DNA from: a virus
Taxonomy: Duplodnaviria; Caudoviricetes
IMG/VR virus record: IMGVR_UViG_3300005937_000010
Span: 8,089 to 72,088 of that record
Length of the DNA stretch: 64,000 nt
Direction: 5' to 3' (one strand)
Positions 1 to 64,000 of the stretch are shown here, one piece after another. A program made the position numbers and the translations under genes. Within the stretch, counting starts at the first letter, position 1. Each line of letters opens with the position of its first letter. Under the pieces are notes generated by a model. That model had not been told where the DNA came from. It did no database searches and worked only from the letters and a program-made list of their open reading frames with translations.

Positions 1-192
1 AGGCTTGGCAGCGGTCGTGAACGCGCCTGACGCCTGCTTCGTACCAGCATCGAACTCTGCCATGTTCGTGGAAGCGATCTTGGCAACTGTCCAGCCGTCA
101 GCCCTGGTTGCCGCCGTCTGCGCCGCGCCGTCCACGAGCGCGCCGAAGTTACCGTCTGCGCCCGATGCGACGTAGTATGTCTTGGTAGCCAC
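1..192 (-). CDS. Probable virion protein, N-terminal part only (runs off window)
   Basis: GTG at 192 overlapping upstream stop; open frame MATKTYYVASGADGNFG... to position 1. Confidence 0.55.
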   Translation of the reverse strand, partial: MATKTYYVASGADGNFGALVDGAAQTAATRADGWTVAKIASTNMAEFDAGTKQASGAFTTAAKP

Positions 193-482
193 TAGGCCAC
201 CTTCTCAAACTTGTACGTGCAGCTTGGCTTGTCCACGATGTGGCCGGGATGCGTCGGCCACACGTTGCATCCGTTGAGGTAGTACGGGTGCTGCCGGTCG
301 GTGCAGAGGTATTCGCCGTCGTGGAAGCCGAGGAGCGGACAAGGGACGTTCGGCTCTCCGGTGAACGGGTTGCCCGTCATGCAACACTCACCGCAGCGGC
401 AGCATTCCCCCGTGCGGATATACGCCTCGTCGCCGTGGGTGTAGAGTACAGCGGTCACGTCTTGGCACTCAGGGCGCTCCAT
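192..482 (-). CDS. CxxCxxCC (YkgJ-like) cysteine-cluster protein
   Basis: CCRCGECC plus later CPLL, LCT and GCNVWP cysteines; coupled to neighbouring genes. Confidence 0.6.
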   Translation of the reverse strand: MERPECQDVTAVLYTHGDEAYIRTGECCRCGECCMTGNPFTGEPNVPCPLLGFHDGEYLCTDRQHPYYLNGCNVWPTHPGHIVDKPSCTYKFEKVA

Positions 483-735
483 GTGGCACTATCCAGATCG
501 TGACTTGACGCCTCGCGTTCGGCGGCGGCGTGTGGATGACTTCCCACCGGATGTCGAACGGCGGCACCGGATCGGTGATGTCGATGGTGACGGTGCCTTG
601 CATGAGCATCATCCGCGAGAAGTAGTCGCGGATTTCGGAGTCCAGCGCCGTGCCGGGTGACAAGTCAGAGAACAGTTGCTCGACTTCACGCTCCGGCGTC
701 CAGACACGACGCAGGGCTTCGATGGGATTCTTCAC
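469..735 (-). CDS. Hypothetical protein
   Basis: 88-aa ORF in coupled operon. Confidence 0.6.
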   Translation of the reverse strand: MKNPIEALRRVWTPEREVEQLFSDLSPGTALDSEIRDYFSRMMLMQGTVTIDITDPVPPFDIRWEVIHTPPPNARRQVTIWIVPHGAP

Positions 736-1046
736 TTCACTTCCTCGTATAGCCGCTCGTACTCCGTGGGTGCCAAGCCGAACTGCACATCGCCGGTATC
801 GACGTAGTAGTAGCCAGGAGCGATGATCGCGCCGTTGTCGAGTGTGAGGTAGTCCTCGGTGGCGTTCTGGAACAACTCGAAAACCGGGGCTTCATTGTTG
901 GCCATGAACTCGTCGTGGTCGGCCTTGACCTTGGCAATGTACGCCTCGTGATCGGCCTGCATCTGTGCCTTGATCTTCTCCTGCTGCTTGGCAGTCTCCT
1001 TGTGCCGGATCTTCCCCTTCGGCATTCTCGGTGTCGGTGGCATCAC
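732..1046 (-). CDS. Hypothetical protein
   Basis: 104-aa ORF overlapping neighbours by 4 bp. Confidence 0.6.
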   Translation of the reverse strand: MMPPTPRMPKGKIRHKETAKQQEKIKAQMQADHEAYIAKVKADHDEFMANNEAPVFELFQNATEDYLTLDNGAIIAPGYYYVDTGDVQFGLAPTEYERLYEEVK

Positions 1047-1843
1047 AAAGCCCTCACTATCTTGTTGACGATGATCGTGGGTTGCGTGTTCAGGTGAGCA
1101 CCGCCACCGCCCACGGCATCGATGGCATGAGCATGCCCATTGCTCGACCCGCCCGTTGTCAGGTAGTGCGAGTGGTCGTAGTTCTCGCCTCCCAAGCTCG
1201 CGTAGCTGTACTCCGTACGAAACTTATTGCCGTAGAAGCCAAAGGGCGCTCCACCGCCGCAGTTGAAGGCCCAGTCGCCATCGCCAAGAATCCCGTCGCC
1301 AAAGTTGATGCCATTCACGGCAATGTGGTTGTGGCCGTAGTCGCCGTGAACGTGCGCGGCACTGCGTCCACCTGAGTTGCCACCATGCGCATGATCGGAC
1401 GAGATGGTGCCCGTTGCCCCGCCGTGCGAGTGCGATGGTATCTGTGCGGTTGCCAAGGTCACGCCTTCGCCTCCGACTGCCGCACCGAGAACCGTTCCGG
1501 CTGTCCCTGAGATAGCAGCGGTGATTCTGTTCGCTGCGGTGCCTCCCATGTCATCCTTGCCTGCCGAGACGCGCCCGCGCTTGTCAGCGATGTTGAACGT
1601 CGTGGAGCCGTCGCCGGAGCCGTGCGGGTAGCTCGCTGCCGCCGCAAGTGCTGCCAAGGCGCTGTATGTCGTTCGGCTCACGGCCTGCCCGTACTGGAGC
1701 AACGCCCAGCTTGGCAGCAAGGTGGGACTGTAATCCCATTCCAACGATGCCCCGACCGGAACGACGGTCAGCGGCGCTGTATCGCCAGCGGCAACACGCC
1801 AGAGCGGGATCCAGTCGGTCGTGGACGGCGACGGCGTAGGCAC
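1043..1843 (-). CDS. Tail-collar domain fibre protein, paralog 3
   Basis: GTG at 1843; WALLQYGQAVSRTTY...STTFNIADKRGR collar motif; HxH repeats. Confidence 0.8.
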   Translation of the reverse strand: MPTPSPSTTDWIPLWRVAAGDTAPLTVVPVGASLEWDYSPTLLPSWALLQYGQAVSRTTYSALAALAAAASYPHGSGDGSTTFNIADKRGRVSAGKDDMGGTAANRITAAISGTAGTVLGAAVGGEGVTLATAQIPSHSHGGATGTISSDHAHGGNSGGRSAAHVHGDYGHNHIAVNGINFGDGILGDGDWAFNCGGGAPFGFYGNKFRTEYSYASLGGENYDHSHYLTTGGSSNGHAHAIDAVGGGGAHLNTQPTIIVNKIVRAL

Positions 1844-2649
1844 TAGAGCGCCCTCACGATTCGGTTGACGATGATCGTCGGCTGCATGTTGAGATGCGCG
1901 CCACCACCGCCCTCTGCCGGGATCGAATGTGTGTGGTTGGCGCTCACACCACCAACACCTTGGTAGTGGTAGTGATCGACATTCTCGGTACCAGTCGTCA
2001 CATAGCCGGTGTTGGTGTAGAAGCGGTTGCCTTGCGTACCGAAGGGAGACTCGCATCCACCGCCTGAAAAGTCTTGGTTGCCATCACCAAGCCGCCCGTT
2101 GTTCCAGGGGATGTCCATGACGGCAGGATTGTGGTAGTGCCCACTGTCGCCGTGGCTGTGATCGCTACTCTCGGTGCCTGTCGTCCCACTGTGCGTGTGG
2201 TTGGCATTCTGCAACTGGGTAGCTCCGTTGTGCGAGTGAGACGGGATTGCAGCCGTTGCCAAGGTGACACCTTCGCTGCCAACCGCTGCACCGAGAACTG
2301 TGCCTGCCGTCCCGCAGATCGCGGCCGTAATCCGGCTGGCAGCCGTCCCACCCATGTCATCCTTCCCGGCTGCGATCCTGCCACGTTTGTCTGCCAAGTT
2401 GAACGTGGTGCTCCCATCACCCGATCCATGCGGGTAGCTCACGGCCGAAGCGAGCGCCGCGAGCGCGCTGTATGTCGTACGTGAGACTGCTTGGCCATAT
2501 TGGAGCAGTGCCCAGCTTGGTATCTGCGCTGAGCCGTAGTCCCACTCGATGGACATGCCAACGGGGATCGACACCAACTGCGAAGCATCTTGGATGCCAA
2601 GACCGTAGAGCGGCACCCAGTCAGTCGTGGAGGGATTTGGGCTTGGCAT
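1843..2649 (-). CDS. Tail-collar domain fibre protein, paralog 2
   Basis: Same collar motif (TTFNLADKRGR) and HxH repeats. Confidence 0.8.
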   Translation of the reverse strand: MPSPNPSTTDWVPLYGLGIQDASQLVSIPVGMSIEWDYGSAQIPSWALLQYGQAVSRTTYSALAALASAVSYPHGSGDGSTTFNLADKRGRIAAGKDDMGGTAASRITAAICGTAGTVLGAAVGSEGVTLATAAIPSHSHNGATQLQNANHTHSGTTGTESSDHSHGDSGHYHNPAVMDIPWNNGRLGDGNQDFSGGGCESPFGTQGNRFYTNTGYVTTGTENVDHYHYQGVGGVSANHTHSIPAEGGGGAHLNMQPTIIVNRIVRAL

Positions 2650-3443
2650 CAGAGTGCCCTCACGACTTTGTTGACGATGATGGTGGGCTGCACATTCAGA
2701 TGTGCGCCTCCTCCACCTTCGGCACCGATCCCGTGGTTGTGGTTGGCACTTATGCCAGGCAGGTTCACACCGTGAACATGCGCAGCGCTGCGTCCACCGG
2801 CATTCATGTAGCCCCAGTGCGTCCAGAACGAGTTTCCGTCCGTTCCGAAGTACGCACCGCCGCCTGCCGAGAGAGCAGTGTTGCCGTCACCAAGAGAGCC
2901 ATCATCCCAGCCGACGCCCGTGACCGCTGGCCGGTGATAGTGGCCAGGATCGCCGTGAGTGTGATCGGCGCTACGGCCATTCCCTTGACCGGAATGCGTG
3001 TGATCGGCCGACTCTCCACCCGTTGCACCGCCGTGAGAGTGAGACGGGATCTGTGAGGTTGCCAAGGTTACACCTTCGCTACCACACGCTGCACCAAGCA
3101 CAGCGCCACTTGCTCCGGCAATCACAGCCGTGAGTCTGTTCGCATACGTGCCGCCCATGTTGTCTTTCCCTACAGAGACACGACCTCGCTTGTCTGCCAA
3201 GTTGAAAGTCGTTGAGCCGTCACCCGCTCCGTGTGGATACCCTGATCCGGCTGCCAAGATGTGAAGGCGAGAGTACGTCGTCCGCGACACTGCCTGGCCG
3301 TACTGCAAGAGCGCCCAACTTGGTAGTTGCGCCGAACCGTAGTCCCACTCCATCGACGCACCGATGGGGATTACCTGCGGTGGCGTGTCACTGAGATTCC
3401 AGATCGGAACCCAGTCAGTAGTTGCAGGGCTAGGACTTGGCAC
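2649..3443 (-). CDS. Tail-collar domain fibre protein, paralog 1
   Basis: Same collar motif and HxH repeats. Confidence 0.8.
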   Translation of the reverse strand: MPSPSPATTDWVPIWNLSDTPPQVIPIGASMEWDYGSAQLPSWALLQYGQAVSRTTYSRLHILAAGSGYPHGAGDGSTTFNLADKRGRVSVGKDNMGGTYANRLTAVIAGASGAVLGAACGSEGVTLATSQIPSHSHGGATGGESADHTHSGQGNGRSADHTHGDPGHYHRPAVTGVGWDDGSLGDGNTALSAGGGAYFGTDGNSFWTHWGYMNAGGRSAAHVHGVNLPGISANHNHGIGAEGGGGAHLNVQPTIIVNKVVRAL

Positions 3444-5537
3444 TCATCCCTCCGCGAAGTATGAGACACAGGTGAGCGAAACCCAGTTGCCCGCCGAGAC
3501 GCCTTGAATCTGCAAGATGCCGCTACCGTCGAGACGCAGCATGTCAGCGGTGAAAGTGCCGCTCATCGCGCCACCGAAAATCAGCGTACGGCCGCTTGCC
3601 GGACGATATCCAACAGGCAACGTGGCTATCGTCACGCTAGGCCCACCGGAAGTGATAAGCCCTTGCATCTGCACCATGCCGTTCGCCAGTTTGCGGTACT
3701 GCCCCGGCCCATACGGAGCGCTGTAATGTGCCGCACCACCTGTCAGCGTCAAGTTCGTCCAGCCTGTATCCGCTGTGACAAGTCCAGGAATATCGGGAGC
3801 CGTGAGTGCCGCCCATGCTGGCGCTCCGCTAACGCCTTTCAAGAACTGGCCGTTGACAACACTTGGCAGGAGAGGCCAATCCGTCGGTACGGGCGCAGCG
3901 CTCGTCGGCCGCACGCACATGTACGCCACGTTGTTGTAGATCACGATGTCGCCGTCCGTGTACGGCGTGTTGGCAGGGTAATCGCCGTTGTAGACAAGAT
4001 CGGCTCCAGCAACCTGCCAAGTTCCATCATCACGCAGGAACTTGGTACCGTCTCGCGTCCCTGAGCCTAGAGACGCAGGAAGCACACGCCCAACTGCCTC
4101 AAATGTGCCATCCGTCTTGAGCGCACTGGCACCTGAGCGGTAGAGCGTCGTGTCACGAGTAACGCTACCACTCCCCCACTCCATCGTCCCATTGCCAAGA
4201 ATCCTGAACCGATCAACGGTATCGCTGTTCAGACCACCGGAAAAGATCGCGGCTGTCGGCGTCCCTGTGGGGCGATAGCTGAATATCCCTAGAGCAACAA
4301 GGAACCCGTCATCCGTCGCAAGAAGATCGGCGGCTGCGCGATACAAGCTTGTGTCCAGTGCCGTGCCAAAGTAGAGCCTGCCGTCAGTCCAGAGCGCGAT
4401 TTGTTGAGCAGCGGCCTCCATCGACACAATGCCTCCCTTGGCATAGATAGCATCATCCGTGCCAAGAACGTCGGCTGCACGTCGATATACGTTCGTATCG
4501 CCTGCCGAGCCGAAAATGAGCTTCTGCCCTGCGTTGAGAAGATCGAGAATCAATCCTGATCTTGTCAGCCTGGAAGTAACAGCGGCAGCTTCGTCCGAGT
4601 AGAACTGCAAACCGTCTAGCCCCGACTGAGTATAAATCTCCCAATCGGAAATCGTGTTACGTGCCAAGGTCGAATACATCGCTATTCCTGCACCGCCTGC
4701 TCCAGCACCGACTTGATTGACGATGTACGGCCAGTTGGTAGAGCCGCCGACAAGGACGGTCGATCCAGTCACCGGGTCGTTCACTCTGAACCAGGGAGCA
4801 ACTTCGACCGTCTGATTGCCTGCGCGATACATGTATACGTCCGGCGCAGTCGCGCCACCCGGCCCCCATTCGTGCCTGCCACTGCCAAGTATGCGGAAGG
4901 CAGGCTGCGCATCGCCTGCCAAGAGCTTGTTGGTAAGGATGCGCGTGGCCGCGACGATGACACCATCGAGCGGGACGTAGTTCATCGCCGGTAGCTGCGC
5001 GGTCGGGACTAGCCCACTCGCGTCCAGGGATGCGTACCCGTTCACAGCGCCCTTGGCACTGATCGCCTGTTTCTCCGCTGCAAGCTCTGCGATGGCAGCC
5101 TGCACGGTCGTCGCAGCCACGTCACCCGTAGCCGTACTGCTGATCGCGGTCGCCGCATGTGCTCCTGCGGCCTGGCCTGTGTGAGCGTCTAGCTCAGCCT
5201 GAGTAGCCACGTCCGCCGCAACCTTGGCAGCCGTGACTCCTCCGGCCTTGATCTGCAACGAGTCTCCGACGATTTCCAGTGTCACGCCATCGACGTTGAC
5301 ACTGAGCACGTTCGCAGACACACCGATCCCGTTCCCGGCCACGGAAGCTGCCAAGCCAGGACTGGGAAAAGTACCGCTGAGCACGCCACCGGCTGCATCG
5401 CCGTCCATCACCGCCGAGGCAACATCCGCCTTGGCAGTATCCGACTTGTTGGAGCCGTCAGCGTTGTGAGCGGCGAGCAGCCATGTCTCCAGTTGATCCT
5501 TCCACGGCTTGGTACCCAGTGCAGGAAGGCTTGGCAT
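3444..5537 (-). CDS. Fibre/adhesin-like virion protein
   Basis: 697 aa, Gly/Ala/Thr-rich, internal DTxLYRxAAxxLxTDD-type repeats, fibre-like C-terminus. Confidence 0.7.
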   Translation of the reverse strand: MPSLPALGTKPWKDQLETWLLAAHNADGSNKSDTAKADVASAVMDGDAAGGVLSGTFPSPGLAASVAGNGIGVSANVLSVNVDGVTLEIVGDSLQIKAGGVTAAKVAADVATQAELDAHTGQAAGAHAATAISSTATGDVAATTVQAAIAELAAEKQAISAKGAVNGYASLDASGLVPTAQLPAMNYVPLDGVIVAATRILTNKLLAGDAQPAFRILGSGRHEWGPGGATAPDVYMYRAGNQTVEVAPWFRVNDPVTGSTVLVGGSTNWPYIVNQVGAGAGGAGIAMYSTLARNTISDWEIYTQSGLDGLQFYSDEAAAVTSRLTRSGLILDLLNAGQKLIFGSAGDTNVYRRAADVLGTDDAIYAKGGIVSMEAAAQQIALWTDGRLYFGTALDTSLYRAAADLLATDDGFLVALGIFSYRPTGTPTAAIFSGGLNSDTVDRFRILGNGTMEWGSGSVTRDTTLYRSGASALKTDGTFEAVGRVLPASLGSGTRDGTKFLRDDGTWQVAGADLVYNGDYPANTPYTDGDIVIYNNVAYMCVRPTSAAPVPTDWPLLPSVVNGQFLKGVSGAPAWAALTAPDIPGLVTADTGWTNLTLTGGAAHYSAPYGPGQYRKLANGMVQMQGLITSGGPSVTIATLPVGYRPASGRTLIFGGAMSGTFTADMLRLDGSGILQIQGVSAGNWVSLTCVSYFAEG

Positions 5538-5941
5538 CAGGCGATGGAGTAGATCCCGGACGGGTCGATCTGGATGGTCACGTTCGATCCGTTCGGGGTG
5601 AACGCAATCGACGGTGACGAGTCGATCCAGGCGATCAGCGGAGCCGCCGCGTCGGAGGCGTTGTACTTATAGAGGCCGACTGCTTCGACGGTCGCACCCG
5701 TGACGCTGTTGATCGTCGGGTCGGCCGCGTCGAACGTGCCGCCCGTCGTCGTCTTGGATGCCAAGCCCGCCGCCATCCGTGCGATGATCCCGCCCGCCGT
5801 CCAGTTGGAGACGAACTGGTCGGCTGCGTTGTACGTCTCGGCACCCGTGTCGATCAGAGCGAAGCGGATGTCGTCCGTCAGGTGTGCGATGGTGCCGTCG
5901 AGAATCGCCTTGGCACCCAGTGGATAGAGAACGTTGGCCAT
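5537..5941 (-). CDS. Virion structural protein (MANxLY...IxFALID type)
   Basis: ATG at 5941 with GGAGGG; recognisable phage structural-type N-terminus. Confidence 0.6.
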   Translation of the reverse strand: MANVLYPLGAKAILDGTIAHLTDDIRFALIDTGAETYNAADQFVSNWTAGGIIARMAAGLASKTTTGGTFDAADPTINSVTGATVEAVGLYKYNASDAAAPLIAWIDSSPSIAFTPNGSNVTIQIDPSGIYSIA

Positions 5942-5942
5942 G

Positions 5943-6344
5943 TCATCCCTCCGATACCGTGCCGTCGGGAGCAATGCTCCACGTCTCAGTAACCCACTGC
6001 TTGCCAGTCATCACGTCGTTCTTGTCAGGCCCGTGACTGACAACCGAGTCTTCCGGCCCGTCCTCCACGTACATCGTGGAGATGACGATGTTGCCCTCCT
6101 CGTCCTTCGTCCAGGAGAACGTCGCACCACGAAGCGGAAGGCCATCGTCGTCCAGCCCGTCGTTGTCCGTGGCCGCGCCGGAGTCGGTACGCACCTGATT
6201 GATGAGCAGCTCGATGGCGTTGATCTGCTCGTCTGTCTCGTCGTGCTCGTAACGCCACCCCGTAGCTTGGCTGACAGCCTGCGTCTCCCCCTGCCCCAAG
6301 CCAGGATTGGGGGATCGGAAGATTTGGTTCTCTGCCATTGGCAT
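5943..6344 (-). CDS. Hypothetical head-associated protein
   Basis: Acidic ORF directly after capsid gene, AAGGA RBS. Confidence 0.6.
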   Translation of the reverse strand: MPMAENQIFRSPNPGLGQGETQAVSQATGWRYEHDETDEQINAIELLINQVRTDSGAATDNDGLDDDGLPLRGATFSWTKDEEGNIVISTMYVEDGPEDSVVSHGPDKNDVMTGKQWVTETWSIAPDGTVSEG

Positions 6345-6361
6345 CCTTTCTACCCGCCTTG

Positions 6362-6388
6362 GCAGGCTGGCTCTCGCGGCCAGCCTGT
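6362..6388 (-). terminator. Stem-loop after major capsid gene
   Basis: CAGGCTGGC-N7-GCCAGCCTG just downstream of the stop at 6399, flanked by two CTTGGCA copies. Confidence 0.55.
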
Positions 6389-6398
6389 CTTGGCAGGT

Positions 6399-7505
6399 TT
6401 ACGGCAGCGTGATCTTCTGCACGCTGTTGTTGAGGTCGGCGTACACGCCACGCCGCGAGCGAGCTACCTGCTGGCCCTCCACGAGCCGGGAGATGTCCGG
6501 CCCGCCAAGGTCGATGCGCAGGTCGTGATGGACAAGCTCCTTGAGCCTCCGCTGCGGGAAGATCAGGTAGCAGGTACCCGTCGTCACGCCGGGGTACGTG
6601 AACACGTCGGAGCCACGGTTGATCGTCTCTCCGTCGTAGTACACGATGGTGTTGATCGGGACGTTGGCGAGCGGGTTGCCCTGCGCGTCCCTGACCGGCG
6701 TCAGGAGCGCCTCCTCGATCTGGAAGCGGTTTGTCTCGGATGCCAAGAGCACCGTGCCCGTCCGACGCGGGTTCGCGTTCACCGTCGCCTTGTAGGCGTT
6801 CTGGAACGTGATGTGCGTCTTCTCGGAGACGGTCGTGCCCGTCGTGTCGGCTGCCGTGGCGTTGGCACCCGTGAAGGTGCCGCCGACGATGATGCCAAGG
6901 TGCAGATGGTTCAGGAGCGCATTGTACGCGCGGCCGAACGCCTGGTTGTTCAACTCGATGGAGTACGTGCGGTCGAACTCGATCATGTCCTCCGTCCACT
7001 CAAAGCCAGCCGCGTACGTCTGGATGAGTCCGACAGAGGGCACGCCCTTCTCCAGCGTGCCGAACTGTACTTCGCCGCCTTCAAACTTCTGGAGGAAGAC
7101 GACGTTCGCCTGGAGCGTGTACTCATCGACTTGGTACACGCCACCGGGGAAGCCGTTGGCTGGTGCGATGCGCTGGTAGATCGGGCCGTACAGAAGCGGG
7201 ATGTCTGCCAAGCCGAAGGCCACGTCGATCCTGACCTTCTCCAGCAACGCCATCTGCCCCTGCGCGGTGTCGATCATCTCGCGGATGATCGGCTTGGCAG
7301 GATCCCGCCGTGCGGCCGGGAACGGGAAGTAGTCGAGTCCGCCGTCCGGGTGGATTGCGCCCGCCAGCATCTCACCGATGAGGAGGTTCCGCTGGTTGCG
7401 CACCCCCTTGTCGATGGCCGCGTGAAGCTCCGTCCTGACAAGCTCCGTGCTGACTTCGCGCCAGTACGGATTGAACTTGAACTGCGGATGTGCCACCGTG
7501 CTCAT
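6399..7505 (-). CDS. Major capsid protein
   Basis: 368 aa from MSTVAHP with GGAGG RBS; follows scaffold and decoration genes; HK97-like segments. Confidence 0.75.
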   Translation of the reverse strand: MSTVAHPQFKFNPYWREVSTELVRTELHAAIDKGVRNQRNLLIGEMLAGAIHPDGGLDYFPFPAARRDPAKPIIREMIDTAQGQMALLEKVRIDVAFGLADIPLLYGPIYQRIAPANGFPGGVYQVDEYTLQANVVFLQKFEGGEVQFGTLEKGVPSVGLIQTYAAGFEWTEDMIEFDRTYSIELNNQAFGRAYNALLNHLHLGIIVGGTFTGANATAADTTGTTVSEKTHITFQNAYKATVNANPRRTGTVLLASETNRFQIEEALLTPVRDAQGNPLANVPINTIVYYDGETINRGSDVFTYPGVTTGTCYLIFPQRRLKELVHHDLRIDLGGPDISRLVEGQQVARSRRGVYADLNNSVQKITLP

Positions 7506-7522
7506 ACTTGGTACCTCCTCTC

Positions 7523-7924
7523 TTACGTGACTTCGACGGTGCCGCTCTGGAGGATGCGACCCTGCGCATACCCGGCGGCATTCTTGGTGGACATGAACTT
7601 GAACGCGGGTTCGGCGGTGAAGCCAGCAACCGCCGGAGCCGGAGTTACCAAGTGCGTGTCGCCACGCTGGAATGTCGTGTCGTCGGTGGTCGTCCAGTAC
7701 CCGTAGCTGCCGATGACCGGCGACAACCCGGCAGGCACCTTGATCGAGTAGATGGCGTCCGAGTCGCACTCAAAGGACATCGTGCGATCCGTCTGCGATG
7801 CATCCTTGGCACCCACTGCCGCCCCGTTCCAGCCGCCGATCCGGTACAGGTCGTAGTCGTTGATGACTTCGCCGTTCGGAGCGACAGCATCGAACGCCTT
7901 GCCGTCACTGATCTTCTGACCCAT
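7523..7924 (-). CDS. Capsid decoration/cement protein (DUF2190-like)
   Basis: 133 aa immediately upstream of capsid gene; typical size and Gly-rich beta pattern. Confidence 0.55.
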   Translation of the reverse strand: MGQKISDGKAFDAVAPNGEVINDYDLYRIGGWNGAAVGAKDASQTDRTMSFECDSDAIYSIKVPAGLSPVIGSYGYWTTTDDTTFQRGDTHLVTPAPAVAGFTAEPAFKFMSTKNAAGYAQGRILQSGTVEVT

Positions 7925-7940
7925 GTCTTGTCACCCCCTC

Positions 7941-8414
7941 CTATGCTTCTTCTTCGGCTTCGGCCAGTTCGGCCTCGTGGTCTTCGATCCGCGTCTGGAT
8001 TTCCTCGATGGTGCCGGAGGTTGCCAAGCCGTACTCGCCTGCCTTCGCCTGCCAGTCGGCCTTCTTCCACTCGTCGCGGTCGTCTTCGGGTGCCGTGCCT
8101 GCGCCCTCCTCGGTGGAGAGCATCCCGGTCTGTACGGAGTCCGCCTCGACTTCGGCGTCCGTCAACTGGTTCTGCCCGTAGTCCTCCGGGTGGGCGACCG
8201 GCGACTTGTCAAGCGTCAGGTTGACGCTCGCGCTGATCGCGTTCGGGTTGTTCGGGTCGGTGTAGGCACCCACCGGCACGATGATCTGATTGAGAGTGGC
8301 CATGTCCTGGGACGCCTCCGTCGGGCCGAGGGTGGGATTGGGCTTGTCAGCCACGGGCATGTCCTGCTCGTTGCCGAAGTCGCGGGTTGCCTCCTCGGTG
8401 TCGTTCTCTGCCAT
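7941..8414 (-). CDS. Acidic head-module protein with C-terminal helix-extension-helix-like motif
   Basis: KKADWQAKAGEYGLATSGTIEEIQTRIE at C-terminus. Confidence 0.55.
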   Translation of the reverse strand: MAENDTEEATRDFGNEQDMPVADKPNPTLGPTEASQDMATLNQIIVPVGAYTDPNNPNAISASVNLTLDKSPVAHPEDYGQNQLTDAEVEADSVQTGMLSTEEGAGTAPEDDRDEWKKADWQAKAGEYGLATSGTIEEIQTRIEDHEAELAEAEEEA

Positions 8415-8426
8415 GCTCCCTCCTTC

Positions 8427-9650
8427 CTACGATCCGAGCGTCACGCGCTCGCGCTGGATTCCGTAACCGGCGAGCGCAGCGTCCGTGCTCTCACCGCTGC
8501 GGCTCAGATCCTCGCGCCGACGAACGGTGGGCGGCTGCATCTCCCCGATCACGCTCTTGATGGTGTCGTCGTCGTTGAACGCCTTGTCAACCATCTCACC
8601 GATGATCCTGTCGGCATCCTCGGTGGACTTGGCATCCGCGACGGCGGCTTCCATCTCCCCGACCGGAAGGAGGCGAGCGACGAGAGCACGCTGCTTCTCG
8701 TCGGGCACCTTCTCCTTGAGGAGCTTCTCGATGCCCACTGCCAAGGTGTCCTTGGCCTTGTCACCGATCTTGGTCTGGAGGTCGGCCACTGCCTGGAGCA
8801 GCTTGGCAGGGTCGTCGATCCCGATGGCCTCGCAGACCTTGGCAAGCAGGCTCTTGGCCTCCTCGCCTTCCTCGATCTGCTGCTCCTGCTCACCGATGGT
8901 CTTGTCCTTGTCAGCGGTGACTTCCGCGACGAGGAGCGCGTAGCCGTTCGGGTTCTCGGCCTTGAACTCCTCGGGTGTCACCTGAGCCAGTTCCTTTGCC
9001 ATGTGTGACTCCTGTTCTCCTGTGACTGCAACAACCGAGGAGCTTGGCATGCCCTCGGACAGCTTGCGTGCCCAGTCGAGCGCCTTGAGCACGAAGCCCC
9101 TCACTTCCACTCCCTTGCCGGGAACGCGGATCGCATCGCCGCTTCCCCACCACGAGATGCCGCGAACGGCCTTGGCAGGGATCAGACGGCGGATGTCCGC
9201 GCCTGGCAAGTTGTAGCCCGCGAAGTACGCGGTCGTCACCGGGTCGCCCTTGCGATCCTTCTGCTTGGACGGCTCGATCTTGGTAGTTGCCGCGAACCAC
9301 GTCGTCTGCGGCGGCGGGAAAGCAGTGCTGATCTGATCGTCGGGGATGTGACCGAGATGCCCGACAGGCTGGAGCGCGTTCGTCTGACTGACGATGGACT
9401 CCACTTCCTTGGCAGTCCACAGCCGATTGGAGCCACTCCAGCCTTCCTCGACACGCACCACGGCGAACTCCGGGCTATCGTCGCCTGTGGCCTGCACAAG
9501 CTCCGCACCCTTGGCAGAGGCACCGGGGATGAAGTTGTCCAGGCGTGACGGCTCCGTCACCATCTCCGCGATGGTTCCAGCTTCGGCCTCGCCCTGCATC
9601 TCTCCCAACGTGACCGCCTGCTTCTTGTCAGCCTTGGTCGTGACTTCCAT
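8427..9650 (-). CDS. Capsid maturation protease/scaffold protein
   Basis: Between portal and capsid; globular N-half (GHLGH, GISWWG) and coiled-coil C-half. Confidence 0.6.
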   Translation of the reverse strand: MEVTTKADKKQAVTLGEMQGEAEAGTIAEMVTEPSRLDNFIPGASAKGAELVQATGDDSPEFAVVRVEEGWSGSNRLWTAKEVESIVSQTNALQPVGHLGHIPDDQISTAFPPPQTTWFAATTKIEPSKQKDRKGDPVTTAYFAGYNLPGADIRRLIPAKAVRGISWWGSGDAIRVPGKGVEVRGFVLKALDWARKLSEGMPSSSVVAVTGEQESHMAKELAQVTPEEFKAENPNGYALLVAEVTADKDKTIGEQEQQIEEGEEAKSLLAKVCEAIGIDDPAKLLQAVADLQTKIGDKAKDTLAVGIEKLLKEKVPDEKQRALVARLLPVGEMEAAVADAKSTEDADRIIGEMVDKAFNDDDTIKSVIGEMQPPTVRRREDLSRSGESTDAALAGYGIQRERVTLGS

Positions 9651-9652
9651 GA

Positions 9653-9982
9653 CTAGATCCCGCTCTTGCGCCGACGGAGCGGGCCGGGGTTCGCCTTCTT
9701 GACCGTCTTCTTGTTATTGCGGGGCGGCTGCGGGTCGCGCTTGGTACTCCGCACCGTCGTCACGGACGTGGCGAAGCCGGAGCCGGTGTCCACGCCCTTC
9801 TGATCGGTGATCCGCGAGAACTCCGGCATGGTGCGGCCCTTGGACTCGTCACGCTTGATGAGCGTACGGATGCTGCGCTTCTTGAACACCGGCCAGCGGA
9901 AGGCACGCGCAGCGCCGTAGCTCTGCGAGCGCATCGTTGCGGGCGGCTGTCCTGACTTCGTTCTCGATACGATCCTTGCCAT
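9653..9982 (-). CDS. Small basic protein (6th of protamine-like cluster)
   Basis: 109 aa, K/R-rich, GGGGG RBS. Confidence 0.65.
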   Translation of the reverse strand: MARIVSRTKSGQPPATMRSQSYGAARAFRWPVFKKRSIRTLIKRDESKGRTMPEFSRITDQKGVDTGSGFATSVTTVRSTKRDPQPPRNNKKTVKKANPGPLRRRKSGI

Positions 9983-9986
9983 CTTG

Positions 9987-10124
9987 TCACCCCCTCTGCC
10001 TTACGCGGCGGTTGTTTGAGTTGGGCGCGGCATACCTCGGGCCATAGATGCCGGGGAACTTGCGCGTCTTGGCAAGGTTCGTACCGCCCTTGAGAAACTT
10101 GGTCTTCTTGACGATGCGAGGCAT
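9987..10124 (-). CDS. Small basic protein (5th)
   Basis: MPRIVKKTKFLKGGTNLAKTRKFPGIYGPRYAAPNSNNRRVRQRG; TAATG overlap with upstream gene. Confidence 0.7.
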   Translation of the reverse strand: MPRIVKKTKFLKGGTNLAKTRKFPGIYGPRYAAPNSNNRRVRQRG

Positions 10125-10246
10125 TAGCGCCGCCTCCGTCGTCCACGCACCCCGCGTGTTCTGAGGACGCGGATCGCGTTGGCACGCAGTGTCCTCGGAG
10201 ATGCGGCCGTGATGCTGCCCTGTGGTGCTCCTAGTACCTGTGGCAT
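10124..10246 (-). CDS. Small basic protein (4th)
   Basis: MPQVLGAPQGSITAASPRTLRANAIRVLRTRGVRGRRRRR; ATG directly after upstream TAG. Confidence 0.7.
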   Translation of the reverse strand: MPQVLGAPQGSITAASPRTLRANAIRVLRTRGVRGRRRRR

Positions 10247-10459
10247 CTACTTCCTCCTTCTCCGACGCTTGGCAGCCGCTCGCTTGCGTCCACGCGCGGC
10301 CATGCGTGCCATCTTCTTCTTCCCGTACTTCTTACGGCCCGCAGCGGCAGCGACGGCATTTGGGTTCCTCGCTCCGCTACGGCGCGCACTGGCAGCGACA
10401 GCCTTGAATCGCTTTCCGCTGCCAAGCTTGGCCTTCCTGCGGCCTTTGCGGCGTGCCAT
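10247..10459 (-). CDS. Protamine-like protein (3rd)
   Basis: MARRKGRRKAK...AAAKRRRRRK; no Asp or Glu; GGAGGAAGG RBS. Confidence 0.8.
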   Translation of the reverse strand: MARRKGRRKAKLGSGKRFKAVAASARRSGARNPNAVAAAAGRKKYGKKKMARMAARGRKRAAAKRRRRRK

Positions 10460-10460
10460 C

Positions 10461-10586
10461 TCAACGTCCCTTCCTCCTGCGTGTCACAGCCCGCATCCGC
10501 ATCGCGGCACGCTGCTTCGGATTGCGGATCTGACGCTTGCGCACAGGGCGCTTGCGGCGAATGCTCCTGGGCCTGCCACGCTTCAC
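10461..10586 (-). CDS. Protamine-like protein (2nd)
   Basis: GTG start in GTGA overlap; MKRGRPRSIRRKRPVRKRQIRNPKQRAAMRMRAVTRRRKGR. Confidence 0.7.
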   Translation of the reverse strand: MKRGRPRSIRRKRPVRKRQIRNPKQRAAMRMRAVTRRRKGR

Positions 10587-10699
10587 TTCTTCCTCTTTCT
10601 CCGCTTCTTGGCAATGCGATTGAAGTGGTGCTTGCGCGCCCATGCTGGCCCTTTGACCGCATAGGCCCAACGCTGCTGTCTTCTGCTTCGGGCTGGCAT
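10583..10699 (-). CDS. Protamine-like protein (1st)
   Basis: TAATG overlap with portal stop; MPARSRRQQRWAYAVKGPAWARKHHFNRIAKKRRKRKK. Confidence 0.7.
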   Translation of the reverse strand: MPARSRRQQRWAYAVKGPAWARKHHFNRIAKKRRKRKK

Positions 10700-12225
10700 T
10701 ATCTACTCCCCACGGCAGCCTTGGCAGCCGACTTGCTGCCCTTGCCGTTGCTCGACGCTTGTGTCGGACTCGCCGGAGCGGGTGCCGGTACCGGAGGCTC
10801 GTAGTTCGTCTTGGCAAGACTCGCCTCCGTCTCCGGGTCGTTCATCTCCGGGAATAGGCTGCCAAGAATCTCGATGGCCGTCTCGTCCGCCATCCAGCGG
10901 TGCAGGGTGGCAACATCCATCGCCAGCACGACTTGCTGGAGAGCTTGGGCCTTGGCAGCCAGATCGGTAAGCCGGAGCACCGGCCACACGATGCGTACCG
11001 TGACCGGAGTCTTACCGGAGCTTGCCAAGGCCATCTTGCAGAGCATGACGACGAACTCCCCGAAGCCCACGCGCTTGCGAGTGATCTTCTTCTCAAACGG
11101 CTGCACGGAAGCGTCCTTGTCCTGCGCTCCCATCTCCTTGAGGATCGCCCACTTCGGAATCTCCCCGGCGATGCAGATGCAGTCGATCAGGAACTCCAGG
11201 AGCGTCTTGGAGTCGCCAAGCACCGACTTGGCTTCGATGAAGCCAGCCTCCTCCTCCACGTTGAGCAGGTACATCTCGCGGCCGGTCAACTCCACCTTGG
11301 CATGCGGCACAATCTGCCCGTTCTCGTCCAACGCAGCCGGGAAGTTGTGCTTGAGGAAGGCGTACACGTCCTTGAGCTTGAAGTACGCCTTGGGAGTCGA
11401 GTGGTACTTGTGCGCCGTGAGCGTCTGGAGCAGTACCTCGTGGAACGCCTGGATGAACGGGAGCACCGGCTCGATGTCAGACTGACCGCCTGCCAAGCTC
11501 ACGTCGTACTCGTTGTAAGAGGGCCAGAGCGGAACGAACTTCCAGGTGTTCCGCGTCTGCCAGCTTGTCAGTTCGCGGTTCTCGGTCTTGTCATAGAAGC
11601 GGTACTCCTGCGGGGTGATCGTCTCGATGATGTGGTGCTCGCGCATGCGCGGAGCCACGCCCTGGAGTATCTCCTCCTCCGTGCGCTCGTCCATCTCGTA
11701 CCAGTGGTTGACCATCGCCATGATGACAAGCTCTGGATCGGTGGGATCGAACTGCAAGTCCACCGTCTCGGGCGGGATGCACTCGATCTTCCCGTGCATC
11801 CGATCCTCCTCCGTGAACAGCGGGTTCTGGAGGTTCGGCTGCCGGAAGCGCACGATGGCCTTGGAGTCCCTGAGCGTGTCACGCCACACTTGCTGGATCT
11901 GCGGTGCCCAGTGTTGGTGTAGGCACTTGTTCAGCCACGAGTCGTTCGTGCCGTTGTCGCTTGTCACGCTAGGGATCCCCACGTACTCGACCGTTAGGTC
12001 GATCAGGGGGCGCACGAAACCGGCACCGAGGTTGTACGCCGGGTTGTCGTTGCGGTAGAGGCCGCGAGCCACGTCGTACGTGATTTCGGTTCCCGACATC
12101 GCCGGACGATGCATGAAGTTCCCGCCGTCCCAGGAGTTGCGCAGCGCCGTCCATGAACTGCCAAGCCCGATGCTGCGAGAGATGTCCACAACTTGCTCGC
12201 CTATCCAACGGAGTGGATTACGCAC
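10699..12225 (-). CDS. Portal protein
   Basis: 508 aa between terminase and scaffold; SPP1/A118-like portal segments. Confidence 0.75.
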   Translation of the reverse strand: MRNPLRWIGEQVVDISRSIGLGSSWTALRNSWDGGNFMHRPAMSGTEITYDVARGLYRNDNPAYNLGAGFVRPLIDLTVEYVGIPSVTSDNGTNDSWLNKCLHQHWAPQIQQVWRDTLRDSKAIVRFRQPNLQNPLFTEEDRMHGKIECIPPETVDLQFDPTDPELVIMAMVNHWYEMDERTEEEILQGVAPRMREHHIIETITPQEYRFYDKTENRELTSWQTRNTWKFVPLWPSYNEYDVSLAGGQSDIEPVLPFIQAFHEVLLQTLTAHKYHSTPKAYFKLKDVYAFLKHNFPAALDENGQIVPHAKVELTGREMYLLNVEEEAGFIEAKSVLGDSKTLLEFLIDCICIAGEIPKWAILKEMGAQDKDASVQPFEKKITRKRVGFGEFVVMLCKMALASSGKTPVTVRIVWPVLRLTDLAAKAQALQQVVLAMDVATLHRWMADETAIEILGSLFPEMNDPETEASLAKTNYEPPVPAPAPASPTQASSNGKGSKSAAKAAVGSR

Positions 12226-12829
12226 CGTGAGTCACATCCTTGTCAGTGTGCTCTGCCGTCATCGCAAACAACTCGTCCACGATTTCGGCGGCGCGCGAGA
12301 CGACTTCGGGCGGCGCATTCTCTGCCAAGGCTTCGATCAGCCCTGACTTGTCCACAAGCTCTACCTCGTGCTCCTCGCGGATCGTCTGCGCCGACTTGGA
12401 CTCGCTCTTGTTCACCTTGGTAAGCCCGATCCGATCCAGGTACTCGCAGATCGCCTGGATTGCAACCTTGTCATCGTCCGTGGTGCGGGCGATTTCCGCG
12501 AGCATCTCCATCATCTCAAAGCTGTGCGTCTGCCCGAACTTGACGGCCGCATCCACCATGTTCTTGACAAGCTCAGCGGCGCGGGCCTGCATCTCCGGCT
12601 CCTGAAACCACTTCTTGATGATGTCGCGTGACAAGCCGAGAGCGTCCGCGATGTAGATGTACGAGAAGTTGCTCGCCTTGTAGTGACATGCCAACTCGCG
12701 CTTCACCTGGCGGTCGAACGCCGTCAGGGAGCCTTCGGTCGTCAGCTTGCGCTCGCGCTTGGTACCCCTCTTGTAGCGGGCCTTCAACTCGTTGCGGGCC
12801 TCCGCTACGGTTGCAGGCGATTTACGCAT
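12218..12829 (-). CDS. HTH protein, possible terminase small subunit
   Basis: SYIYIADALGLSRDIIKKWF helix-turn-helix; adjacent to large terminase. Confidence 0.5.
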   Translation of the reverse strand: MRKSPATVAEARNELKARYKRGTKRERKLTTEGSLTAFDRQVKRELACHYKASNFSYIYIADALGLSRDIIKKWFQEPEMQARAAELVKNMVDAAVKFGQTHSFEMMEMLAEIARTTDDDKVAIQAICEYLDRIGLTKVNKSESKSAQTIREEHEVELVDKSGLIEALAENAPPEVVSRAAEIVDELFAMTAEHTDKDVTHGA

Positions 12830-14606
12830 CCCAGTCTCCTCTCACGGGCACTGCCGTCGCCATAAGCCCACCGGCCGCTGCCAAGACAGCGCCGACATCC
12901 TCGGGAACGTACAGCGGCGCTTCCTTCATGCTGGCCACGAGCGCGAACATGCCACTGTGGTGCCAGTGGTCGGGCTTCTTCCCCGAATCGCCCTTGGTAT
13001 TCACCCAGCGAGCGACCTCGCGCTCAGAGGCGTCTGCCTGCTCCACGCGCACCATCGAGAAGTGGTGTGCGTACCAGGCGTTGTACGGGAGTCTTGGCAT
13101 CATCTCGCCAAGCTCAGCGGCGTCGGCGGGAAGCGCCATGTTCCCGTCGAGAAACTGCTTGATGTAGGAGTCGAAGGCCATCGTACGGTCGATGTTCACC
13201 TTGGTAGGCTCACCGTACTTCGCAGGGATCCAGTTAGCCGTCTCGTGCTGCTCCGGCCTGTCCTTCTCAAAGCCCATCCAGAAGCGCTCCGGGTACTGCT
13301 TGCTCAGGAACTCCACTTGCTCCTTGTCAGGGTGCGCGTCACAGACCGCGACCCAGTTCCCCAGCTTGGTAAGGATTCGGTCGTTCAGGACTTGCCACTT
13401 CGTCTGCCCGCCGCGCCCCGTGATCGTCTCGATCTTCCACAGTCGCAGCTTGGTAGGTGTGCGAGGATCGCGGTTGTAGACGGAGACGAACAGCACGTCG
13501 TGGCCCACGTCGATCCCGATGAACAGCATCCCGTTGAACGGCCCGCCGAGCAGGTAATCCTGACGACAGCGGTTGAGAAGCTGCACCGTGAACTTGTCAC
13601 CGGCTGCGGCGTACGGGAGGCCGAGAGCCAGGTTGTAGAACGCCTTGAGCTTCTTGGAGTCCAACTGCCCCTTGTACCAGTTCGTGAGAATGCCAAGACT
13701 GGGATCCGTGAGCGTGGCCGTGGGAGAGTTGAACTGGTTGAGATGATAACCCCGCTTGGCAGCCCCAGGGGCATCCGGCACCCACACACCTTTGGCGTTC
13801 ATGTTCGCGCGATCCGCGTCTGTCCAGGAGCGCTTGCAGTGTGAGCACCGGCATGCTTCGTGGCTGTCCTCCAGCTTGTCACCCAGGAAGGAAGCCACGT
13901 TCTCCTCAAAGGTGATGATCTGCTTGGCAGAGCAGAACGGGCACGGCACCCACCAACGCATCTGATCGCACAATCCCCATGCATCGTCGGCGTAGACACC
14001 GTGGCCATCGACGGTGGGTGTGCTGATTTCGTAGATGCGCTGGATGTGCGAGCCTGACAAGCGCGCCCTGGCGTCATCGAGATTGTCCTCGTTCGCCTTG
14101 TCGCGCTCGTCCAGTACGAGGATGTCGGCCGGAACCTCGCGTAGCTCCGTCTCGATGTTCGTCCCTCGTATGTACCAGTTGACGCCGCGCTTCGTCTGCT
14201 TCTGGCTCCTGTTGTCCGTACGGGAGAACTCTGCCTTTAGCTTGGCATTGGAGTCGATGATCGGGTCGATACGGCCCTGAACGAACTGGATCGAGCCAGC
14301 TTTGAGAGGCAGGAGGTAGAGCACATGCCAGGCGCGCTTGACAACCATGTGCGCGCATTTGGTGATGAAGACGGTTGTGTATCCAAGCTGCGCGCCCTTC
14401 GGGCCGATGATGTGCTTGGACTCGTCACGGAGGATCGCCTGCTCGTACTCACGGCCCCTCAGATCGAAGGCATGACCATCTACGGCCAGCCGTAGGCTGG
14501 CTGCCCAAAAGTCAGGCCACGCCTTGGCGCGCACGGCATCGGCCTGCGCTCGTGTCAAGCGGCGCGGATCCGATGCGGACAGGGTTTGCGAGTCTGCGGC
14601 TGCCAA
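12822..14606 (-). CDS. terL: Terminase large subunit (lambda gpA-like)
   Basis: KGAQLGYT, VLYLLP, FVQGRIDPII, LVLDERD, ISTPT motifs; Zn ribbon; GIDVG and KPDHWHH nuclease motifs. Confidence 0.9.
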   Translation of the reverse strand: MAAADSQTLSASDPRRLTRAQADAVRAKAWPDFWAASLRLAVDGHAFDLRGREYEQAILRDESKHIIGPKGAQLGYTTVFITKCAHMVVKRAWHVLYLLPLKAGSIQFVQGRIDPIIDSNAKLKAEFSRTDNRSQKQTKRGVNWYIRGTNIETELREVPADILVLDERDKANEDNLDDARARLSGSHIQRIYEISTPTVDGHGVYADDAWGLCDQMRWWVPCPFCSAKQIITFEENVASFLGDKLEDSHEACRCSHCKRSWTDADRANMNAKGVWVPDAPGAAKRGYHLNQFNSPTATLTDPSLGILTNWYKGQLDSKKLKAFYNLALGLPYAAAGDKFTVQLLNRCRQDYLLGGPFNGMLFIGIDVGHDVLFVSVYNRDPRTPTKLRLWKIETITGRGGQTKWQVLNDRILTKLGNWVAVCDAHPDKEQVEFLSKQYPERFWMGFEKDRPEQHETANWIPAKYGEPTKVNIDRTMAFDSYIKQFLDGNMALPADAAELGEMMPRLPYNAWYAHHFSMVRVEQADASEREVARWVNTKGDSGKKPDHWHHSGMFALVASMKEAPLYVPEDVGAVLAAAGGLMATAVPVRGDWDA

Positions 14607-14770
14607 GATGCTGAGGTATCTGCGGTAAAGCAGCCACGCAGTCTACGCCAGCGCGACGGTGCCAAGCAAAAGAAGGAAGTGAGGGCCGGATCGCTCCGGC
14701 CCTCTGCCCGAAACACGAACGTGACGAGGCCAGTCCGCGCGAGGCCAATGTAGCAGCCAAAAAACGACTG

Positions 14771-15094
14771 TCAATAACCAGCCAGGCGCTCCAGTTGATC
14801 CTCTCTCTGCTTGGCTGCCAAGACGGCACCGAGCTTCGCTCCGTAAACCGTTTGCTGATTAGTCTCGATCTTGTGTGCGCGACGCTCCGACTGCTTGGCA
14901 GCCTCACTGATCCGCTGCTTGAGCGCCTCCCGGTATCCGGGCACGGACTTGAGCCAGTGAAGCTGCAAAGAGTGAAAAGCTGCCGCCAACTCGGGGTCGT
15001 CCTCGATCTTCGGGTAGTACCATTGCGCCATGCGCTGCTCGTGGCGCTTGCGTTGGTGCGTCAGCGGCATGTGAGTGTGCGCGACCGGCATCAT
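14771..15094 (-). CDS. Hypothetical protein
   Basis: ATGA overlap at 15091-15094. Confidence 0.5.
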   Translation of the reverse strand: MMPVAHTHMPLTHQRKRHEQRMAQWYYPKIEDDPELAAAFHSLQLHWLKSVPGYREALKQRISEAAKQSERRAHKIETNQQTVYGAKLGAVLAAKQREDQLERLAGY

Positions 15095-15399
15095 CCACCC
15101 GGAACGATGATTCCGCCGACGCGGTAGCTTGGCATGTCCTGCACGAGCCGCATCGGCATCTGCGCCCACTCGTCCTCGACGGCCGCGAACGCAGTGAGCG
15201 TTTGGTGGTGATCGCCGCCGAGAGTGCGGCGAATGCTGCGGTATGCGTCATACGCGCGGAGGAAGTCCATCACCCACGGAGACTCCACGCCCTTGAGGCC
15301 GAGGCTCTGCCCCGACACGTCCTCGACCTCGTAAAGCTCTCCGGCGACAATCACCATCTCCATCCCCGGCGCTACCGATAGCTTGTCAGGCTGTTCCAT
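15091..15399 (-). CDS. Hypothetical protein
   Basis: AAGGAGG RBS before MEQPDK. Confidence 0.6.
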   Translation of the reverse strand: MEQPDKLSVAPGMEMVIVAGELYEVEDVSGQSLGLKGVESPWVMDFLRAYDAYRSIRRTLGGDHHQTLTAFAAVEDEWAQMPMRLVQDMPSYRVGGIIVPGG

Positions 15400-15628
15400 C
15401 TTCGATTGCCTCCTTTCGCACCGGATAGCCACGATTCTCGGAATCCTCGCGCCGGATCAAGCTGACGTGGCCCCAGTACCCTGAGACGGTTTCGGTGACG
15501 GTCATCTTGACGCTCCACCACTTGCGTCCTCGGTGGCGCGAGCAGAAGGCGCGAACCTCCTCCTCCAACTGCTCGATCACGTCCTCGCGCGTCTCTCCGT
15601 TCGCCCCTACGTGCAAGCGCTGGATCAC
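15386..15628 (-). CDS. Hypothetical protein
   Basis: GTG start overlapping upstream stop. Confidence 0.45.
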   Translation of the reverse strand: MIQRLHVGANGETREDVIEQLEEEVRAFCSRHRGRKWWSVKMTVTETVSGYWGHVSLIRREDSENRGYPVRKEAIEDGTA

Positions 15629-15699
15629 TTGCGCCTCGCCCACACCACGTACGCGAGCACGAGAGTGACAAGCAAGACGATGAACAGGGTGGTTGACAC
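15625..15699 (-). CDS. 24-aa single-TM peptide
   Basis: MSTTLFIVLLVTLVLAYVVWARRK, coupled on both sides. Confidence 0.45.
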   Translation of the reverse strand: MSTTLFIVLLVTLVLAYVVWARRK

Positions 15700-16095
15700 C
15701 TAGTTGCGCCTCGTCATGCTGTTGATACGCCAGATCGACATGCCAAGACGTTCCGCATCGTCCATGCACCCCTTCGTCCCTGTGGACGTGCCATCCCACC
15801 CGGCCATCACGAAGCACTCCGAATCACGAGCCTTCGCCCACTTGAGCATGCGGCGGTTGCGCTTGTGCCCTGCGAATCTGTCGTAGCCGACCCTGATTTC
15901 GGGATTGTCGTGCCACTTGGCCTTGAACCTGAGCCTTGGCAGTCTGAGAAGCCCTGCCTGCTCCCAAACGATTTGGTCGTAGCCCTTGGCATCCCCGACG
16001 ACGACGATGAACGGTCGCTTGAGTCCTTCCATCGCGTCGAAGACGCTGGAGCCGTCCTGCCACCCGCGCGATCCGGTGAAGACGACGATCCTCAT
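15700..16095 (-). CDS. SLOG-superfamily protein (DUF2493/YspA-like)
   Basis: VVFTGSRGW, VVGDAKGYD, RNRRML, WDGTSTGT motifs. Confidence 0.75.
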   Translation of the reverse strand: MRIVVFTGSRGWQDGSSVFDAMEGLKRPFIVVVGDAKGYDQIVWEQAGLLRLPRLRFKAKWHDNPEIRVGYDRFAGHKRNRRMLKWAKARDSECFVMAGWDGTSTGTKGCMDDAERLGMSIWRINSMTRRN

Positions 16096-16292
16096 TGCAG
16101 GATCATCGAGTCGGTCTTGACGAACTCGCTGCGGTTGACGACGTATACCAAGTCGTCGGGCGCGTCCGGCTCGATCCAGACCTCAAAGTCGTTCGTCATC
16201 TCCCTGAACGTCGCAAAGACTGCCAAGCCTGCCGCTGCACGCGAAATCGGAGTGCTGGAGACGACGATGTACTTCGACGGCTGGTAGCTCAC
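16092..16292 (-). CDS. Hypothetical protein
   Basis: GTG start (MSYQPSKY) after GAGGAG. Confidence 0.5.
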   Translation of the reverse strand: MSYQPSKYIVVSSTPISRAAAGLAVFATFREMTNDFEVWIEPDAPDDLVYVVNRSEFVKTDSMILQ

Positions 16293-16428
16293 CGCAAGAC
16301 TCCTCGGAGGGTCGGGGCGGTGGTGCCCAGGGGGTGGTCGGAGGACAACCACCGCCCCATTGCGTCGTACCGTTCACCTGGCCACTGCGGCGATGGCCAG
16401 GCGCTTCGGATTCTACACCCAGGACGTG

Positions 16429-16716
16429 TCAAAGCAAGCTCTCCAGGATCTTGCCGATCACGTATCCGGTGCAGAGAACGGCCGTTGCCAACGCGAGGAT
16501 CAGAAGCACGGAGACGACCTTTCCCGGCCCCTTCTTGGCAGCCCTGCGGGAGCGCAGTTGCTCTCCGGTCAAAAGCGGGATGCTGTAACTCGGAAGTGCC
16601 AAGGTTGGTTGCTCGTCGTAGACGCGCAGAAGAAGCTCCCGGTAATCGCGCTCAGCTTGGCAGAGACGCTCAAACTCATCGACCGGGATGGAGACGTATT
16701 CGTCCACCGCAGTCAT
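16429..16716 (-). CDS. Hypothetical protein with C-terminal TM helix
   Basis: VVSVLLILALATAVLCTGYVIG. Confidence 0.55.
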   Translation of the reverse strand: MTAVDEYVSIPVDEFERLCQAERDYRELLLRVYDEQPTLALPSYSIPLLTGEQLRSRRAAKKGPGKVVSVLLILALATAVLCTGYVIGKILESLL

Positions 16717-16910
16717 GTTTCCAACTGCGCATGGACGTTCGTGACGACGGCGATCCTCGGCTCAGCGAGGACGAACTCCACGAAGCTGTCCGCGAGCACG
16801 CGCCTGACGGCATCCTCAAGCTTGTAGGCGACGGTCATCACCGCATCCTCGGCGCAGACGAACTCAATGTCCATCGCCACCTTGGCAGGTACTTTCGCAA
16901 TCTCTTGCAT
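16713..16910 (-). CDS. Hypothetical protein
   Basis: GGAGG RBS preceded by CCCGAAAC and CCCGAAC. Confidence 0.6.
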   Translation of the reverse strand: MQEIAKVPAKVAMDIEFVCAEDAVMTVAYKLEDAVRRVLADSFVEFVLAEPRIAVVTNVHAQLET

Positions 16911-17005
16911 CTTTCCTCCGTTCGGGTGTTTCGGGCTGAGGCGGCGACTGTCAGGGGGTTGCCTGGAACAGCCGCCGCTCGCGGAATCCTACAACGTCGC
17001 GGCGA

Positions 17006-17188
17006 TCAGGGCAAGATCCCGATTGCAGGACGTTTGCGAACTTCCACGTCCATCAGGATCGGAAGCTCGTAGCGGCAGCCCTTTACTTGGCAGTTGTTCC
17101 AGACGTAGACGACATACTCGTCGTCCTTCGTCCAGACCTCGTGGTACGTCTCCCACTTGTGGATGCCAAGCCTACACCGAATCCTCAT
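17006..17188 (-). CDS. Small Cys/His protein (CRLGIHKW type)
   Basis: CRLGIHKW...CQVKGC pattern. Confidence 0.5.
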   Translation of the reverse strand: MRIRCRLGIHKWETYHEVWTKDDEYVVYVWNNCQVKGCRYELPILMDVEVRKRPAIGILP

Positions 17189-17411
17189 CGTCGTCCTCGT
17201 CCTCAAAGTTAGCGATGCAGTCCGCCTTCTGCGTCGTCGCCGCAAGCTCCAGAAGCGCGTATGCCTCCCAGGTGAGAAGCGTCTCCGTCGTGCGAATGCA
17301 GAAACAGGGCACGCCATCCTCGTCCAAGCACTTGATGACGGCGACCGCATCCAACGGCGTCCACCCCGGTGGCAAGTCCTTCGTGCTCGTCTTCAATCCA
17401 AAGATGCTCAT
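17172..17411 (-). CDS. Hypothetical protein, probably leaderless
   Basis: TAGAAT at 17418-17423 lies 6 nt before the ATG; no SD. Confidence 0.55.
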   Translation of the reverse strand: MSIFGLKTSTKDLPPGWTPLDAVAVIKCLDEDGVPCFCIRTTETLLTWEAYALLELAATTQKADCIANFEDEDDDEDSV

Positions 17412-17419
17412 GGCGCGAT

Positions 17420-17760
17420 TCTAAGCGCTTCCGAGCCGTCGGGCGCAACTTCCCTGCATCTGAGGCCAGGTGGCCCAAAAGAGAGCACAGAAGGGCATAG
17501 GAGAGCCTCAGTGCCGCTTTGGGCTACCAAGCTGCTGATTTCCCTGCAAATCACCATTTTCAGGCAGCTTGGTACCCCTGAACCGCTTTTCTACCCAAAA
17601 ACTTGTCACTTTGAGGCGTTTCCGGGTGGCCAATCCGCCCCCGCGGCCTCCCCCCTTCGGCGTCGTCAAACTTGGCACTTTCCGATAACGGAGGCTAATG
17701 CGCTGCCTGCCAAGCTGCTTATAGGTTGCGCGCGCAAGTATCGTCTTGGCAGGCAACGTC
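17420..17760. other. Divergent non-coding region, candidate genome end/packaging site
   Basis: AT-richer gap between divergent genes, abrupt compositional break, palindrome TTGCGCGCGCAA at 17726-17737. Confidence 0.35.
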
Positions 17761-18297
17761 CGAGGCTGGCTGCCCTGCCGTCCTGCCAAGCCGCTCCGGC
17801 TGCCCTGCCTGCCTGCCACACGAGGCCGCTGCGCCCGGTGCGGTGGAGGCAGGACGGCAGGACGGAGGCTGCGCACACGGCTGCGGTGGCACCGTCCTCG
17901 TGGTGTCCTGGAGGCCACCCGTGCGGAGCGGCACTGGCTGCCTCCGTACGCTCCGGCTCGTGCCACGGATGCCACCGCTCCGGAGCGGATGCGGCGTGGC
18001 GTCCTGGAGGCAGCCGCTATCTCCAGGCAGTGCCTCCGTGGTGGAGCCTGCCAGTGCCAAGCGGAGGCCATGGACGGAGCCGCTCCGTGCCTGGCGCTCC
18101 ACCGTGTGCGGATGCCAAGCCGGAGGCCGTCCGCTCGCGCGTACGCGGAGGACGCTGCCTGCCAAGACACGAAAAGTCCGCAAATAGCGGCTTTTTTCTA
18201 AGCTCGCGGAGTGCCTGCCAAGCCGCATCCTGCCTGGAGCCGTCTACTCTGTCCGTGCGGCCACGAGGCCGCACCACCCGAACCGATTGGAGACACC

Positions 18298-21200
18298 ATG
18301 TCGCACGAGCCTTACACCACCACCACGAGCCAGCGCGTCTACGCCAGCATGACGGAGCGCCGCGAGCGGTACGCCAGCCTGGAGCGGCTGCCGTCCACGC
18401 CGGACACCACGTGGAACGTGGCGCGCTGCCAGGACACGCACTGCCACGTCCTCTACGTGTGGCCTCGCGGCCTCGCCAGCCTGGAGGACGGAGCCACGCT
18501 CCGGTGCGTCCGCTGCGGCGCTCCGCTGGCGCGGACTACCCGCGAGGCACGCGGAGCCTGGAGCCTCTACCCGCTGGAGGACTTGGCAGCCGCGTACGGC
18601 CGTGCCCTGGAGCGCCAGGACGCCGCTGCGGCCTCGGACGCGGAGTACCTCGCGGCGCTGGAGGCCAGCGGCACCACGAGCGCGGACGGACTGGCGTACG
18701 CCAGGCAACTGCGGACGGAGACTCGCGCCACGATGCGCAAGCCGCTGGAGGCCAAGCTCCGCAAGCTCCGCAAGGCAATGGCTGCGGAGGCTGCCAAGCT
18801 CGCGGAGGCCGCTGCCGTCCGCGAGGCCGTGGACGCGGAGACGGACGCGGAGTACGTGGCCATGGCCTCCACGATGCGGCTGCCGCAGCCGGAGGCCACG
18901 GAGCCGGAGCACCACACGGACGCGGAGCCTGCCACGCCAGCGCAAGCCGTTCTACTGGCTGCCCTGGAGGCTGGCACTGCCAAGCTCGTGCCGTCCACGG
19001 AGGCCGTGGAGGCTGCGAAGGCTGCCGCTGCGGAGACGGCTGCCAAGCTCCGCGCGGAGCACGAGGCCGCGAGGACGGAGCGCGTCCACGCCTCGGATGC
19101 CTACCGCGCGTCCAGGACGCCGGAGGACGATGCCAAGACACTGGAGCGCGTCCAGGCTGCGGACTACGCGCTGCGGCAGACACGCGCTGCCCTGGAGGCC
19201 GCTGGCGTCCTGCCGCAGCCGCGCGTCCACACGTACGCCAGCACGTCCGAGGCGTACAACCGCAGCCAGTGCGACGATGCCGTACAGGACGGAGACGTGC
19301 TCCGCGTGCCGTCCGAGGACGCTGCGGCCGTCATGGTGTCCGCGTGGCCAACCGCTGCCACGGAGGCCACCGCTGGCGAGGCTTTCCACGTGCTCGCGGA
19401 TGGCGAGGACTGGAGCGCGCTGCCTGCCGTCCTGGACGGAGGCCGCACGGACTACGCGGAGTCCGCTGCCGTCATGGCTGCGGAGCTTGCGGAGGACGCC
19501 ACGCTGCGGACGCTGGCTGCGGACTTGGCAGCCAAGCCGCTGGAGGCCAGCGCGCTCGTGGCTCCGGAGGACGTGCCTACGCTGGCTGCCAAGCTCGTGC
19601 CTGGCGTGCTCGTGGAGCACGTGGAGTCCGGAGCGCGTGGCACGGTGGCAGGCACGCCAGCGCCGCAGCGGAGCGCTGGCAATGCGCTCTATGTCCGCGT
19701 CCGCTGGCAGCACGAGTATGCGCGCGAGGCTGGCGCGCTCGTGGCCATCCGGAGGCTCCGCATCGTGGAGGACGGCTCCAGCACTGCCAAGCTCGTGGAG
19801 CCGCAGCCGGAGGCTCCGCAGCCGGAGGCCGTAGAGTCCGTCCGCGTCTACGCGGAGGCTGCGGAGCGCCGCGAGGCACGCGCGGCCGTCTACGGCACGG
19901 AGGCCACGGAGGACGTGCTGCCGCTCGCGCATGCCATGGCTGCGGCGTGGAGCCATGCTGGAGGCCAGCCGGAGGACATGCCATCGGACGCCGGAGCCGT
20001 GCTCCGCGCGCTGGACGCGCGCATGCTGGAGACGGCTGGACGGCTGCGGTACGCGCGCATGGCCACCGCTCGCGGAAACTTGGCAGCGTCCATGGACGCG
20101 CTGGAGGCCGCTCTAGCCTCCGCTCGCGCGTCCGAGGCTGGCAGCCTGGACGAGTCCTCGGAGGCCGTCACGGAGCCGCACACGGCCTCGGAGGCCATGC
20201 CAGCGCCAGGCTTGTCCGGACTTGGCTGGACGGAGCTTGCGGACGGAGACGAGGACGCGGAGCGCTGCCGTGGCTGCGGCTGCCGCGCGGACTGGCACGA
20301 TGCCATGGACGGAGCGTGTCCGGAGGACACGGAGGCTCCGCATCCGTACAGCATGGCAGCGGATGCCCTGGAGGACGAGGACACGCCGGAGGCCGTGGAG
20401 ACTGCCAAGCTCCACGCGCTGGCAGCCGCAGCCGTGGAGGCCACGGACTGGAGCATGTCCGCGCTGGAGGACGTGTCCGCGCTCGTGCTGGACTACCGCG
20501 AGGCCACCGCTGCCGCGTACGGAGCGGATGCGCGCGAGGCTGCCAAGCGGACGCGCGAGGCCATCCGGCACGCGCTGGCAGACATGGACGGAGCCACGTA
20601 CGCGCTCGTGCCGGACGCCACGCTGCGGCTGGCTGGCATGCCCTACGTGGAGCGCCAGTGCTCCGGCACGGAGGACGGCTGGCTGTACTACGTGCTCCAG
20701 GACGCGGAGCGCGTGGAGGACGCCGGAGGCTGGACGGACGCGGAGCCTGCCTGGCTGGAGGCTGCGGACTTGGCACGGCTGGCCATGCTGGACGATGCGG
20801 AGCGCCACGCGGTGGACGCGCTGCGCAGTGCCATGCAAGGCAGCGCGGAGGACGCATACGGCCTCGCCATCCTCGTGCTGGAGCCGTCCGGCTGGCACGT
20901 CCTGGAGTACCGCGAGGCCACGGCCTCGGACGGCTGGACGCCGGAGCGGATGCGCACGAGCGCACTCGTGGAATACGCGGAGCACGCTGCCAAGCTCGTG
21001 GACGTGGACGGCCTCGTGTGGACGCTGGCAGGCTCCGAGGACGTGCCAGCGCGCTCCGCTGCCCTGGCCACCGTGGACGCGCTGGAGGCCACCGCTGCCA
21101 AGCTCGCGGACTGCGAGGCCGTGTGCCAGCGGCTCCGCGTGGAGCTTGCGGACATGGCCAGCCGGACGCTGCCGGACTTCCGGAGCGCGGACGGCTCCGC

Positions 21201-21444
21201 GCTCGTGTGCCTGCCTGGCGCAGTGCTGCCGGACGGCCGTGGCTCCGTGGTGGTGGCTGCCAGCGCGTCCAGCGCGCACGTATGGCACGTCCTGGCCATG
21301 CGTCCAGGCTGGCACGCTGCGGACACGTACTACGTGGCCACGTACGCGCGGCCGTCCTCGTGTGACACGCCGCAGCGCACGGCTTGGCATGACACGCTCG
21401 CGGCTGCGCTGGCAGACTACGCCAGCCGGACGGAGGCCGTCTAA
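18298..21444 (+). CDS. Large multidomain early protein (1048 aa), polyvalent-protein-like
   Basis: ATG at 18298 after CCCGAAC...GGAG; globular motifs (STSEAYNRSQCDDAVQDGDVL; WHVLAMRPG...YYVATY) joined by Ala/Glu linkers. Confidence 0.75.
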   Translation: MSHEPYTTTTSQRVYASMTERRERYASLERLPSTPDTTWNVARCQDTHCHVLYVWPRGLASLEDGATLRCVRCGAPLARTTREARGAWSLYPLEDLAAAYGRALERQDAAAASDAEYLAALEASGTTSADGLAYARQLRTETRATMRKPLEAKLRKLRKAMAAEAAKLAEAAAVREAVDAETDAEYVAMASTMRLPQPEATEPEHHTDAEPATPAQAVLLAALEAGTAKLVPSTEAVEAAKAAAAETAAKLRAEHEAARTERVHASDAYRASRTPEDDAKTLERVQAADYALRQTRAALEAAGVLPQPRVHTYASTSEAYNRSQCDDAVQDGDVLRVPSEDAAAVMVSAWPTAATEATAGEAFHVLADGEDWSALPAVLDGGRTDYAESAAVMAAELAEDATLRTLAADLAAKPLEASALVAPEDVPTLAAKLVPGVLVEHVESGARGTVAGTPAPQRSAGNALYVRVRWQHEYAREAGALVAIRRLRIVEDGSSTAKLVEPQPEAPQPEAVESVRVYAEAAERREARAAVYGTEATEDVLPLAHAMAAAWSHAGGQPEDMPSDAGAVLRALDARMLETAGRLRYARMATARGNLAASMDALEAALASARASEAGSLDESSEAVTEPHTASEAMPAPGLSGLGWTELADGDEDAERCRGCGCRADWHDAMDGACPEDTEAPHPYSMAADALEDEDTPEAVETAKLHALAAAAVEATDWSMSALEDVSALVLDYREATAAAYGADAREAAKRTREAIRHALADMDGATYALVPDATLRLAGMPYVERQCSGTEDGWLYYVLQDAERVEDAGGWTDAEPAWLEAADLARLAMLDDAERHAVDALRSAMQGSAEDAYGLAILVLEPSGWHVLEYREATASDGWTPERMRTSALVEYAEHAAKLVDVDGLVWTLAGSEDVPARSAALATVDALEATAAKLADCEAVCQRLRVELADMASRTLPDFRSADGSALVCLPGAVLPDGRGSVVVAASASSAHVWHVLAMRPGWHAADTYYVATYARPSSCDTPQRTAWHDTLAAALADYASRTEAV

Positions 21445-21596
21445 TGGCTGCCCTGGCTTGCGGCTTCGCTGCCGCTGCCATGGCCATGGCGTGCCTGGCC
21501 GCGAGCATGGACGCCACGAGCCAGCTAGTGGCGCTCGTGCTGGCCATGCTCTACCTGGCGTGCTCCGTGCTCGCAGCCTGGAGCACGCGGCACTAG
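21444..21596 (+). CDS. 50-aa hydrophobic membrane peptide
   Basis: TAATG overlap; MAALACGFAAAAMAMACLAASMDATSQLVALVLAMLYLACSVLAAWSTRH. Confidence 0.45.
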   Translation: MAALACGFAAAAMAMACLAASMDATSQLVALVLAMLYLACSVLAAWSTRH

Positions 21597-22010
21597 CTGC
21601 CAAGCTCCGCGCGCAAGCTCGCGCGCTCCACGCTCTACCTGGACGGCCTCCACGCGGAGGCCGTCCGTGCGTCCGAGGCCGTGTGCGGCCTCGTGTGCCG
21701 CTGCCAAGCTCTAGGCAAGGCAAGCGGCCAGGCTCGTGCTGGCGTGGCCGCACGGAGCCAGCCACGGCCTCGCAGCGGCATGCCAGCCGGACGGCCTCCA
21801 CCGTGCTGCGGCCTCCGGCGTCCAGGACGGCCGCAAGCTCGCGGACGCCGGACGCGCTGTAAGGCTCCAGGACGGCCGCTCGCGCGAGGCCATGCCAGGG
21901 CATGCCTGGCAGCCTCGGAGGCCGCGAGACGGCCGCACACGGCCTCGCAGCGGCGTGCTCGTGCCCTGGACGCTGGCACGTCCTGGCACGCGGCCTCGTG
22001 TCAAATAGAT

Positions 22011-22034
22011 GGACGGCCGCTCGCGCGGCCGTCC
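22011..22034 (-). terminator. GNRA-loop hairpin between convergent genes
   Basis: GGACGGCCGC-TCGC-GCGGCCGTCC, perfect 10-bp stem. Confidence 0.6.
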
Positions 22035-22062
22035 AGGTAGTGCGTCTATGTCCGGCTGCGGA

Positions 22063-23016
22063 CTACAGCCGGAGGCCGTACGGCCGCAGTACCTCGCGGA
22101 TGGCCTCCGCGAGCTTGTCTGCCTCCAGGTACGTGCCGTCCGTGTCCTGGCTGCGGAGCATGGTGCGGATGGCTCCGATGGCCTCCGCGTATCCGTAGCC
22201 ACGGACGGCCTCGCACCACGAGGCCAGCGCGTCAAGCTCGCGGCGTGCTGCCTGGCGCTCCGCGAGCGGTAGCCTGGAGCGCGCTGCCGGATAGCCAGGC
22301 TTGGCATTGTTTCGGATGCGCTCCGGCACGTCCAGCGCGCGGCGCTCCAGCCGTGCGCTCCAGGCTGCGGATTCGGACACGTAGCCAGTGCTGGCCAGCG
22401 CGTACAGCGTGGAGTCCTGGCCACCATGCCAAGCCGCTGCGGAGGCCATAGCGTCCGCTGGCGTATAGACGTGGCTGGAGCACACTACCTCGCCTCCGTC
22501 CAGGCATAGCCAGCCGTCCGCGTAGACGGCAGCGCCGCACACGTCGCACGAGCTTGGCATGCCGTCCTCCGGCTCCGATACAAGCTCCGTCCAGTGCGCT
22601 CCGCTGCCATCCGTGCCGGACTTGCGGCCGTAGCCTCCGTCCATGTCCACGAGGTAAACGTCTACGCGCTGGCGCTCGTGCTCGCGGACTGCCTGGAATG
22701 CGTCCACGAGCCTGGAGTCTAGTGCCAAGCTCCAGTGCTCGCACCATGTCTCCAGCACGTCCGGAGCGCCACCGTGGAGCTTGCCTCCGTCCGCACGAGT
22801 GAATAGGACGGACGCCACATGCTCGCGCAGCGCGTCCTCCACGTACTGGAGGCCGTCCGTAGTCAAGTCCTCATCTAGCAGGACGCCACATTCGTCGCAG
22901 TGTGATGGCGAGTCCGTCTCGCCTCCGATGGTAGGACTGGCGTCCTCCGGAGCGCAGTCCTCGCACCATAGGCAGGCAGCCTCCGGAGCGTAGTACGGAG
23001 TCCGTGCGTCCATCAC
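22063..23016 (-). CDS. Early protein with Cys motifs
   Basis: CEDC, ETDSPSHCDECG, CDVCG motifs; GGAGG RBS. Confidence 0.65.
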   Translation of the reverse strand: MMDARTPYYAPEAACLWCEDCAPEDASPTIGGETDSPSHCDECGVLLDEDLTTDGLQYVEDALREHVASVLFTRADGGKLHGGAPDVLETWCEHWSLALDSRLVDAFQAVREHERQRVDVYLVDMDGGYGRKSGTDGSGAHWTELVSEPEDGMPSSCDVCGAAVYADGWLCLDGGEVVCSSHVYTPADAMASAAAWHGGQDSTLYALASTGYVSESAAWSARLERRALDVPERIRNNAKPGYPAARSRLPLAERQAARRELDALASWCEAVRGYGYAEAIGAIRTMLRSQDTDGTYLEADKLAEAIREVLRPYGLRL

Positions 23017-23960
23017 GCTACCTCCGTCCGCACGAGCTTGGCACGAGCGGCCACGGCCTCGGACACTGCCTCGGACACGAGTCCGTAGTCTGACACGATG
23101 GCGTCTAGCTGGCGCTCCACGGACTCCGCACGGCTGGACGTGTCAAGCTCGCAGCCTCCGATAGAGGACGTGCCAAGCTCCACGCCAGCCGCGTACGCGG
23201 TGGCCACCACGTAGACGGCCTCGCGGCCGTGGATGGCAGTCCGCAAGTCCGCAGCCACGTACTGCCGCGCGAGGCAGTCTGCCTCGTGCCTGGCGTAGCC
23301 AAGCTTGCGGAGGCCAGCCACGTGCTCGCGGTACGGCATGTCCGGCACAAAGTAGGCATACGTGCCACGCTCGCGCGGCTCCGGCAGTGCCACCGCATCC
23401 GGCGTCCAGCCGTTTTGAAACTTGCCACGAGTCCAGTAGTCCGGATCGTAGTCCGCACGAGCCACCACGGAGACGGAGTAGCCACGCTCCACGAGCTTGG
23501 CAGTCCAGCCGTAGCCGTCCTCCGTCCAGTCCAGTGCCGGAGCCGGAGCCTGGCTGGCGTAGTGCCAAGCCGTGGACGCCGGATACCGCTCGTGCTCCGT
23601 GCGAAGCTTGCGGTACCGCTCGCGGCGTGCCTCGTGCTCCGCAGCCTTGCGCTCCAACCGCAGCCGCTTGCGCTCCGCGCGCTGCCAAGCCTGGACTTGT
23701 GCCAGCGTCCACGCGGACGGCTCCAGCACGAGGCTGCCAGAATCGTCCAGCCGGACGCTGCCGATTGCCTCGCCACCGTAGCCAGCACTGCCGCGCGTGG
23801 CCACGAGCCGGACGGCATCGCTGCCGTCCGCGTCCACGTGTGCCGTGGCCTCCGTGCCTACGTGCCAGCCACGGACGTGGCAGGTTACTCCGCTCCAGGC
23901 AGTACCGCAGCGCGTGGCCTCGCCACGGCTGCCCTGGAGACTGCCGTAAAAGTGTGACAT
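23013..23960 (-). CDS. Early hypothetical protein
   Basis: MSHFYGSLQGSRGEATRCG phage-type N-terminus; GGAGG RBS. Confidence 0.7.
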   Translation of the reverse strand: MSHFYGSLQGSRGEATRCGTAWSGVTCHVRGWHVGTEATAHVDADGSDAVRLVATRGSAGYGGEAIGSVRLDDSGSLVLEPSAWTLAQVQAWQRAERKRLRLERKAAEHEARRERYRKLRTEHERYPASTAWHYASQAPAPALDWTEDGYGWTAKLVERGYSVSVVARADYDPDYWTRGKFQNGWTPDAVALPEPRERGTYAYFVPDMPYREHVAGLRKLGYARHEADCLARQYVAADLRTAIHGREAVYVVATAYAAGVELGTSSIGGCELDTSSRAESVERQLDAIVSDYGLVSEAVSEAVAARAKLVRTEVA

Positions 23961-24140
23961 GTCCTCTACCTCCAGTCCTTTTCAAGTCTTGGCATGGAGC
24001 CAGCCGGACGCCGGATAGGCTCCGTGCTGGCGTCAAGCTCGCGGCCGTGGCGTACGTGGAGCGCCACGCTCGTGCGTGCTGGCTTGGCAGCCAGCGCCGC
24101 GCGTAGTGCGTCCTCGCGCGTGGCGTAGACGGCAGCCACG

Positions 24141-24344
24141 CTAGACACGGACGGACTCCGGCAGCACGATGGCTCGTGCTGCCTCCGCTGCCGCGTAGAG
24201 CTTGGCAGCCATCGGACTCGTGGTGTCCTCGGACGCGCGCAGCGTGTCCTCCACGAGCCATACAGTGCGGAGCCGTCCAGTCCGGACGGACTCCACGCGC
24301 TGGCGCTCCGTGGCGCTGGCGCTGGACTTGCGATTACTTGGCAT
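24141..24344 (-). CDS. Early hypothetical protein
   Basis: MPSNRKSS; CCCGAAC plus GGAGG leader. Confidence 0.55.
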   Translation of the reverse strand: MPSNRKSSASATERQRVESVRTGRLRTVWLVEDTLRASEDTTSPMAAKLYAAAEAARAIVLPESVRV

Positions 24345-24783
24345 GTCTGCCTCCGTAGGTTCGGGTGGAGCCTCGCAAGCCGCGAGGCACTGCCAAGATA
24401 GCACACGGCTGCGGCTGTCTGCCAAGTCCTCGCGCGAGGCTGCCTGCCAAGCTCGTGCTACGCTCGCAGCCTTGCCAGCTAGACGGAGGTAGACATGCCA
24501 GGACGGTAGTCCGCTGGACATAGACGGAGCACGCCACACGAGCACGGCCGCGAGGCCGTGCGGCTTGGCATGCTCGCGGACTGCCTGGCGCGCTGGCGTG
24601 CCTGGCTGCCTCCGGCTGCCTCCAGGACGGCCGCTCCGGCGTGCCTCCAGGACGGAGGACGGACGGCCGCTCCGAGGACGTGGAGCGGCCGTCCAGCGCC
24701 GCGCGCTCCGAGGACGTGGAGCGCCGCAGCGGCGTGCTCGCGGCTGCCATGCCACGAGCCGCGAGCGGTAGCCAGCCTACCAA

Positions 24784-24829
24784 GTTAGTGGCCACTAACA
24801 TGTGACAAGCCGCCCGAAGGCGGCTTGTC
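24784..24829. terminator. 16-bp perfect palindrome followed by UUCG-loop hairpin
   Basis: GTTAGTGGCCACTAAC; GACAAGCCGCC-CGAA-GGCGGCTTGTC. Confidence 0.55.
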
Positions 24830-24863
24830 CTGGCACGGCGACATCGGTCAAACTTGCCTGGCA

Positions 24864-25109
24864 TCACACGGCTGCCAAGCTTGGCTCGTACGCGGCATCG
24901 AACATGTTTGGCACGTCCAGGACGGCGAACGGATGCCGGAAGCATTCCAGCGCTCCGGCGCGCGTCGTGGCGTAGAGCGTGTGGATGAGGACTCCGTGCC
25001 AGTCCAGGACGTGGACTTCGTAGCCATCGTCCACGCCACCCATGTAGAGCACCACGCTGCCGCCGTTGCCAGGGATCGTCCTCGCGTCTACCTCGATTCT
25101 CTGTGTCAT
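24864..25109 (-). CDS. Early hypothetical protein
   Basis: CCCGAACCGAACCGGAGG leader. Confidence 0.65.
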   Translation of the reverse strand: MTQRIEVDARTIPGNGGSVVLYMGGVDDGYEVHVLDWHGVLIHTLYATTRAGALECFRHPFAVLDVPNMFDAAYEPSLAAV

Positions 25110-25169
25110 AGCTACCTCCGGTTCGGTTCGGGAATCGGCGTTGTTTTTGTTTTCGTTTTTGCTTTTGCT

Positions 25170-25379
25170 TTACGGCTTGGCAGGAAACACGTCCAGGACT
25201 TTTCCGTGGTAATCAATCCGGAACATGTCCTCCTGCATATTCGTGGCCGCGAATGTCACGCGGCACGGAGCTTGGCACGTGTGCGGGCTGTCGCCAGCCT
25301 GCGCGAGCACGGCGGTGTAGAGCACGGCCGCAACGATGCCAAGCACGAGGCTGGCTGCTAGCGTGGCTGCGAGCTTCAC
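25170..25379 (-). CDS. Small secreted or membrane protein
   Basis: GTG start; N-terminal hydrophobic helix. Confidence 0.5.
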   Translation of the reverse strand: MKLAATLAASLVLGIVAAVLYTAVLAQAGDSPHTCQAPCRVTFAATNMQEDMFRIDYHGKVLDVFPAKP

Positions 25380-25708
25380 GAGTAGAACCGTCCCATCACG
25401 ACGCGCTCCGCGTCCACCGTGCCGTCGTCCTCGCGCACGTAGCGGATGAGCCACCCGGAGAAAAACGTGTCCGACATGTAGCCGTCCCACACTGCCAAGG
25501 GCGAGTCCTCCGGGCCAGTCCAGCGGGTGAACTCGTCCAGCGGCACGAGGCTGCCCTTGTACCGCACGAAGCTGGCGCTATCGCGCCCGTCCTCGATAGC
25601 TTGCCAGTCCAGGTAATCGAAGTCCTCGCGCTCCGCGAGCGTAAGCTCGTGCGCCTCCACCACGTCGCGCGGCACGTTGTTCGTGATGATCGTAAGCTTG
25701 TCATCCAT
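25376..25708 (-). CDS. Phage early hypothetical protein
   Basis: TIITNNVPRD...FDYL...WDGYMSDTFFSG; CCCGAAC plus GGAGG leader. Confidence 0.7.
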   Translation of the reverse strand: MDDKLTIITNNVPRDVVEAHELTLAEREDFDYLDWQAIEDGRDSASFVRYKGSLVPLDEFTRWTGPEDSPLAVWDGYMSDTFFSGWLIRYVREDDGTVDAERVVMGRFYS

Positions 25709-25762
25709 GGCTACCTCCAGGTTCGGGAAAGGGCAGTGTAGCAGCTTGGCAGTAGAACGCAA

Positions 25763-25784
25763 GACGGCCGCTTGCGCGGCCGTC
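25763..25784 (-). terminator. GNRA-loop hairpin with the same stem as 22011
   Basis: GACGGCCGC-TTGC-GCGGCCGTC. Confidence 0.55.
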
Positions 25785-25795
25785 CCGTCGTCCTG

Positions 25796-25870
25796 CTAGA
25801 CGTAGTAGAGCTTGGCAAGGACGAAGATGATCGTCACCGTCCAGCCGCATACCAGCCAAGCCGTCCTCAC
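25796..25870 (-). CDS. 24-aa TM peptide
   Basis: GTGA overlap; MRTAWLVCGWTVTIIFVLAKLYYV. Confidence 0.4.
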   Translation of the reverse strand: MRTAWLVCGWTVTIIFVLAKLYYV

Positions 25871-26901
25871 GCGGCCACTACCTCGCGGATCGTCTTCACG
25901 AGGTTCGCCTTGGCAGGATTGTCCGTGAGAAGCGTCCGCTTCACGTAGGAGTCCTGCGAGCGGTACGCGCGGAGATGATCGAAATACTCCACGCCAGCCA
26001 GGTGGAGGCCGTAGCCGGTCAGGACGTGCCCTTCGGGGATCGTCTGTCCCATGAAAAGCGCGTTGACCTTGGCACGCTCCGCCTCGATATTGGACTTGAC
26101 ACGATCCGTCGTGGCGGGCGAGTTGGACAGCGCGCCGTCCTTGTCACCGATGATCGTGGACACGAACAAATCGCGCTGCGACGGCGTGACAGGCATCTTG
26201 CACAGAGCCAGCATGGCCTCGCGGTACACGTCCACCTGCTCGCGCGTGCCCTTGACGACGGCCTTGGCATCCTCGATGCGGTCGTGGACATTCTTCGTGT
26301 GCCGGAACGTGAAGTTCGTGCCAAGCGCCTTGCCCTCTGCCTCGGAGGCCGCGACGGTGTTCGCACAGACCTGGCGAATCGTGCCGGAGCGGACGCGGAG
26401 GCTGGACGTGCCATCGTGGCTCCAGGACAGGCAGCCGAAGGGCAGGATCGTGGAGTCCTCGCCAGGCAGCGTGATCGGTTCGTCCAGCATGAGCGTCAGG
26501 GCGCACACGCGGCCTTCGTCCAGCGTGATGCCCGTCTCATACTGGAAGCCTTGATCGAACAGTAGCTCCGCGACATCGTAGGCCACGTCGTTTTGGATGA
26601 CCTCGTACGTGTCCTTGACGACGTTGAGGATGTCGCCGCTCGTGGAGTGGATGAGCGCCTTCCAGCCGTCCGCGCGCTTGCCACCGTAGAGCGTGCCGTC
26701 CTCGGAGACGACGGTCGGCCGGTTCTCTGCCAAGTCCTCGCGGGCCTTGCCCTGGACGACGATGGCCGTCTCGCCAACGCGGAAGTCGTGGCCTGCGAGG
26801 CGCATGGCCTCCTCGCGGCCGGGATAGTCGTCCAGGACGATGCCCTGGCCGTGCCAGGCAGGCTCGCGGACGAAGAAACCTTGATCGAATAGTGCGGGCA
26901 T
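25867..26901 (-). CDS. DUF932-family protein
   Basis: REPAWHGQG, YEVIQN, SWSHDGTSSL, IRQVCANT, FRHT motifs. Confidence 0.85.
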   Translation of the reverse strand: MPALFDQGFFVREPAWHGQGIVLDDYPGREEAMRLAGHDFRVGETAIVVQGKAREDLAENRPTVVSEDGTLYGGKRADGWKALIHSTSGDILNVVKDTYEVIQNDVAYDVAELLFDQGFQYETGITLDEGRVCALTLMLDEPITLPGEDSTILPFGCLSWSHDGTSSLRVRSGTIRQVCANTVAASEAEGKALGTNFTFRHTKNVHDRIEDAKAVVKGTREQVDVYREAMLALCKMPVTPSQRDLFVSTIIGDKDGALSNSPATTDRVKSNIEAERAKVNALFMGQTIPEGHVLTGYGLHLAGVEYFDHLRAYRSQDSYVKRTLLTDNPAKANLVKTIREVVAA

Positions 26902-26939
26902 GGCGTACCTCCTAGTTCGGATTGATTCGGGCAAGCACC

Positions 26940-26968
26940 ACGGTACAGATAGTCCTATCGGATGTCAA
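26940..26968 (-). promoter_or_regulatory. Sigma-70-type promoter of DUF932 operon
   Basis: TTGACA-17-TACCGT; spacer holds the inverted repeat GATAG-GA-CTATC. Confidence 0.7.
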
Positions 26969-26990
26969 GGTTAGGATTATCTAAACACGA

Positions 26991-27010
26991 AGGCCGGGTT
27001 TCCCCGGCCT
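26991..27010 (-). terminator. Intrinsic terminator
   Basis: AGGCCGGG-GAAA-CCCGGCCT followed by TCGTGTTT on minus strand. Confidence 0.6.
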
Positions 27011-27037
27011 CCGTCGTCCGTAGCTTGGCAGGCTTGT

Positions 27038-27232
27038 CTACTCGGTGACTACCTCGTATGTCTTGCGGTCGTCTCCGTCCGGTAGAGCCTGGAGCGCCTT
27101 GGCAGGTACCTCGCGCACGTAGCCGAAGGCATCCCTGACTTCCGCCTTCCGCCCGGTGCGCGAGAGCACGGTGACAAGCTCGCCGTCCAGCATGGCACGC
27201 TCGCGCTTAGCCTTTTCCATGCTTGCCTCCAT
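27038..27232 (-). CDS. Small SH3/KOW-like hypothetical protein
   Basis: GELVTVLSRTGRKAEVRDAFG beta pattern. Confidence 0.5.
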   Translation of the reverse strand: MEASMEKAKRERAMLDGELVTVLSRTGRKAEVRDAFGYVREVPAKALQALPDGDDRKTYEVVTE

Positions 27233-27446
27233 TACCGTTACGGTGCTGGCTGGCGTTCCGCGTGGCCGCGTACGGCCACTCGTCCATGGAGCGCACTGTC
27301 ACGTCCACGGAGTCGTGGCCATCGGGTGGCATGAAACCGATCCGGCGCAGTCCGGCGCGGAGCCAGAGAATGAATCCGAGAAACTCCACGGCAATCCATG
27401 CCAAGATGGCGAAGAATGCGAAGCTGCCGAAGATGGCCTCACGCAT
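27207..27446 (-). CDS. Membrane protein
   Basis: MREAIFGSFAFFAILAWIAVEFLGFILWL. Confidence 0.5.
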   Translation of the reverse strand: MREAIFGSFAFFAILAWIAVEFLGFILWLRAGLRRIGFMPPDGHDSVDVTVRSMDEWPYAATRNASQHRNGNGGKHGKG

Positions 27447-27612
27447 TCTCGTACTCCGCGTAGCGCCAGCGTGGAGCCTCCACGACGATGCACATGAAAC
27501 AGTAGTCTCCGGCCTCCGGATGCCTGGCGGCTGGCGTGCCACGGCGCATCTTGCCACAGCCGTCGCACTGCCAAGCCACAGACGAATGACGGCCACGATG
27601 TCCGGCGTCCAT
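27439..27612 (-). CDS. Small Zn-finger protein
   Basis: CDGC and CFMC pairs. Confidence 0.5.
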   Translation of the reverse strand: MDAGHRGRHSSVAWQCDGCGKMRRGTPAARHPEAGDYCFMCIVVEAPRWRYAEYENA

Positions 27613-27657
27613 GTTGCACGCCTCACCGCAGCGCATCGGTTCGCCACAGACGCCAGA

Positions 27658-27679
27658 GGGCGCGGCCGGAGCCGCGCCC
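27658..27679 (-). terminator. Hairpin after histone-like gene
   Basis: GGGCGCGGC-CGGA-GCCGCGCCC. Confidence 0.55.
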
Positions 27680-27701
27680 TCGTGCTGGCCTGGAGCCATC
27701 T

Positions 27702-28643
27702 CTAGCGCCGTGCCTTGGCAGCGGCCTTGCCCTTACCCTTGACCGCTGTCGCCCGCGTCCGCGTGGCCGGAGCCTTGCGCGAGGCCGCAGGCTTGCCCTT
27801 CGGAGCCGCTGTGCGGGCCTGTGCGGGCTTGCGAGTCGCAGGGGCAGCCTTGCCCCTGGCCGGAGCGGGCTTGGCCGCAGCGGGCTTCACAGCGCGCCGC
27901 GTACGCGTCGTCTTCGGCCGGACGGCCGCGCGAGCCTCGCGCCTGCGGATGTCGTTCGGCTTGGTGCTCGTGCCGTACGCTGCCCGCTCGCCCGACTCGT
28001 GCTGGCCGGTGGCCTTCACGAAGTCCAGGGCCACGCGCCCGATGAGCCAGATGACCATGCGGTCGGCCGCGTGCTTGTCCTTGTCCGGGTACCAGCGCGT
28101 GGCGTGCCGCTTGACCTCCGCGAAGACCTTGGCCTTGTCACCCCGGTGCTTGCGCAGGCTGTCCATGACGATTCCGCGCTTGCTCGCGGAGCCGCCTTTC
28201 CAGTCCGCCGTCCAGTCGATGGCGCTGTTGTCGATGCGCACCGCGTAGCCTTCCGCCGCCTGGCCGCGCGTGCTCGTGCGCTTGGCAGCCGGAGCCGCCT
28301 TCGGAGCCGCCTTGCGCGCGACCGGCTTCGTCGTGGTGGCCTTGCCCTTGCCCTTCGCGGGCGCGACCGTGCGCGTGGTGGGCTTGGCAGCGGGCTTCGC
28401 CGGAACGGCCTTGCCCTTCGCCGGAGCGGCGGGCTTGCCCTTGACGACGGTCGTGGCTGCCGCCTTGCCCTTCGCTCCGTTGCGCCCGTTGGCGCTCGTG
28501 GCAGTCTTGCCCTTCGCGGGCTTGCTCGTGCGCGTCTGTGCCTGCTCCACGAGCTTGCGCAGCGTGGCGGGCGGGATCTTGCGGTAGTCCTCGATTCCCG
28601 CCTGCTTGGCCTTGGCCCACAGCGTAATCATGTCCTTGTCCAT
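27702..28643 (-). CDS. Histone-H1-like basic DNA-binding protein
   Basis: AKP/KGK-rich arms flank a ~100-aa globular core; short helical N-terminal domain; GGAGG RBS. Confidence 0.75.
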   Translation of the reverse strand: MDKDMITLWAKAKQAGIEDYRKIPPATLRKLVEQAQTRTSKPAKGKTATSANGRNGAKGKAAATTVVKGKPAAPAKGKAVPAKPAAKPTTRTVAPAKGKGKATTTKPVARKAAPKAAPAAKRTSTRGQAAEGYAVRIDNSAIDWTADWKGGSASKRGIVMDSLRKHRGDKAKVFAEVKRHATRWYPDKDKHAADRMVIWLIGRVALDFVKATGQHESGERAAYGTSTKPNDIRRREARAAVRPKTTRTRRAVKPAAAKPAPARGKAAPATRKPAQARTAAPKGKPAASRKAPATRTRATAVKGKGKAAAKARR

Positions 28644-28680
28644 GCCTACCTCCTATGTCGTGTTTCGGGTATCGGCAACC

Positions 28681-28737
28681 AAGGTAGCAAGGCTTGGCAA
28701 GGCTTGTCAAGGTCTTGTCACGAGGACTTGCTTGGCA
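28681..28737 (-). promoter_or_regulatory. Promoter of H1-like gene overlaid by four TG(C/A)CAAG sites
   Basis: TTGACA (28705-28710)-18-TACCTT (28681-28686); motif copies at 28693, 28703, 28714, 28731. Confidence 0.65.
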
Positions 28738-29116
28738 AGTCCCGGAACGTCACCACGAGCGTGCCTTGATTGTGCGGGTGCTGGCCTGCCGGATCAAGGT
28801 ACACGAGCTTCGCGGAGACGACGGCCAACACTCCGGCGTCCAGCTTCGGCGCGAGGACTTCCGCGACCTCGCGCGGCAGGTAGCCAAGCTGCTTGCCCTC
28901 GTACAGACGGCTTGGCAGGTAGACGGCCACGGCGTTCTCATCGTACGCATTCTCCGGCTCGCGCTCCAGGCGGATCCCGGAGATGCCCTTCGCGGCAGCC
29001 GCCGCGAGGATGGCGCGATTCTCCTTCGTCCACCGGAAGCGCAAACCGATCACAGTCAGTTCGTGCTCCCACGTCTTCGGCTTGGACAGCTTGGCACTTT
29101 GGGTCTTTCCTGGCAT
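28718..29116 (-). CDS. HIRAN-domain protein
   Basis: VIGLRF, LEREPENAYDENAVAV, LGYLPR motifs. Confidence 0.85.
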   Translation of the reverse strand: MPGKTQSAKLSKPKTWEHELTVIGLRFRWTKENRAILAAAAAKGISGIRLEREPENAYDENAVAVYLPSRLYEGKQLGYLPREVAEVLAPKLDAGVLAVVSAKLVYLDPAGQHPHNQGTLVVTFRDLPSKSS

Positions 29117-29142
29117 GGCAAACCTCCTCAAATATGCCCGCG

Positions 29143-29457
29143 TCAGCGCGGCCCTGGGCGCGCGTTGCGGAACCATTCCTTGACTTGCTTGACTTCCTCC
29201 GGCGAGTAGAGCCGCACACGCAGCTTCCCGATCTTGACTCGGATCGGACTGGGGAAGACGATTTCGCCGCGCTTGGCACGCTGCTCTGCACGCCGGACAC
29301 GGGACGGATCCCGCTTGACGACACGGCATAGCTCCGCGAGCGTCAGGTAGTTCTCAAAGCCCTCCGGCTTCCACCTGGACGAGTCATCCTTTCCGCCCCA
29401 CACTGGCACAGGCTCCCCCTCTCTTTGTTTTGTTTTTGCTTTTGTTGCCAAGCTCAT
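29143..29457 (-). CDS. MerR/excisionase-like HTH protein
   Basis: YLTLAELCRVV...RLYSPEEV. Confidence 0.6.
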   Translation of the reverse strand: MSLATKAKTKQREGEPVPVWGGKDDSSRWKPEGFENYLTLAELCRVVKRDPSRVRRAEQRAKRGEIVFPSPIRVKIGKLRVRLYSPEEVKQVKEWFRNARPGPR

Positions 29458-29963
29458 CCGAGGCGCTCCGCGAGAGACGCTGCTTCCGACGCGCCGTTCT
29501 TGGCACCACGAGTGGTCTTCTTGATGTACGGCGTGTTGGCCGACTCCTCGTACGCATCCTCGATGTCCTCGCGCTTGATCTTTCCGGCGCGCACGTACTC
29601 GTCCACCTTGGCAGGCAAGACCTTGACTTCGATCAGGTTCTTGAAGATGTGGGTCGGGACGAGCTTGCGCAGCTTGTCAGGATTCCACTTGCGCGTGTGG
29701 CTCTGCACCACGGTCAGCTTGTGCCCGTCGTCCTCGTAGCCGGAGCCGGGATCGTACGACTTGAGCACGTACTCGTCCACGACCGCCTGGAGCGCGTCCC
29801 TCGCAGCCACAAGCGGCGTCGTCAGCTTGGCAATCTCCTCATCGAGCGCGTCGATGTCCTCAAGTGCGACGGCCACGCCGGACTCGGAGCGCAGTGCCGC
29901 GAACGAGCCGTCCTGCTTGAGCTTTGACCTGAGCGCGACCATTGCCGGATTGTGTTGTCCCAT
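29454..29963 (-). CDS. Hypothetical protein (coiled coil plus beta region)
   Basis: 169 aa with AAAGGTG RBS. Confidence 0.6.
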   Translation of the reverse strand: MGQHNPAMVALRSKLKQDGSFAALRSESGVAVALEDIDALDEEIAKLTTPLVAARDALQAVVDEYVLKSYDPGSGYEDDGHKLTVVQSHTRKWNPDKLRKLVPTHIFKNLIEVKVLPAKVDEYVRAGKIKREDIEDAYEESANTPYIKKTTRGAKNGASEAASLAERLG

Positions 29964-31295
29964 AGGAATCACCTTTACCCTTCATGTCGATTTTGAGTCC
30001 GACGCTACGGTACCAAGCTTTGCGCCGGAGATACTGCCTGGCGAACACCCTGACAAGATCATCGAGGATGTCGTAGATCACCGTCTCTGTCTTGCCCTCG
30101 TGCTTCCTGGCACCACGGCCGACCTTCTGGAGCACCGTGATGTCCGTGCCTGGATACGCCAGGACGATCCGGTTGAGCCGAGGGATGTCCACGCCTTCCT
30201 CAAACAACTGAGTGCCAAGAATACAGTGGATTTCCCCGTCGCGTAGCTTGGCAGTCAACTCGTGCTGCTTGCGCCTTGCCAGTCGCCCCGTCACCATCTC
30301 GACGTACTGGAGCCAGCCCTCATCGAAGTCGAATGCCAAGGCGATACAGTCACCGATGTTCTCCAGGTGCTTGATTTCCCTGGACAAGACAAGGACGCTG
30401 TTGCCCTGCTTGACCTCGCGCACGACGATCTTGGCAATCACCATGTTTCGGTTGTCGTCCTTGACTAGCTCATTGAGGATGTAGCGGTACTGCGAGCCGT
30501 TGTAGCGCGTCTTGAATCCTGTCTTGACCGGGCGCACGATCATCGGCACCTGGCTCTGGAAAGCGAGCTTGTAGATGACCGGCCCGATGTTGAACCTGAC
30601 AAGCGGCTGTCGGCCGTCTGAGCGCTTCTCCGAGGCCGTGATCCCGAAGCGGTAGTAGGCAGGGCACACGTTGCACAGCCAACTCCACGTCTCGGCTGCG
30701 GCATGGTGAGCCTCGTCCACGATCAGGCAGCCGAACTGTCTCCAGAACTTGCCACCGGAGCGGATGTAGCGTCGAATCGTCTGCGCCATCGCCACGGTGA
30801 TGTGGCCAACTTGGCAGGTCTTGCCCTGGATTTTTCCCGGAGAACAACCTGGCACGGACTCCTCGATGCGATCCACCCACTGCTTGAACAGGGTGTTGGT
30901 GTGGACGACCACAAGAGTCCTCGTCTTGGCAGCCGCCGCGAAGGCCAGCGCAATCTCTGTCTTGCCACGGCCAGGCGGTGCGATGACTTGCCCCTGCTCG
31001 TGCTGGAACATCGCCATGACGGCCTCCACCTGGCCGTCGTAGTCGGTAGCGTTGAGCGTCTTGGCATACGTCAGCTTGGGCATCGGCGGCTTGCTGCGCA
31101 GATCCTCTACCTCCAGGTCTGTCGGGAGCATGCTCCAGAGGCCACGAGGGATGCGCAGCTTGCCCGTCTCCGGGTAGTAGTCGTACGCCTGGACTTCGAT
31201 GTCGTCGTTGTCCGTGAACGTCAGCGTGCGCAGGAGCTTGGTGCGCTGCTCGCGCGTAAGCTCCTCCACATCGAGGGTGATGAGCGCGTCCAGCT

Positions 31296-31299
<4 letters not shown>
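29860..31299 (-). CDS. Superfamily-2 DEAD/DEAH-like helicase
   Basis: APPGRGKT, LIVDEAHH, GITAS, EGVDIP, QKVGRGAR. Confidence 0.9.
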
Positions 31300-31793
<494 letters not shown>

Positions 31794-31834
31794 GTGCTCT
31801 CCTTCGGTTTCGGGCATTACACTCTAGGTGGATT

Positions 31835-32518
31835 CTACCACACCCGGCCGGACAAGATTTCATCTTGCATCCAGGCCATCACAGCGGCAGCGTCGTAGAT
31901 GTCGGACGGCTGCGCTGGCTTGGCCTTGGCACCGAAGCCATGCTCTGGCCGGACGATCAGCATGCCGCTCTTGGACTTGACAAGATCGGGGATGTCCGGG
32001 AGGCCAAGCGCAGCGATGGCCCACTCCTTCACGTCCCACTTGCCGTCCGGCATCTTGCGGATCGTGATGCCCTCGCGCCGGAGCGTGGCCTTCCACTGCG
32101 AGTTGTTGATTTCGTAGATGTTCTTGAAGCCGTAGCGCAGGAGGCTGCCCTTGGCAGCCCCCGCGACTTCCGACTGTTGCTTGATCCAGGACGCCTGGAA
32201 CGTGTGGCGTGCCACCATCCCCAGCGGGAACGGCTCCTCCACGGCGATGGCGACACGCTCGTAGTCCATGCCCCAGGTCTGCAAGAGAACGTCCACGAGC
32301 AGCCGGTGGCACTTGGCAGCCTCCAAGATCCGGGTGAAGTAGTCGTGCTCCGGCGTCCAGCGAATCTCCCCGTACGCCACGTCCGACATCTTCTTGAGCA
32401 CGGCATCCCAGGACACGGCCGTGACTGCGATGCTTGTCATGCTCATGTCCATGCCGACAGCCGTCCAGCCCTTGTTGCGCTGGTAGCTCTTGAGCATGTG
32501 AGGAGACTTGCGTGCCAA
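31835..32518 (-). CDS. RuvC-like Holliday junction resolvase
   Basis: VGMDMSMTS, IAVEEP, DIYDAAAV acidic residues. Confidence 0.7.
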   Translation of the reverse strand: MARKSPHMLKSYQRNKGWTAVGMDMSMTSIAVTAVSWDAVLKKMSDVAYGEIRWTPEHDYFTRILEAAKCHRLLVDVLLQTWGMDYERVAIAVEEPFPLGMVARHTFQASWIKQQSEVAGAAKGSLLRYGFKNIYEINNSQWKATLRREGITIRKMPDGKWDVKEWAIAALGLPDIPDLVKSKSGMLIVRPEHGFGAKAKPAQPSDIYDAAAVMAWMQDEILSGRVW

Positions 32519-32839
32519 TCAGAGGCTCCCCACGAAGCGGAGCACGTCGCGCTCGTTGAACAACTCGTGAACCGCCTGGCCACGACACTTATCAAGTACC
32601 TCGATCTTCGGCACAGGGCGGATGACGCCACGGATGTAGTAGCGCCGATAGCGGGACTGCTTGTTGAGAACCTCGATGTAGTTGCTGTTGTTCCCCGTGC
32701 TCCAGTGGCCAAACGAATGGAGATTGCCGCTCTCGTCCAGGGCCGTCCTCAGCGCGTCCACGATGGGCCTCAGCGGCTTGGCATGATGGTTGAGCGCGTA
32801 AGCCACGCGCATTGCCGCAGTCTTCGTCTTCTTGCTCAT
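32519..32839 (-). CDS. Hypothetical protein
   Basis: GGAAGG-TGACAAG-ATG start. Confidence 0.55.
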   Translation of the reverse strand: MSKKTKTAAMRVAYALNHHAKPLRPIVDALRTALDESGNLHSFGHWSTGNNSNYIEVLNKQSRYRRYYIRGVIRPVPKIEVLDKCRGQAVHELFNERDVLRFVGSL

Positions 32840-33009
32840 CTTGTCACCTTCCCGTCGCTCCGCACGAAGTGCTTGACGCACTCAAGCACCATCTTCATGT
32901 CCAGCTTCCAGTGGCCTTTGGCATAGCCGTACTGCTGGCGCAGGTAGATGCGCAACGTGTACGTCGGGATGCCAAGTGCGTAGGCAAGCTCTTGCGGTGT
33001 CGTATACAT
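32836..33009 (-). CDS. Small HTH-like protein
   Basis: TPQELAYALGIPTYTLRIYLR. Confidence 0.55.
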   Translation of the reverse strand: MYTTPQELAYALGIPTYTLRIYLRQQYGYAKGHWKLDMKMVLECVKHFVRSDGKVTR

Positions 33010-33038
33010 GGTTCCTCGCCTTCGTGTCATCGGGCTGT

Positions 33039-33875
33039 TCACAGTGAGTCGCGCTCCTGCTTCTCAAGCTCCATCACCTTGGCATGGGCGTCCTCGTCCC
33101 AGTACATGTCGATGGCATCTTGGTAGAGCGCACGAAGATCGTTCGGATCCAGGGCGTCTAGCTCCACCTGGATCAGTTCGCCGTGGCGTGCCACGAACTG
33201 GCTGGCGCGAGAGTCGCTCGCCTTGCCCATCGCAGGCGGCAAGTCGTACTCGTCAATCTGCTCCGGGTTGAGCGCGATCCGGTGGACATGATCCCAACAG
33301 CTTGTCCGCTCGTTGAAGTCGCGGTCGATGTCCTCGCCGGAGGGATCGAAGTCGCCAGCGTAGATGACCACGGTCGGTCGGAAGTCCTGCCCCGGCTGCT
33401 TGTCACCGATGAGGTTCGCGTAGTGCGCACCCGTGTCGTAGACAACATCGTCCACGAACGTCTGAGACGAGTAGCCCTGGAGTGGCAGGATCGGGATGCC
33501 AAGCGGGTAGCCGAACCACTCGTTCAACTGGTTCACGATACCCGCCTTCTCGACTGCCAAGTAGAGGCTGTACTCCTGGCCCTCGGTGCGGTCGCGCCGG
33601 TAGCGCTGCTTGAGCCAGGCGTTGGCCTCCTCTGTGCTCTGGAACAGCGGGTACATGCGCTGGATGCTGCGTGTCCTGTCCATCAAGTCCGGGAAGTAGC
33701 CGTTGCGCCGCGCCTTGGCAGTCTGCGACGACAACTGGTTGTACTCGGAGCGCGTGTTGCGTAGCGTCTGATCGGCCACGAGCCGGTAGAACAACTGGCG
33801 CAGCGTGACGCGCGTGGAGTAGCTCCGCACGATGTCGGCGGCATGATCGAGGATGTAGCTCCAGTCTCTAGCCAT
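33039..33875 (-). CDS. Topoisomerase VI-A/Spo11-like winged-helix plus Toprim protein
   Basis: TLRQLFYRL, LAVEKAG, GYSSQTF, YAGDFDPSGEDI. Confidence 0.75.
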   Translation of the reverse strand: MARDWSYILDHAADIVRSYSTRVTLRQLFYRLVADQTLRNTRSEYNQLSSQTAKARRNGYFPDLMDRTRSIQRMYPLFQSTEEANAWLKQRYRRDRTEGQEYSLYLAVEKAGIVNQLNEWFGYPLGIPILPLQGYSSQTFVDDVVYDTGAHYANLIGDKQPGQDFRPTVVIYAGDFDPSGEDIDRDFNERTSCWDHVHRIALNPEQIDEYDLPPAMGKASDSRASQFVARHGELIQVELDALDPNDLRALYQDAIDMYWDEDAHAKVMELEKQERDSL

Positions 33876-34080
33876 CGGACTTGGCAGGCGCAGGCACCAC
33901 GCGCTCGCTCCCTCCGTCGTCGTAGATGCGGATGCGCTCGTTGTCCTCCACCCGCTGTACCTGGACGTAGCTGCGCGGCTCGCCACCGATGGTGCCCTTG
34001 ACGGGAGGACTGATCCGGCAGTCGGCACCGTCCGCGAACGCGGCCAACTCTGTGATCTGATCGCCGGTGAGGATCATCAC
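33868..34080 (-). CDS. Hypothetical protein
   Basis: Coupled small ORF. Confidence 0.5.
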   Translation of the reverse strand: MMILTGDQITELAAFADGADCRISPPVKGTIGGEPRSYVQVQRVEDNERIRIYDDGGSERVVPAPAKSDG

Positions 34081-34259
34081 GCGGCCTCGACTGTGATCTT
34101 GATTGTCTCGGGATTGCCAAGCTGCGTGACTGCGGACTTGCTCACGTACGCGCTGGTCATGGCGGCGTCGTCCTCGGTCGCGTCGTAGCGGACGACGTGC
34201 TTCTTGGCCTGCGGGTTGCCAAGCTCTACGGTCACTGTGGTCTTCTTGGGTGCGGGCAT
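34077..34259 (-). CDS. Hypothetical protein
   Basis: GGAGG RBS. Confidence 0.55.
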   Translation of the reverse strand: MPAPKKTTVTVELGNPQAKKHVVRYDATEDDAAMTSAYVSKSAVTQLGNPETIKITVEAA

Positions 34260-34268
34260 ACTGGCCTC

Positions 34269-34790
34269 CTATCTGTTGTTGTGGTTGTGATCTTGGCAGA
34301 GCGGGATGTCGGTGGACTCCTCCTCGATCACGTCGTGCCGGATCGCCTGCGCAACCCTGGCACCGAGGAGGCCGATGGACTTGAGGTTGATCTGGATGCC
34401 GTCCATGTTGTCACCCAGGCTGGCTCCGACGATGGCGCGCAGATCGTCCTCTGCCGCCACCACCGGGACGCCGACCATCTTCTTGGCACGCTCGTACGAA
34501 TCGAGGAATCCGAGAGCCGCCTGCGCCTTGGTAGCCCATACGTGCTCCGCGTGCAGGAACGCCTCGTACGACTTGCAAGCTGACGTGCCACCTTCCTTCT
34601 CGACTTGCCGGTAGACGGCATCGTAGCGTGCGTACGTCTCGCCCTCCTCCTGGACAGCCTTGACGTAGTGCTCCCAGGCATCCTCGCAGCCTTCGGCCGG
34701 AGTCTGCCGGGAGAGCCACGCCATATGCGCCTTGTCAGGAGCGAGGAGCTTGGTCGGAGAGGACTTGAGGAGAGCCTGTGTCTTCCTCAC
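34269..34790 (-). CDS. Hypothetical protein
   Basis: 173-aa coupled ORF. Confidence 0.55.
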   Translation of the reverse strand: MRKTQALLKSSPTKLLAPDKAHMAWLSRQTPAEGCEDAWEHYVKAVQEEGETYARYDAVYRQVEKEGGTSACKSYEAFLHAEHVWATKAQAALGFLDSYERAKKMVGVPVVAAEDDLRAIVGASLGDNMDGIQINLKSIGLLGARVAQAIRHDVIEEESTDIPLCQDHNHNNR

Positions 34791-35197
34791 CGGAGCCTCC
34801 CGGCCTTGCTCAGTTCCGGGATGCCAAGCTCAGCGCCACACATGGCGCACTGGCTCTGCGGGAACTGGAAGTTGGCCACCCGGATGTCCAAGAGTGCCAA
34901 GTCCTTGACGATTTCTACCGCCAGAAAAAGAAGATTGAAGCCCAGGTACTCGTTGCTGATCTTCACCGGCACGAGCGCGCCGGTCGGCGGCTGTAGCTGG
35001 ATGGTGACGTAGCCGGTGCAGTACGTCCGCAGCGTCTCCACCATCCTGTCGATAACCTTCTGCGTCTTGGCATCCTGCGCGTCGTACGCTGCCTTGGCAA
35101 GCTCGTACTTGACCTCGGACGTGAGCTTGTACTCGTCCACGGCGTCGGCCTGGAGCTTGCTGGCAGAGCGCAGATCGCTGAGCGTTTTCCTAGCCAT
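34787..35197 (-). CDS. Hypothetical protein
   Basis: 136 aa with C-terminal CAMC. Confidence 0.55.
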   Translation of the reverse strand: MARKTLSDLRSASKLQADAVDEYKLTSEVKYELAKAAYDAQDAKTQKVIDRMVETLRTYCTGYVTIQLQPPTGALVPVKISNEYLGFNLLFLAVEIVKDLALLDIRVANFQFPQSQCAMCGAELGIPELSKAGRLR

Positions 35198-35900
35198 TGT
35201 CTTTCTCCGGTCGGCGGATGCTCATGTTCACGCCCTTGAGCTTCTGCTCCAAGGACGGCTCGTTCTCCGGCGTCTTGTCAGGCCGGCTCACGAGTCCGAA
35301 TGTATCCTCCGGCTCGCACACGAGGATGAAGCCCATCCCGCCCGGAGGCAAGATGCGAACCTTGTGCGAATGCTTCCAGTCCGGCTCGACGCGCCCAACA
35401 TCGAAAGTCGGATACTTGTTCCAGTGAGAGTGTGAATCGTGGTACTGGAGCTTGTCACCCGGCCGTACCTCGCTGGCCTTGACCACCTGAAGTGCCAGGA
35501 ACTTCTCGCGCTCCTCGGCCTCCTGGCGCTGCTTGAACTCAAAGCGTGCCTGCTCCTCGGCTTCCTCGGCAGCTATACGTGCCTTGGCAGCTTCGACCAT
35601 CTCCTCCGGCGTGCCTTCGCCTTCGACTACGACAAGCTCCTCGTCAATCCAAACCGCCTGGACTTCCTCGGCACGAGCCTCGTTGCATTCGGCGCAGGAG
35701 TAGTCCTCGATCTTGGCAGACATCTTGTTGCAGTCCGGGCAGCGATGCGATGCGCCGTCCGCCGATGTCTCCTGGTTGAAGATCGTCCCGCAGCTACCGC
35801 ACTCGTAGAGACTGCCGCCGTGATCCTCTAGCACGGCCTCGCAGTCATCGCAGCGGTAAGCGATGACGACCTCGATGATTGTGTCGTCTATCTCGCTCAT
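35190..35900 (-). CDS. Multi-zinc-ribbon protein
   Basis: Four CxxC pairs. Confidence 0.6.
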   Translation of the reverse strand: MSEIDDTIIEVVIAYRCDDCEAVLEDHGGSLYECGSCGTIFNQETSADGASHRCPDCNKMSAKIEDYSCAECNEARAEEVQAVWIDEELVVVEGEGTPEEMVEAAKARIAAEEAEEQARFEFKQRQEAEEREKFLALQVVKASEVRPGDKLQYHDSHSHWNKYPTFDVGRVEPDWKHSHKVRILPPGGMGFILVCEPEDTFGLVSRPDKTPENEPSLEQKLKGVNMSIRRPEKDNG

Positions 35901-36145
35901 GGCTTCACCTTCTTGGAGAAGTTCTTGTCAGCGTCCTCGATGGCGATACGCGCTGCGAACAGAGCTTGGTAAGCAACCTGGCACTTGTTCCGCACTTCGT
36001 TGAAGCGGCGGTTGTCAAGCGCGTAGAGATGCGGCTGCGCTTCAAGCAAGTTGCGGTAGCACTCCTCCGCAGTGTCCATCGCTTCGATAATGCTGGACAG
36101 GAGGCTGGCGCGTTGGGCCTTGGCAAGCTCTACAGGGAATGGCAT
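35897..36145 (-). CDS. Hypothetical protein
   Basis: Helical small ORF. Confidence 0.5.
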   Translation of the reverse strand: MPFPVELAKAQRASLLSSIIEAMDTAEECYRNLLEAQPHLYALDNRRFNEVRNKCQVAYQALFAARIAIEDADKNFSKKVKP

Positions 36146-36146
36146 G

Positions 36147-36350
36147 TCAAAGCTCCGTGCTGATCGTGAGGCTGGCATCCCGTGCAGCCTCGATCACGTT
36201 CGGCACTTCCTTGGCAACCACGACGATCCGGCCGCTGTCGATCACTTGCTCGATGTAGCCGTCGTAGGCGTCCACGAACTCCTCGCCTGCTTGGGTCTGC
36301 CCTTGCACTTCGATCCCGCCTGTGTGATGCGTGAGAGTCAGGTCATCCAT
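36147..36350 (-). CDS. Hypothetical protein
   Basis: GGAGG RBS. Confidence 0.55.
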   Translation of the reverse strand: MDDLTLTHHTGGIEVQGQTQAGEEFVDAYDGYIEQVIDSGRIVVVAKEVPNVIEAARDASLTISTEL

Positions 36351-36555
36351 GCTGTACCTCCTTCATCTTGTCGGCTGCCAAGTCACGGAATCGCTTGACG
36401 CTCTCCACGACTGGCTCCAGGTTCCCGGAGATGTGGCCGGTGTTCGGCTCCTGCTCGATCAGAGCGAGAGCTTCCGCCAGCCGGTCGTGCGCTGCGCTCA
36501 GCCGGTGATGAATCTTCTTCCACGGCTGCGGCGTGCGTACGGGCTTGTCACTCAT
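36343..36555 (-). CDS. Hypothetical protein
   Basis: ATGA overlap. Confidence 0.55.
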   Translation of the reverse strand: MSDKPVRTPQPWKKIHHRLSAAHDRLAEALALIEQEPNTGHISGNLEPVVESVKRFRDLAADKMKEVQHG

Positions 36556-36767
36556 GCGTCGATCAGCTTGACGAAGTAGATCGAATCGACGCCGCCGAAC
36601 TCGGAGCCGCCGTCCTTGTCGGGCACGGTCAGGTGAAGCGGCGACTTGGCACCGTTCTGCTGTCCGAGGGTTCCGGCGAAGAAGTCCAGCATCGTCTCGG
36701 TGTCCTGCTCAGGGCCGGAGACGTGTGACAGTTCGACAGTCACTTTGAACTTGAGTGAGCTTGGCAT
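36552..36767 (-). CDS. Hypothetical protein
   Basis: CCCGAAC plus GGAGG leader. Confidence 0.55.
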   Translation of the reverse strand: MPSSLKFKVTVELSHVSGPEQDTETMLDFFAGTLGQQNGAKSPLHLTVPDKDGGSEFGGVDSIYFVKLIDA

Positions 36768-36798
36768 TCCAGACCTCCTTGTTCGGGTACGTGAGGGC

Positions 36799-36828
36799 AT
36801 GGTAGCAAACCCACCATGGGTGTGTCAA
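36799..36828 (-). promoter_or_regulatory. Sigma-70-type promoter
   Basis: TTGACA-18-TACCAT. Confidence 0.7.
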
Positions 36829-36829
36829 G

Positions 36830-37147
36830 TTAGTTGTCTAGCCAGGAAACAATCGCATCCACATGCCTGCACGTACGACGGGCTTGAAAACCCTGACAAG
36901 TGCAGCCACCTTCCGGCCACTCGTCACTGACCGTTTCCAGGTCTACGCAGTACCAGCCGTCAACACTCCTCGCTTTCACGAGGAAATGGAGACGGCCGAT
37001 TACGAGAACGCGCTCAGCGCCCAGGACGAGCGACTTGCCGACGTACCGCTCGCTTCTTAGCGCGTGCTTCCGCTTGACGCTGTGCTGCCAAGACTTCCTC
37101 ATGGCAGAAGCGATTGAACGGGCACTCTTGGTACTGCATGTGCGCAA
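36830..37147 (-). CDS. SWIM zinc-finger protein (start uncertain)
   Basis: CTCQGFQARRTCRH matches CxC...CxH. Confidence 0.55.
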   Translation of the reverse strand: MRTCSTKSARSIASAMRKSWQHSVKRKHALRSERYVGKSLVLGAERVLVIGRLHFLVKARSVDGWYCVDLETVSDEWPEGGCTCQGFQARRTCRHVDAIVSWLDN

Positions 37148-37961
37148 CGCTCACGCATTCGATGTCCGGCAGTTCGTCCTTGGAGTCGTACCACCGCAGT
37201 GTGCGCAGGCGGCGCTGTACGTCGCCCACGTACCCGTCCAGGGGCACGGCTGTCTCGTGTAGGGCCAGCGGGTTGCCACCGCTTGACGGCCCTGCCTTGT
37301 TCTCGCAGACAAGTAGAGCCTCCTTGATGCCAAGATCGAGCACGACATTGGCCAGGTCTGAGTAGCCAACGATCTGCCGTTGGTAGCGCAATGGCGCTCC
37401 GTTCTTGACAGTGCGTTGGAAGTCGATCTGATTGATGCCCTTGAAGTCCACCACCACGGGGTGCTGCTTGCGTGGCAGCTTGGCAATCACGTCGATTGTC
37501 CCACCCAGGTCGCCGTCCACCACCCGTACCTCGACGGCCGGACGCATCCCGTTGAAGAACATCGGATGCCGGATGTCCAGATCGTCGGCCGGTACCATGA
37601 CAAGCTCAAGTAGCTCCGCGCGATGCGCCTTCCACATGGCGAACTGCCACTTGAAGTGCTTGAAGTTACCTTCCAGGAAGTAACCGTTGGAACGCGGGTT
37701 CTCGATCAGGTGCTTCTCCTCCCCGCGTTTCCCGAAGTACGCTTGGCGTGTGCAAGTGCCAAGCTGCGACGGAGAGAAGACGCCCGTCTGCCGCTTCACC
37801 GCTCGCACTCGCACAAGCATGTCCAGGAAGGCGAAGTCCGCCTCGTCCTCCGGAATGACCTCGTGCTCCATGAGCTTCTCCAGGATGGGTACCAAGATCA
37901 TCCCGGACTTCTTGGAGCGGCGTGCCTCCAGGATCCGGCGCTCAGTCGATGTCGGTGACAT
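37014..37961 (-). CDS. Cas4-like PD-(D/E)XK exonuclease
   Basis: SPSQLGTC, GTIDV, VDFKG, QxxxY, C-terminal ECPFNRFC. Confidence 0.75.
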   Translation of the reverse strand: MSPTSTERRILEARRSKKSGMILVPILEKLMEHEVIPEDEADFAFLDMLVRVRAVKRQTGVFSPSQLGTCTRQAYFGKRGEEKHLIENPRSNGYFLEGNFKHFKWQFAMWKAHRAELLELVMVPADDLDIRHPMFFNGMRPAVEVRVVDGDLGGTIDVIAKLPRKQHPVVVDFKGINQIDFQRTVKNGAPLRYQRQIVGYSDLANVVLDLGIKEALLVCENKAGPSSGGNPLALHETAVPLDGYVGDVQRRLRTLRWYDSKDELPDIECVSVAHMQYQECPFNRFCHEEVLAAQRQAEARAKKRAVRRQVARPGR

Positions 37962-38298
37962 GAGCCATCATTGCCAAGTAGTCTTCCTCCAGCATGACGC
38001 AGAGCCGTGGCGTGTCAGGGAGCGTGATGCGCATACGTGGGCGCAGGCCAGGCGGCGTCATCGCCGCCTCCATGCTGATCTTGCGCCACTGCTCCACCGT
38101 AAGCGTGTACGACTTGTGATCCGTGAACTTGTCATCCACGAGAAAGCCGTTCTCGATCACGTCACCCTTGCGCCCAGGGAAGGCACCGGAGGCCGGTTGC
38201 TGCCTGCCGCCCGTGGAGCGGGCAAGCTGGCGCTCGCTACGCTGCGCTCGCCTGCTCGCGGTCGCGCGATGCCACGGTGTCTGTGGTACGTCTTCCAT
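37942..38298 (-). CDS. Hjc-like PD-(D/E)XK nuclease
   Basis: PASGA...KGDV...LVDDKFT..SY. Confidence 0.6.
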   Translation of the reverse strand: MEDVPQTPWHRATASRRAQRSERQLARSTGGRQQPASGAFPGRKGDVIENGFLVDDKFTDHKSYTLTVEQWRKISMEAAMTPPGLRPRMRITLPDTPRLCVMLEEDYLAMMAHVTDID

Positions 38299-38536
38299 TC
38301 GTCCCGCCTTTCCTTGTCTTCCGCTTATCCCACTTGCCAAGCTGTAGCAGCCATCTTGCACAGCACTGCCCCACATCCATCGACGCCGTATAGTTGGAGT
38401 GCCGGTGCCGCTGGTTCTCCTTTGTGGGCTGCGCTGGCGTCATGTACAACTTGGCAGCCAGAGGATTGCCTTCGTCAATCACCTTCTGGCAGTGGTCGCA
38501 TGTGCGTTGCCCCCTAGCCACTTTCCCCCTCTGCAA
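38237..38536 (-). CDS. Small Zn-binding protein
   Basis: CDHC and QCC. Confidence 0.5.
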   Translation of the reverse strand: MQRGKVARGQRTCDHCQKVIDEGNPLAAKLYMTPAQPTKENQRHRHSNYTASMDVGQCCARWLLQLGKWDKRKTRKGGTNGRRTTDTVASRDREQASAA

Positions 38537-39602
38537 GTAGCTCCGTCTTTGCCTCGATCAGCGCCTCCAGATTAGCGCGTAGCTCATCGTCCTCCATGAT
38601 GGCTGTCGCCAGTTGCCGGACGCCGTTGTACTTCTTGGTAGGGAAGCCCTCGACTGTGAACTGGAACATGGTCTTGTTCGGACGCTCGATCAGCCCATCC
38701 TCCATGCCAAGGTCGATTATCTCCCGACCCCTGTCGTACTGTCCTAGCTCGTGATCGAGCATGAGCGTGGCGCTCGACTCCGGCACGCCGCCCGTCTTCT
38801 CCTTCTTGAGAGTGACAAGCACCCACTGGCCGATCTTCACCTTGCGATGCGTGAACTGCGCCTTGTGGACGACCTCCCTGTCCAATGTCTCTGCCTCGGT
38901 CTTCTTCAACTCCACCATCGTGCTGGCGTAGAAGCCCAGGGAGCGCCCGCCTGGCGTGCTCTGCAAGCCGGGGATGCGCCCGATCTTGTCACGCCACTGG
39001 TTCGTCCAGATGAACGCCGTCTTGTCGTTCTGGCTTGTCACTCTGCGCAGGAGCATCGACATCAACCGCGCCAGGCTGGCGACTCTCGCGTCACCTTCCT
39101 CAAAGTCGTGCTCCAACTCCTCCTCCGGGAGCATCGAGGCCACGCTGTCGATTCCCACGACATCCACGGCCGCAATCTCCTCGTCCTTCTGGACGAACAA
39201 CTGCAACACCTTGGCAAGCTGGTTGGCTGTGCGCGGCCGATACTTGAGCAACCCCTCGGCGTCACCGCCAAGCTGGACGAACCACGCCTCATCGAAGATG
39301 CCCTCTCCGTCCACGATGGCGCAGACCTCGCCACGTTGCTGCGCAGCGATCAGCGTCATGTAGACGAGGAGTGACTTGCCAACCTGCCAGTCTCCATAGA
39401 TCACGGTGTGCCGACCACGGGAGATGCCGCCGCGCAGAAGGCGATCAAGTGCCAAGCTGCCGGTGGTGATTTTCTGGATCTGGAAACTCGGATCGGAGCC
39501 GAAGCGGATGAGGTTCTCACCCATCTGCTGGTTGACACGGGCTGCAACGCGCTGTGCGGCCATGTGAGGCGATCTGAGCGTTGCCCCTGTCTTCCTAGCC
39601 AT
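38514..39602 (-). CDS. recA: RecA/UvsX-like recombinase
   Basis: TTGSLALD, Walker A GDWQVGKS, IDSVASM, NQWRDKIG, STPGGRSLGFYAS. Confidence 0.9.
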   Translation of the reverse strand: MARKTGATLRSPHMAAQRVAARVNQQMGENLIRFGSDPSFQIQKITTGSLALDRLLRGGISRGRHTVIYGDWQVGKSLLVYMTLIAAQQRGEVCAIVDGEGIFDEAWFVQLGGDAEGLLKYRPRTANQLAKVLQLFVQKDEEIAAVDVVGIDSVASMLPEEELEHDFEEGDARVASLARLMSMLLRRVTSQNDKTAFIWTNQWRDKIGRIPGLQSTPGGRSLGFYASTMVELKKTEAETLDREVVHKAQFTHRKVKIGQWVLVTLKKEKTGGVPESSATLMLDHELGQYDRGREIIDLGMEDGLIERPNKTMFQFTVEGFPTKKYNGVRQLATAIMEDDELRANLEALIEAKTELLAEGESG

Positions 39603-40038
39603 TGGGCTGTTCCGGGCCGTCCTGGAGCCTGTCAGCGTCTTCTGGCGGTACCTCCGGTTCCATGTTCGCTTCCGACCTCTGCGCGTAGACGAGGTTGCCG
39701 TCTGTGTACGCATCGTCGCTGATCGCGTACTCCATCGGGTTGAGCTTGATGACGTACTGGCGGGGATCCTGCGAGTTGCCGAAGTACAGGAGCGTGGCCG
39801 GGTTGCCGCCGACCGTCTCCTGAGCGCCAAGCACCGTCAGCGTGAGCGACTGACCGACTAGCTCCTCCGGCGGCTTGGCAACCTCCGTGTCGAAGTTGAC
39901 GATCATCCCGCCGCCCTCAAACTTGACGGCCCACTCGCCCTCGGACGGATGGCCGGACGTGTCCAGGATTTCCTCCACGCTGCGACCGTGGAAATGATCC
40001 ACACTGACCGGGCCGTAGCTCTCCATCGACTGACTCAT
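39595..40038 (-). CDS. Hypothetical protein
   Basis: AAGGAGG RBS, acidic. Confidence 0.6.
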   Translation of the reverse strand: MSQSMESYGPVSVDHFHGRSVEEILDTSGHPSEGEWAVKFEGGGMIVNFDTEVAKPPEELVGQSLTLTVLGAQETVGGNPATLLYFGNSQDPRQYVIKLNPMEYAISDDAYTDGNLVYAQRSEANMEPEVPPEDADRLQDGPEQPNG

Positions 40039-40421
40039 GCTGCCTCCTTTACGAACCGACGCCGATAGTTCGGATTCGGATGGTAACTGGCAAGAATCTG
40101 ATCTAGCTTCGCAAGCTTGGCAGACGATTGTATCGGCACAAGCTCACGAATCATCTCAAAGCCTTCCTTACGAGTGATGAAGACTTGAGTCAGCGGCTTC
40201 CATTCTGGCCTCTCAGCGTTCTCCCGCGAATGAATCCAGTACGGAATACCAAGTTCCATCAGGCAGGCAACACAAGCCACGATGATGTCCATGTCTGTAT
40301 TGCCGATGGAAACCTGTCGGTTGGCTGCACGTCGTCCATCAGCGGGATGCTTACACATACTGACAGTGCCTTCACCGTCAATCATCGCTGCCAAGTAAGT
40401 GGCTGCAAACTCAGGTGTCAT
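40035..40421 (-). CDS. Free-standing LAGLIDADG homing endonuclease-like protein
   Basis: YLAAMIDGEGTV motif; SIGNTD. Confidence 0.8.
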   Translation of the reverse strand: MTPEFAATYLAAMIDGEGTVSMCKHPADGRRAANRQVSIGNTDMDIIVACVACLMELGIPYWIHSRENAERPEWKPLTQVFITRKEGFEMIRELVPIQSSAKLAKLDQILASYHPNPNYRRRFVKEAA

Positions 40422-40557
40422 GGCCAGCCAGCTTCGCAATCAGATCACGGATACGCTTGGCTACTTCCTTGTCAATCTTCGGCTCGTCGTCAACACTTCC
40501 GACCTTGGAGTCGAGGTAGCCAAGCGCGTACGCAATCTCTGACTCCATGCTTGTCAT
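40411..40557 (-). CDS. Hypothetical protein
   Basis: GGAGG RBS. Confidence 0.45.
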   Translation of the reverse strand: MTSMESEIAYALGYLDSKVGSVDDEPKIDKEVAKRIRDLIAKLAGHDT

Positions 40558-40565
40558 GCTGCCTC

Positions 40566-40835
40566 CTAGTCGGGGAGCTTGATGCGGTCGGCGTTGACGG
40601 TCTGCCAATCAAGGATGCGCTGGACGTGCTCGTCCAGGTTTGCCAGCCATTCGGACGGCGGCGCGTCTCCGTCGCCTAGAGCCTGCAAGCGCAGGTTGCG
40701 GTAGCGTGCCAAGAGTGGCACGAGCAGGCTATCCTGCGCACGGAACAGGAAGATCGGCTCATCGCTGCCGTTGAGCGGGTGAGCCTCGCTGTCGTTCTCG
40801 ATGGTGATTTCACCGTACTTGTCATCGTGTGCCAT
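40566..40835 (-). CDS. Phage hypothetical protein
   Basis: DEPIFLFRAQD motif. Confidence 0.6.
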   Translation of the reverse strand: MAHDDKYGEITIENDSEAHPLNGSDEPIFLFRAQDSLLVPLLARYRNLRLQALGDGDAPPSEWLANLDEHVQRILDWQTVNADRIKLPD

Positions 40836-40836
40836 G

Positions 40837-43800
40837 TCATCTCCTCATCGTGTTCTTCTCTCGGGCATATCTGACTACCTTCTTGGCAGTGTCCTCGTCT
40901 ACGTGCCACATCTGCGGGTTCTGATCCTCTGCTCCGACGACGCCCCACAGCTTGAAGCCGGTGTTGGCACCGCGCACGAAGGGCATGGCCACCTGACCCT
41001 CTGCGGTAACGACTGCGCCGGGTGATTCTGCCAAGGTGCGGATCAGCTTGGACTCCGCTGCCTTCTCCTCCGGCACCCGCAAGTCGAAGGGGATCCCGTT
41101 CTCGTCCACGACCGTGAGCAAGTGCGCGTTGTACGCGCCGGTTGCAGACGACTTGGTAGCGAAGCTGATCTTGGACGGGATCCAAAACATCTTGGCGCAG
41201 AACGCCTTGCCCTCGGTGATGTTGACGCCGCGCTGCAAGCCCAGGTACTTCCACTTCCCGACCTTGGCACGTATCGACGGCTTGAGGCCGCGCATCGCTC
41301 GTGGCATGTTGATGCAGAAGCCGAGAATCTCGTACTCTGCGTCATCGCTGTCCTCGCCTGCGACTCCGAGGCTCTCCATGCCACCGATCCTGCCAAGGTT
41401 GGTGCGCACAGTGATGTCCACTGCGTTGCTGGCAGTGCGCTCTTGCAGATCGTCCTCGCTCGTGAACGGCTGGTTGCGCACGATGCTGTTGGCAGCCACC
41501 GGCCCGATGTCACGGACACGCAGGAGGCCGACGCGAATAGCCTGGCCATCGCTGCCCTTCGTGAAGCCGCCGTGCGACGTGTTCACATCCGGCGGCTCAA
41601 AGCGGAAGCCCTCACCGATGGCGGCTGCCAAGTAGCGAGGGTTCTTCGGGTACCTGTCGAGCAGAGAGACGAAGAACTCCTGGCCGTGATGCGCTGCCAG
41701 GTAGGCGTTCTTCTTTCCCAGGATGGAGTAGCTCGTGGCATGCCCACGGTTGAACGTGTAGCCCTGGAGCTTCTCCCACTCTGCCCACACTTCGTCGGCC
41801 TCGCCCTGCTCCCACAGCTTGTCAGCGTACTTGCGGTACGTCGGCTCAAACTCCTCAAACAACTGGCGCGCTCCACGGCCTGCACCCTTGGCGGTCTTGA
41901 TCGCCTTATAGAGCTTGTCAATCTCCTCGCCGGTCATCCCCATCCCCTTGCCCATCTCCATGATCTGCTCCTGGTAGATGGCGATGCCGTACGTCTCGTC
42001 CAGGTACGAGGCCACCATCTCGTTCGTGCTGGCCCAGTCCTCCCGCCCGTGCTTGCGATTGACGAAGTGCTTGTCCAGCCCTGTGCGCGTCCCTGACGGC
42101 CGGTAGAGGGCATTGACGGCGACTAGCTCGTGGTCGCTCTCAGGCACGACCTCGATCAGACCACGGCGCTGCGTGGCTCCCTGGAAGGTATGCACCCCCT
42201 CAGTGCGTCCTTCCTGGAGGAGCTTGTACGTCGCCTCGTCCTTGGCATCGTAGATCCCAGGCTCCGTCGCCATGATCGCATCAAGCCAGTCCATGTCCTT
42301 GCCAAGCTGCCTGGCGATGTTGTGCATGATCGAGAGTGTGTCCAGCCGGAGCAAGTCCAGCTTGAGGAAGCCCATCTCCTCGATCCACTTCATGTTGAAC
42401 TGCGTGACCATTGCGTTGCTGGAGCCGATCCGGTACATCGGCACCCACTCGCTCAGCTTACGCTCCGGCGTACCGATGGCCAGGGCGCAGGCGTGCTGCG
42501 ACACGCCACCGATCTGATCGAAGACCTGGCTGGCCTCTCCGTGGATGTCGATGCCAAGCTCCTCAAGCAGCCGCTCGTACGCATCCTCGTCCTCGGCCAC
42601 CGAATCAGAGTCCGACTGGCTTGGCAGGAGCTTCGTGTACTCGCTGATCTTCTCCTCCGGGACGCCATGCGCCTCCGCGATCAGGCGGAAGGCCGCACGG
42701 TTCTGGAGCGTGGTGAAGTTGCAGATCGGCACGACCTCCTGGCCAAGCTCAGCCATGTACTCCGTGACCATCTTCACCACGTCCTTGCGGCGGTGGCCCT
42801 CGATGTCGATGTCCACGTCCGGGAACTTGGCAGAGGCCGGGTTGACGAAGCGCTCAAACATGAGCTTGTAGTGGATGGGATCAATCTCGGTGATGCGCAG
42901 GCAGAAGTTGACAAGACTGTTCGCAGCGGAGCCGCGCGTCCAGGTGTACGTGCCACTGTCCCGGCACAGCCGGATGATGTCGGCGTAGATCAGGAGGTAG
43001 TGCCCGAACTGCGACATCGCCTCTAGCTCGTAGTCGAAGCGCTCCTGCGCTGCCGTGCCGTACTTGGCAACCATCGACTTGAGCCTCGGCTTCGCACGCC
43101 GTCTGATTTCTGCCACCGGATCGGAGTACGGCGACCTTGGCAGTGCGTACGAGAAGTTGTCCAGAGGATCCAGCTTGATGTCGGCCTCGTCCACGATGGC
43201 CTGGATCGACTCGATGGACTCCTTGGCAGCCCACGGCGGCAGCGTCTCGGCCAGCCGCTCCATCGACTGCATGTAGTTCGTCCAGTACCCGTACTGCGCT
43301 GCGTACCCGGTCGCCACGTCCTGCGTGGAGCGGGCACGGTAGTTGTCCTGCTTGCTGTGATCCTTGCGCGCCAGCATGCCAAGGTGAGCGGCGCGCTGGC
43401 GGGGGTGCTGGTAGTGCGAGTCGTTCGTGATGATGACCGGGATGCCGAGAGTAGCTGCCAAGCCGAGAAGGCGCTCACGCACGGCGTTCTGATCCTCCAC
43501 GAAGTTCTCGTAGTGAGCGAATCCCTGGCCGAGAAACTTGTCAGCCCCGTGGTTCTGTAGCTCCACGTAGAAGTTGGGGAACACCGCCTGCATCGACTCC
43601 AGGTAGGAGGCGGCGGCGTAGTCGGCTGCCTCGTTCTCGTGGACTAGACACTGGCAAAGCTCCCCACCCATGCAACCTGACAAGATGACGTTGTGGCTCA
43701 GGTTGTATGGAGCCAGGTCGATCATGCGCTCGATGGAGATGCGCGGCCCGTTGTAGTACAGCGGCCTCTCCATGCTGGCGCTCACCCAGGCCACGAGATT

Positions 43801-44100
43801 CTTGTAGCCCTCGGTTGAGAGTGCCAAGACGGTCAGGTGACGGCGCTCCTTGAGCACGTCCTTGTTCCCGTCTACGAGGTAGTCCTCCGGGGTGACATAC
43901 ATCTCGCATCCGAGGATCGGCTTGATCCCCGCCTTGGTAGCCTCCGCATACAAAGCCGGAGCGCTGCCAAGCCACCCGTGTTCGGTGAGCGAGACAGCGC
44001 TCCAGCCCAGTTCCTTCGCCCGACTCACCACGTTTGCAGGACTGGAGAATCCATCCCACGTCGAGTAGCCGGAGTGGACATGGAAGTCGGGCGCGTTCAT
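40837..44100 (-). CDS. dnaE: DNA polymerase III alpha subunit (family C)
   Basis: PHP motif HVHSGYS..DG, TNDSHY, RGSAANSL, FERF, PDVDID, HACA, LKLDLL, YQEQIM, FNRGH. Confidence 0.95.
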   Translation of the reverse strand: MNAPDFHVHSGYSTWDGFSSPANVVSRAKELGWSAVSLTEHGWLGSAPALYAEATKAGIKPILGCEMYVTPEDYLVDGNKDVLKERRHLTVLALSTEGYKNLVAWVSASMERPLYYNGPRISIERMIDLAPYNLSHNVILSGCMGGELCQCLVHENEAADYAAASYLESMQAVFPNFYVELQNHGADKFLGQGFAHYENFVEDQNAVRERLLGLAATLGIPVIITNDSHYQHPRQRAAHLGMLARKDHSKQDNYRARSTQDVATGYAAQYGYWTNYMQSMERLAETLPPWAAKESIESIQAIVDEADIKLDPLDNFSYALPRSPYSDPVAEIRRRAKPRLKSMVAKYGTAAQERFDYELEAMSQFGHYLLIYADIIRLCRDSGTYTWTRGSAANSLVNFCLRITEIDPIHYKLMFERFVNPASAKFPDVDIDIEGHRRKDVVKMVTEYMAELGQEVVPICNFTTLQNRAAFRLIAEAHGVPEEKISEYTKLLPSQSDSDSVAEDEDAYERLLEELGIDIHGEASQVFDQIGGVSQHACALAIGTPERKLSEWVPMYRIGSSNAMVTQFNMKWIEEMGFLKLDLLRLDTLSIMHNIARQLGKDMDWLDAIMATEPGIYDAKDEATYKLLQEGRTEGVHTFQGATQRRGLIEVVPESDHELVAVNALYRPSGTRTGLDKHFVNRKHGREDWASTNEMVASYLDETYGIAIYQEQIMEMGKGMGMTGEEIDKLYKAIKTAKGAGRGARQLFEEFEPTYRKYADKLWEQGEADEVWAEWEKLQGYTFNRGHATSYSILGKKNAYLAAHHGQEFFVSLLDRYPKNPRYLAAAIGEGFRFEPPDVNTSHGGFTKGSDGQAIRVGLLRVRDIGPVAANSIVRNQPFTSEDDLQERTASNAVDITVRTNLGRIGGMESLGVAGEDSDDAEYEILGFCINMPRAMRGLKPSIRAKVGKWKYLGLQRGVNITEGKAFCAKMFWIPSKISFATKSSATGAYNAHLLTVVDENGIPFDLRVPEEKAAESKLIRTLAESPGAVVTAEGQVAMPFVRGANTGFKLWGVVGAEDQNPQMWHVDEDTAKKVVRYAREKNTMRR

Positions 44101-44103
44101 GTT

Positions 44104-44223
44104 CTACTTCTCCTCGTCGCCGTTGTCGTCGTCCGGCTCCGGCTCTGTCGGCTCCGGCTCCGGCTCTGGCGCTGTTGGTGTCGGTGTCTCTGCCACGTTC
44201 CCTCCTTTCGACTTGGTAGGCAT
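44104..44223 (-). CDS. Tiny acidic Pro/Glu-rich peptide
   Basis: EPEPEPTEPEPDDD; fills the HU-DnaE gap. Confidence 0.35.
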   Translation of the reverse strand: MPTKSKGGNVAETPTPTAPEPEPEPTEPEPDDDNGDEEK

Positions 44224-44627
44224 CAGGCTGCGGCCTTTCGCTTGGCCCTCGGCTTACCCGCCAACTGCTCGTGAAGCTCCTGCCCGACGTTGGTGCGCAG
44301 GCTCGGGAACTTGGCACTGAGCGACGGCGACTTCTTGATCTTGACCATGAACTTGTCAGGCTCATCGGCCCGGAGCGTCTTGGGTGGCTCATCGGGCTTG
44401 AAGGGGTTGCGGATCTGCGTACCCTTCTTCCGTCCCGCCTTGACCACCGGCTCAAAGGAACACAGGCCGGTGAGATTGACCTTGTACCCCTGGATGATGC
44501 AGTCCGTCACTTCGTCCTTCAACGCCGTGAGGAACTTTCTGATCTGCGACTCTGGCGTGCCAGGGAGCCGCAAACCAATCTCGTGGATCAGATCCCCTTC
44601 GTTCAGTGAGATTGGCCCCTTAGCCAT
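44223..44627 (-). CDS. HU/IHF-like DNA-binding protein
   Basis: KVNLTGLCSFE...RKKGTQIRNPF...VKIK. Confidence 0.8.
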   Translation of the reverse strand: MAKGPISLNEGDLIHEIGLRLPGTPESQIRKFLTALKDEVTDCIIQGYKVNLTGLCSFEPVVKAGRKKGTQIRNPFKPDEPPKTLRADEPDKFMVKIKKSPSLSAKFPSLRTNVGQELHEQLAGKPRAKRKAAA

Positions 44628-44656
44628 CTTGTCACTCTCGCTTCGTTTCGGGATGA

Positions 44657-44697
44657 TTCCGGGGCGGTAACGAGCGCCAACTCCCACCGCCCCGGAA
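44657..44697 (-). terminator. 12-bp stem-loop between SSB and HU genes
   Basis: TTCCGGGGCGGT...ACCGCCCCGGAA. Confidence 0.5.
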
Positions 44698-44707
44698 CTT
44701 GTCAGTC

Positions 44708-45985
44708 CTACTTGCCCTTGCCCCTCGCCGCACCCGCCGCAGCCGGGGTGCGCTTGCGCGTGGCAGGAGCAGCGGTCTTGCGACCCTTCGCCGGAGCCGG
44801 AGCCTCGTCTTCCTTGAGGGTCGGCACCTTGGTAGCCACCATGTCGCCCACGGTGTCCTTCTCCGCAGAGAGGATGATGACGCTGCCCTCCTCGTAGTCC
44901 GCGAAGTCCACCTTGCTGGCAGGCCCGCGATCCAGGAAGTAGAGCGTGAATGCCAAGTCCAACTCGTCAGACTTGACCTCCATCGTGCTGGAGCCTACGT
45001 CGATGCTGACGACTTCAAACTCCGCATCCTCCAACTCGTCAGGAAGCTCGTTGTCGGCAACCGGCTCCTCGTCCTCGTCCGGCTCCTCCTCGATGGTCGG
45101 CTCCGCGCTGAGCACGAAGTCGCCATCGGGATCGGACTCGTACGAGATGGTGAGCGCCTGTCCTTCCTCCAACGACTCCAGGGAGAAGGAGATGTCGGCG
45201 TTCGTCCAGACCTTGGCAGGCCCGTCGTAGTCGTCGCTCGTCACCATGACGAAGTTGCCGTCCTCGTCGGCCTCGTCCACGACGACATCCAGATCGTCGG
45301 CCTCGGTGGGCCACTCGTCCTGCGCCGACTTGCGCTTGCTATTCGTGCTGGCCTTGCCCTTGGCAGGCGTCGGCTCGTCGTCGTCGTCCATCGCGTTGAC
45401 GGCGCGAGCCACTGCCAAGCCTTCCATGGCCTTGTTGAGCCGGTTCGTGACCATGGTGTCGTAGTCCACGCCCGACGCCTTGAGCGTCTCCCTGACCGCC
45501 GTCTTCGTCATCGGCTTCTTCTGCTTGGCAGCCAGGAGGTAGTTGCCCCTGTCGTCCAGACGAGAGACGCGGAACTGCACGCCGATGGGTGACTCGTCCT
45601 CGGCGCGCATCTCCGTGATCTGCTTGATGACAAGACTGTTGGCCCGGAAGCTCCGAACCTCGCCCTCGCCACCGTTCAAGTCTGCGCCCTTCTCGTCCTT
45701 GACCACGAGCCAGGCGGTGTAGGCCACGTCCCGTGGCTTGTCACCGTCCTCGCACAGCGGGCAGTCGTCGCCAGCGCACGGGACGGAGCTACCGCCCTTG
45801 CCACTGGGAACCCAGTGCTGGAGGTACTCGTAGTACCCCTGCTCGTCCTTGGCAGGATCGCCGTCGAACAAGGCAAATCCGAGGAAGTTCTCCCCCTCTA
45901 CCAAGTCGATGAATCCGGCGCTGCCAGTCCTGCGGTCTTCCTCGTCACGGACGCGCTTCGGCGTCCATTGTCTCGCTCTCGGCAT
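44708..45985 (-). CDS. gp32-like single-stranded DNA-binding protein with long acidic extension
   Basis: QHWV...CAGDDCPLC zinc motif; located between primase and polymerase. Confidence 0.6.
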   Translation of the reverse strand: MPRARQWTPKRVRDEEDRRTGSAGFIDLVEGENFLGFALFDGDPAKDEQGYYEYLQHWVPSGKGGSSVPCAGDDCPLCEDGDKPRDVAYTAWLVVKDEKGADLNGGEGEVRSFRANSLVIKQITEMRAEDESPIGVQFRVSRLDDRGNYLLAAKQKKPMTKTAVRETLKASGVDYDTMVTNRLNKAMEGLAVARAVNAMDDDDEPTPAKGKASTNSKRKSAQDEWPTEADDLDVVVDEADEDGNFVMVTSDDYDGPAKVWTNADISFSLESLEEGQALTISYESDPDGDFVLSAEPTIEEEPDEDEEPVADNELPDELEDAEFEVVSIDVGSSTMEVKSDELDLAFTLYFLDRGPASKVDFADYEEGSVIILSAEKDTVGDMVATKVPTLKEDEAPAPAKGRKTAAPATRKRTPAAAGAARGKGK

Positions 45986-45989
45986 ATCT

Positions 45990-47006
45990 CTAACCTGCTT
46001 TCCTTGTCAGTCCCGCGTTTCGGGCTTTTTGCAAAAACACTGCCAAGGGGATTGCACGATCAATGCTGCGTTCGGCAAGCTCCCTCGTCATTTCGCCTGG
46101 ATCTGTCTTCCCACGCGAGTACCGACAAACGAACTGAGGCACTTTGTGGATGCGAGCTTGGCATTCCAGGATGTTCTCCAGTCCTGCGCTGTCCCTATCG
46201 AAGAACAGGTAGATGCGTTTCGGGCCTAGCTGGTCGATCACTTTCAACTGCTTCGTTGAGATGCCACTGCCAAGAATCGCCCCGGCTGTGTGAACGCCAA
46301 CTTGATGAAGCCGCACAACATCTAGCGGGCCTTCACACAGCACGAGGCCATGAGACTGTATCGACTCACGATCACACATGCAAGCGCCAAAGAGCAGGGA
46401 AGTCTTGATCGCTCCCTCTGTGTAGAGGTACTTCTGACGCTCCAGCCCGTCGATACGGCGGCGGATCAGGAAGCGGAACGTGCGGTGCAGATCGTATGCG
46501 GGGATAGTGATTCGCTCTGCATCCTCGTCCCAACCGATCTGCCACTTGCCACGGCTGTTCGCTTCGATCCCGCGTGTGTCGAGCCACTCTCGCGCCGACC
46601 TTGGCAGGTATGTGAACGCGCCACCATCTTGTGCTCGTTGATCCTGCGACACCGCATCGTCGTACCCGAAGGACTTGCGCACGCCGGGAGTGCCGAAGCT
46701 CTTTAGGTCGCCATCCCTGACAGCACGCGAATGCTTGAGGATGGCTTGCCTAGACTCCTTGGCAGTACAGCCGGTGATGACCTGGATCGCGTGCTCGTAG
46801 CTGCCGCTGATCCCGCACTTGGCAAAGCAGTGGACAAGCCCCTGCTTGGTATTCACCTGGAAGTGGCGCTTGAACGTGTCGTGCTTCGGATTCGGGCACA
46901 CCGTCTTCGGGAGGTACATGGGCGGTGGATGCTCGATCCCCGGCGGGATGTCGATGTACTGGCTCCAGAGTGCCAAGACATCAATGTACCGGCCAGCGAA
47001 GATCAC
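45990..47006 (-). CDS. DnaG-type primase
   Basis: CPNPKH...CFAKC Zn finger; LVLCEGPLDV and FFDRDSAG Toprim motifs. Confidence 0.85.
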   Translation of the reverse strand: MIFAGRYIDVLALWSQYIDIPPGIEHPPPMYLPKTVCPNPKHDTFKRHFQVNTKQGLVHCFAKCGISGSYEHAIQVITGCTAKESRQAILKHSRAVRDGDLKSFGTPGVRKSFGYDDAVSQDQRAQDGGAFTYLPRSAREWLDTRGIEANSRGKWQIGWDEDAERITIPAYDLHRTFRFLIRRRIDGLERQKYLYTEGAIKTSLLFGACMCDRESIQSHGLVLCEGPLDVVRLHQVGVHTAGAILGSGISTKQLKVIDQLGPKRIYLFFDRDSAGLENILECQARIHKVPQFVCRYSRGKTDPGEMTRELAERSIDRAIPLAVFLQKARNAGLTRKAG

Positions 47007-47173
47007 TCGTCGTCCTCGTCCGGCTTGTAGTGCTCCGAGTTGGCCCACATCTCCGCGTACACCATGTCGGGATCCTCGCCCTTGGCACAGCGCCGGAAGG
47101 CAAGGAGCAAGTCCATTCCGGAGATGACATGCCAACCCAGGTCGGCGTCTTCGGTTTCGATGTACTCACTCAT
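47003..47173 (-). CDS. Hypothetical protein
   Basis: TAATG and GTGA coupling. Confidence 0.45.
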   Translation of the reverse strand: MSEYIETEDADLGWHVISGMDLLLAFRRCAKGEDPDMVYAEMWANSEHYKPDEDDE

Positions 47174-47598
47174 TACTCAGTAGGCTCCTCTGCCAAGCTG
47201 TCGCCACGCAGGAGCGCTGCCGCAAAGGCATCGCCGTTCTGTGCCCGGTACTGCAACTCCAGCGTCCGCTCCGCAGCATGATCGACGGGCTGCGGATCGT
47301 AGTTGGGCACGTTCACGAGGCAGCATTCGTCGTACGTGTCGTAGGCCATGGACAACAGCGCGTCGGGTACTTGCTTGCGAAGCTCCAGAAGCTTCTTGCC
47401 AAGTAGCTCAGGGTCGCGCATGTCCCTCGGAGGAGGCGGCGGCGTCGGGGGTGGGACGGGCTTAGGTTGTTCCACGGCGAGTGACAATCTGGACACCTTC
47501 CTTGCGCACATCCTTGGCACCCTTGATCTTGGGATCGGCCACCCGCTTCTGCGGGTTGCTGATCGCCTCGTTCGTGTTGATGATCTTGTCACCCTCAT
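47173..47598 (-). CDS. Hypothetical protein (start uncertain)
   Basis: Pro-rich N-terminal part. Confidence 0.45.
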   Translation of the reverse strand: MRVTRSSTRTRRSATRRSGWPIPRSRVPRMCARKVSRLSLAVEQPKPVPPPTPPPPPRDMRDPELLGKKLLELRKQVPDALLSMAYDTYDECCLVNVPNYDPQPVDHAAERTLELQYRAQNGDAFAAALLRGDSLAEEPTE

Positions 47599-47638
47599 CG
47601 GGTGCCACGCTCTCGTAGTTCTGTGGGTCGTCAGGCAT
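47462..47638 (-). CDS. Hypothetical protein
   Basis: AAGGAGG RBS. Confidence 0.45.
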   Translation of the reverse strand: MPDDPQNYESVAPDEGDKIINTNEAISNPQKRVADPKIKGAKDVRKEGVQIVTRRGTT

Positions 47639-48989
47639 TGGGCCTCCTTTTGTTCTTGGCAGCTTCCAACTGCTCGTTCTCAACAGCCTCCGCTTCGTCA
47701 AGACCCTCATCGTAGTAGCTCCAATCCGGCGCATTGTCGTACTTGGTAACGCCGGTATTGGCATCGAAGTAGACCTCGTAGCGGAACCCCTGTCCGAACC
47801 GGCTCTTGCTGCACCGCACGATCAGGCGGCGCTCCTGGCTGACGTGCTTGACTCCGATCACGTAGTCGCTCAGGTGGTTCAGTTGCTTGCTCCCGAAGCC
47901 ACCCGCCTTGTGCGGAGCGTCCTCGCGGGCACGGATGCTGTCGCCCTCGTGCGCCTGGTTGGAGAAGACGATGGGAACGTGGTAGCGCTCGCTCAGGACG
48001 TGGAGGCTCTCCGCGATCCATGCCGTCTCCTGCCAAGTGTTGCCCTCGCGGTGGTAGCGCACCGGCTTGAGCAGGTAGATGGGATCCACGAGTACCAAGT
48101 CCAGGTCAAGCTCCACGATCCTGTCCTCGATGTACCCGACGCCCATCTGATCCTTCATGCCCGTGCCTGCCAAGAGATGAATCTGCCCCGGCATCTCCCG
48201 CAGGTACTCGCAGAAGCGCTGGTACGCCTTGAGGTTGAAGCCCTGCCGGTGCATGAGGGCGCGGTTGCGGAAGCTGTGCTTGATCCCAAGATCGAGCTTG
48301 ACCATCGGGTCGGCGCTTGCCAAGGTGTGGTAGCGGCACCGAGTCTCATGGGCATTCTGCTCCGGCGAGAAGATCCCCACGTTCTTGTGCTGCTTCTTGG
48401 CGTGCCACCCGAACGCGACCATCTTGTAGCTCTTACCTTCCCCTGTCCTGCCAAGCACTTCTATGAACTGGCCGGGGAGGAAGCCGCCGAGATGGTGGTC
48501 GAGCCAGGGGTCGCCGGTCAGCACGCCAATGGTCATTCCCTGCTTGGCAAGGATCATCCCCTGGCGCATCTCCTCAACCACCGGCTCCCACTCGTCCAGG
48601 TCGATGTCGCCCAGGGGCATGTGCTTGCGGGTGACGGCCGTGAGCCTGTCCCGCATCTGCATCGCCACGTCCACGGCGTTGTCCTTGTTCACGCTCTCTG
48701 CCAAGGTGGCCAGGATCGTGTTCACTTCTTCAAACGCACGTTCTTCTTTCAACTCCTGTGCCAAGTCCTCGATGCTCTCCCGTGGCATCCGCCACTCAAA
48801 GTCCGGGAAGCGCTCCGTGAAGACACGGCGGTTCAGGGTCTTGCGCCTGCCAAGACGATTCTCGATCCAGACGAACTCGTCCTCGTAGATCGGAAAGTCG
48901 GCACGGGAGATGCCATTGGAGTACAGCTTACGAAGGGCGGAAGCTCCGTCCTTCACGAGCACGGTGATTGTGAGCGATTCAATGCTCAT
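47631..48989 (-). CDS. DnaB-like replicative helicase
   Basis: GRTGEGKS, FSPEQ, LVLVDPIYL, VFSNQ, KSRFG. Confidence 0.9.
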   Translation of the reverse strand: MSIESLTITVLVKDGASALRKLYSNGISRADFPIYEDEFVWIENRLGRRKTLNRRVFTERFPDFEWRMPRESIEDLAQELKEERAFEEVNTILATLAESVNKDNAVDVAMQMRDRLTAVTRKHMPLGDIDLDEWEPVVEEMRQGMILAKQGMTIGVLTGDPWLDHHLGGFLPGQFIEVLGRTGEGKSYKMVAFGWHAKKQHKNVGIFSPEQNAHETRCRYHTLASADPMVKLDLGIKHSFRNRALMHRQGFNLKAYQRFCEYLREMPGQIHLLAGTGMKDQMGVGYIEDRIVELDLDLVLVDPIYLLKPVRYHREGNTWQETAWIAESLHVLSERYHVPIVFSNQAHEGDSIRAREDAPHKAGGFGSKQLNHLSDYVIGVKHVSQERRLIVRCSKSRFGQGFRYEVYFDANTGVTKYDNAPDWSYYDEGLDEAEAVENEQLEAAKNKRRPNA

Positions 48990-49042
48990 GGCCGACAGCT
49001 TGGCACTTCGGGTGATCCACCTAAAACCCCCACCCGTCCAAC

Positions 49043-49061
49043 TGGGTACCTTCGGTACCCA
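49043..49061. other. GAA-triloop hairpin in AT-richer gap upstream of helicase
   Basis: TGGGTACC-TTC-GGTACCCA. Confidence 0.45.
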
Positions 49062-49149
49062 CGCGCATGCGTACGCGGGAGAGCTTTCATGCAAATCACG
49101 TTTCTTCTATCCAAAATACTGCACAGCAGAGAAAACACTGCCAAGCTGT

Positions 49150-49446
49150 TCATCTCAAGACCTCGGTGCAAACGATCATGGCCTTCTTGAGCCAAACCCT
49201 TGTCACTCCATCAATAAGGATCTGGATGTCGTACCTGTCCACTTGCTCGATCAGGCCGACGACGGTTCCGTCGTAGTCAAGATCGTCTTCGTTGGATAGG
49301 TACGTCTCGCAGGCCAAAGCAAATCTCACCCTCGTGCCTTCGTTCTTGGCACGGAACAGGTCTTGGTCGTATCGGCTGTGCTCTCGCTTCTTCACTGGCC
49401 GTGCCACTGGAGGCGCACTGCCATCGTCATTGGTTTTGACTGCCAA
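49150..49446 (-). CDS. Hfq/Sm-like protein
   Basis: GLIEQVDRYDIQI...KKAMI aligns by eye with Hfq GQIESFDQFVILL...KHAI; TTG start after AAAGGAG. Confidence 0.55.
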   Translation of the reverse strand: MAVKTNDDGSAPPVARPVKKREHSRYDQDLFRAKNEGTRVRFALACETYLSNEDDLDYDGTVVGLIEQVDRYDIQILIDGVTRVWLKKAMIVCTEVLR

Positions 49447-49481
49447 GTCAACTCCTTTGTGTTCGGGAACGGTCGGGGAGT

Positions 49482-49535
49482 AGAAAGCGGGCCTCGGCCT
49501 TAGCAGAGGCCCGCTACCTCCCGAACCGGAGGAAT
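49482..49535 (-). ncRNA. Candidate small RNA or attenuator leader
   Basis: Starts just downstream of a promoter; 5' AUUCCUCCGGUUCGGG then a perfect 10-bp stem and UUCU. Confidence 0.4.
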
Positions 49536-49540
49536 GGCCC

Positions 49541-49568
49541 AGTCTACCGATTCAGGTGGGCAAGTCAA
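49541..49568 (-). promoter_or_regulatory. Sigma-70-type promoter of replication operon
   Basis: TTGACT-16-TAGACT. Confidence 0.6.
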
Positions 49569-49573
49569 GCACC

Positions 49574-49611
49574 CTCTGTGCGGCCACAGGAAGCTCTGTG
49601 CGGCCACAGGA
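49574..49611. repeat. Two identical 18-bp repeats, each with an internal palindrome
   Basis: CTCTGTGCGGCCACAGGA at 49574 and 49594. Confidence 0.85.
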
Positions 49612-49640
49612 GTGTCCAAGGCGATACTTGACCCACCCTG

Positions 49641-49690
49641 GACGCCAGAGGCCGGGGGAAGGCGGGACAGCACTCCCCCGGCATGGCGCG
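49641..49690 (-). terminator. Long hairpin ending the late/lysis operon
   Basis: GCCGGGGGA...TCCCCCGGC with outer GCCA/TGGC. Confidence 0.5.
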
Positions 49691-49724
49691 TTCCGCCGTC
49701 TAGCGAGAATCGACGGCGAACTTG

Positions 49725-49823
49725 TCAGGATGTAAGATCCCACCCCCACAACAAGCCGATCAACAACACGATGAAGATGCCCCACACGGGCAGTGCTCCA
49801 TAGAAAGCCGGTGGCACGTTCAT
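49725..49823 (-). CDS. 32-aa TM peptide
   Basis: GGAGGAGG RBS; hydrophobic helix. Confidence 0.5.
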   Translation of the reverse strand: MNVPPAFYGALPVWGIFIVLLIGLLWGWDLTS

Positions 49824-49834
49824 GTACCTCCCTC

Positions 49835-50176
49835 CTATACGCCACACATCCGGCGCGTGTTCGGCCACGGCCCGAAGCCACGGCCGGAGTAGTAGGCGCG
49901 AGCCGCAACCTCGATCTGCGCATCGGCAGGCCAGTTGTGTGCCCACCCGTAGCGTCGAACGTAGTCGCGGCCGTACGCCAGCATGAAACTCTGATCCATC
50001 TGCAATCCACCGTAGTAGCCATTGCCGGTGTTACTCGTCCATGCACCCTCGTACCGATGGATGCACATGAATACTTGTTTGAGCCAACTTGGCACTTCTC
50101 TCTTTGCCTGGGCTGCTTGTCCCGTTGCCCCTCCAAGGGCAACCAGGAGGAGCACGGTTAGTATCAGCTTGCGCAC
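49835..50176 (-). CDS. Secreted Rpf-like lytic transglycosylase
   Basis: Signal peptide; CIHRYEG, NTGNGYYGGLQ, QIEVA, GPWP..C. Confidence 0.8.
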   Translation of the reverse strand: MRKLILTVLLLVALGGATGQAAQAKREVPSWLKQVFMCIHRYEGAWTSNTGNGYYGGLQMDQSFMLAYGRDYVRRYGWAHNWPADAQIEVAARAYYSGRGFGPWPNTRRMCGV

Positions 50177-50246
50177 TTGGTAGGAACCTCCCGATTTGCT
50201 GACTAGGCGCTGCCTCTACTACTTGGCAGTGTTGCTAGTTGTTGAT

Positions 50247-50429
50247 CTAGGTACCTCCTTTTTTCGTGGGCACGTCAGCGCGCCAGGCGGCAAGATGCGA
50301 GGCGACGTTGGCGTAGATAGATGCGGCCGAGATGAACGCGATGGAGTAGATCCACCCCGTCCAGATCGCAATGGGTATCACAACCAGCCATGCGATCATC
50401 AGCCAGAAGTTGACAAGCCGCCATATCAC
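50247..50429 (-). CDS. Two-TM membrane protein
   Basis: Hydrophobic helices. Confidence 0.55.
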   Translation of the reverse strand: MIWRLVNFWLMIAWLVVIPIAIWTGWIYSIAFISAASIYANVASHLAAWRADVPTKKGGT

Positions 50430-50734
50430 CGTAGCTTCTTGATCCGAACTGTCGGCGGGACAGGACGGTCACGGTTCAAGCGCACGTCGATGATCGCCTG
50501 CCGCCTGCTTGGCAGCGTGGTTCCGTGCGCGTACGTGGAATCGACAAGCTCGCGCATGTTCGTGCCGACTCCCCACTCGACGGCCTTCTGCACGAAGATG
50601 CGTCTTCCTTCCTCCGGGCCGTAGTCGTTCTGCATTCGCGCCCATGCCAGCTTGGCACCTTCCGAGTAGCTCTCCGGGAGAACGCCAAGCTGGAGCAGTT
50701 GCTCCGCAGCTTGTTCAAGGTCGCGTAGGCTCAT
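50426..50734 (-). CDS. Hypothetical protein
   Basis: Coupled ORF. Confidence 0.55.
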   Translation of the reverse strand: MSLRDLEQAAEQLLQLGVLPESYSEGAKLAWARMQNDYGPEEGRRIFVQKAVEWGVGTNMRELVDSTYAHGTTLPSRRQAIIDVRLNRDRPVPPTVRIKKLR

Positions 50735-50960
50735 CCTTCTCCTGCTCCGGCCAGTAGGTTTGAGTCGATTCCTCGTCCATCGAGAGCGGCGGTCGTGCGT
50801 ATCCGTGCTCAGGCGGGACGGGCTTGAGGATCGTCGGCTGGATCACCGGCGGCTTGGCAAGACTCATAACCGTGAACGCTCGCAGGATCATCCAGACAAG
50901 GGCCACGATCCCGACGACGGCTACGGCGAACATCCCGAACGTGTAGGCGTCGGCATCCAC
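50715..50960 (-). CDS. Single-TM protein in lysis region
   Basis: GTG start; FGMFAVAVVGIVALVWMIL. Confidence 0.5.
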   Translation of the reverse strand: MDADAYTFGMFAVAVVGIVALVWMILRAFTVMSLAKPPVIQPTILKPVPPEHGYARPPLSMDEESTQTYWPEQEKDEPTRP

Positions 50961-51181
50961 TATGCAGCGTCCTGGCGCGGCGGTGTCTCGGGCACATACG
51001 GCGGTTTGTTCGGCACCTGGAACACGGCCACGAGTCCGACGAAGAACGCAATCAGCGCCGTGAGTCCTTCCGACCATGACAAGCCACCGGAGACGAATCC
51101 GGCGACAAGTGCGCTCAGACCAGCGACGATGGCCGCGATGAACGCCTTGGCATACGGTGCGACTTTCTCAATGCCTGGCAT
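50960..51181 (-). CDS. Holin
   Basis: Two TMs; KAFIAAIVA...VFQVPN actinophage holin pattern. Confidence 0.7.
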   Translation of the reverse strand: MPGIEKVAPYAKAFIAAIVAGLSALVAGFVSGGLSWSEGLTALIAFFVGLVAVFQVPNKPPYVPETPPRQDAA

Positions 51182-51194
51182 CTTTCTCCTCTCG

Positions 51195-51419
51195 CTATAT
51201 CACCACGAGCATGCCCTCAACGAAGGCACGCAGTTCGGCTATGGACATGTCATTCGTAATCTCGTGGCGAGGATGCAGGATCACGAGCTTGGCATGCTTC
51301 GCATCTTTCAAGACGACACGGAACTGCCGACCCATGATTCTGCCAAGCTCGCGCACAGCTTTGCGCAGCCCCCTTGGGTTATCCCAATCCGATGTTCGGA
51401 CAACTCCTGGAGCCGCCAT
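51195..51419 (-). CDS. Hypothetical protein
   Basis: Start at MAAPGVV. Confidence 0.45.
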   Translation of the reverse strand: MAAPGVVRTSDWDNPRGLRKAVRELGRIMGRQFRVVLKDAKHAKLVILHPRHEITNDMSIAELRAFVEGMLVVI

Positions 51420-51424
51420 CTGCG

Positions 51425-51841
51425 TTACTCGTCCAGGATACAGGTTAGGATCGACGTGTGCCCTCCAGGCGTGTTGAAAATAACCTTCCCGAAGGTCGAT
51501 CCAGTAGGGCATTGAGATGCGCCACCACCCGGATCGCCCTTGTCACCCTTTGGGCCGGGTGGCCCTGCTGGCCCTGCTAGCCCTGTCGCGCCGGTTTCGC
51601 CCTTGTCACCTTTCGGCCCCGGCGGGCCTGCTGGCCCTGGCTCACCCTGTGGCCCCGGCGGGCCTGGCACCGTACTCGTGCCAACCTCAATCGTCACCGT
51701 CTTGGTAGGTTCCTGCGATCCGATACCGAGAGCAGTCGCCGTCAGGAAGCCACAGCCTGCCGCCAGTACCATGCCCGTTCCGATCCCTGCCAAAGTTCCA
51801 GGGCCGAGTCCTTTCAGGAAGTCGATGAACTGTCTAATCAC
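51425..51841 (-). CDS. Membrane-anchored collagen-like protein
   Basis: TM helix followed by Gly-X-Y repeats. Confidence 0.7.
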
Positions 51842-52062
51842 CCGTCAGCCGCCTTTCTGCGAGGGCTGGACACGTCACGAAGCTCATACTTGGTACCCGC
51901 CTTGAACGCGGTCACCATTTCCTCGATGCGCTCGTTGCAGTTGTCATCCGCCTTGTGCTTGGATCGTCGCAGAGTAAGCAGCACAGCGATCACTGCCGAC
52001 ATTCCTGTCAGGAACGCGCCCCAGGCTGCGGGGTCGGTTGGGAAAATGAAGGCGACTGGCAT
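51838..52062 (-). CDS. Single-TM lysis-region protein
   Basis: [19 protein letters not shown]. Confidence 0.55.
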
Positions 52063-52063
52063 C

Positions 52064-52906
52064 TCACTTGTTCTTGGCAACCACGTACTCGTTGTCTTCC
52101 CACCAAAACTCAGGGATCGTGCTTGGCACGTTCGGGCGCTCACCCTGCTTGTTGTTCGCCAGCCAGTCGATCCAGTCCTGCTCGCCTTTGCTCATCCCAT
52201 GATTGGTGGCCACGGTGTGGATCTGCTTCTGTGCATCCCAGGCCCACCCAGGGATCGCCTCCGGCGTACCAGCCGGTCGCCTGGCCGGATCCCTGCTTGT
52301 GTTCTCGTACCAGTTGATCCACGGCCAGAACCAGGCTGGTAGCTCATCCATCTGATTGTCTCCCTTCCCTGCCAAGTGAACTCCGACACGCGAGCGGAAT
52401 GCGTTGTTGTCGAAGTGCGTAGCAATGTCGATCTTGCGGCTTGGTGCCCACTCACTGTGGCTCACCACCTGTTGCTCGTTGGTCGTGCCCTTGATGACGG
52501 CTGCCACACCGCGTGCCAAGATTTCGATGCGATCAGGAGGTAGCGGCGACGTTCCCGTGTGCTCGCACTCCACGCCCCAGGCGGTGCTGTTCCCTGTCAT
52601 GCCACGGCAGGAGCCGCCGTCCGGGATCCCGGCGTGGTTGGCACGCCCGGAGGCCACGACGTAGGCCACGTTGTCGTAGCCGAGGTACCAGTTGCACAGC
52701 GGGCCGGAAAGGTCGGAGCGGCCACGGACACAGATCAGCAAGCTTGGCGTCTTGTACCCGGCAGATGCGGGCGGGCCTGCGGTGTGGTGGACGACGTGCC
52801 CACGCGGGTTGAAGAAGGCATCGCCACGCGATTGCCAGTCCGCAACCTCCCTGACTGCCAAGCCGGCCGAACGGAGACGGTTGGCAATGCCAAGATCACG
52901 TCCCAC
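52064..52906 (-). CDS. Endolysin, N-acetylmuramoyl-L-alanine amidase (Amidase_2)
   Basis: HHTAG, ANHAG, GVECE, HSEWAPSRKID; duplicated Trp-rich C-terminal repeats. Confidence 0.85.
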   Translation of the reverse strand: MGRDLGIANRLRSAGLAVREVADWQSRGDAFFNPRGHVVHHTAGPPASAGYKTPSLLICVRGRSDLSGPLCNWYLGYDNVAYVVASGRANHAGIPDGGSCRGMTGNSTAWGVECEHTGTSPLPPDRIEILARGVAAVIKGTTNEQQVVSHSEWAPSRKIDIATHFDNNAFRSRVGVHLAGKGDNQMDELPAWFWPWINWYENTSRDPARRPAGTPEAIPGWAWDAQKQIHTVATNHGMSKGEQDWIDWLANNKQGERPNVPSTIPEFWWEDNEYVVAKNK

Positions 52907-53048
52907 GGCGACTCGCCTCCTCCTTCTCTGTCCACGACTTCTGTTCCTTGCCCTTGGGTACCAAGAGCTTCTCCGTCTCCTCGTCGCTGGCCGGGTCGAA
53001 CTCAAGCTCGCACCCGTCCAGATCGTCCTTGTCCTTCTTGTCAGCCAT
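52896..53048 (-). CDS. Small charged peptide
   Basis: MADKKDKDDLDG..., GAGGAG RBS. Confidence 0.4.
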   Translation of the reverse strand: MADKKDKDDLDGCELEFDPASDEETEKLLVPKGKEQKSWTEKEEASRRGT

Positions 53049-53256
53049 GATGCTCCTCGTGGTGATCGCCGTTCCTCTGAGCTTCCAACTCCTCGATCCG
53101 CGTCTGCATCTCGCGGCGCTGTGACTCGCTCAGATTGAGTGCGTTCTCCAGCATGTCGATGCGCACCGCCTGCTTGCCTGCCAAGAGGTAGAGATGAACG
53201 TTCTCGCGGTTCAACTCCAATGTCGAAGCCTGTTGGTCGATGTCCTGTGCTTCCAT
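53041..53256 (-). CDS. Small coiled-coil protein
   Basis: 71 aa helical. Confidence 0.5.
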   Translation of the reverse strand: MEAQDIDQQASTLELNRENVHLYLLAGKQAVRIDMLENALNLSESQRREMQTRIEELEAQRNGDHHEEHHG

Positions 53257-53271
53257 GTCCCGCCTTTCTTG

Positions 53272-54060
53272 TCAGCTTGCGTACTTCGGGACGAAATCGT
53301 AGTACGCACCAAGTCCCTGTGTGAAGCTGCTATTCCAGCCACCGTCGATAGCCCAACGGAGTAGCTGCAATCCTTCTCCCCCGTTCACGTTCCACGGGCC
53401 TGCCCATCCGTCGTAAGTCGAACCATTGTCGAAGAACACATACTCACCGCCACCGAGTACGAATGCCAAGTAGACGTGGTTGTGGTCAGAACCTCCTTCT
53501 AGCCTGCTCCAATGCATCTGGAAGCGCATTTGGTAGTACGTCGGGTTTGGATTCCCCGGCAACCAAAGAGTCGGATACGCACCAGCACCTTCGCCAACTG
53601 CATCCCACCATGACGCGCCAGCGTTATGCAGCGAGCCATTCCAGCGATTGTCATAACTCACGCATCCCGAACGGTAGCTCGTCCAGCCGGTGAACTCCTC
53701 ATCTTCCCACCACTGCATCAGATTGCCCCAGTTGAGCCAGCCTGCACCCGGCGCAGAGTTGCTCACATAGACACTGATCGAATGAGTAGCTTGGTAGCCT
53801 CTGGCATCGCGTGCGATGGCGGTGATCGTGTGCCAGCCGTTGCCGTAGAAGTGTGTGTCCAGTCCAACCGAGCCGCCAGGGCCAACCTCGCCGCCGATGT
53901 TGGCACCGTCCCACTGGTACTGGATGCCAACCACCCCGTAGTTGTCGGAGCTACTCGCCGCAATCGTGATCGTGTTGGCAACGGTGGCTCCGTTCCCAGG
54001 ACTGTAGACGTTGACGGACGGCCCGTACAGATCCAGGTGTGGGGGTGACAAAAGTCTCAT
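53272..54060 (-). CDS. Ig-like domain tail/fibre protein
   Basis: PSVNVYSPGNGATV...ASSSDNYGVVGIQY...HTITAIARD bacterial Ig pattern. Confidence 0.65.
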   Translation of the reverse strand: MRLLSPPHLDLYGPSVNVYSPGNGATVANTITIAASSSDNYGVVGIQYQWDGANIGGEVGPGGSVGLDTHFYGNGWHTITAIARDARGYQATHSISVYVSNSAPGAGWLNWGNLMQWWEDEEFTGWTSYRSGCVSYDNRWNGSLHNAGASWWDAVGEGAGAYPTLWLPGNPNPTYYQMRFQMHWSRLEGGSDHNHVYLAFVLGGGEYVFFDNGSTYDGWAGPWNVNGGEGLQLLRWAIDGGWNSSFTQGLGAYYDFVPKYAS

Positions 54061-54956
54061 ACTGCCAAGTTCCCTGAGACGGCCCACTCGTCCGTAGCCA
54101 GCTTGACAAGGGTGGCCAGCGCAAACTGACCGATGAACCTCAAGCCGGGGGTATAGCGCAGTGTCACGCCACCCGCAGCGGCAATCGTCGTGTTCCCCGG
54201 CCCATACTGCATGACGTTGATGATCGTTCCGACCGGGAAGGCTACGCTTCCGTTACTTGGCACCGTGAGCGTGTTGGCACCACCGACGTTCATCCGAACC
54301 ATGCCACCGGCATCTGCGAGTGCCAAGGTGTAGTTGCCGCCCTGGATGCTCACGTTGGACACGCCAGTAAGCCGGATGTCGTTTCCAGCGCATGCGTTGT
54401 TGACACCCGTGCCCAAGGCTCTGAGAGCCTCTGTGGCGGGCGCGGCGCTCACGGAAGGCTTGAGAGTGTTGGAAAGCTCCGCAGCCCCTACAACGCCGTC
54501 CTGGATCGTCCTGGCGTCCACTGCGTCCGTGGCGATCAAGCTGTTCGTGATGATGCTCGCCGTGAGTGGCACCGAAACGGGCTGCCAGTTCGGGGCGGCA
54601 TCGCTGCCCTTGTTCCACTCGATCTGATTCGTGGTCGTGTTGAGGATGATGAGGCCGTACGGGCGCGATCCTGCCGCGATGGCGTCTCGCTGCGCCGTCG
54701 TAAACGTGCCTGCGTACAGACCACCAAGCGCACGCAGGATGCCATCGGTGCGCAGCGCCGACGTGAAGCGTGCGTCGAGCGTCCCGTACTTGACAAGCTG
54801 GATCGCGCTGTCACCAAGACGCACAGTTGCCAAGTCGATGGTCTGTGCGAAGTTGGCTTGATCTGCTTTCATGTCCTGGATCGCGTTCATGTCACCGGCA
54901 TACAGCCGACCATTCGGCGCGATCCCTGTTGCATCGAACGTCTTGTACCGGCTCAT
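54057..54956 (-). CDS. Tail fibre protein
   Basis: YTLALADAG...LTVP...FPVGT fibre motif. Confidence 0.7.
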   Translation of the reverse strand: MSRYKTFDATGIAPNGRLYAGDMNAIQDMKADQANFAQTIDLATVRLGDSAIQLVKYGTLDARFTSALRTDGILRALGGLYAGTFTTAQRDAIAAGSRPYGLIILNTTTNQIEWNKGSDAAPNWQPVSVPLTASIITNSLIATDAVDARTIQDGVVGAAELSNTLKPSVSAAPATEALRALGTGVNNACAGNDIRLTGVSNVSIQGGNYTLALADAGGMVRMNVGGANTLTVPSNGSVAFPVGTIINVMQYGPGNTTIAAAGGVTLRYTPGLRFIGQFALATLVKLATDEWAVSGNLAV

Positions 54957-56230
54957 GCGACTCCGATCCCTTGGTTATAAAGCTCCGTGATCTGCGCTTG
55001 TGACAAGGCGTAGTTCCAGACCCCTACCTCGTCAATCCTTCCATCGAACCACTGGCCACTGCTACCGCCAATCTCCAAAGCCGCCCCGCCTTGTAACAGA
55101 GGAAGGTTGCGTGCTTCGGCCGTCTGTACCAAGCTGCCGTTCACGTATGTTCGTATCTTGTCACCATCGAAGGTGGCTGCGACGAAGTACGTCGTGCCTG
55201 TGGAGATGAGCACCGGGCTTGTCGCATTGTTGTTGTACGCATCGCTAGTCACTACTTCGACGTAGACACTTCCGGCAGCGAGTGACAAGGCATAGACCCC
55301 GCCTTGGATGAGAATGCGCCGCAAGCCGCTCACCGTGTCAGGCCGAATCCACGCCGCCATCGACACATGATGAGTCGGACTGTTCGGTACCGAGTGTGGC
55401 GCAGAGAGGTAGTCATTGGTGCCGTCGAAGTCGAAGCAGCCGCCGCCTGCTGCCAAGCTGTGGATCAATCCCGGTGTGGCCACGGTCGCTACCCCGCCGT
55501 TGACCGTAGCGTTGTTCCCGTACCCTGACGTGTCATTGCCATCGGCTGCCGCAATGTAGTGGGCCACCGGCTGCGTGTTGCGCATAGCCTTGGCATAGTC
55601 GAGTACGTCCGTCACGCTGTTGTTGATCGTGATGTTGGCAGAAGTCGGCGCAGGCGTGATCCGCTTCAACTCGCGGAGCATCACCGCCACGTCCGGGGTG
55701 ATCGTGTTGAGGATCTGAACCTCGTAGGCGAAGTTGCGTACGTCCTCGTAGACGCGGTAGCTCGACTTGAGCGCGATGGTGTCCGCGTAGAGCGGACGGC
55801 CAGCGGAGTCCATGGCGATCCCATCCGTGCCGAAGCTCAACGACTCAGCGAACGTGGCGTTGATGTACTGCTCGATCACGCGGTCGCGGCGTGTGCGCGT
55901 GAACGGCCCCTTCTCGTACCTTGTCAGGATGGTCGCACGCCGGTATGCCTCCGGGACGCCGGACACGTAATCCGCAGGAATCGCCGGGATGCCAAGCATC
56001 TCCTCCCACTCTGGCATGTCGGCCACGTTCACCGTGCGTGGATCCAGGTTGATGTACCACTGTGCCAAGGCGTTGGCGATGTTGAGTTGCAGATGCTCCG
56101 CGAAGACATGTCGCACCTGGCCCCAGTACGAGAACTGATCCTCCGGGAACAGGCCCGGAGGCTCGTTGTCGATCAGGTCGCGCTCGATGTCGTAGTACAG
56201 GTCTTCGTCGGGAAGCGGATAGCTTGTCAT
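54953..56230 (-). CDS. Baseplate wedge/gpI-like protein with LamG (ConA-like) domain
   Basis: MPEWEEMLGIP; FDGTNDY, SMAAWIRP, FDGRIDEVGVWNYALS. Confidence 0.75.
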   Translation of the reverse strand: MTSYPLPDEDLYYDIERDLIDNEPPGLFPEDQFSYWGQVRHVFAEHLQLNIANALAQWYINLDPRTVNVADMPEWEEMLGIPAIPADYVSGVPEAYRRATILTRYEKGPFTRTRRDRVIEQYINATFAESLSFGTDGIAMDSAGRPLYADTIALKSSYRVYEDVRNFAYEVQILNTITPDVAVMLRELKRITPAPTSANITINNSVTDVLDYAKAMRNTQPVAHYIAAADGNDTSGYGNNATVNGGVATVATPGLIHSLAAGGGCFDFDGTNDYLSAPHSVPNSPTHHVSMAAWIRPDTVSGLRRILIQGGVYALSLAAGSVYVEVVTSDAYNNNATSPVLISTGTTYFVAATFDGDKIRTYVNGSLVQTAEARNLPLLQGGAALEIGGSSGQWFDGRIDEVGVWNYALSQAQITELYNQGIGVA

Positions 56231-57658
56231 CTAGTTCACCGTGATCGTGCCTGCGACGGCCTTGTGGTTGGCAGCAACGGGCACGTCGGCTGCGGGTGTG
56301 TTGACTACCAAGGTGGCGATGCCTGGCAAACCGAAGACGGCATGCGCGATCCCCTCGCGGTAGATCGTGCCGCCAACCGGCTGCGTGTTGATGTAGTCCT
56401 GGACGGCTCCGTTGACGGAGGCTGTCACGTCGGTCAAGCCGTAGCCCGGATAAAGCGTGAGCGTGACCGTGACGGCCACCACGTCCGACGTGAACGTGCC
56501 GACGTGGATGACGACGTTGGCGATGTCCCTGGCCGTCAGATCGGCCTGGACGGCTGCGATGGTGTCCGCAGTCGGAATCGCTCCGTTCGGCCCGGAGATG
56601 CGCACGGTGACATGCCCAACCGTGGGAGTGCCAAGATTGTCGTTCTCGATCACGGCCGCAGTCTCCACTCCGGCGATGGCCTCGGCCCACACCTTGAGGT
56701 CGAGCGCCGATCCTGACTTGGGAGCACGCACCCACTCTGCCAGCTTGGAGCGGTACTGCTCGATGTCCTCGTCATCGGAACCGTTCGTGAAAGCTGCCAA
56801 GTTGGTGACGGACGTGAGGCCGGGAAGGGTGGAGACGAAATCCGTGACCGTGCCGGGTGCAACGTTGTACTCCGTACCCGTCTCGTCCGATTCTGCCGTC
56901 ACCGTCAGGCGCTCTGCCGTGGACACTTCGGGCGGCAAGCCTGTCGCTGCCAAGCCACTGTCCTGGAGCGTTGTTGTGGAGTTGTTGTTGAGCGCCGCGT
57001 CGGCTCCCGTCACATGCTGCCAAGCTCCACCATCGACGCGCCGGTAGAGATGCCGCGCCGTCGTACCCGGCCCGCCAAGCGGGATGTTGGACAGGTCGAT
57101 CCTGCGGCTGGCCGCAACTGCCAAGGCATTGGAGACAGCACCGATGGTCGTCTCACCCTCGATGGTCAAGAACGTGACGGCGTATTCGTACGTGCCTGCT
57201 GCCAAGCTACCGGCGGCAGCATCCACTGTGGTCGGAGCCGTCGGGATCCCAGGATTCGGAAGCGTTCCGCCGACCGTGACGGAGAAGATCAGCGCTTCGT
57301 CGCTGGCCTGTGGTGCGGCAAGCTGCGTGTTGACCGGGACTGGCGTACCACCCTGACCGGAGACGAGTACCAAGCCGGTCGATGGCGTGCCACCCTTGAT
57401 CGGCCGTCCGAACATCTCGCCCTGGCGTAGCAGAGCCACGCCGCTGGCCGTCTGGATGAACATGTCGTTGTGGAGAAGCTGGTTTGCCAAGTACAGCCCC
57501 TCCACGCTCGTGGCCATCGTCGCCACCCATGCGTACCACACCGTGTCTGGAGTGAGGTTGGCATCCGGGAACCGAGCTTGAAGCGCGCCAGTAAGCTCAG
57601 CAACGATGGAGTCGCGGTTGCGGTAGACAACTTCTGCTTGCGCTGCCAAGCTACTCAC
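56231..57658 (-). CDS. Baseplate J-like protein
   Basis: GSDDEDIEQYR, SGSALDLKVWA, GHVTV motifs. Confidence 0.85.
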   Translation of the reverse strand: MSSLAAQAEVVYRNRDSIVAELTGALQARFPDANLTPDTVWYAWVATMATSVEGLYLANQLLHNDMFIQTASGVALLRQGEMFGRPIKGGTPSTGLVLVSGQGGTPVPVNTQLAAPQASDEALIFSVTVGGTLPNPGIPTAPTTVDAAAGSLAAGTYEYAVTFLTIEGETTIGAVSNALAVAASRRIDLSNIPLGGPGTTARHLYRRVDGGAWQHVTGADAALNNNSTTTLQDSGLAATGLPPEVSTAERLTVTAESDETGTEYNVAPGTVTDFVSTLPGLTSVTNLAAFTNGSDDEDIEQYRSKLAEWVRAPKSGSALDLKVWAEAIAGVETAAVIENDNLGTPTVGHVTVRISGPNGAIPTADTIAAVQADLTARDIANVVIHVGTFTSDVVAVTVTLTLYPGYGLTDVTASVNGAVQDYINTQPVGGTIYREGIAHAVFGLPGIATLVVNTPAADVPVAANHKAVAGTITVN

Positions 57659-58046
57659 CCACTCCCAGGGTTGTCGTTGTCGTCAGAGCGTCGGCCGGAT
57701 CCTCGCTGTCTTCGATCATCGCATACGTGATCGTGATGTTCACCTTGCGAGAATCGTCTTCGTCTATCGAGACTGACACGTCATGGACGATGATGTCTGT
57801 CATCGGCTCCAACGCCTCACGCACGGTAAGCTCAGCCGTCTGCTGCGCTCGCGTGTCCGGCATCCGCAGCATGTCGTAGAGACGACTGCCAAGCGACGGA
57901 TCAACGTCCCACATTCCGTAGTGGACACGAAGGCGCACACGAATCCGCTGTTCAACCACGCCCTGCCCGGTGCGCACACTCAAGTCCGAGTTGGGCGAAA
58001 CGATCAGGTCGCCCGTGTTGTAGTCGATGGCGAGGTCGGTTGCCAA
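57651..58046 (-). CDS. Baseplate gp25/gpW-like protein
   Basis: QRIRVRL...GMW...LGSRL...VREALEP. Confidence 0.75.
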   Translation of the reverse strand: MATDLAIDYNTGDLIVSPNSDLSVRTGQGVVEQRIRVRLRVHYGMWDVDPSLGSRLYDMLRMPDTRAQQTAELTVREALEPMTDIIVHDVSVSIDEDDSRKVNITITYAMIEDSEDPADALTTTTTLGVGE

Positions 58047-58047
58047 G

Positions 58048-58464
58048 CTATACCTCCCCTAGCCAGTAGTCCTTGCTCTGGATCACGCCGACGCACATCG
58101 GGAAGCGGAAGGAACCACGAGGGTTGAGCACGCAGACCATCTGCCCAACGCTTGGCACGATGACCGTCGTGTGGAAGGCGTCGTTCTTCTGTGTCTTGTC
58201 ACCACGGTGCTCCTTGCGTGTGACCCATGGGCTACCCGGTGACTCGTTGCCGAGAGGCACCGAGTCCATGTACTCAAAGCTGTGGCCGAAGTAGACGAGT
58301 GGGATTGCCAAGTCACCAAACTCCTTCAACCACACGAGCTTCTTGACGGCATCGCGCTTGACGACTTTGCCGAACGTGACTTCGCGTGGCTTGGCCTCGC
58401 GACGGATCGCATCGTAGATGGCGTTCCAGATACCGCTTGGCAGTTCGGTGAATGTCATACTCAC
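58048..58464 (-). CDS. Baseplate spike/gpV-like protein
   Basis: FGKVV and PSVGQMV OB-like motifs; position after hub. Confidence 0.55.
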   Translation of the reverse strand: MSMTFTELPSGIWNAIYDAIRREAKPREVTFGKVVKRDAVKKLVWLKEFGDLAIPLVYFGHSFEYMDSVPLGNESPGSPWVTRKEHRGDKTQKNDAFHTTVIVPSVGQMVCVLNPRGSFRFPMCVGVIQSKDYWLGEV

Positions 58465-61400
58465 GATGTCGGTTTCACTCCCCAGTAGGCACAGATGCCT
58501 CGGTAGATCGCCTTGCCAAGCTCATTGCGCTTGGTATCGAGATATGTCCCATCGCTGGAACGACCGCACTCCAGAATGACGGCTGCCTTGGCATTCGGGA
58601 CGTGATTCACGTTGTCCGGCGCTGCACGTAGATCGCTTCCCCAGGCGTAGTAGCCCCATCCAGTCGCACCGGCTGGCGTGCCACCGAAGCCGGTGTTGTC
58701 CGTCAGACGGGATGGTGCGCCCTCGATCTTGAGAATCTCGGCAGCGATGGCGTCAGCAAGCTTGGCAGATTCCGTAGACATAGCTTGCGGTCGCCCGTCC
58801 GTCGCCCCCCTCGTATAGCCAAAGAAGAATCCGCTTCCGGCGGTACCCCGATCATAGTGGATCGAGACGAACAACGAGCCGTTGTAGTCGATGTCGTCTG
58901 CGGCAGCCGCCGTAGCCCCCGCGCTCGCGTCCCAGGAAGTTCCCTTGGCAGGATAGAAGCCAGGCATGGCATCGAACAGAGCAAGAACACGATCACGCAC
59001 TTGGACGGTGAACTCCGCTTCGCCAACGGCCCCGCTCTGAGTCTCATGGCCGTACGGCTGATCGTCGTGTGTGCCCTTGTCATGTCCAGCCTGGATCATC
59101 AAATAGTTGCCCACTGTGGGGAAGTCGTCTCCAGGATTCGGGTTGGCCCTACCAGCCGTCGTCCCGGCCGGATCGCGGGTGACAACCGCGTCCTTCCAGT
59201 CCACGAGACGGCGAGCGCCGATGTAGTGGCTGTCGTAGTAGCCGTTGTTGATGCTGCTGACCTTGACCACATCGCCGGTCGATGGATCGTGAACCATCCT
59301 CCCATCGCCCATGTATAGGCCAACGTGCTGCGGCAGGTTGTCACCGTGATCGAAGAACACGAGGTCGCCAATGAGCAGAGCATCCTTGGCAGGAGCAGGG
59401 AAGCGACCTTTCTCGTAGAGCGTGAATGTCGTCTCTCCGTGGCTCTTGCCGGACACTGGCTCGTCCAGCTTGGCACGCAGATCGGCAGATGCCGCCGCAT
59501 ATGCAGCAGTGACGAAGCTGGAACAGTCGTAATACGGGCCTGTGCCTCCCCACTCGTACGGATCGCCGCGCCGACGCAAAGCGAAGTTGATCGCCTTCTT
59601 GATGACATCCGGCGTGTTGGCAGGAGCCTCGTACGTCACCCCGTCGATGGTCGTCTTCGTCTGTGTGCCGACCGGCAACGTCTGTGAGGCCGACACCACC
59701 GTCTGCGCAACCGAGAGCCAGCGCTGATCTACCAAGCCCATCACGGCGTTGGCGTACTTGGCATTGGCGTCTGGATCCCGGCTCCCGTAATAGCGCTCGA
59801 TCCCGATGCGAATGGTCTTGGGATCATTCGGGTTAGCGGCTGGCGGATTGTCCAGCTTGTCAGCCAACGCACGCGCAGCCGCCCGGATGTTAGAGCGAGG
59901 ATTCCAGCGGCCACCCTCAAGCTCATCGTGCTTGGCAGCCCCATTCCAACCGTACTCGTCCGCCCACTGCTTGTAACCACGACTGACAAGCTGCATCGGC
60001 CCGACTGCCGTATCCGAGTCGGGATAGCGAGGACTGTCCGGGTTCTCCTTGTTGTTGGAGAACGTCAGCGAATACTTGTGACGAACATCGACACCTGACG
60101 GCTTGATCGGGCCAGCATGCGCACCCTCCGGCGTCTCGGCCTGCACCCCGATGGGATTGTCCCTCCAGTCGCCCGTGTTCTGCTTGAACTGGTCAAAGGA
60201 CTTCCAGATCACATGGTTGATCGCGCCCTCTGTCGTGCCACGGACGTTGGTGAAGTTCGACTCGTGCTCACAGATCGCCAAGAGGACTGCCAAGAAGGTG
60301 GCGTAGTCCCAACCCTTGTCCGATCCCCATTCAGTTGCCGCCTGCTGGAAGGCATCGGCCCAAGGGAGCGGACGGCCGTCCGGCAGCGTGGCCTGCGAGA
60401 GAATGGCTTGCATAGAGCTTGGCACTTGTCTGTCGGCAGGCTCGTTCGGCTGGTTGATCTTGGGAGGATCGGGCACACGCTTGCTGACGGCAAAGCCCTT
60501 CTCGCGCAGACGCACGATCTGCGTGAAGCCGTCCGGGCCACCGATCCGTGACACGCCAACGACGAAGTAGAGGCCGTTCAGGTGCATGAGCGGGGGAGGC
60601 AAGTGCAAGCGTGCCATCTGATTCTGCGCGTAGACCTGGCCGTGGTCGTGAACGCCAAGCTCGATCTGATACGCGCCGACGATGGACTCGTAGACTTCCT
60701 CGTCCGCGTCCTCTCTGGCCTCGATGTTCGACTTGGCAGTGCTCGACGTGATGATCGAGAGCGGCTTGCGCAGCCAGTTCTTGATCGTCGGGTCACGCGA
60801 CTTGGCATAGAACGGGGTGCCGGTCTTCTGATCCTCCCCGAACACCCACACTTCCGCCTTGCGCTGCTTGCTCGTATGCACGGAGACGACTTCCGGCATA
60901 TCCCACACGCCGCGCGTGTCACCCTTGGCAGCTTGGCCGAAGAAGTACGAAGCCTTGTCACTGTGGTTGAGTTGAGTAACGTGAAGCTGCCCTAGTGGGC
61001 CAGTCCAGATGAACATGTCACGCATGCGGGCGATGCGGTACCAAAGCTCCCACTCCGTCTCCCCGCCGTTGGAGATGAGAGTGCCAATCTCGCGCATCCC
61101 GTGGATGGTCGTGTTCGTCAGGCCGATGGCGTGTGCCCGATCCCGGATGAACTCGCGCGGCCGGACGTGCTTCCATTTCCCTGGCGCAACGTCGGAGTCA
61201 ACTGCCAAGGCCGACATGTCGCGCCCGGACAGGCTGTGGACGAAATCCCCCGTGTTGAACGAGATGTCGTCCACGATTCCCGTGAAGATCGGACGCGCCT
61301 TGCCCGACGGGCCTGCCAAGTAGATCGTGGCGCGCGTCTCCACGTCGCGGTCGGTCAGGTACATGAACTCTGCGTGCGGATCACCGAGGGTGAGACTGAA

Positions 61401-61523
61401 CGAATCGACATCCCTGTCGAGCGCCGTCTCGGTCTGAAAGCTTGTCAGTTGACGCACAGGAAACTGGCGCGTGGCTCCACGTCCGAGAGTCGTCTGCAAC
61501 ATGGCGTAGGCAGAACGATGCAT
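58461..61523 (-). CDS. Baseplate hub fused to SLT-like, NlpC/P60 and Amidase_3 domains
   Basis: AICEHESNF...GPMQL; PYEWGG...DCSSF...HVGLY; IQAGHD...SIHYD...ILECG. Confidence 0.8.
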   Translation of the reverse strand: MHRSAYAMLQTTLGRGATRQFPVRQLTSFQTETALDRDVDSFSLTLGDPHAEFMYLTDRDVETRATIYLAGPSGKARPIFTGIVDDISFNTGDFVHSLSGRDMSALAVDSDVAPGKWKHVRPREFIRDRAHAIGLTNTTIHGMREIGTLISNGGETEWELWYRIARMRDMFIWTGPLGQLHVTQLNHSDKASYFFGQAAKGDTRGVWDMPEVVSVHTSKQRKAEVWVFGEDQKTGTPFYAKSRDPTIKNWLRKPLSIITSSTAKSNIEAREDADEEVYESIVGAYQIELGVHDHGQVYAQNQMARLHLPPPLMHLNGLYFVVGVSRIGGPDGFTQIVRLREKGFAVSKRVPDPPKINQPNEPADRQVPSSMQAILSQATLPDGRPLPWADAFQQAATEWGSDKGWDYATFLAVLLAICEHESNFTNVRGTTEGAINHVIWKSFDQFKQNTGDWRDNPIGVQAETPEGAHAGPIKPSGVDVRHKYSLTFSNNKENPDSPRYPDSDTAVGPMQLVSRGYKQWADEYGWNGAAKHDELEGGRWNPRSNIRAAARALADKLDNPPAANPNDPKTIRIGIERYYGSRDPDANAKYANAVMGLVDQRWLSVAQTVVSASQTLPVGTQTKTTIDGVTYEAPANTPDVIKKAINFALRRRGDPYEWGGTGPYYDCSSFVTAAYAAASADLRAKLDEPVSGKSHGETTFTLYEKGRFPAPAKDALLIGDLVFFDHGDNLPQHVGLYMGDGRMVHDPSTGDVVKVSSINNGYYDSHYIGARRLVDWKDAVVTRDPAGTTAGRANPNPGDDFPTVGNYLMIQAGHDKGTHDDQPYGHETQSGAVGEAEFTVQVRDRVLALFDAMPGFYPAKGTSWDASAGATAAAADDIDYNGSLFVSIHYDRGTAGSGFFFGYTRGATDGRPQAMSTESAKLADAIAAEILKIEGAPSRLTDNTGFGGTPAGATGWGYYAWGSDLRAAPDNVNHVPNAKAAVILECGRSSDGTYLDTKRNELGKAIYRGICAYWGVKPTS

Positions 61524-62302
61524 TACCAGTAAAGTCTCGTCCCGAGAGGGATGTGATAGTCAGGCACCTTGGCAGTAACGATGCCCTTCTTACGAAACCA
61601 CTTCTCGTTCTTGTCGTAGATCACTTGCCACTTCGCAGCACTGCCAAGCTTCCAGGCTGCGATCTTGCGCAGCGTGTTGTGCTTGGAATCGACCTTGAGG
61701 CTGCGAGCGCCAGGCTGTGCTCTCCCGGTACCGGGCGCACGGGGAACCTCCAACTGTGGCACGTCATCGGACTTCCCGGCCCCCTTGGTAAGACCGATGC
61801 GCACGAACTCGATTTCGTACGTGAGGTCTTGGCTGTTGTCCTCCATCGCGTGGCTGAACCTGGCGCGGGCTACCACCACACGCTGCGCGTAGGCCAGGAT
61901 GTGCGGGACGTACAGAATCTTGCCAAGCTTGGGTGTCTTCTCGTAGACGATCTGCCGGAGCGCACGCAGGTTGTCCGGGCCGCTCAATCCGGGGAAGTTC
62001 CCGGACATCAAGAAGCGCTCCTCGCCAAGATGTGTCACGTCAACGGCTACGGCATTGTCTCCAATGAAGCGATGAATGCCAAGCTGTGGCTCGATGGTGA
62101 GGTCGAACGACTCCAGGCCAAGCGGCCAGATGAACGCAGGGCCGTTGAACTGAGAGCTTGTCGCCAGCCACGGCCGGTAGAAGTGGACGCCGGGGTTCGT
62201 GATGTAGCTGGCAGTGTCGTTCTTGGCACCCCGGTCGAGGTACGGATTCCACGGTGCCTTGCTGTTGGCCTTGGAAAGCTTGAATGGGAAGCTCTGTGGC
62301 AT
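61523..62302 (-). CDS. Tail-tube initiator-like protein with C-terminal LysM-like domain
   Basis: NTLRKIAAWKLGSAAKWQVIYDKN...IPLGTRL. Confidence 0.65.
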   Translation of the reverse strand: MPQSFPFKLSKANSKAPWNPYLDRGAKNDTASYITNPGVHFYRPWLATSSQFNGPAFIWPLGLESFDLTIEPQLGIHRFIGDNAVAVDVTHLGEERFLMSGNFPGLSGPDNLRALRQIVYEKTPKLGKILYVPHILAYAQRVVVARARFSHAMEDNSQDLTYEIEFVRIGLTKGAGKSDDVPQLEVPRAPGTGRAQPGARSLKVDSKHNTLRKIAAWKLGSAAKWQVIYDKNEKWFRKKGIVTAKVPDYHIPLGTRLYW

Positions 62303-64000
62303 CAGGGTGTCCTACTCTGAGATGTGGTTGCTGCGCCTCCCTGGGCGCGTGACTTGCCCTTGTACGTCGGCGCAGGCTTGGCAACCGTGAACTTCATGGG
62401 CAGTCCCTTCTTCGTCTCCACCGTGATCGTACGGCCCTGCGCGTCCACGAGCCTGATCGTGAACTGTTGATGCACGTCAGCCGCCGTCATGCGGATAGCC
62501 ACCGGATCGCCAATCCCGCGCTTGTGGTAAGCGTTCTCGATGTCCTTGGTGACGCCCCAACTCAGATGGCCCTTCTCCATGAGCAGCTTGGTAAGCGACT
62601 CACTCGGAGCAATCTTCTGCTGCCAATCGACCGGCAGCGCTCCACCCTTGCCAACCCGGCTGCGGTAGAAGTCGTAGCCTGCGGCGACGAACGGAGCCGC
62701 CACGGCAGTCGCAGCCGCCGTCGATGCCAAGCCGCCTGCCGGGATGATCGGCGGAACTCGCTTGGCCCAACGCTTGAAGAAGCCTGGCGTGCCAGGAGTC
62801 GTCGGAGCGTTCGGCCCCATGCCACCGGACGGCCCGCCGACCATCCAGGAAACCGGGTGGATGATGACCCAAAACGGATTGGCGCGCGTACCGTCTGTCG
62901 CGGCTCCTGCCAAGACGTTCTGCGCCGACTCCGTGGCAAGTAGCCCGCCGACAAGCTCCTGTCCCGGTGATCCTCCAAGCCTGCGATTGCGCAGCGCCTT
63001 CAAGATCCGGGCACCCTTGTAGACTGCCAAACCACCGAACAGGCTGCCAAGTGCAACCTGCGTGGCCGTGCGATGCTCCGTGACGGCATCCGCGAGCGCG
63101 CCGACCGGAGGAGCCACGACATGCTCAAGCGGCCACTGGATCCCGCGTGCCAAGCCGAGGTTGAGATTGGCCCGCTGCTGATTGAACCTTGTCAGGGTGT
63201 TCTGCCTCTGGAACTCCTCCTCACGAGCACGCACGGCGTTGGCCTTGGTTGCAGCCTGTTGCGCTCTGAGGTAGTCCTTGAGTCCCTTGACGCCATCCTG
63301 TCCAAGAAGGGCGATAAACTGACGCACGGATTCCTGCCTGCCAAGCGCTTGATAGAGCAGCGTGCGGTTGATCCCGGTGGCCCCCGACGCCGCGATGGCT
63401 TCCTCGTCCGTCATCTCCTCGTTGAACAGGGCCGTTCGATTCCTGATCCGCGCGCCTCGCGGAGCGATGCGCTCCATCATCTGCAAGAGCACCTTCATTC
63501 CACCCATGCGTGCCAAGGCATTGGGATCACTTGGTAGCCCCATGGCTTGATACGCCTTGATCTGCTCCTTGGTCTGCGGGTGCAGCAACGAGCTACCAAG
63601 CAACTGCGCAATCCCGCGACCAAGGACTCCGGCCGAACCGCCCGCCTTACCTGCTTGGCCCCACACGGCGAATGCCTGCTCAGGTGTCATCCTGGCAGTT
63701 TGCGCAGCCTGCCCGATGCGCCCGATGTCACGAGCTACGTCGCGGCCAGTGACGTTCGGCGTCGAGGCCAGCATGTACGAGATGAGGTTGGCAACACGGT
63801 TTGTCTGTCGCCCGATGGTTCCCGGTCGGCGGGTCGCAATCTGCGGGTCGATCTGATTGACAAGCGACGCGATGCCACCTGCCAAGACCTGCGGATCGCC
63901 CGCTTCGGTGCCAAGCATGGCTCCCAGGCGGGCTACCTCGTCCACGAAACCCGTCATCGCCGCCATGCGCTGACCCTGCGGGACGTTGGAGAACGTGGAG
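62302..64000 (-). CDS. Tape measure protein, C-terminal part (start off window)
   Basis: Long Ala/Gly/Leu helical ORF still open at 64000; upstream of LysM and hub genes. Confidence 0.75.
   Translation of the reverse strand, partial: STFSNVPQGQRMAAMTGFVDEVARLGAMLGTEAGDPQVLAGGIASLVNQIDPQIATRRPGTIGRQTNRVANLISYMLASTPNVTGRDVARDIGRIGQAAQTARMTPEQAFAVWGQAGKAGGSAGVLGRGIAQLLGSSLLHPQTKEQIKAYQAMGLPSDPNALARMGGMKVLLQMMERIAPRGARIRNRTALFNEEMTDEEAIAASGATGINRTLLYQALGRQESVRQFIALLGQDGVKGLKDYLRAQQAATKANAVRAREEEFQRQNTLTRFNQQRANLNLGLARGIQWPLEHVVAPPVGALADAVTEHRTATQVALGSLFGGLAVYKGARILKALRNRRLGGSPGQELVGGLLATESAQNVLAGAATDGTRANPFWVIIHPVSWMVGGPSGGMGPNAPTTPGTPGFFKRWAKRVPPIIPAGGLASTAAATAVAAPFVAAGYDFYRSRVGKGGALPVDWQQKIAPSESLTKLLMEKGHLSWGVTKDIENAYHKRGIGDPVAIRMTAADVHQQFTIRLVDAQGRTITVETKKGLPMKFTVAKPAPTYKGKSRAQGGAATTSQSRTP

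Follow-up and report, generated by a model that had tools for sequence, protein, structure and literature searches.

A very basic protein of an uncultured soil phage as a candidate reader of the heptamer repeated through its genome

P0001, a very basic protein encoded by an uncultured soil phage, is a testable candidate, on sequence grounds, for the reader of a heptamer (TGMCAAG) that recurs throughout the phage genome; it may also control its own gene through an operator-like cluster of the same heptamer over its promoter. We consider this autoregulating reader plausible, with a probability of about 0.4. If P0001 does read the word, a virus would have in it a compact means of labelling or packaging its DNA by sequence address, and an entire clade of uncultured soil phages would become more accessible to study. 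If P0001 is instead a non-specific binder, a new protein family and a strand-blind, evenly spaced word would both still need explaining.

The source genome, a phage contig of 72 kb, comes from a rhizosphere metagenome, and the stretch analysed here (the window, 64,000 nucleotides) is present in two rhizosphere metagenome runs, with no RNA run among the sequencing runs listed for it. Nearly all genes of the phage lie on the minus strand, and its terminase is < 25% identical to that of any cultured phage. No lysogeny genes were found in the scans made of the phage proteins, and no histone-fold protein was seen among the ~50 proteins scanned. An HU-like gene (44223–44687, minus strand) carries a Bac_DNA_binding domain (PF00216). 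The features of the P0001 locus are collected in Table 1.

Table 1. Features of the P0001 gene and of the region upstream of it; coordinates are those of the window.
Feature	Coordinates	Strand	Basis or remark
Gene for basic protein P0001, 313 aa	27702–28643	minus	ORF list and translation; stop TAG at 27702–27704
N-terminal helix-extended-helix-like (HeH-like) pair, residues 1–40	28524–28643	minus	AF2 model and family conservation
First basic arm, residues 41–133	28245–28523	minus	A 28, K 19, T 13, P 11, G 11%; net charge +22; KGK repeats
All-helical core, residues 134–245	27909–28244	minus	Conserved in family alignments; helices in models
Second basic arm, residues 246–313	27705–27908	minus	A 34, R 16, K 16, P 12, T 10%; net charge +22; predicted disordered
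Ribosome-binding site GGAGG	28649–28653	minus	5 nt before ATG; same GGAGG ahead of homologs' start codons
Leader element CCCGAAAC	28662–28669	minus	Common to other non-structural genes of the phage
Sigma-70-type promoter (putative)	28681–28710	minus	-35 TTGACA at 28705–28710; 18-nt spacer; -10 TACCTT at 28681–28686
Heptamer copy 1, TGCCAAG	28693–28699	minus	In promoter spacer; within palindrome CTTGCCAAG
Heptamer copy 2, TGACAAG	28703–28709	minus	Overlaps -35 box; within palindrome CTTGACAAG
Heptamer copy 3, TGACAAG	28714–28720	minus	One helix turn beyond copy 2, away from the gene; includes the HIRAN stop codon TGA
Heptamer copy 4, TGCCAAG	28731–28737	minus	Inside 3' end of HIRAN gene; within palindrome CTTGCCAAG
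HIRAN-domain gene	28718–29329	minus	Upstream neighbour of the P0001 gene; Pfam PF08797, E = 3.7e-13

The open reading frame at 27702–28643 (minus strand) encodes a 313-residue protein, as a preliminary description of this DNA had stated, with a pI of 11.6 and a net charge of +58; the GC3 of its gene, 0.89, is the top value among the called genes. In the AF2 model the N-terminus forms two helices (residues 3–15 and 25–39, pLDDT 87–93), and this pair is conserved across the family as L-x-A-x-A-K-x-L-G-I-x-x-Y-R-x-M-x-x-x-E-L. No secondary structure is predicted for the first arm (pLDDT < 50), which in homologs keeps its composition and varies in length. The core is predicted to contain helices at residues 155–165, 170–184, 190–212 and 229–241, and in both AF2 models it is made of helices only, with no beta wing (pLDDT > 90). 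Its invariant residues in two alignments are D138, W144, G151, R156, G168, W199, R203, V204, D207, H215 and R220. Charge and layout together suggest that P0001 is abundant and attaches to duplex DNA; it is probably a DNA-binding protein.

Family and fold searches placed P0001 in no known group. A Pfam scan at E values up to 1 returned only a sub-threshold match to Geminivirus C4, with no PF00538, PF00216 or Rho_N; a PHROG scan at E values up to 0.1 matched no family; and a sequence profile search of the PDB gave only a low-complexity near-miss and no histone. Foldseek and wide VIA-align searches (PDB), together with searches of BFVD and the ESM Atlas, using whole and core-only models, yielded nothing above background and no E value of 0.001 or below. 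The best score in the fold searches (Z 5.8, to the NAB2 N-terminal domain) was at background level, as were matches to winged-helix and helix-turn-helix chains (E2F-DP, LysR and sigma domain 4; Z 3.7–5.3). Rho_N-like viral proteins headed the BFVD list without reaching significance, and an AlgP cluster was among the weak rows from the ESM Atlas. Chains of H1 and H5 were absent from the Foldseek and VIA-align lists, an absence that does not exclude a family.

One search returned 21 homologs and another 193 clusters (50% identity), all confined to one uncultured phage clade. A tblastn search with the core against 50,697 deposited phage records found nothing, and one pattern scan of GTDB genome contigs found no homologs. 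P0001 belongs to a family of very basic phage proteins that had no name before and is restricted to this clade.

Linker histones H1 and H5 act on nucleosomal linker DNA, and their globular domain is a winged helix, with three helices and a beta-hairpin wing. The preliminary description had likened P0001 to H1 on account of basic arms around a globular core. That layout holds: a folded centre lies between disordered basic regions rich in A, K and P, the positive charge is very high, and the long Lys/Ala/Pro-rich disordered tail typical of H1 is present here as two arms (each net +22, pLDDT < 50). The identification as a linker histone is not supported, as P0001 has no PF00538 match, a predicted all-helical centre with no beta-hairpin wing and an extra N-terminal helix pair; its likeness to H1 is confined to composition and layout. 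Motifs of the Rho_N, SAP and HeH type usually bind nucleic acid without sequence preference. The first 40 residues of P0001 resemble them in being two predicted helices joined by a conserved G-I-x-x-Y-R linker, but there is no Pfam Rho_N match, and the structural score of the pair against the Rho N-terminal domain (1a62_A) is weak and at background level (VIA-align; Z 4.7, rmsd 3.5, 42 residues aligned). In bacterial H1-like proteins with basic repeats (Pseudomonas AlgP and PhaF, Chlamydia Hc1 and the tail of mycobacterial HupB) Lys/Ala/Pro repeats bind nucleic acid electrostatically (PMC12818456). P0001 is like these in composition only, and its core and N-terminal motif were not found in them.

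The heptamer is more frequent than the ~300 sites first proposed: the window contains 408 copies of TGMCAAG where 15.9 ± 3.7 would be expected (26-fold over chance), and the whole genome 462, against ~18 expected, or one per ~156 bp. TGCCAAG alone is ~35-fold above expectation in the genome. The genomic copies are divided between the plus (222) and minus (240) strands, and those within called genes between the sense (197) and antisense (170) strands. Most lie inside genes, where they are fitted with rare codons, in several frames and on both strands. These data support a genuine genome-wide word under selection at the level of DNA. A search of the literature on this word or on over-represented phage heptamers found nothing relevant. 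Two readings of the word as a promoter element were rejected: decoys of the -35 box, since it is mostly C and not T that precedes the word, and a sigma-54 -24 element, since the word variants do not retain GG.

The promoter of the P0001 gene fell below the threshold of a consensus promoter scanner because its -10 box matches TATAAT at only three of six positions; we infer it from its conservation in relatives and from similar promoters elsewhere in the window. TTGACA-N17/18-TAnnnT is kept ahead of the homologous gene in most relatives, and promoters with TACCnT -10 boxes occur at 36828 and 26968, both followed downstream by CCCGAAAC, which is also found upstream of the homologs in relatives L006, L008 and L012. 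The four TG(C/A)CAAG copies lie where the preliminary description had put them (28693, 28703, 28714 and 28731), and its account of their arrangement also stands: the first three copies, 10 and 11 bp apart, share one helix face, and two fall on promoter elements, that at 28703 overlapping TTGACA and that at 28693 lying in the 18-nt spacer. The step to the fourth copy is 17 bp. The array begins 21 bp ahead of the -35 hexamer and reaches into the spacer. The copy at 28703 is largely explained by the -35 hexamer itself, and CTTGACAAG at the -35 box is common to L005 and L006.

This is the only cluster of at least three copies within 45 bp, where random placement would give ~11, and it holds the highest heptamer count per 100 bp in the genome. 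Spacings of 18 bp or less number five in the whole genome, three of them consecutive at this promoter (P = 1.5e-4, observed spacings shuffled). The full palindrome CTTGNCAAG surrounds three of the four promoter copies, compared with 31 of the 462 copies genome-wide, and no heptamer copies were found at other sigma-70-like promoters in the window. Being unique in the genome, on one helix face and placed over the -35 box and spacer, the array looks like an operator.

Under the autoregulating reading, the likeliest of those considered, host RNA polymerase would transcribe the P0001 gene from the sigma-70-type promoter, and the array would serve as operator for whatever protein reads the 462 genomic copies, for which P0001 itself would be the simplest candidate. 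Free P0001 would repress its own promoter; genome replication would supply further sites that sequester the protein and so relieve repression, a titration that would keep the level of P0001 in step with the amount of phage DNA. We infer each of the four elements of this scheme (DNA binding, sequence specificity, repression and titration), and P0001 may in addition compact or shield the genome. A broader proposal, which we hold to be unlikely, is a sequence-directed chromatin of the clade's own: a duplex heptamer about every 156 bp, in either orientation and at least ~50 bp apart, would be read by proteins of HeH-arm-core-arm layout; protein and word would drift together between lineages; the level would be set by titration at an operator array; and the coat would label phage DNA as the phage's own, a mark that might serve, for instance, in shielding or compaction.

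In relatives, a gene for a HIRAN protein always directly precedes the homolog, with a gap of 80–160 bp (L005, L006, L008, L010, L012 and the P0140 contig), and all 12 distinct homolog-bearing contigs have an enriched private heptamer of the form TG-N-N-A-W-N (z 12–51). The lineage words include TGCCAAG, TGACAAT, TGAAAAG, TGAAATC and TGTAATT; among the variants T1 and A5 are invariant and G2 nearly so. In 74 loci without a homolog, where a helicase alone is (distantly) related, TG-N-N-A-W-N was in no case the form of the strongest heptamer. The co-occurrence check suggested at the outset found no homolog without heptamer enrichment (12 of 12 contigs enriched), all within one clade, and so did not refute the reading. 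Because these contigs are one clade with the same gene order, co-occurrence cannot single out P0001 as the reader; it is equally true of every other clade-specific gene, among them the HU-like gene and numerous genes without an assigned function.

In 11 relatives the promoter is not consistently tiled with the word of the respective lineage, so the tiling is not a conserved feature. Exact own-word matches in their promoter windows number 0, 0, 0, 0, 1, 1, 2, 2, 2, 2 and 3 per 100 bp, with empirical p values from 0.06 to 1.0, and none of these windows is the densest spot of its locus; in L003, L008 and L012 the densest heptamer clusters are 7–8 kb off, in another intergenic region. The promoters of the nearest relatives have retained copies at matching offsets, L005 with TACCAAG-11-TGACAAG-11-TGCCATG and L006 with TGACAAG-11-TGACAAG. 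The offset of copy 3, a turn upstream of the -35 box, is occupied in four relatives (TGACAAG in L006 and L002, TACCAAG in L005 and TGACATT in L008).

The alternative that survives best, which we regard as doubtful, is that P0001 coats or condenses DNA non-specifically, or serves as a nucleic-acid chaperone, its basic arms binding any DNA or RNA, and that another phage or host factor reads the heptamer and controls the operon through the array. The lack of a recognisable sequence-specific DNA-binding fold in its core, all searches being at background level, favours this alternative and counts against P0001 as an autoregulating reader. The low-complexity A/K/P/T sequence of the arms resembles that found in non-specific binders, the most conserved core residues are the same across lineages with different words, the promoter tiling is lineage-specific, and there are other DNA-binding candidates such as the HU-like protein. 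Against a purely non-specific role, the genome's only operator-like heptamer array sits ahead of the P0001 gene, the well-conserved globular core in 193 clusters implies more than electrostatic binding, and the ~50 proteins scanned included no better-supported reader.

A second alternative, in our view quite improbable, takes the heptamer as a DNA-modification target or as the signal of an enzyme acting on one strand, such as a primase start or Chi-like site, with P0001 unrelated to the word. The phage does encode its own replication set (DnaE polymerase, DnaB-like helicase, Toprim primase and RecA, from protein scans), and by our own reckoning every word variant, read as its reverse complement, has GCA, TCA or ACA at its end, which resembles the trinucleotide sites known for primases. 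A one-strand signal predicts evenness per strand, whereas the spacing is under-dispersed when the strands are pooled (CV 0.65, z = -7.6) and the per-strand values (CV 0.89 and 0.92) are no better than those with shuffled strand labels (CV 0.82). Opposite-strand neighbours avoid each other as strongly as same-strand neighbours, and heptamer pairs are depleted below ~40–60 bp, non-coding stretches included. Even spacing only with the strands pooled argues for a reader of duplex DNA and not for an enzyme travelling along one strand; together with the pair depletion it would fit a duplex-DNA reader with a sizeable footprint. As for modification, no methyltransferase or other modification enzyme was seen among the ~50 proteins scanned, though many genes are of unknown function, and both ideas leave the helical phasing of the array over a single promoter unaccounted for.

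More improbable still is that the cluster has no regulatory role and is the product of slippage that duplicated a 10-bp unit, CTTGMCAAGC, at a -35 box (CTTGACAAG) resembling the word by chance, in one of the few stretches without coding constraint: the array does read as ~2.8 tandem 10-bp units (CTTGACAAGC CTTGCCAAGC CTTGCTAC), is specific to one lineage and shares its -35 copy with relatives for promoter reasons, but a neutral cluster would be expected to decay in a genome that so strongly avoids close copies elsewhere, half of the copies are under constraint because they fall on the HIRAN gene's terminal codons and stop, and the second copy, one turn upstream of the -35 box, is kept in L005, L006, L008 and L002.

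Phages are already known to encode proteins that organise the genome and repressors that have many sites in it; we know of none paired with a lineage-varying word that occurs every 150 bp through coding sequence and is evenly spaced regardless of strand. The p6 protein of phage phi29 is small and recognises DNA shape, in ~24-bp repeats, and not a defined word. The P0001 system differs from it in having a defined heptamer about every 156 bp, and the proteins have no sequence relationship (no PHROG match). In this Bacillus phage, p6 is a proposed coat of the whole viral genome and also represses an early promoter (PMC10899789). Such a pairing, in which one phage protein both organises the genome and regulates promoters, is one that P0001 would share.

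Mycobacteriophage L5 reportedly has a few dozen stoperators of ~13 bp, most of them intergenic and all following the direction of transcription. The heptamer differs in its 462 sites of 7 bp, mostly inside genes and in both orientations, with strand-blind even spacing; orientation with transcription is not seen, as the sense and antisense counts within genes indicate. The cluster A repressor, L5 gp71, binds short asymmetric stoperators at a promoter and at many genome sites, with lineage-specific variants (PMC9283540, PMC6550527). The P0001 system shares with it the many copies of one asymmetric site and an array, here of four copies, over one promoter, but no helix-turn-helix repressor fold was recognised in P0001, whose matches to such chains were at background level.

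A Cys-rich 86-aa open reading frame directly downstream of the P0001 gene (27439–27699) was considered as a sequence-specific partner and rejected as not conserved, relatives having a small membrane protein in the other frame at its place. The invariant T1 and A5 and near-invariant G2 of the word parallel an invariant surface on the protein (W199, R203, D207 and TGQH).

Four copies of the heptamer TG(C/A)CAAG (TGMCAAG, hereafter the word) were read from the sequence over the promoter of the gene encoding the basic protein, at exactly the positions named in the preliminary description and with spacings of 10, 11 and 17 bp; as that description also held, two of them lie over the -35 box and spacer. 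Genome-wide counts confirmed and sharpened this observation. The array is the only cluster of at least three copies within 45 bp, compared with about 11 expected; the number of copies per 100 bp reaches its genome maximum here, a count attained by 0.09% of windows; and three of the five spacings of ≤ 18 bp in the genome are consecutive within the array (P = 1.5e-4). Three of its four copies form the full palindrome CTTGNCAAG, compared with 31 of 462 genome-wide, and no copies were found at the other sigma-70-like promoters of the window (49568, 36828, 26968 and 14774). A consensus promoter scanner rejects the basic-protein promoter on its -10 box; the call is nevertheless supported by the conservation of TTGACA-N17-TAnnnT ahead of the homologous gene in most relatives. 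The minus-strand promoters at 26968, 28710, 36828 and 49568 have the common form (a)ac(c)-TTGAC(A/T)-N16-18-TA(C/G)nnT, and downstream of the first three a CCCGAA(A)C element stands directly before the ribosome-binding site. The palindromic form of the word is also locally in excess in an ORF outside the window, which has five CTTGCCAAG palindromes in 2.3 kb.

Features of the basic-protein locus, densest word clusters in related contigs (L003, L008, L012) and other genes discussed (window positions unless stated)
Feature	Position	Strand	Remark
Basic-protein ORF	27702-28643	-	313 aa
Ribosome-binding site GGAGG		-	5 nt before ATG
-10 box TACCTT	28681-28686	-	18 nt after -35 box
-35 box TTGACA	28705-28710	-	
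Word copy	28693		within spacer
Word copy	28703		overlaps -35 box
Word copy	28714		includes stop codon of upstream HIRAN gene
Word copy	28731		in last codons of HIRAN gene
Divergent region	17602-17784		5 word copies in 183 bp
Densest cluster	L003:17258-17413		4-6 copies within 100 bp
Densest cluster	L008:17186-17260		4-6 copies within 100 bp; gap between divergent genes
Densest cluster	L012:18301-18393		4-6 copies within 100 bp
Palindrome-rich ORF (L094)	genome 5662-8280	-	872 aa; outside window
HU/IHF-type gene	44223-44687	-	PF00216, E = 5e-6
Long plus-strand gene	18211-21444	+	1077 aa; within 72% GC stretch
Membrane-protein ORF	27207-27647	-	WPYAATRNA type

The basic protein has a pI of 11.6 and a net charge of +58, and no Pfam or PHROG family was found for it. 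A set of 21 homologs follows a fixed plan of an N-terminal motif, an A/K/T/P/G arm, a conserved core and a second basic arm. The conserved N-terminal motif has predicted helices at residues 3-15 and 25-39, a pair with a weak structural alignment to the Rho N-terminal domain (Z 4.7), and core residues D138, W144, G151, R156, G168, W199, R203, V204, D207, H215 and R220 are invariant. AlphaFold predicts core helices at 155-165, 170-184, 190-212 and 229-241 with pLDDT above 90, a core devoid of strands, and disorder in both arms. Searching for similar folds, either from the full-length model or from the core only, returned no match above background, the top one being the NAB2 N-terminal domain (Z 5.8). 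The likeness to linker histone H1 suggested previously therefore stands for composition and layout but not for homology or fold; the label is cosmetic, and the protein probably lies outside the linker-histone family.

In the favoured reading, the basic protein would be an abundant duplex binder and, as the simplest candidate, would read the word. Free protein would occupy the array over the -35 box and spacer as an operator and shut off its own synthesis, and the 462 genomic sites would act as a sink. We infer binding, specificity, repression and titration alike, and give this reading a probability of roughly 0.4. Design logic favours the regulated gene's own product as the binder. A somewhat less likely alternative is that this protein is a non-specific coat and another factor reads the word. 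The systems closest in concept are phi29 p6, which is proposed to coat the viral genome and also acts as a repressor of an early promoter (PMC10899789), and the Cluster A mycobacteriophage repressor with its dozens of asymmetric stoperators (PMC9283540). The basic protein is unrelated to either, and the word differs from both systems in its number of sites, in-gene position, strand indifference, even spacing and lineage drift.

The window contains 408 copies of TGMCAAG against 15.9 ± 3.7 expected from dinucleotide shuffles, and TGCCAAG (347 copies in the genome; TGACAAG, 115) is the commonest genomic 7-mer. Most of the one-letter variants counted are 10- to 100-fold rarer than TGCCAAG, the exceptions being TGACAAG, TACCAAG and TGGCAAG. 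Copies within genes occur in several frames and on both strands, and the codons used there (NNT-GCC-AAG, NNC-TTG-GCA and CTT-GGC-A) are rare ones given the genome's GC3 of about 0.8; the word is therefore selected as DNA. Its spacing is far more even than random (CV 0.65 versus a null of 1.00 ± 0.045), with a largest word-free gap of 599 bp compared with 1045 bp in the null. This evenness is a property of the pooled strands: per-strand CVs (0.89 and 0.92) are no lower than those obtained by permuting strand labels among the observed copies (0.82 ± 0.05), and neighbours within about 60 bp avoid each other equally in opposite-strand and same-strand pairs. Such a pattern suggests an agent that recognises the duplex whichever way round it lies and for which a second site within about 50 bp brings little benefit; it fits a DNA-binding protein of sizeable footprint, or a duplex mark. 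A primase, a Chi-reading nuclease or another enzyme moving along one strand would be expected to give even arrays per strand; in that respect strand-blind evenness favours the general idea of the preliminary description over directional rivals, and it weakens the one-strand part of the improbable proposal that the word serves as a modification signal or one-strand signal and has no connection with the basic protein. Only 27 spacings of ≤ 40 bp were observed against 106 expected, and the observed/expected ratios for pairs of copies were 0.08 (0-20 bp), 0.41 (20-40 bp) and 0.62 (40-60 bp); this genome-wide avoidance of close pairs weakens the least probable explanation, that the array arose by neutral slippage around a -35 box resembling the word.

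A search with the core profile yielded 193 clusters at 50% identity, nearly all of 230-370 aa with the core at the same place, and distant members retain the N-terminal motif and both arms; no homologs were found in deposited phages or GTDB genomes. In every contig with readable gene order, even in two whose homologs are among the weakest matches listed (P0140 and P0160), the homologous gene follows the HIRAN gene after a gap of 80-160 bp, in the order RecA ... SNF2 helicase ... HIRAN, and in the nearest relatives DUF932 lies downstream. A heptamer is strongly enriched (z 12-51) in all 12 distinct homolog-bearing contigs, with each lineage having its own, and the refuting case of homologs without enrichment was thus not found. 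The enriched heptamers are TGCCAAG in this genome, L005 and L006; TGCCAAG and TGACAAG equally in L010 and L001; TGAAAAG/T in L002; TGAAAAC in L015; TGAAATT plus TGACAAT in L003; TGACAAT and TGACATT in L008; TGAAATC and TGGAATT in L012; TGAAATT/C and TGTAATT in L016; and TGTAATT and TGAAATT in L017. They share the skeleton T-G-N-N-A-W-N, with T1 and A5 invariant and G2 nearly so; the word evolves within the clade. Word spacing is under-dispersed in most relatives (pooled CV 0.66-0.70 in five of 11). None of 74 loci lacking the core, recovered via a distantly related helicase, had a T-G-N-N-A-W-N heptamer as its strongest. As all positives belong to one clade sharing dozens of genes, the association fails to single out the basic-protein gene.

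Conservation of the array was assessed in 11 relatives by counting, over a 100-bp promoter window, exact matches to the words enriched in the lineage concerned. The counts were 2, 2, 1, 2, 2, 1, 3, 0, 0, 0 and 0 (empirical p values 0.06 to 1.0), and in none of the 11 was the promoter the densest own-word spot. Among the nearest relatives, the promoters of L005 (TACCAAG-11-TGACAAG-11-TGCCATG) and L006 (TGACAAG-11-TGACAAG) keep the offsets seen here, and in L008 and L002 one heptamer copy precedes the -35 box by one helical turn. The full tiling is thus lineage-specific, and the older part of the array would be a two-site core at most. The self-regulating reader proposed earlier has survived the search for homologs without enrichment, but the comparative data do not single it out and show no conservation of it. 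In L003, L008 and L012 the densest own-word clusters lie in another intergenic region, 7-8 kb downstream of the basic-protein gene; the equivalent divergent region of the present genome holds 5 copies, and this region could be an origin or early control region.

The window comprises bases 8089-72088 of one 72,088-bp contig, which carries phage genes along its entire length, nearly all on the minus strand. These encode, for packaging and the head, a gpA-type terminase and capsid protein; for the tail, baseplate J, a Mu gp48-like protein and a tape-measure protein; for replication and recombination, a DnaE-type polymerase, DnaB-like helicase, Toprim primase and RecA; and, for DNA processing or binding, RuvC-like and Cas4-like nucleases, an HU-like protein, a SNF2/ResIII helicase, a HIRAN protein and DUF932. 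Rhizosphere metagenome runs contain the window stretch, and no close cultured phage was found. The HU/IHF-type gene lies immediately upstream of the DnaE polymerase gene, and its product is possibly another DNA-architectural protein and candidate reader of the word. The sole long plus-strand gene has just one sub-threshold match (HEPN_AbiV); its place in relatives is taken by a gene of 466-1030 aa on the opposite strand, in one case with a weak RNA polymerase alpha-CTD match. A Cys-rich 86-aa ORF within 27207-27699 (-), which overlaps the basic-protein gene's stop codon, lacks conservation: relatives have a small membrane protein with a C-terminal WPYAATRNA instead; the corresponding protein is encoded here in another frame, and the 86-aa ORF may therefore be spurious.

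Follow-up and report, generated by a model that had tools for sequence, protein, structure and literature searches.

A conserved leader RNA and a gene for a protein of predicted Hfq-type fold at the head of a phage replication module

Does the RNA that precedes a phage gene for an Hfq-like protein act on other transcripts of the phage, or on the gene that it leads into? The question is raised by a 64,000-nt stretch of phage DNA (hereafter, the window), corresponding to bases 8089–72088 of a 72,088-bp IMG/VR virus record with direct terminal repeats. A preliminary description of the window had proposed that a promoter, a 5′ segment complementary to the leaders of several early genes, a hairpin and an Hfq-like gene follow each other, and that a short RNA made there could, together with a phage chaperone, shut off those early genes. 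We hold it reasonably probable that the locus consists of a conserved cis-acting leader, with two partners for its 5′ arm, heading a replication module in which the gene for the Hfq-fold protein comes first. The conservation of the promoter, the fold of the protein model, the covariation of the hairpin (P3) and the complementarity of the arm to proximal and distal segments of its own leader are documented below.

The locus, its relatives and its promoter

At the DNA level no cultured phage is similar to the window (G+C content, 62%). Its DnaB is only 22–25% identical to helicases of Gordonia and Brevibacterium phages, and the gene immediately upstream of the region, in which all genes are on the minus strand, contains an Rpf-type transglycosylase domain (PF06737). 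Taking into account these two features, an actinobacterial host is plausible. Actinobacteria are not known to encode Hfq; as the host itself is deduced from phage genes, any argument built on a host without Hfq is equally indirect.

The relatives compared here were obtained from a representative library, by look-ups by identity and with a DnaB profile. Searches for the locus by protein returned nothing from viral, genome or metagenome collections, nor did the DnaB-profile route in the genome collection. Wherever a relative holds both genes, the one for the Hfq-fold protein precedes DnaB (L001, L003, L005, L007 with one gene between, L016–L020, L022, L023, L027 and L028). It comes after tail and lysis genes and a gap of 200–350 nt, and before the genes for DnaB, primase, Pol III alpha and RecA. 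Coordinates are given in Table 1.

Table 1. Position of the features discussed in the text (window coordinates)
Feature	Coordinates	Strand	Basis or remark
Operator-like site, two direct copies of CCTGTGGCCGCACAGAG	49574..49610	-	Read from the sequence
Sigma-70/SigA-type promoter, TTGACT-16-TAGACT	49541..49568	-	Promoter scan and conservation in relatives
5′ UTR, ~89 nt	49447..49535	-	Putative transcription start at ~49535
5′ arm, CCUCCGGUUCGGGAGG	49517..49532	-	Complementarity and duplex scoring; proposed anti-leader seed of the preliminary description
Hairpin P3	49486..49515	-	10-bp stem (49515-49506 with 49495-49486), 10-nt loop
Proximal partner of the arm, P2 3′ strand, CUCCCCGACC	49471..49480	-	Duplex scoring and homologous helix in relatives
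Distal partner of the arm: CCCGAAC (49467-49461), ACAA, SD AAGGAG (49457-49452)	49452..49467	-	MFE fold and duplex scoring
98-aa protein of predicted Hfq-type Sm fold	49150..49446	-	TTG start, 5 nt after AAGGAG
DnaB-type replicative helicase, next gene downstream	47631..48989	-	Sequence comparison and synteny
Best arm complement outside the own leader, CCGAACCGGAGG	25115..25126	-	Leader of an 81-aa gene, start 25109

The promoter is the sole sigma-70-like site between positions 48900 and 49900, where 0.2 such sites are expected in shuffled sequences. Its hexamers are kept in L001 while the spacer has diverged, and the same pattern is found in more than 10 (about a dozen) more distant loci; in 11 leaders, TTGAC[ACGT] and a TANNNT-type -10 box lie at a constant distance from the hairpin (29–37 nt from the -10 box to P3). 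After the -10 box the text reads (A)UUCCUCCGGUUCGGGAGG. Hence the promoter and the 5′ segment of the preliminary description are both present on the minus strand, the former conserved in its hexamers despite the divergence of the spacer, and the perfect 10-bp stem reported downstream of them is found there as well. Within the operator-like site, each repeat copy holds an inverted repeat, CTGTG-N4-CACAG, and 5 nt separate the end of the second copy from the -35 box downstream. L001 has a single copy, and repeats of the CACAG/CTCAG type occupy the same place in L002, L003, L005, L011, L015, L016, L020, L022, L027 and L028. These repeats resemble a site at which a phage activator or repressor could bind. 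Over 40 kb, standard scans for promoters and terminators told little, as the genome shows no enrichment of canonical terminators.

Other elements were observed around the locus. Between the last late gene and the promoter lie two hairpins, A (49691–49720, minus strand; loop GAUUCUCGCUA) and B (49651–49682, minus strand; loop with UCCCGCC), neither of which has a U tail. Their stems differ and their loops are kept in L001, L003, L005, L008, L015, L016, L020, L022 and L027, and the loop of B is kept in L002 and L028 too. The loop of A shares CGCUA with that of P3. Both hairpins could be a 3′-UTR element or a separate small RNA. A search for the hairpin-A pattern in viral contigs gave a single match, in L013, which was discarded as unrelated coding sequence. 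Another hairpin, GGGUACC-GAA-GGUACCC (49044–49060, minus strand), lies between the Hfq-fold gene and DnaB and may end or process the transcript of the former; at the same place before DnaB, L001 has GGGGGUAC-UUCG-GUACCCCC, with both stem and loop changed. The sequence TGCCAAG / CTTGGCA is very frequent window-wide, on both strands and inside genes too, as well as in L016, L017 and L022, and occurs at the start of the Hfq-fold gene (GACTTGGCAGTC). A 0.5-kb non-coding stretch (24344–24870, minus strand) with many direct and inverted repeats, such as TGGACGGCCGCTCC...GGAGCGGCCGTCC, precedes a promoter-like site and a leader with a hairpin and a CCCGAAC box.

The protein of predicted Hfq-type fold

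The 98-aa protein has a basic disordered N-terminus, a helix (residues 25–36) and five strands. Its sequence gave no match in Pfam (E ≤ 10) or PHROG searches, nor in a tblastn search of 50,697 phage records. PF17209 had no match (E ≤ 10) anywhere in the 72-kb genome, and none of 51 family members matched the Hfq models at E ≤ 1. Alignment by hhalign reached a probability of 6.6% against an approximate reference sequence of the E. coli Hfq core. A sequence-profile search of the PDB returned a chance match only (ATP synthase epsilon chain), and a protein-language-model search sub-threshold leads only; the protein did not turn up in any longer, fused form, which is weak evidence. An exhaustive HMMER search recovered 49 cluster representatives, all of them small proteins. 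The family comprises about 50 clusters, all metagenomic, and is characterized by the motifs R-Y-D-Q-x-L-x-A-A-K-N, V-D-[KR]-[YF]-D and W-[LI]-K-K-x-x-[IV]-x-x-T-E; the window protein and that of L001 are 62–66% identical by different measures.

An AF2 model built from the family alignment (pLDDT 88.8) consists of a helix (25–36) followed by strands 39–44, 61–69, 73–78, 82–87 and 91–96. All top Foldseek matches in the PDB are Hfq, with TM scores by target of 0.73–0.89. In VIA-align, which is independent of Foldseek, the top 7 matches are again Hfq (Z 10.5–11.3; rmsd 1.3–3.1 Å, mostly 1.3–1.6 Å, over 60–68 residues, the entire Hfq core), followed by designed SH3 barrels (9.2), Sm proteins (8–9) and WYL domains (7–8). 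The best clusters in a fold search of the ESM Atlas are PF17209 and PF21979. The predicted structure is closest to Hfq in three structure libraries. The label Hfq-like, given to the gene in the preliminary description, stands as far as the fold is concerned: modelling of the monomer yields the helix and five-stranded sheet of the Hfq-type Sm fold, whereas at the level of sequence there is no match to Hfq models.

The proximal-face uridine pocket of Hfq comprises Q8, D40/Q41/F42 and K56/H57 of the YKHAI motif. When the family profile is aligned, weakly, with the approximate Hfq reference, the nearly invariant D70 and Y/F72 fall on D40 and F42. The phage proteins have W-[LI]-K-K-[AS]-x-[IV] where Hfq has Y-K-H-A-I, in a register taken from the model. 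A family which is an orphan by sequence, Hfq-like by predicted fold and tied to a fixed position heading a DnaB/primase/Pol III module is thus found together with a covarying leader RNA.

Hairpin P3 and the partners of the 5′ arm

A 5′ UTR of about 90 nt is conserved in 13 distinct relatives. The window leader folds with an MFE of -45.5 kcal/mol (z -3.9 vs shuffles). Between the window and L001 the leader is 87–88% identical, DnaB similarly so, and the flanking genes about 40%; by sequence identity, the leader is an island of conservation. An Rfam search gave no family, the sole match being scr5239 with 20.4 bits vs a gathering score of 64 (E 0.6), and the exact leader pattern had no match in viral contigs. 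We consider the leader a new, well-supported RNA motif suited to Rfam-type curation.

Hairpin P3 was analyzed in 11 distinct sequences, in an ungapped alignment anchored on the apical loop. Paired cells amount to 98.3%, vs 63% in shuffles and 37–52% in slid controls; in 9 of the 11 pairs both positions have changed, with a covariation score of 0.891 vs 0.20. G.U pairs are confined to the gene strand and thus point to RNA of that strand. A covariance model finds exactly one copy of P3 per locus and none elsewhere in the window, nor in L015, L023 or Gordonia phage GMA6, a distant DnaB relative which has no copy of the leader. The apical loop, GC-UACG-GC, is nearly invariant: a C.C mismatch, a G-C and a C-G pair and the tetraloop UACG, the apex in the window being a U.C mismatch, the same two pairs and UAAG. 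Other hairpins in these phages vary their tetraloops freely: the one before DnaB differs in its loop between the window and L001, and other strong hairpins of the window have GAAA, UUCG or GCGA loops. The invariance of the P3 loop suggests a specific binding factor.

Could the Hfq-fold protein be this factor? Hairpin and gene travel together: both are absent in L015, and P3 is altered or absent where the protein has diverged most (L020, L023). Such a co-loss is compatible with the protein binding the loop and equally with plain phylogenetic distance. Hfq and Sm proteins usually bind single-stranded U- or A-rich RNA rather than hairpin loops; the invariant loop may therefore be the site of a different factor. 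L015 (positions 1850–2000) retains both upstream hairpins (A and B), the promoter with its operator repeats and a CCCGAAC box, and a 43-codon ORF takes the place of P3 and the Hfq-fold gene.

The strict synteny with DnaB and primase and the iteron-like repeats upstream would also suit a replication accessory, i.e., an Sm-fold barrel associated with ssDNA or with the helicase and without RNA chaperone activity, in which case the conserved hairpins would function at the DNA level, as a replication origin or a site of single-strand initiation next to DnaB. WYL domains, which are Sm-like and bind ssDNA, do match the model (Z 7–8). We regard this explanation as very unlikely. Hfq matches clearly better than WYL (Z 11 vs 8), the residues corresponding to D40 and F42 of Hfq are present in the weak alignment, G.U (G.T) pairs are found on the gene strand alone, and the structure is placed exactly between the conserved promoter and the SD.

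The 5′ arm precedes P3. In the MFE fold of the window leader, the arm and the 5′ end pair with the leader's own CCCGAAC...AAGGAG stretch. We scored the arm of each of 13 leaders against two segments, the proximal one and the 24 nt that precede the start codon, with shuffle controls that keep base composition only. The window arm gives -14.0 kcal/mol with the proximal partner (z -3.0) and -20.7 with the distal one (z -4.3). The corresponding proximal and distal values are -19.6 and -21.2 in L001, -10.8 and -16.2 in L027, -17.4 and -16.7 in L003, -19.7 and -18.4 in L011, and -18.1 and -17.5 in L028, and most z-scores lie between -2 and -5. Both partners are significant in the window and in these five relatives, with a weaker signal in L005, L007 and L016; L002, L006 and L022 have a significant pairing with the proximal partner only. 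Overall, distal complementarity is significant in about 8–9 of the 13 leaders.

The sequence of the arm varies among the 13 relatives, and each arm pairs 3′ of the hairpin in its own leader. Helix P2, formed by the arm and the stretch just 3′ of P3, is kept with different sequences; it spans 12 bp in L002 and 8 in L016, and in L017 a C-to-U change keeps the pairing. Together with the covariation of P3, this amounts to a conserved 5′-UTR structure with compensatory changes. The most telling case is L027, in which arm and own box have changed together: the arm UUCGUUCAAUCGG is complementary to the altered SD-adjacent box of the same leader, CCGAAUGAACG-GAGG, at 10 of 11 positions. In L028 the arm contains UUUGGGA, which matches UCCCA boxes in its own leader, and this leader is the best partner of the arm among 26. 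As the arm covaries with RNA downstream of the hairpin, read-through RNA would be under selection, and the selected form would extend past the termination point proposed earlier.

Downstream of the P3 stem the window has UUCUACUCC, the RNA reading UUCUACU, and a pyrimidine tail follows P3 in all leaders compared. In L027 a P3 stem identical to that of the window is followed by UUUUUCCCUUUU, a U5 tail; in L005 there is almost no U run. A terminator scan placed P3 below standard criteria because its tail has too few U (in the window, UUUCUACU: three U, then C, then U). No competing structure overlapping P3 was seen in the folds: neither P2 nor the distal helix overlaps it, and hence no antiterminator is apparent. 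The window leader thus shows neither the U run nor the competing antiterminator of an intrinsic terminator or attenuator.

Occlusion of the SD in MFE folds depends on the assumed transcription start: one choice yields it in 5 of 9 leaders, and placing the start about 7 nt beyond the -10 box leaves it in no more than 2 of 11. A universal pairing of the 5′ end with the SD (P1) was dropped upon refolding from uniform start sites. Due to this sensitivity, the translational switch is something that we infer. The same sensitivity would favour a leader that acts chiefly on transcription or RNA stability (as a constitutive attenuator, a pause hairpin, a 5′ stem against RNase J/E, or an RNase III site), with neither an SD switch nor a link to the protein; so would the long coaxial helix, the tail after P3 and the position of the P2/P3 base, within a few nt of the putative 5′ end in all leaders, as the spacing between -10 box and P3 implies. 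This explanation appears unlikely to us, since it does not account for an apical loop that stays near-invariant while the stems covary and other phage hairpins swap their tetraloops freely, distal complementarity recurs in most relatives, and an attenuator would lack its competing antiterminator.

Other leaders and known systems

How do the cis pairings of the arm relate to its complementarity to other leaders? The 13-nt element CCCGAACCGGAGG recurs at 25127..25115 (minus strand) with one mismatch, and the leader of the gene starting at 25109 offers the arm 12 contiguous complementary bases, including the SD; the 12-nt perfect match claimed earlier for this leader is therefore real. The leaders at 16910, 24344, 25708, 26901, 36767 and 49446, also named in the preliminary description, do carry CCCGAAC followed after 0–5 nt by (A)GGAG(G), and CCCGAAC with GGAG(G) is also found before the starts at 28643 and 31793. 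The CCCGAA(C) box lies on the minus strand at 16925, 24364, 25131, 25726, 26920, 28668, 31813, 36786 and 49466, and at 15308 in L028; it sits 0–12 nt before the SD of non-structural genes. The box also occurs in relatives whose arm lacks complementarity to it, and is therefore an independent leader signal. A target ranking, which had been suggested as a check, was carried out on 180 crude translation-initiation regions by duplex energy with the 5′ 20 nt. The leaders of 25109 (-28.6 kcal/mol) and 25708 (-28.3) came first (mean -16.8, sd 3.9, n = 180), and the gene's own leader, with -21.9, was weaker than both. The arm thus has the complementarity to putative target initiation regions of a small-RNA seed (12 of 12 positions at 25109).

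In the partial genomes of L028 and L022, this seed–target pairing is neither kept nor covarying. The arm of L028 is not complementary to the box, and the CCCGAAC-bearing leader at 15330 of that genome scores about average with it; in the L022 record (30.9 kb) the arm has no outstanding leader target. A dedicated trans-acting anti-leader RNA is therefore not borne out, as the arms of the 13 relatives pair within their own leaders; nor is the arm conserved against the shared leader element, having changed together with its own box in L027 and mismatching the kept CCCGAAC in L028. The complementarity to other leaders arises because the distal partner in the gene's own leader carries the CCCGAAC-SD motif common in this phage, and is most simply read as that of a cis, two-state leader.

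Transcription that stops after P3 would produce an RNA of about 54 nt, whose arm would pair in trans with the early leaders carrying CCCGAAC and SD and, helped by the Hfq-fold protein, shut them off, the gene's own mRNA included. This we find quite unlikely. The 12 contiguous bases at 25109 and the near-perfect match at 25708, both scoring above the own leader, speak for it, as do the resemblance of P3 and its tail to the other strong, likewise U-poor hairpins of the genome, the U5 tail after the same hairpin in L027, where the arm would be a single-stranded 5′ seed, the (AAAAC)n-type A-rich spacer (25135–25172, minus strand) directly upstream of the 25109 leader and the co-occurrence of gene and hairpin. 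The promoter, which looks factor-dependent, would fit a middle-phase switch. Against this, the RNA with which the arm covaries lies beyond the proposed stop, the tails of the window and of L005 are poor in U, and the arms of L028 and of the L022 record match neither CCCGAAC leaders nor any outstanding leader. Moreover, the short form locks the arm in a CCUCC/GGAGG hairpin; the sequence bears out the caveat, already raised in the preliminary description, that CCUCC-GGUUCG-GGAGG can fold on itself. An RNA that ends early and acts in trans is conceivable, at least in the window lineage, and nothing in the data requires it. We give a similarly low probability to a cognate phage ribonucleoprotein, in which such a leader RNA on a phage Sm ring would silence the CCCGAAC-SD early leaders when the replication module is switched on. 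If true, the phage would bring both a small RNA and its chaperone into a host lineage without Hfq.

In the cis-acting reading that we prefer, a regulated promoter of the SigA type, its -35 box adjoined by the operator-like repeats, would drive the replication module, the first gene of which would encode a phage protein of Hfq-type Sm fold. The leader of about 90 nt would be a conserved cis-acting RNA comprising P3, its near-invariant loop and a C/U-rich tract, and the 5′ arm would have two mutually exclusive partners in the same molecule. Pairing with the proximal partner (P2, just after P3) would leave the ribosome-binding site free, and pairing with the distal one (CCCGAAC box and SD) would occlude it, so that the switch would determine how strongly the weak gene, with its TTG start, is translated. 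By binding P3 and the C/U tract, the Hfq-fold protein may hinder P2 and favour the occluded state, i.e., negative autoregulation. The transcription start, the read-through and any processing are putative in this model, and the arm fits the 25109 and 25708 leaders better than its own, a fit which a purely cis role would not require. The Hfq-fold gene and its leader nevertheless constitute a concrete, testable protein–RNA pair and, if the host is an actinobacterium and thus without Hfq, the phage protein could reveal the effects of an Sm-ring chaperone in such a host.

Several known systems resemble parts of this locus. Anti-SD small RNAs are known in Gram-positive bacteria, and RegA and RegB of phage T4 shut off early mRNAs at the SD. 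Like them, the window leader has a segment, containing CCUCC, complementary to SD regions of several non-structural genes; unlike the anti-SD RNAs, this segment is explained by pairing inside its own leader.

Among phage proteins, gp39 of the actinobacteriophage Adephagia is Hfq-like (PMC11373665). BFVD contains a 'Hfq-like domain-containing protein' of each of the Mycobacterium phages Phabba and Tonenili, to which our matches are weak (E of at least 2e-3). All of these resemble the window protein in being small, encoded by phages of high-GC Gram-positive hosts (a presumed host for the window phage) and Hfq-like by structure; none of the three has a described leader RNA, partner RNA or function.

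The PL-nutL-N region of phage lambda has a leader that is RNase III-sensitive and autoregulated by N. The window leader differs from it in having neither boxA nor boxB, and the protein in its fold. Common to both are a promoter, a leader hairpin with a conserved loop and a small basic regulator that comes first in a long operon, and in both the structure of the leader affects, or in the window phage would affect, translation of the regulator itself; we take this as a resemblance only.

Bacterial Hfq is an Sm-like RNA chaperone (PF17209) and, in E. coli, autoregulates its own mRNA via the 5′ UTR. The phage protein differs from it by a long acidic insertion between strands 1 and 2, a basic N-terminal tail and the lack of any sequence-level match to Hfq models; it is phage-encoded and linked to DnaB, and the likeness is one of predicted fold only. 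Within this limit, it shares with Hfq a predicted N-terminal helix and a five-stranded Sm barrel, superposed at 1.3 Å, and, in the weak alignment, an Asp and an aromatic residue at the positions of D40 and F42 and, in the register taken from the model, K-K at that of K56-H57. The leader of the phage gene itself, in which the SD is preceded by a hairpin, a pyrimidine tract and A-rich sequence, can be likened to that through which Hfq autoregulates its own synthesis.
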